The notes under the pieces are model-generated. The model ran no database searches. It was not told the origin of the DNA and worked only from the letters and a program-made list of their open reading frames with translations. A program made the position numbers and the translations under genes. From Candidatus Sigynarchaeum calidifontis (lineage in GTDB: Archaea; Asgardarchaeota; Lokiarchaeia; Sigyniarchaeales; Sigyniarchaeaceae), in assembly GCA_030587475.2 (NCBI GenBank), contig JAUQYZ020000174.1, positions 1 to 13,700 of the forward strand: a stretch of DNA of 13,700 nt. Direction: 5' to 3'. Positions 1 to 13,700 of this stretch are shown piece after piece (position 1 is the stretch's first letter; the number at the start of each line of letters is the position of its first letter).

Positions 1-436
1 CCTCCTTCACGCCCAATTTGATGTAACCCGGTATTTTTTTGGTCAGGTCATCCTCGTGATTGGACGGGGACAAAATCTCGAAAACGACGGTCGCCGGTCC
101 ATCCAGATAAGTCTCTTTTAAACGATCAGCCATCCCTCTTTCGATAAACATGATATCCGGTTCCGGTGCCAACGAATCTGAAAGTCGCATGGTGAAGCGA
201 GACCCGACAACGATGCCTAACCCATTTTGCTGGGTGTAGAGATCGAGGATGTTCAAGATGAACTTGAAGATCAATTCGTGTTCAAGTGATGCGGGAGAAT
301 GGATAACTAACACCCCGTCGATGAGTTCACAGTCGATGTCTTCGTCAGCATATTCCATGTAACGAGAGAAATTGAAACCGGGAATATATACCGTGAAAGG
401 TTCGGGGAGAGGTTTGTTGTTGTAGGTTATCACCAT
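1..436 (-). CDS. Uma2/DUF820 family PD-(D/E)XK putative endonuclease, 3'-truncated by window edge
   Basis: Not in the ORF track because it has no stop inside the window. Manual translation from ATG at 436: MVITYNNKPLPEPFTVYIPGFNFSRYMEYADEDIDCELIDGVLVIHSPASLEHELIFKFILNILDLYTQQNGLGIVVGSRFTMRLSDSLAPEPDIMFIERGMADRLKETYLDGPATVVFEILSPSNHEDDLTKKIPGYIKLGVKE. It shows the family motifs ELIDG..SP...H, PEPD and EILSPS..D...K...Y...GV.E. Confidence 0.9.
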   Translation of the reverse strand, partial: MVITYNNKPLPEPFTVYIPGFNFSRYMEYADEDIDCELIDGVLVIHSPASLEHELIFKFILNILDLYTQQNGLGIVVGSRFTMRLSDSLAPEPDIMFIERGMADRLKETYLDGPATVVFEILSPSNHEDDLTKKIPGYIKLGVKE

Positions 437-567
437 TCACGGTTCACCAAAAATGAATATGCAAAAACGCCCTATTAACCTATATCTGCAAACGTGCCAT
501 TTAGAGGCAAATCGACGACCCTTGGAATGCATCAGTTTTAAGGAACGTGTCGATGAGTTTTTTGAAT

Positions 568-625
568 CGAAAGCATTATAATTTTTCAAGTGGTGACTTG
601 TCATAAAGTAATGCGATTTATCACA
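568..625 (+). promoter_or_regulatory. Putative archaeal BRE/TATA promoter for mvhD with an adjacent imperfect inverted repeat (candidate operator)
   Basis: Purine-rich CGAAAGCA followed by TTATAATT (576-583), then TGTCATAAA-N9-TTTATCACA (599-625, 8/9 complementary) ending 17 nt before ATG 642. Confidence 0.45.
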
Positions 626-641
626 CGCAGAGAAGATCAAG

Positions 642-1109
642 ATGGCAGATGCAGCTGAACACGGCGCGGCGCCGGCTGAAGGGAAAGACGAAGAATGGAG
701 CCCCTACATCCTGGGTATCTTCTGCAATTGGTGTTCGTATGCAGGGGCAGATGGAGCGGGAACTGCGCGTATGCAGCGCCCCGCGGCGCTCCGGATCGTC
801 CGGGTAATGTGCAGCGGGCGCGTTGAACCAGAAATGGTGTTTCGTGGCTTGAAAAACGGCGCGGATGGCGTCATCGTGAGCACGTGCCACGCGGGCGACT
901 GCCACTACGTTGCCGGCAACTACAAGACCTTCCGCAAGGCGCCCCTCATCTCGAAGTTCCTCGAGCAGATGGGTATCAACCCGAAGCGCTTCAAGCTCAC
1001 GAACGTGTCGGCGAGCGAGGGTGCCGAGCTCACCGAGATCATAAATGAATACGTCGAGGAATTGCGGGAAATCGGCCCCAGCCCGTTCAAGCATTCCGAG
1101 TCGAAATGA
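642..1109 (+). CDS. mvhD: Methyl-viologen-reducing hydrogenase delta subunit (MvhD/FlpD family, [2Fe-2S])
   Basis: Family motifs FCNWCSYAGADGAG, IVRVMCSGRV, GADGV...CHAGDCHY..GN, GINPKRF...VSASEG and C-terminal GPSP. Confidence 0.95.
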   Translation: MADAAEHGAAPAEGKDEEWSPYILGIFCNWCSYAGADGAGTARMQRPAALRIVRVMCSGRVEPEMVFRGLKNGADGVIVSTCHAGDCHYVAGNYKTFRKAPLISKFLEQMGINPKRFKLTNVSASEGAELTEIINEYVEELREIGPSPFKHSESK

Positions 1110-1127
1110 TTTTGATTAATTCCCAAC

Positions 1128-1403
1128 ATGGTGTCTATCATGGCAGCAGCTCAAGCCGAAACCCAGAAATCGTACCAGATCAAGATCAATTACCACAAAT
1201 GCGTCGCTTGCGGTGATTGCGTGACGGCATGCCCCGTCAACCTGGACCAGCGTCGCCTCAAGGGATATCTCGACGAGTCCAACGCGGTCATCTTGATCAA
1301 GAATTCCAACGTGCGCATCATCAACGAAAACTCGTGTACAGGCTGTGGCACGTGCATACCCGCGTGCCCGGTCAAGGCAATAGACATCGTCATGCGCCCT
1401 TAG
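1128..1403 (+). CDS. fwdG: 2x[4Fe-4S] ferredoxin, formylmethanofuran dehydrogenase subunit G-like (alternative start ATG 1140)
   Basis: CVACGDCVTACPVN and CTGCGTCIPACPVKAI. The 'CPVN' plus a long insert followed by 'VILIKNSNVRIINENSC' matches the FwdG pattern, and fwdF-like and fwdC genes lie nearby. Confidence 0.75.
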   Translation: MVSIMAAAQAETQKSYQIKINYHKCVACGDCVTACPVNLDQRRLKGYLDESNAVILIKNSNVRIINENSCTGCGTCIPACPVKAIDIVMRP

Positions 1404-1624
1404 GTGCATGCACTCTTTTTCCACGATCTCCAACCCTTTGTCACTCGATCCTTGCTCGTCATCTACGCGATAGTTAGCACCGCATGCAACGTCATCATGG
1501 CAATGCTGTTCATGATGCGTAACCGCCGAAAACGTGGACCCGATGGTCTCGATGCAAGGAACATGAAGGGACCGGCCATTTCACCAACTGGGTAGTTGAT
1601 GAAAAGCCATCTGGACCCCAGGTG

Positions 1625-1633
1625 AAAAAAAAA
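1625..1633 (-). terminator. Oligo-T (T9 on minus strand) archaeal-type terminator of the RING/LRR gene
   Basis: A9 run on + at 1625-1633, 7 nt downstream of the TGA stop at 1641-1643. Confidence 0.55.
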
Positions 1634-1640
1634 GCTTATA

Positions 1641-2801
1641 TCAGAACGAGATCCCCGACCAGCCCCGCTTCAGCGGTTCGGGGAGGCTGTTCTGGTACTG
1701 GCGCGCCTTGTCCGAGTAGGACGCCGTGTCCGACACGACCGCCTTCAAGAAGCCAAGCCCCTTCTCCTTCATGCTCTTCTTCGGATAAGCCGCCGGGTTG
1801 TTCTCCTCGAGTCTCGCCTTGAGCTTCCCCCACGTCATGAGCGCGTTCTGCTCGTGGTCCATGTGCACGAGCTTGATGTTCGGTAAATTCTCCAGCCCGG
1901 GCGGGATGGCGGGCTTGCCCGACACGTGAATGCGCGAGATATCGAGTTCCTCGAGGGAGCTCAACTGGCCGATGTTTTTCGGGGGCTGGTATGGCCTGTC
2001 GGTGTTCCGCGGGAACTGGATCCCGCTGATGTTCAGTTTCTTGAGATTCGTGAGCCGCGTGATGTGCTGGTCGAGGAACGTGGGATCGAGTTCGACGTGC
2101 GAGATGTTGAGCTCCTCCAGCTTGGACAAGCTGCAGATGGCCGCGATCATGTCGTTCTTGAGCACCATCGGGTACGGGGCGCGTGCCTTGCTGAGGAACG
2201 CCAGCCGCTTGAGCCCCGGCAGTGCATCGAGAGGCGCGAGCGACACGACCAACGAGTACCCGCGTAGGCCGAGCGCTTCCAACGTCGATATCCGGGCGAT
2301 GGAGTCGATCAAGGGAAATTTCTCGGACTGTTGCTCCGGGTTGAGATAGAGTTCCACGACATCCCCGTCCCGCTGGACGAACGTGTTGAGCTTGCTCGCC
2401 CCGGGCTCTTGCTGCTTGATTTCCGCCTTTATCGCGTCCTCGATCTCGCGGAGGGCGGACACGTGCGCGGGCGGCAGCGGCACGCCCTGGTGCGCGCCAT
2501 CCCCGTCGGCCTTCCTCTTTTCCTCTCGCTGGTCCTTCTTCTTGTCGTAGATCTGCCATGCCGGCGTCGCCGTCACGACCTTGCTGGTGCTCGGCTGCGT
2601 CTTCTGGGCAGCGCCGCTCATCACTTGCCATCTCGCGTTTGCAGGCCCCGCGCCGCAGCCGGGGCACTTGTTGTTCGTCCAGGTCGGCACGCACCGCTCG
2701 CAGAGCTGGTAGCCCGACCCGCAAGCCGAGCACACGACGTGTTCCGTGATGGAAAAGCTGTTCTGCAGGCCACATCGCGCGCATTTTTTCACGGTTGACA
2801 T
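1641..2801 (-). CDS. Leucine-rich repeat protein with N-terminal 8-Cys (C4C4 RING-like) zinc finger
   Basis: ATG 2801 (MSTVKK; an upstream GTG at 2813 is also possible). N-terminus is CxxC-x13-CxxC-x6-CxxC-x8-CxxC, then a charged linker and a cap (LPPAHVSALREIEDAI...FVQRDGDVVELYL). About six LRRs follow: ISTLEALGLRG, LPGLKRLAFLS, LSKLEELNISH, LTNLKKLNISG, LSSLEELDISR, LPNIKLVHMD. Confidence 0.85.
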   Translation of the reverse strand: MSTVKKCARCGLQNSFSITEHVVCSACGSGYQLCERCVPTWTNNKCPGCGAGPANARWQVMSGAAQKTQPSTSKVVTATPAWQIYDKKKDQREEKRKADGDGAHQGVPLPPAHVSALREIEDAIKAEIKQQEPGASKLNTFVQRDGDVVELYLNPEQQSEKFPLIDSIARISTLEALGLRGYSLVVSLAPLDALPGLKRLAFLSKARAPYPMVLKNDMIAAICSLSKLEELNISHVELDPTFLDQHITRLTNLKKLNISGIQFPRNTDRPYQPPKNIGQLSSLEELDISRIHVSGKPAIPPGLENLPNIKLVHMDHEQNALMTWGKLKARLEENNPAAYPKKSMKEKGLGFLKAVVSDTASYSDKARQYQNSLPEPLKRGWSGISF

Positions 2802-3214
2802 GATTCTTCCCACTCTTTGCTTGAACCGCCTTGCAACCCGTAATAATAGAGGGGCGGTTTAAACTCGCCGCGTGAAAATATAAGGCTTTCCAAGGACGAT
2901 ACACGGGAGAAATGGCCACGGCACTCGCTTGTTCAGAAAATCTCGCTGGAGACGGGCGCGTTTCAGACGCGAAGATCTCGATTGGAACACGATGAGGGTG
3001 GATGTTCCCGGATCGACCATGGAACCGCTCGATCTGGCCGGTTTTCGATCATCCAACACCCTCGCGAGTCTGGTAGAAGACAAGTACCCGAGTGGAGCGA
3101 GCTCCTTTCCTTTTCAATCGTTGGTTCTTTTCTGAAGACGAAGCCTATTAAAATGTAGAATCCTCTTATAGAATAGGAATTGGTACGCGACGCACTTGGA
3201 GGCCAGCACCCACC

Positions 3215-3925
3215 ATGTTTCCCAGATTACAGCGCGTGGTCACCGACACGGCACAGATAGCCGAGAAAAAGTTCCTGGTCAAGAAGCTCAAGCTCGTGGT
3301 CGACCGGGATCGCTGCATCAACTGTGCGACATGCATGCTATCTTGCCCGAATGAAGTCATCAAGGCGGGCGCGCCGTGGCACACGACCTCGGTCACCCTC
3401 GATCCAGAGAAATGTTCCTACTGCGGGGTCTGCCAATACATGTGCCCGACCCGCGCGATCCAGCTCTACATTGATGACGAGCCCGTGAAGAACGAGGACC
3501 TCGTTCTCGTGCAGAAAAAGGCCTTGCCCGAGCTCATCGGCCCGGAAGTGGTTTGCACGAACAAGCCGGCCGGGAAGGATGGCAAGCCGATCATGGCCAA
3601 GCATTACATGGACGGCCACCTTAAATACGACAAGACCATCTGCCAGACCGGCTGCCGGACATGCACGGTCACGTGTCCCACGAAGGCCCTCTACTTCCGC
3701 AGGGGAAAGGCGTGGGAAGCAGGCGAGGTCATGGAGTTCGACCGCACGAAATGTATATACTGCGGTGGCTGCGCGTTCGTGTGCCCCGTTGCCGCCATCG
3801 ACATCGAACGCACAGCGGTCAACCACGGCAAGGAATTCAACGACCCGTTCTGGCCGAAACTCAAGCAGCGCCTCATGGATTTCCGGTCGTTCGTCAAGAA
3901 GGACCAACAACAGCGGAAAGCTTGA
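3215..3925 (+). CDS. fwdF: 4x[4Fe-4S] polyferredoxin, FwdF/FmdF-like (copy 1)
   Basis: Four cluster motifs: CINCATCMLSCP, CSYCGVCQYMCP, CQTGCRTCTVTCP, CIYCGGCAFVCP. The MFP...KKFL...L..D..C N-terminus and 'LYIDDE...P.L' resemble FwdF/FmdF. It is paralogous to 4613-5299, which abuts fwdC. The symbol is tentative. Confidence 0.75.
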   Translation: MFPRLQRVVTDTAQIAEKKFLVKKLKLVVDRDRCINCATCMLSCPNEVIKAGAPWHTTSVTLDPEKCSYCGVCQYMCPTRAIQLYIDDEPVKNEDLVLVQKKALPELIGPEVVCTNKPAGKDGKPIMAKHYMDGHLKYDKTICQTGCRTCTVTCPTKALYFRRGKAWEAGEVMEFDRTKCIYCGGCAFVCPVAAIDIERTAVNHGKEFNDPFWPKLKQRLMDFRSFVKKDQQQRKA

Positions 3926-3995
3926 ATGTATCTTGAATTTTCATTCTCGTGTAAGATATCGGGATTTCTTTTATTCGGGACGAAGATACGATGGC

Positions 3996-4010
3996 ATAAA
4001 ACTTAATAAA
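3996..4010 (+). promoter_or_regulatory. Putative BRE/TATA promoter of hicB (likely leaderless transcript)
   Basis: A-rich ATAAAAC followed by TTAATAAA (4003-4010), 22 nt before ATG 4033, consistent with archaeal TATA-to-start spacing. Confidence 0.5.
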
Positions 4011-4032
4011 CGCTTTTTGGTATGAAACGTCC

Positions 4033-4272
4033 ATGAGCCGAAAAATTTACGATTATAAAGTATTCTTAGAAAAAGACCCGGACGGGGGATACGTCGTCGT
4101 TTGCCCTTCGTTTCAAGGCTGTTATAGTGAAGGTGACACGGTCGAGGAGGCCCTAGAGAACATCAAGGAAGCGATCGAGCTTTGCATAGAAGATCTGGTA
4201 AAATCCGGTGAGCCTATTCCTGAACCAAGCCATACCTTCATTGGAAACGTGGTCATTGTCCATGACACCTAA
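4033..4272 (+). CDS. hicB: HicB family antitoxin (short form without DNA-binding domain)
   Basis: YKVFLEKDPDGGYVVVCPSFQGCYSEGDTVEEALENIKEAIELCIE..GEPIP is the classic HicB/UPF0150 N-terminal domain. It overlaps hicA by 11 nt. Confidence 0.92.
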   Translation: MSRKIYDYKVFLEKDPDGGYVVVCPSFQGCYSEGDTVEEALENIKEAIELCIEDLVKSGEPIPEPSHTFIGNVVIVHDT

Positions 4273-4492
4273 ATTGCCGCCGGTTTCTGGCGACCAGGCA
4301 ATCAAAGTGTTCTTAAAATTGGGATATGAAACAGTGCACCAGAAAGGGAGCCACGTTCGCTTGAAGCATCCATCGGATGTCCAACGACGGCCACTCACGG
4401 TTCCATTACACAAGGAGTTGAAGATCGGACTGCTTCGGAGATTGTTGAACGACGCGAACCTATCACACGACGAGTTTCTTGGATTGCTTTAA
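4262..4492 (+). CDS. hicA: HicA family mRNA interferase toxin
   Basis: Start reassigned to ATG 4262: MTPKLPPVSGDQAIKVFLKLGYETVHQKGSHVRLKH...TVPLHKELKIGLLRRLL..ANLS.DEF. It has the HicA GSH catalytic-His motif and VP.H..L..G.L motif. Confidence 0.92.
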   Translation: MTPKLPPVSGDQAIKVFLKLGYETVHQKGSHVRLKHPSDVQRRPLTVPLHKELKIGLLRRLLNDANLSHDEFLGLL

Positions 4493-4612
4493 GACTTTCC
4501 GAACAGAATGTCTCCGACCCCGGGTATTGCCCTCATGACTGATAGAATCCCGAATAAAGGTACAAAAACTCTCCCGCGTAAGTATCCATATTACTTTCGA
4601 GATCGATCGAAC

Positions 4613-5299
4613 ATGTTCCCACGCCTTGACCACCAGATCTCCGGCGACAAGCAAGTAGCGACAAAGAAGTTTCTCGTGCGCAACGTGCGGCTCGAACTGG
4701 ACAAGGATAATTGCAGGAATTGCGGCACGTGCTTGAATGCGTGCCCGAACGATGTCATCAAGAAAGGTGCCCCCGGTGCTTCTGTCAAGAAGCCGGGCAA
4801 GAACCAGATCATGGCCGGCGTCATGCTCGATCCCCGCAAGTGCTCGTATTGCGGCGTGTGTTCCTACTTGTGCCCCTACGATGCGCTGCACCTCTACATC
4901 GACGGTGAGAAGGTCGCCCCGGCGGGCCTCCAGCTCGTCCAGAAGGAGGCGCTGCCCAAGCTGGTCGTGAAAGAAGTGGCACTCAAGGATGGCAAGAAAG
5001 GGCGGCACTTCATGGACGGCCACCTCGAGTACGCAGAAGAGGCGTGCATGTCCGGCTGCCGAACGTGCGTCGAGATCTGCCCCACGGGTGCCTTGAAATT
5101 CGAGAAAAAGGTGGGCTGGGAAAAGGAAAAATTTGTCATCGACCGTGACAAGTGCATCTACTGCGGCGGTTGCGCGTTCTCTTGCCCGACCGGCGCGATC
5201 AAGATCTTCAGGGAGAAGATCAACCACGAGGGCAAGTTCCAAGACCCGTTCTGGCCCAACATCGTGAAGCGGCTCGTTGACTACCACGGCAAGCAATGA
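4613..5299 (+). CDS. fwdF: 4x[4Fe-4S] polyferredoxin, FwdF/FmdF-like (copy 2)
   Basis: Start reassigned to ATG 4613 (MFPRL, identical to the start of copy 1). Motifs CRNCGTCLNACP, CSYCGVCSYLCP, CMSGCRTCVEICP, CIYCGGCAFSCP. Directly upstream of fwdC. The symbol is tentative. Confidence 0.78.
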   Translation: MFPRLDHQISGDKQVATKKFLVRNVRLELDKDNCRNCGTCLNACPNDVIKKGAPGASVKKPGKNQIMAGVMLDPRKCSYCGVCSYLCPYDALHLYIDGEKVAPAGLQLVQKEALPKLVVKEVALKDGKKGRHFMDGHLEYAEEACMSGCRTCVEICPTGALKFEKKVGWEKEKFVIDRDKCIYCGGCAFSCPTGAIKIFREKINHEGKFQDPFWPNIVKRLVDYHGKQ

Positions 5300-5328
5300 C
5301 TGCGCGATCCTCTGACATGGTGATTTCG

Positions 5329-6291
5329 ATGGTCGAAACGATAACGTTCAAGCTCAAGAAAACGACAGAATTGCCGCTGGAGGTCGAGGCCATCTGCCCC
5401 GACAAGCTCGCGGGAAAGAAAAACGACGAGATCAAGAAGATGCTCGCTTACGAGGGCAAGGCCACGCACGAGCTCGGCTCGGTTTTCGATATTTCCGGGA
5501 AAGCCGGTGAGAAGGCTGCCGACACGAAGGTCGTCGTGCAAGGATCGACCATGAAACTGCGGCGCATCGGCGAGGCCATGACCGCGGGCGAGGTCGAGAT
5601 CTTCGGCGACGCGGGCATGCACGTGGGCGACATGATGAAGGGCGGCAAGATCGTCGTCCACGGCAACGCGGATCACTACGCGGCCAGCATGATGGAGGGC
5701 GGCGAGCTCTGGATCGAGGGCAATGCAGGCGATTACCTCGGCGCCGCGTATCGCGGCGAGTGGCGCGGCATGAAAGGCGGTAAAATCTTCGTCGACGGCA
5801 ATGCCGGCTTCGAGATCGGCGCGTGGATGCGCGGTACCAAGGCGTCGCAAGACAAGGGCGAGCCGCTCATCCACGTGAAAGGCAATGTCCAGCTCCACGC
5901 CGGGCACCACAACCACGGCGGCTTCATGATCATCGAGGGCGACGCGGAAGGAAACGTGGGCAGCGAGATGGGCCGGGGCGAGATCATCGTGCTCGGCAAG
6001 ACCGAGCCGCTCGCGTCGTTCAGCAAGGATGCCGTGGAGGCTCCTGAGCTCGCCGCGCTGAAGATAAAAGGGCCATTCGTCACGTTCACGGGCGACAACG
6101 CCATCGGCGGCAAGGGCAAGCTCTACTTGAAAGCGCCGGGCGCGAAGGCCATCACGATCGACCGGAAAGCCCTTTGCGCGATCAAGCCCGCTCCTGCCGA
6201 GACAAAACCCGCGGCATCCGCGGCGAAACCAGGAGAAAGCCCCGTTTCCAAGGAAAAAGCCATCGCGGAGAAGAAGCCCGGGAAGAAATGA
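5329..6291 (+). CDS. fwdC: Formylmethanofuran dehydrogenase subunit C (GXGXG beta-helix) with Lys/Ala/Pro-rich C-terminal tail
   Basis: ITFKLK...LPLEVEAICPD..AG N-terminus, repeated G..G...G..M.GG.I.V.GNA units and the hallmark GAAYRGEWRGMKGG. Start ATG 5329 is preceded by SD-like GGTGA (5319-5323); alternative starts are 5296 and 5317. Confidence 0.93.
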   Translation: MVETITFKLKKTTELPLEVEAICPDKLAGKKNDEIKKMLAYEGKATHELGSVFDISGKAGEKAADTKVVVQGSTMKLRRIGEAMTAGEVEIFGDAGMHVGDMMKGGKIVVHGNADHYAASMMEGGELWIEGNAGDYLGAAYRGEWRGMKGGKIFVDGNAGFEIGAWMRGTKASQDKGEPLIHVKGNVQLHAGHHNHGGFMIIEGDAEGNVGSEMGRGEIIVLGKTEPLASFSKDAVEAPELAALKIKGPFVTFTGDNAIGGKGKLYLKAPGAKAITIDRKALCAIKPAPAETKPAASAAKPGESPVSKEKAIAEKKPGKK

Positions 6292-6631
6292 ACCGGGAAT
6301 GGCATGATTCATATCTTTTCGTTCATGCACGTCCTTCCTTTTTCATGGCACCACCATTGTTTATTTTTTCGAGGCTACACCCGGCCGCGCTTTTCGTTTG
6401 TAAGGCGTGTTTGACAGCAGAAGTGACATCCGAAACTGTAGGTGCTTGATTTTCCATCGGGACACCGCCGTGCCCGCGCCCATCGAGGCCCGGTGCGCAT
6501 TCGGGAAGCTAGTGGAGCGGACGCGCGATGCAATACTGGCAGGTGGCCTGGCCAGCGCTGCGAGCTTGGTGGGCGAGATGCGTGTACCGATCACCAAATA
6601 TTTCTCGATACTCACGCGGCCGACCATCGGG

Positions 6632-6638
6632 TTAAATA
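6632..6638 (+). promoter_or_regulatory. Putative TATA box for the alpha-mannosidase gene
   Basis: TTAAATA in otherwise GC-rich DNA, about 45 nt upstream of ATG 6684. Confidence 0.4.
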
Positions 6639-6683
6639 GTCCACCCGTCACCCGTGACCCATCACGCACGAAAGTGAAACCCC

Positions 6684-9542
6684 ATGGTCAAGTACATCAA
6701 GGATTTTTTCCCCGTGTACCGCGAGAAGGGCGTCTATTCGGGCAACCCCCGTGATCTCAACGCCGAGTTTAACGAGTACGTGGAGCCGGACCCGGACAAC
6801 CCCGAGGCGTGGCTCAAGGAGGAACGCTTCGAGGACGATTTCAAGAAGCACCTCGCAGAAAAATGGGCCCTGAACTGGAAGGGCATCGATTTTTCCAAGC
6901 ACAAGTACTACGTCTGCGGCCAGAGCCACATCGATGTCGCGTGGTTGTGGCGGTACTGGCAGACTTGCCGCAAGGCCATCGTGACCTTCAAGAAGGCGGT
7001 CTGGCACGCCAAGAACGTCCCGAACTACGCGTTCGCCGCGTCCGAGCCCGTCTTGCTCGAATGGATCCTTCACGAGGACCCGAAACTCTTCGAGGACATC
7101 AAGGAACAGGTCAAGGCGGGGCGGTTCGATCTCGTCGGCGGCATGTGGGTCGAGCCCGACTGCCACCTGCCGAGCGGCGAGGCGTTCTGCCGTCAGCGGC
7201 TCTACGGCCAGCGATTCTACCTCGAGCACTTCGGCCGGCTCTCGCTCGTCGAGTGGGTGCCGGACAGCTTCGGGTTTGCAAGCACGCTGCCCCAGATACT
7301 CGCGAAGAGCGGCTCTCCTTACTTCCACACGACCAAGCTGTGCGGAAACTCGTACTCGCAGTTCCCGTTCGTGAATTTCTTGTGGGAATCGCCCGACGGG
7401 TCGCAGGTCCTCGCGAACCTCAGCCCCGGCGGGTTCGGGGCAATGAGCCGCCACGACAGGTTCGATCCCGTGCGGCGCTTGCTCAAGCCCGGGGTGACAT
7501 TCCGGGCGGATTACACGGTCGATAAGCCGGAGGCCGCCGACGTGTATTCCGACGAGATCCCGCCGATCGGCATGTTCGTCGGCAAGGGCGATGGCGGCCA
7601 TGGCCCCACCGGCGAGGAAGTCGCCGTGCTCGAACACCTCGTGGCCGAAGGCAAGGCCGAATGGATGAATGTCACGAACTATTTTTCCAAGGTGCTCGAT
7701 AAGACGAGGAGCCGCTTGCCCGTTTGGGCGGACGAGCTCTATTACGAGTACCACCGCGGCACGCTCACGACCCACGCGCTCGTCAAGCGCATGAACCGGT
7801 ACTTCGAGTGGCACCTCGGCGCCGTGGAGAAGCTCGTCGCGGCGGCCGGCGCCATGAAAGGAGCCGACACGGCAAAATGGTCAAGCCAGCTCCGGGTCGC
7901 GTGGAAGCTGCTCATGCTCAACCAGTTCCACGACGTGCTCCCGGGCTCCAGCATCCCGGAAGTGTACGATGATGTCTACGATTTATGGGAGTACCAGAAA
8001 ACCCTCGTCGATGAAGTCGAGAAGGAAGCATGGACGGCGCTGCTCGGCAAGATTCCAAGTACCACGGCTTCCGAAGCGGGCACGATCGTGTTCAACGCGT
8101 CCGGCCACGACGTCAAGGACGTGCTGGTCGAAATAACCTTCGACGGCAAGGTCGTCCCGAAGGTGGCCAATGTTAATGGCGAATTCGTGCCCGTGCAACT
8201 CGTCGAAGCGGATACCTTCAATCTCGATCCGCTCTTCGTCAAGCGACCCCGCCGGCTGCTCTTCAAGGTCTCGGTACCACAGCACGCGTTTAGCCAGGTC
8301 ATTTATGATAATGAAACTGGGGCCACGAAAGCTAAGACCTGCAAAGCCGAGGATACCGGCGAGGAAATCGTGCTCGAAAATGACCTGCATGCCGTGAAGG
8401 TTAGCAAGAAAACCGGCGACATCACGTCCATCACGGATAAAAAGCTCGGGAAGGAGATACTCGCGGCCCCGGGCGTCCAGCTCCACCTATACTTCGACTG
8501 GCACATGACCGAACAAGCTTGGAACATCTCGCCAGGGTACCGGGCCATGCCCATCCCGATCCCGCCGCCATCGCGCGTTTCCATCATGGAAAACGGGCCG
8601 GTGCGCTGGACCGTGGAAATCGAACGCGAAGCATTTAACGAAGACAGTGAATCGAAGGAGAACGGCATTTCGAAGATCTTCCAGCGCATTTCCCTCATCC
8701 AGGGTGCCCCTGGCGTTTACATGGAATTTCTGCTCGACTGGCACACGTGCGAGTGCATCGCCAAGCTCGATTTCTACATGGCATCCATGGGCGAGCAGGT
8801 CGTGTCAGAGGTTCCCTACGGCACGATCAAGCGGCTCGCCAATCCCAAGGCCAACCACGATGTGCCCCGGTGGGAGCAATATCACCAGACATGGGTGGAC
8901 ATTCCCTCGAAAGACCAGAAATGGGGCGTCGCGTTCGTCAACAACGGCCGATATGGCCACGACACGAAGGATAACCGTTTCGGCTTGACGCTCGTTCGCG
9001 GGCCGCTCTGCCCGAAACCCTCGGGAGAATCGTGGGTGAACAAGGAACGTGCCGACCGGTTCAAGGCCACGGGCGAGATCCCGCCGGCGCACGACGACCT
9101 CGCGTGCCACTTGTTCAAGTTCATCGTCGTGCCGCACGAGGGCACCTTCGACAAGTCGAAGCCATTCATCCCGGCCATCGCCCACTGGTTCAACGAGGGT
9201 TACGTGGCTTGCCCGGTGCTTGCCGGCGCCACGCTCGACGTTGTTGGCCAGCGGCTCGCGTGGATCGAGGGCACCAACGCCGAGATCGGTACCATCAAGG
9301 ACGCGGAGGACAAGAACGGGCGTGTCGTGCGAGTGGTGGAAACCGCCGCCGCTGGAGGCAAGGTCACGTTACGGCTACATTCCTCATTAAAAGCCAAGTC
9401 GGTTGTCGAGACGGACATCCTGGAACGTCCTATTTTCTCCACGTTCTTGACCACGGAGAACGACTCGACTGGTTTCATCGCGTCCGTGTCATTCACGGCC
9501 AAGCCGCACGAGATCAAGACATTGCTCCTCAAGAGCAGGTAG
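6684..9542 (+). CDS. Glycoside hydrolase family 38 alpha-mannosidase (cytosolic Ams1/Man2C1/MngB-like)
   Basis: Zn-binding SHIDVAWLW, GGMWVEPDCHLPSGEAFCRQRLYGQ, nucleophile motif W.PDSFG, GDGGHGPT, ELYYEYHRGTLTT, LNQFHDVLPGSSIPEVY, C-terminal PHEIKT. No signal peptide is apparent. Confidence 0.96.
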   Translation: MVKYIKDFFPVYREKGVYSGNPRDLNAEFNEYVEPDPDNPEAWLKEERFEDDFKKHLAEKWALNWKGIDFSKHKYYVCGQSHIDVAWLWRYWQTCRKAIVTFKKAVWHAKNVPNYAFAASEPVLLEWILHEDPKLFEDIKEQVKAGRFDLVGGMWVEPDCHLPSGEAFCRQRLYGQRFYLEHFGRLSLVEWVPDSFGFASTLPQILAKSGSPYFHTTKLCGNSYSQFPFVNFLWESPDGSQVLANLSPGGFGAMSRHDRFDPVRRLLKPGVTFRADYTVDKPEAADVYSDEIPPIGMFVGKGDGGHGPTGEEVAVLEHLVAEGKAEWMNVTNYFSKVLDKTRSRLPVWADELYYEYHRGTLTTHALVKRMNRYFEWHLGAVEKLVAAAGAMKGADTAKWSSQLRVAWKLLMLNQFHDVLPGSSIPEVYDDVYDLWEYQKTLVDEVEKEAWTALLGKIPSTTASEAGTIVFNASGHDVKDVLVEITFDGKVVPKVANVNGEFVPVQLVEADTFNLDPLFVKRPRRLLFKVSVPQHAFSQVIYDNETGATKAKTCKAEDTGEEIVLENDLHAVKVSKKTGDITSITDKKLGKEILAAPGVQLHLYFDWHMTEQAWNISPGYRAMPIPIPPPSRVSIMENGPVRWTVEIEREAFNEDSESKENGISKIFQRISLIQGAPGVYMEFLLDWHTCECIAKLDFYMASMGEQVVSEVPYGTIKRLANPKANHDVPRWEQYHQTWVDIPSKDQKWGVAFVNNGRYGHDTKDNRFGLTLVRGPLCPKPSGESWVNKERADRFKATGEIPPAHDDLACHLFKFIVVPHEGTFDKSKPFIPAIAHWFNEGYVACPVLAGATLDVVGQRLAWIEGTNAEIGTIKDAEDKNGRVVRVVETAAAGGKVTLRLHSSLKAKSVVETDILERPIFSTFLTTENDSTGFIASVSFTAKPHEIKTLLLKSR

Positions 9543-9569
9543 GGTCTCCGGCTATTACTTGCCCATTCA

Positions 9570-9596
9570 TTTCAGTTTTTTTGCACGTTTTTTTTT
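9570..9596 (+). terminator. Oligo-T terminator region after the alpha-mannosidase
   Basis: T7 and T9 runs (GTTTTTTTGCACGTTTTTTTTT) about 35-55 nt after TAG 9542, in the convergent intergenic gap. Confidence 0.55.
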
Positions 9597-9680
9597 ACAC
9601 ACGTGGCCGAAATAGCGAATGTTCTTACTTCGCTAGATTCGATGCAAAAACAGGATCCGAGATAAAAAAGGAGAAAGATT

Positions 9681-12600
9681 TTAGAAATTCACGAGCTTGC
9701 GCCGGATCTCGCCGATTTTCTCGTTGATCTTGTCGAGGGCCTCCTCGAACTTGACCCGGTACTGCTCGTATTCCTCGTCGGTCAGGATGCCCTTTTCTTT
9801 CTTGGCCTTGAGGTCACGGAGCGAGCGCTGCGCCTTGTATTTCTTTTGCTCCATCTTGACCAGCTCCCCGTACAAGCCCTCCTGGCCCTCGCCAGTGGAC
9901 ACGAGCGCACCGGGCTTGGCCGGTAACGGCTTTGCAGCGGGTTTTGGCAAGGCAGCGATCGACACGGGCTTCGCGAGACCTGGTGCCTCGCCCGGTGCCG
10001 GAACCGCGGGGATCGAAGGCGTGCCAGGGGGAATAACGCCTGGCGCGGCTGGCTTCGGGGGCATGATAACAGGGGCGGGTTTCTCGGGCTCGACATACTC
10101 GGCCTTGGGCGGGCCAGTGGTGATCTTCTTCGGCCCTTCCTTGGGGAATATGGCAGGGGCGACGTGCTTGACCTCGACAACTTTCTCCTTGACCGCGAGG
10201 TCGAAATCCTTGGCAAGCGTGTCCTTCGCGGCGGGCGGCACGTATCCCTTCTGCTTGGTCTTCTTTGCCAGCGCGGCGATGCTCTTGGAATGCGTCTGCA
10301 AGAAGCTATACTCGTTGAGCAACTTGGCGAACTCGTTGTAGATTCCCTCTTCGCGCGATGCGACTTTTTGCACCGAGATCTTCGCCGCGGGCTTGCCTTG
10401 CCGAACCGCCCTGGAGAGATCATGGATCTTGCGGATAATCGGCGGGTACTTGAAACGAACCTGGTAGAGCACGAAGTAGACGACCACGACCACGAGCGCT
10501 GCAAGTATCAAGTAAAACACCCATTCCGGAATGGCGCTACCCTGGTAGGCTTTTGTCTGGATCGTGTACTCATAGTTATTCTGGATGTCGAACTGGCGCT
10601 TGACCTCCGGATCCGCGAAAAAGACGCTGATGGTGACCGTATAAGTAGCACCGAATCCCTGGGGGATACCGATGCTGTACCGCCACGTCCCGTTGCCAAT
10701 ATAATTCATTTGTTTGTTGTAAATCTTTAGCGTGGGGCTCGAGATGTTAACGATGAGGGTATTCGCGATTCCATCGATTATTCCAATGCCCGTGGAAGTG
10801 TCGAATAGTTGGAAATCAAGACGCAGCGTGGATTGCGGGTCGACATTCGTGATCACGCTTTGCACGGGATTTTCCGGCGTCTGGTTCTGGTGGGGTACAA
10901 CCACTACAGGCTTTATCTGCAACACCGGGGCCGCTCTCCCGAGCGTGTAATTCGCACGATATGCTTGCACGATGAAAAACTTTGGCTCGGCGTAGAACGT
11001 GTTGAGATCCAGCGTGATCGTCGTGCGATACACGCCACCAGCGAACGTCAACGTGCGGTTCAGCGTGGTCCCGGTCTTGTCGTTCGTGTACGTGACCGTC
11101 ACCAGGGCATTCTGCACGGGGAGGCCATCCGTCGCTCGGGAATAATTCACCGTGATGGTAACCACCTCTTTCAACGAGATCGCCAAAAATGGTTGACCGT
11201 TGAAGAGCACGGTCATCGTCGTCGGTACTTCCAAAATATGTACCGTGATCGTGAAGCTCGCGGCGGCATAGTTCAGCTTGCTCGCGGTCAGGGTTATCCG
11301 ATAGATGCCCGGCGTGCCGATCGACGACGTGCTGAAGACCAGTATGTAATCGGTCCCGTTGAAGATGCTCGACGCTGCAGGATAATTTGCAACGAGCGTG
11401 CCGTTGATGAGTACATCGTTGTGTGTATCGTTGTATTTCACGGCCAAGGAGAAGTTTTGCCCCCAGACGTACTGCGTAACGTTCTGGAACATTGCAGGGA
11501 CGATCAATTCGGTCGGGAGATCGAGGACTTGCAAGTTGAAGCTGAATGCCGCTTGCGAATAATTGATCCACGATGCCGATATGATTACCTGGGGCGTTGA
11601 CCCGGCGAGTAGGCCGGCGATAGTACTCGTGTTGATGTCGATCAACCACAACCCGCCGCCGATGTTCGTCGCCGGGATCGTAACGCCGAACACCACGGCC
11701 CTGATCGTCGGTCCATTCGAGGATATGTTTTGACCGGTGATGATGTTTTGGTACGTTGCAAAAAGCCGAAGCGTGTCACCATAGTAAACGCGCGACGTGT
11801 CGCCATTGTTAAGATATGCGGTGCTGTTTTGCACGTAGAGCTTCGTCGGGACTTCGAGCACGATCAAGTTAAAGCGGAACTCGGAACCCGTGTAGTTCTG
11901 CATGTTGCCGGTCACGATGATCGTGTGCGTGTTCCCACCGCGGAGGAGGCTCGAGTTTATGAAGAGCTCGTAGTAGGCGAAGACCGTGGGCGTTCCATCG
12001 TCCACATATGTCGGATCAACGCCGTATGTTGCTTTAATGGATGCGGGGTTGCTATACGTGCCTACCTTCACGCCATCGAGCGTGTTCATGAAGTATACTC
12101 GCATGGTTAGGCCCGCTGACCAGTTGAGGGTCACTGAGCTCGTGATCGGCTCGAAAAGGCCCGAAGAGTTCTGCCATTGAACGGACAGGGTCGTCGGCAC
12201 CTCACGAATGGCCAAGTTGAACGAGAACGTTGCCGTCGTGTAGTTGACATACGAAGCGGAGACAATCACTTGCGGGGTCGAGCCGGCAGACGCGGGGATG
12301 ACAAAAGAGTCGAAAAACAGCGACCATTTACCACTGCCAGCCCATATACCCGTGATCGTGTATCCGTAAATGCGTGCCGTTACTGACACGCCAGCCAGGT
12401 TCGTGATATTGGCGGAGTTCAACGTGTCCGTGTAAACTGCACTTAGGGTAAAGTTTTTCGTGTAATACACCTGCAACGTACTCCCCGCGATAACCGGGAC
12501 ACTACCATTCATGACCGTGATGGAAGTGGGTACACTCTTCACCTCGAGGTTGATCGAACTGCCGCTGGGGTAGAAGAACCCGGCCTCGCCAGCAAGCGTG

Positions 12601-13700
12601 ATGTAGTTCGACGTGCCAACGTCAAGGTCAATCAATGTCGTGTTGAACACGAATATCGCCGTCCCGTTAGGGAGAATACTGGCGGGCGAATAGGTGCGTC
12701 CCTTCAGCGTTGCGGTGTAGGTCAGGCTCGGGTACTGGGTCTTCGAGATGAAGGTAGTTCCCATCAGGTCATAGAGCGCGCAGTAGATCGTGAAGGTTTC
12801 CGTGTAATTGACCGTGAATTTCTGGCCAGCGAACACGGTTCTTTCAAACGTGATGGTATCGGACACGTTCAACCGGGTCTGCAGCTTCAACGGGTACACG
12901 TAGAACGGCTCGCTCAGCAAGGTGAAATTCTGCCGGAAGATCGTTACTACAAGAGAGTACTGGCTGAAATCGCCGAGCTGTGTCGTCGTGTTGAGCGTGA
13001 GGAGATACTGTCCATTGCCCGCGTTGACGATGGTCGCGTTCACGGAGCCATAATTATACCATGTAGAGCTACCTTCGATAAATCGCATGTAAACGCTTGC
13101 TCCATCAACACGGCTCCCCGTCAACGTTGAATATGTAAATCTTACCGTGAAGTTGTTATTGAAATTCACGAAATACTGCCGAGATGCCGTGATGTTGACG
13201 AACGCCGGGGCAGCGGTCGAGCTCATCTCGATGGACAATCGTGTCTGCAAGTTCACGACCTGGATGGTCACGAGCAAGGATTCAGTCGTGTGATTCGCGA
13301 GCATCGCGACGAACGTTACCGAAAAGATGCCGGTCCCGCCAAACCTGCTGGAATTCACGCTGATCGAGATGTTCTCGCCGGCGCCACCGAAGATGATCGT
13401 ACCGGGGAAGGTGGTAGAGATGTTCCCGCTCGGTCGCAAGGCAATCGAAGGCATCGAGACCAGGTGGTAGCGAACCGTGAACGAGAGGACCTTGTTCCAC
13501 TCGATCGAGAATTGGGAATTCAACGGGCCGTTCAAATTGTACGCGTCGAGCTTCATGGGCACTTGTAACACTTCAAGGGTCACTGACGCGACGCTCGTGA
13601 CGTAGTTGGCACGGCTTGCCGTGAAAGTCAGGCTATAGATGCCAGACTGCCCGACAGAAACCGTGTTGATGGTCAACTCGTATTTTCCGCTCGCCGGATT
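9681..13700 (-). CDS. Very large single-pass cell-surface protein with tandem Ig-like beta-sandwich repeats, a TM helix and a long cytoplasmic tail; 5'-truncated by window edge
   Basis: The frame stays open to 13700 (NPASGKYELTINT...), so the TTG at 13676 is internal. About nine complete and one partial ~100-120 aa beta-rich repeats end in 'A...NY....F...V..VPT.L'. More than 30 N-x-S/T sequons by eye. TM WVFYLILAALVVVVVYFVLY (10464-10523), then a 260-aa tail. Confidence 0.9.
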   Translation of the reverse strand, partial: NPASGKYELTINTVSVGQSGIYSLTFTASRANYVTSVASVTLEVLQVPMKLDAYNLNGPLNSQFSIEWNKVLSFTVRYHLVSMPSIALRPSGNISTTFPGTIIFGGAGENISISVNSSRFGGTGIFSVTFVAMLANHTTESLLVTIQVVNLQTRLSIEMSSTAAPAFVNITASRQYFVNFNNNFTVRFTYSTLTGSRVDGASVYMRFIEGSSTWYNYGSVNATIVNAGNGQYLLTLNTTTQLGDFSQYSLVVTIFRQNFTLLSEPFYVYPLKLQTRLNVSDTITFERTVFAGQKFTVNYTETFTIYCALYDLMGTTFISKTQYPSLTYTATLKGRTYSPASILPNGTAIFVFNTTLIDLDVGTSNYITLAGEAGFFYPSGSSINLEVKSVPTSITVMNGSVPVIAGSTLQVYYTKNFTLSAVYTDTLNSANITNLAGVSVTARIYGYTITGIWAGSGKWSLFFDSFVIPASAGSTPQVIVSASYVNYTTATFSFNLAIREVPTTLSVQWQNSSGLFEPITSSVTLNWSAGLTMRVYFMNTLDGVKVGTYSNPASIKATYGVDPTYVDDGTPTVFAYYELFINSSLLRGGNTHTIIVTGNMQNYTGSEFRFNLIVLEVPTKLYVQNSTAYLNNGDTSRVYYGDTLRLFATYQNIITGQNISSNGPTIRAVVFGVTIPATNIGGGLWLIDINTSTIAGLLAGSTPQVIISASWINYSQAAFSFNLQVLDLPTELIVPAMFQNVTQYVWGQNFSLAVKYNDTHNDVLINGTLVANYPAASSIFNGTDYILVFSTSSIGTPGIYRITLTASKLNYAAASFTITVHILEVPTTMTVLFNGQPFLAISLKEVVTITVNYSRATDGLPVQNALVTVTYTNDKTGTTLNRTLTFAGGVYRTTITLDLNTFYAEPKFFIVQAYRANYTLGRAAPVLQIKPVVVVPHQNQTPENPVQSVITNVDPQSTLRLDFQLFDTSTGIGIIDGIANTLIVNISSPTLKIYNKQMNYIGNGTWRYSIGIPQGFGATYTVTISVFFADPEVKRQFDIQNNYEYTIQTKAYQGSAIPEWVFYLILAALVVVVVYFVLYQVRFKYPPIIRKIHDLSRAVRQGKPAAKISVQKVASREEGIYNEFAKLLNEYSFLQTHSKSIAALAKKTKQKGYVPPAAKDTLAKDFDLAVKEKVVEVKHVAPAIFPKEGPKKITTGPPKAEYVEPEKPAPVIMPPKPAAPGVIPPGTPSIPAVPAPGEAPGLAKPVSIAALPKPAAKPLPAKPGALVSTGEGQEGLYGELVKMEQKKYKAQRSLRDLKAKKEKGILTDEEYEQYRVKFEEALDKINEKIGEIRRKLVNF

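Follow-up and report, generated by a model that had tools for sequence, protein, structure and literature searches.

What would a giant surface protein of a Loki/Sigyn-type Asgard archaeon do with a 260-aa tail on the inner side of its membrane? Among known prokaryotes, Asgard archaea are the most closely related to eukaryotes, and an earlier note on this DNA took the tail to be a handle for intracellular partners. Our literature search found no description of Asgard surface proteins with cytoplasmic tails, nor of the KYPP-tailed ones described below. We analysed the window (the whole stretch of DNA, 13,700 nucleotides) and propose that the handle is probably the last 66 residues of the protein, a helical hairpin that resembles the steadiness box (SB) of ESCRT-I and CdvA.

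The gene and its ectodomain

The reading frame, on the - strand, ends with a stop codon at 9681-9683 and is open to the contig end, and all of the peptide strings that were quoted in the earlier note lie in this frame (Table 1). The gene is 5'-truncated because the 13.7-kb window is the entire contig. An orthologue in the same genus has an open frame of 4388 aa and a tail that is 81% identical, and the alignment of the 1339-aa fragment with P0026 (4376 aa) runs from end to end. Two further paralogues are encoded in the same genome (C53 and C63), and the terminal hairpins of all three are near-identical. In the window, the gene lies beside redox genes and the gene for a GH38 mannosidase. Neither the whole protein nor the tail alone had an above-threshold match when scanned against Pfam and NCBIfam.

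Table 1. Features of the surface protein gene, with residues counted from the start of the fragment.
Feature	Residues	Positions	Strand	Basis or remark
Partial gene, giant type I surface glycoprotein		9681..13700	-	1339 codons + stop; 5' end missing
Ectodomain fragment	1-1059	10524..13700	-	Beta-rich, sequon-rich
Single transmembrane (TM) helix	1060-1079	10464..10523	-	Kyte-Doolittle + AF2
Predicted cytoplasmic tail, 260 aa		9684..10463	-	After the TM helix; three parts
Module A, juxtamembrane helical module	1079-1170	10191..10466	-	Invariant columns in 14 tails
KYPP core, Y-Q-x-R-F-K-Y-P-P-x-I-R-K-I	1079-1103	10392-10466	-	Followed by R-E-E helix
Pro/Ala/Lys-rich linker, predicted disordered	1171-1273	9882..10190	-	pLDDT <50
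Linker motif, S-I-x-A-L-P-K-P	1246-1256	9933-9965	-	Conserved short motif
Module C, antiparallel helical hairpin	1274-1339	9684..9881	-	AF2; SB/CdvA-like
SHOCT-like turn within the hairpin	1294-1313	9762..9821	-	Sub-threshold Pfam SHOCT match

Topology

Just one Kyte-Doolittle window in the 1339 aa exceeds 1.6, and it is the TM helix, which AF2 (run on an alignment of 14 tails) predicts with a pLDDT of 80-93. The interval that had been singled out earlier, 9681-10523, corresponds to this helix (10464-10523) plus the 260-aa tail (9684-10463). Four lines of evidence support a cytoplasmic location for the tail. In keeping with the positive-inside rule, there is one lysine or arginine in the 15 aa that precede the helix, as against 4 in the 15 aa and 8 in the 30 aa that follow it. 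The ectodomain fragment contains 36 N-x-S/T sequons (3.4 per 100 aa) and the tail contains none; the homologues have the same contrast (2.1-4.5 per 100 aa in the ectodomain versus 0-0.7 in the tail). Full-length homologues begin with N-terminal signal or anchor segments. Finally, the hairpin is also carried by proteins that have no TM helix and are predicted to be cytoplasmic, as discussed below. These observations bear out the earlier proposal that the tail lies inside the cell.

Anatomy and conservation of the tail

With the alignment of 14 tails, AF2 predicts juxtamembrane helices (pLDDT 55-77), a linker (below 50), and a two-helix hairpin (about 90). This modular anatomy is conserved beyond chance: a database search with the tail, which the earlier note had suggested, identified 12 homologues (E from 1e-41 to 1e-116) in addition to the two paralogues, and 47 columns are invariant across the 14 aligned tails. 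As internal repeats of the ectodomain blur any comparison of its identity with that of the tail, we go no further than to say that conservation is highest in modules A and C.

The helix next to the membrane, which had been described as a basic juxtamembrane helix, is present, but that description understates it: it is part of a conserved module of about 90 aa (module A) that includes a KYPP core found across the order. An HMM for module A matches the three paralogues and one fragment in this genome and nothing else. Many of the order's surface proteins also have the KYPP core itself, and the protein has the full pattern of this group: its ectodomain is rich in sequons, its only TM helix is C-terminal, and its juxtamembrane core fits Y-Q-x-x-[FLY]-[KR]-[YF]-P-[PK]-x-[IV]-R. 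It shares the TM helix and the Y-Q-x-x-F-K-Y-P-P-x-V-R-K-I core with the KYPP-tailed surface proteins of Loki-type Asgard archaea. However, those proteins have short basic tails and a separate adaptor gene that adjoins them, whereas in this tail the core is followed by a linker and the SB-like hairpin. The linker is about 105 aa long and is 23-24% proline. Thirty homologous linkers are 64-154 aa long with a median of 24% proline, and the ALPKP motif is present in 14 of the 30.

The helices of module C span residues ~1273-1302 and ~1308-1338 and are joined by a turn at K-G-I-L-T. When the hairpin was folded alone with AF2, the pLDDT was 88.7, with helices at 12-41 and 47-77 of the construct. 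So, the C-terminus is a helical hairpin as the earlier note had it, although its two helices form an antiparallel hairpin rather than a coiled-coil. (A MIM-like motif for Vps4 was also considered in the hairpin and was dropped, as no match to the MIM1 pattern was seen by eye.)

A search of 1.84 billion representatives with the hairpin profile returned only 168 clusters, which are Asgard-type and nearly all of which have the hairpin at the extreme C-terminus. Of 155 carriers examined, 30 combine the hairpin with a TM helix and module A, while about 120 lack a TM helix and have unrelated N-termini; a Ras-GTPase/LRR/TPR protein with no TM helix is also a carrier. From these sequences, the hairpin is a small and distinct C-terminal module of Asgard archaea, and most of its carriers are predicted to be soluble cytoplasmic proteins. 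(Two hairpin proteins of the soluble group that we term class 2 are encoded on contigs of only 3-4 kb.) The fusion of the hairpin to a surface protein occurs in all four genomes of this archaeon's family, versus none of the 37 others in the order.

The hairpin is related to that of a predicted ESCRT-I component

The hairpin has a strong sequence link to Znr_CC_PH_SB (cog.011556), a predicted ESCRT-I component that is annotated with an SB (PMC10936438). When module C was aligned with hhalign to the C-terminal hairpin of Znr_CC_PH_SB (28 homologues), the result was 97.8% with E = 7e-13, and 65-66 columns were in register. As controls, 15 column shuffles scored at most 12.4 (all below 1%), and the reversed alignment scored 22.8. 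The plain hairpin profile matches the C-termini of Znr_CC_PH_SB proteins from at least 20 genomes (E from 1e-8 to 1e-5). Reciprocally, the module C proteins are the next-best matches to the Znr HMM in this genome, and both HMMs match the 411-aa Znr_CC_PH_SB of a distant family (1e-12 and 3e-11). These profile comparisons argue strongly that the two hairpins are homologous. Both lie near the C-terminus and contain L-E-x-x-x-Y ... L-x-x-K-x-x-x-G-x-I-S-x-x-x-Y. The proteins otherwise differ: Znr_CC_PH_SB is soluble and single-copy, with zinc ribbons, a coiled coil, and a PH domain, whereas the surface protein bears its hairpin on the proline-rich tether of a giant glycosylated transmembrane protein. 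Znr_CC_PH_SB is found in 37 of the 41 genomes of the order. In this genome its gene lies at C207:23862-25946, ~4.5 kb from a Snf7 gene; EAP30 is encoded at C70:878-1546, and a free ORF of 73 aa at C76:1525-1743 is SB-like. A complex prediction for the tail hairpin and the Znr_CC_PH_SB hairpin of this genome scored 0.21 (mark 0.32) in a run without controls, which weighs neither for nor against binding.

Links to the ESCRT-I steadiness box and CdvA

Via the Znr hairpin and the Asgard Vps28, the sequence similarity extends to the SB of ESCRT-I (Vps23/TSG101, the N-terminus of Vps28, and Vps37). The top match of the Znr hairpin profile in the PDB is yeast Vps23 in ESCRT-I (2p22, E = 1.2e-4; also 2f66, 2caz, and TSG101 in 6vme), although designed coiled coils score near Vps23 in the same search, which indicates some coiled-coil noise at that E range. 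Against the N-terminal hairpin of Asgard Vps28, hhalign gave 93.5% for the Znr hairpin and only 67.7% for module C. In a direct comparison, the hairpin family had no significant sequence match to eukaryotic SBs.

For module C itself, the two best matches in the PDB are both CdvA (9s9i, E = 6e-4; 9s9g, E = 4e-3). These appeared only with the deeper module C profile; an earlier profile of 13 sequences had no significant match to PDB sequences. Also, 40 of 138 members of the hairpin family have weak matches to the Pfam CdvA family (PF18822). The study that described SB/CdvA-like hairpins assigned them by HHpred against PF18822 and PF03997 (PMC10936438), and two marks of its class are found here: an antiparallel hairpin of ~55-70 aa and profile similarity to an accepted hairpin.

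Structure comparisons agree with this assignment but discriminate poorly. The hairpin superposes on 2f6m_C, 6vme_B, and 9s9i_B with an rmsd of 0.7-0.9 A, which is unspecific for a simple hairpin, and a Foldseek search of the PDB had no match at E <= 1e-3, with generic hairpins such as hantavirus N and the seryl-tRNA synthetase arm outranking the ESCRT-I chains. Over the ESCRT-I SBs, which are likewise antiparallel hairpins of ~60 aa, the rmsd was 0.7-1.4 A, and CdvA, besides being the best PDB sequence match, gave a Foldseek TMq of 0.80 and an rmsd of 0.9 A. What surrounds the hairpin is different in each case. TSG101/Vps23 resembles the tail in having a proline-rich region and then a C-terminal hairpin, but the UEV domain and the stalk are missing from the tail and Vps23_core is unmatched. 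Likewise, the filament-forming CdvA is built from a PRC domain, a three-helix coiled coil, and an E3B peptide, all of which are missing here.

The surface protein does not qualify as a subunit of ESCRT-I proper (Vps23, Vps37, or Vps28), as it has neither a Pfam match nor an ESCRT neighbourhood. Pfam Vps23_core and VPS28 had no match in the protein or in the genome (which is 89% complete). Pfam UEV also had no match in the genome, but a control search was likewise blank, so this result is uninformative. No ESCRT genes lie beside the carriers of the tail hairpin, whether in the window, near the C53 and C63 paralogues, near the class 2 gene at C204:25556-27709, or near the class 2 genes of three distant genomes.

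A proposed role for the tail

We propose, with a probability of roughly 0.55, that the tail presents a tethered hairpin for docking to other SB hairpins, which would couple the surface protein to ESCRT-type machinery. The tail would have two handles. Just under the membrane is the KYPP helical module, which would be the anchor signature of the order's surface proteins, and beyond it a flexible proline-rich linker of ~105 aa would present the 66-aa hairpin at the extreme C-terminus. Hairpins of the SB/CdvA-like class assemble the headpiece of ESCRT-I in both eukaryotes and Asgard archaea, and they polymerise CdvA. Assembly of Asgard SB proteins has been observed in vitro and by yeast two-hybrid (PMC9192718), and SB-fusion proteins have been proposed to bind ESCRT-I SB motifs (PMC10936438). 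We infer that the hairpin docks on other SB-bearing proteins by hairpin-to-hairpin packing. Candidate partners are Znr_CC_PH_SB, the soluble class 2 hairpin protein, which is widespread, and, in genomes that have them, Vps28 or Vps22. In the cell, the protein might then be sorted, clustered, or budded off in vesicles by an ESCRT-type route that needs no ubiquitin tag. The earlier idea that the tail is a handle for intracellular partners is plausible for a conserved and modular cytoplasmic tail, and the suggested connection to ESCRT is supported by way of the SB/CdvA-like hairpin, not by the route originally envisaged, which was the binding of proline motifs.

A bolder version of this proposal is that the surface glycoprotein has an ESCRT-I-type subunit of its own, namely a proline-rich tether and an SB hairpin in the layout of TSG101. 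It would nucleate ESCRT-I/II/III directly under itself and so sort itself into vesicles or protrusions without ubiquitin. We consider this quite unlikely.

Alternative explanations

The earlier note saw in the hairpin a SHOCT-type oligomerisation motif, which together with a linker full of PxxP motifs might recruit profilin/actin or other binders of proline motifs. Indeed, SHOCT (PF09851) is the best single Pfam match of the protein (E from 5.6e-5 to 1.4e-3), and hhalign of the hairpin against seven true SHOCT domains from relatives gave 82% over 27 columns. Both have a G-I-[TS]-x-E-E-[YF] turn between two helices at the C-terminus. However, the likeness is limited to this turn: in the Pfam check, the match covers positions 3-22 of the 28 in the profile (20/28) and scores 18.7-24.6 bits, below the gathering threshold of 27, while the scores of true SHOCT domains from related genomes are 27.8-46.5 bits, and just 27 of 138 members of the hairpin family have even weak matches. 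SHOCT is 28 aa long with helices of ~12 aa, versus 66 aa and ~30 aa here. The hairpin family is distinct, and the search of 1.84 billion representatives yielded the 168 Asgard-type proteins instead of thousands of bacterial SHOCT proteins. Oligomerisation of SHOCT has itself been tested, and none was found (PMC3581485). As for the linker, it is proline-rich as claimed and there are seven PxxP motifs, but that is about what its composition predicts (~5.7 at 23% proline). The longest proline run is 2 (3 across the 30 homologous linkers), and P[ST]AP is absent from this linker, although it is present in 9 of the 30. The case for profilin/actin recruitment is weak on these grounds, and we find this combination of SHOCT and proline motifs very improbable.

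The hairpin might instead be a self-association element and nothing else, one that dimerises the surface proteins or bundles them, as clusters or as a lattice, so that its likeness to ESCRT-I and CdvA would reflect ancestry without common partners. The polymerisation of CdvA is driven by coiled-coil contacts (PMC12818579), Odin Vps23 dimerises (PMC9192718), and the near-identical hairpins of the three paralogues and the lack of ESCRT gene context around the carriers would fit as well. But the hairpin shows strong homology to an SB that belongs to a predicted ESCRT-I component, and because the hairpin is present on soluble and unrelated proteins (including the GTPase/LRR/TPR protein), a common docking site fits better than clustering at the surface; we therefore regard pure self-association as unlikely. 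The KYPP module could also be the main handle: a longin/winged-helix adaptor would grip it, accompanied by a TrmB-coiled-coil protein, and the linker and hairpin would be a lineage-specific accessory. Surface proteins throughout the order conserve the core of this module, and in two relatives the KYPP genes adjoin genes for the adaptor (375-424 aa) and the TrmB-coiled-coil protein. This genome has two longin-like adaptor homologues, at C106:37899-39170 and C192:42984-44330, and a TrmB-coiled-coil gene directly follows the C63 paralogue. Yet all of the complete KYPP proteins of this genome (3/3) also carry the linker and hairpin, no part of the tail is better conserved than the hairpin, and the adaptor gene is absent from the window, in which the upstream side of the gene ends at the contig end. 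This explanation is possible if somewhat doubtful, and it is compatible with a docking role for the hairpin.

Implications

We know of no ESCRT-0 in Asgard archaea, where SB-fusion proteins have only been catalogued. An SB-type hairpin on surface glycoproteins would tie the cell surface to ESCRT-type assembly through a physical link that can be tested. The analysis delimits a 66-aa domain, and its candidate soluble partner family spans several Asgard families. If the tail were in fact a built-in ESCRT-I-type subunit, it would be an archaeal precedent for recruitment of ESCRT that is encoded in the cargo, comparable to viral late domains or to syndecan-syntenin-ALIX. And if the hairpin merely clusters surface proteins, it would still be a new conserved C-terminal module of Asgard archaea, with its SHOCT label corrected.

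Gene and full-length relatives

The window makes up one complete contig of 13.7 kb. The surface-protein gene is truncated in the present assembly, and the sequence strings that the earlier note had quoted were all found in its minus-strand frame (9681-13700). An orthologue from the same genus has an open frame of 4388 aa and a tail that is 81% identical to the window's, and a metagenomic homologue of 4376 aa aligns end to end with the 1339-residue fragment. The source genome, an Asgard bin of ~5 Mb (completeness 89%), encodes two more full paralogues with the same tail, on contigs C53 (1422 aa) and C63 (2591 aa). The nearest database homologues are labeled Sigynarchaeota, Lokiarchaeota or Promethearchaeota.

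The stop codons of the surface-protein gene and of a GH38 alpha-mannosidase gene are 138 bp apart. It is conceivable that the mannosidase is tied to N-glycan turnover of the sequon-rich surface protein. The 427-aa ORF of the window has no Pfam match.

Features of the window and of related loci (C-numbers are contigs of the source genome and L-numbers are extracted loci)
Feature	Location	Strand	Description
Surface-protein gene	window 9681-13700	-	Frame open up to the contig end; last 1339 residues of a far larger protein
Module A	residues 1079-1170		Invariant Y-Q-x-R-F-K-Y-P ... R-K-I-x-D core, R-E-E-x-I helix and F-L-x-T motif
Module C	residues 1274-1339		Best-conserved part of the tail, mean column identity 64%
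GH38 alpha-mannosidase	window 6684-9542	+	Complete; 952 aa with four Pfam domains; transcribed toward the surface-protein gene (convergent)
Remaining contig	window 2-436; 642-1109; 3215-6291; 4033-4272; 1636-2919	-; +; +; +; -	Listed as Uma2-family endonuclease fragment; FlpD/MvhD-like protein; two poly-ferredoxins then GXGXG-motif protein; HicB-like antitoxin; 427-aa ORF
TrmB-winged-helix and coiled-coil protein	C63:20519-23236	-	Directly after the C63 paralogue
Two homologues of the ~375-aa KYPP-flanking adaptor	C106:37899-39170; C192:42984-44330	+; +	Elsewhere in the source genome
Znr_CC_PH_SB homologue	C207:23862-25946; L027:4479-5321	-; -	695-aa open frame; zinc ribbons, PH-like middle, terminal hairpin
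Class 2 protein	C204:25556-27709; L028:8557-10689	-; 	710-717 aa; small N-terminal helical domain, long Pro/Lys-rich disordered region, same C-terminal hairpin
Surface protein with SB-like hairpin	C97:65025-66866	+	614 aa; signal anchor, sequon-bearing ectodomain, TM helix, cytoplasmic coiled coil ending in the hairpin
73-aa ORF resembling an SB-type hairpin	C76:1525-1743	-	Znr-hairpin HMM E 0.014; top-ranked match of the Vps28-N HMM, E 0.28

Topology and anatomy of the tail

The sole strongly hydrophobic window in the fragment is at residues 1054-1084, and we take residues 1060-1079 as the putative TM helix. N-x-S/T sequons are frequent before this helix (36 in 1059 residues, or 3.4 per 100 aa) and absent from the 260 residues after it; in the database homologues, the corresponding densities are 2.1-4.5 versus 0-0.7 per 100 aa. 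Positive charge is concentrated on the C-terminal side of the helix, with 8 K/R in the next 30 residues versus 1 in the preceding 15. Full-length homologues begin with a signal or anchor segment, and the terminal module is also found on TM-less proteins with typical cytoplasmic domains. On these grounds, the 260-residue tail lies inside the cell, as the earlier note had proposed, and not outside, the placement that would have refuted that note.

AF2 modeling from an alignment of 14 tails gave a TM helix with good confidence, three short helices next to the membrane with modest confidence (pLDDT 55-77), ~105 disordered residues (pLDDT below 50), and an antiparallel two-helix hairpin (pLDDT about 90). 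Conservation divides the tail into the same three parts: a juxtamembrane KYPP module (module A), a proline-rich linker, and the C-terminal hairpin (module C). Modeled alone from 138 sequences, the hairpin reached a pLDDT of 88.7, with helices at positions 12-41 and 47-77. Both the hairpin and the proline-rich character of the linker are kept among homologues: across 30 of them, linker length ranges from 64 to 154 aa, with proline steady at about 24%.

The earlier note had suggested that a PxxP-rich linker might recruit profilin/actin or ESCRT-type Pro-rich binders. The window's linker has 7 PxxP motifs versus roughly 5.7 expected at 23% proline, and the longest proline run in any linker is 3. 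Nine of 30 linkers contain a P[ST]AP motif; this one does not. These observations argue against the linker as a profilin, formin-type or late-domain recruiter. It resembles a flexible tether bearing a single candidate short linear motif, S-[IL]-x-A-L-P-K-P, which is present in 14 of the 30 homologous linkers.

Module A may be a second handle on the tail. Its KYPP core is common to many surface proteins of the order, whose tails are short and basic. All three complete KYPP proteins of the source genome carry the hairpin extension. In two relatives, KYPP genes adjoin an adaptor gene (375-424 aa) and a TrmB-coiled-coil gene. The TrmB-coiled-coil protein on C63 matches the one beside a relative's KYPP surface proteins (E 2e-78).

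Homology of the hairpin

The earlier note had also read the hairpin as SHOCT-like. SHOCT is the only Pfam family that matches the surface protein, but at 18.7-23.2 bits, under the cut-off of 27, so we do not regard module C as a member. In related genomes, genuine SHOCT domains reach 28-46 bits versus 19-25 bits for module C, and the resemblance is confined to the turn (27 columns, 82%), which may reflect either remote kinship or convergence.

A closer match is to Znr_CC_PH_SB. The protein on C207 fits the description of asCOG cog.011556 in architecture and size; the C-terminus of this family is annotated as a steadiness box (SB), and the protein was called a likely ESCRT-I component (Makarova et al. 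2024, PMC10936438). With hhalign, 138 module C sequences aligned to 26-28 Znr hairpins with 97.8% probability (E 7e-13, 65-66 columns), and their conserved Gly turns line up; 15 column-shuffled controls scored 12.4 or less and a reversed alignment scored 22.8. The plain module C profile matches Znr_CC_PH_SB C-termini in at least 20 genomes (E 1e-8 to 1e-5). Conversely, an HMM built solely from Znr hairpins ranks the module C proteins of the source genome straight after Znr_CC_PH_SB itself, and both HMMs match a 411-aa Znr_CC_PH_SB of a distant family.

Among PDB sequences, the Znr hairpin profile best matches Vps23 of the yeast ESCRT-I core (2p22, E 1.2e-4; 2f66; 2caz), followed by TSG101 and VPS37B. 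It also aligns with the hairpin at the Vps28 N-terminus, represented by 14 Asgard sequences (93.5%). The best PDB matches of module C are two CdvA entries (E 6e-4 and 4e-3), and 40 of the 138 module C members have weak Pfam CdvA matches. Similarity to CdvA and Vps28-N is the criterion that defines SB-like hairpins in Makarova et al. (PMC10936438). By sequence-profile criteria, then, module C belongs to the SB/CdvA-like hairpin class. In structural superposition, the hairpin model fits both CdvA and chains of the ESCRT-I headpiece with rmsd values of 0.7-1.4 A. Simple hairpins are prone to false matches in such comparisons, however: other hairpins superpose equally well, and Foldseek with the module C model returned nothing at E 1e-3 or better. 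The fold is thus compatible with the class and not diagnostic of it.

Carriers of the hairpin

When 1.84 billion representatives were searched with the hairpin profile, only 168 proteins passed E 1e-3, of which 127 also passed 1e-10; nearly all of the 168 have the hairpin at the extreme C-terminus. Of the 155 carriers examined, 30 have both a TM helix and module A (class 1, with a maximum length of 4376 aa). Another ~120 carriers, 200-770 aa long, lack a TM helix (class 2). In the order, 39 of 41 genomes have class 2 at ~1 copy each, and in distant Asgard families it recurs as proteins of 213-322 aa. The class 2 protein on C204 has no TM helix and no Pfam family. The fused class 1 architecture was found in 4/4 genomes of this archaeon's family versus 0/37 others among the 41 sampled. 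P0014, a metagenomic protein of 1598 aa, combines a Ras-like GTPase with LRR and TPR regions and terminates with a proline-rich segment and a hairpin that is 67% identical to the window's. The hairpin is therefore a portable C-terminal module on signaling-type proteins. By eye, P0014 also appears to have a TIR-type region.

ESCRT genes in the source genome

The source genome encodes Snf7, an EAP30 (Vps22-like) protein, and Znr_CC_PH_SB. The gene for the latter is about 4.5 kb from a Snf7 (ESCRT-III) gene, and the interval encodes a 1295-aa TPR protein. Pfam Vps28 and Vps23-core had no match in this 89% complete genome; UEV had none either, and neither did the control search for it. Vps28 (PF03997) was found in 0/4 genomes of this archaeon's family versus 8/13 and 13/13 in two sister families. 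Two further SB-like hairpins are encoded: the C97 surface protein (Znr-hairpin HMM, E 7.5e-3) lacks the proline-rich linker and the KYPP motif, and the 73-aa ORF on C76 is a candidate free-standing steadiness-box protein.

Could the surface protein be an ESCRT-I subunit proper? We rejected this because neither Vps23_core nor VPS28 matches it and because no ESCRT genes lie beside the hairpin carriers in the window, at the C53 and C63 paralogues, at the C204 class 2 gene, or at class 2 genes in three distant genomes.

A proposed tether with a docking hairpin

Asgard SB-fusion proteins have already been published, and were proposed to bind ESCRT-I SB motifs (Makarova et al. 2024, PMC10936438). 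Giant type I surface glycoproteins with a terminal SB-like hairpin do not appear in the literature that we searched on Asgard surface proteins with cytoplasmic tails.

The headpiece of ESCRT-I is built by SB hairpins packing together. Vps23 and Vps28 of Odin associate stably, and yeast two-hybrid assays point to a possible interaction of Vps28 with the free-standing SB proteins of Loki and Thor (PMC9192718). CdvA polymerization is driven by coiled-coil contacts (PMC12818579). Because the hairpin is an assembly surface in both of these characterized relatives, we propose that the tail is most likely a tether that would present an SB-type docking hairpin, ~105 disordered residues below the membrane. 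We infer both the binding and its cellular outcome. The likely docking partners would be Znr_CC_PH_SB, the protein of class 2 or, in genomes that have them, Vps28/Vps22.
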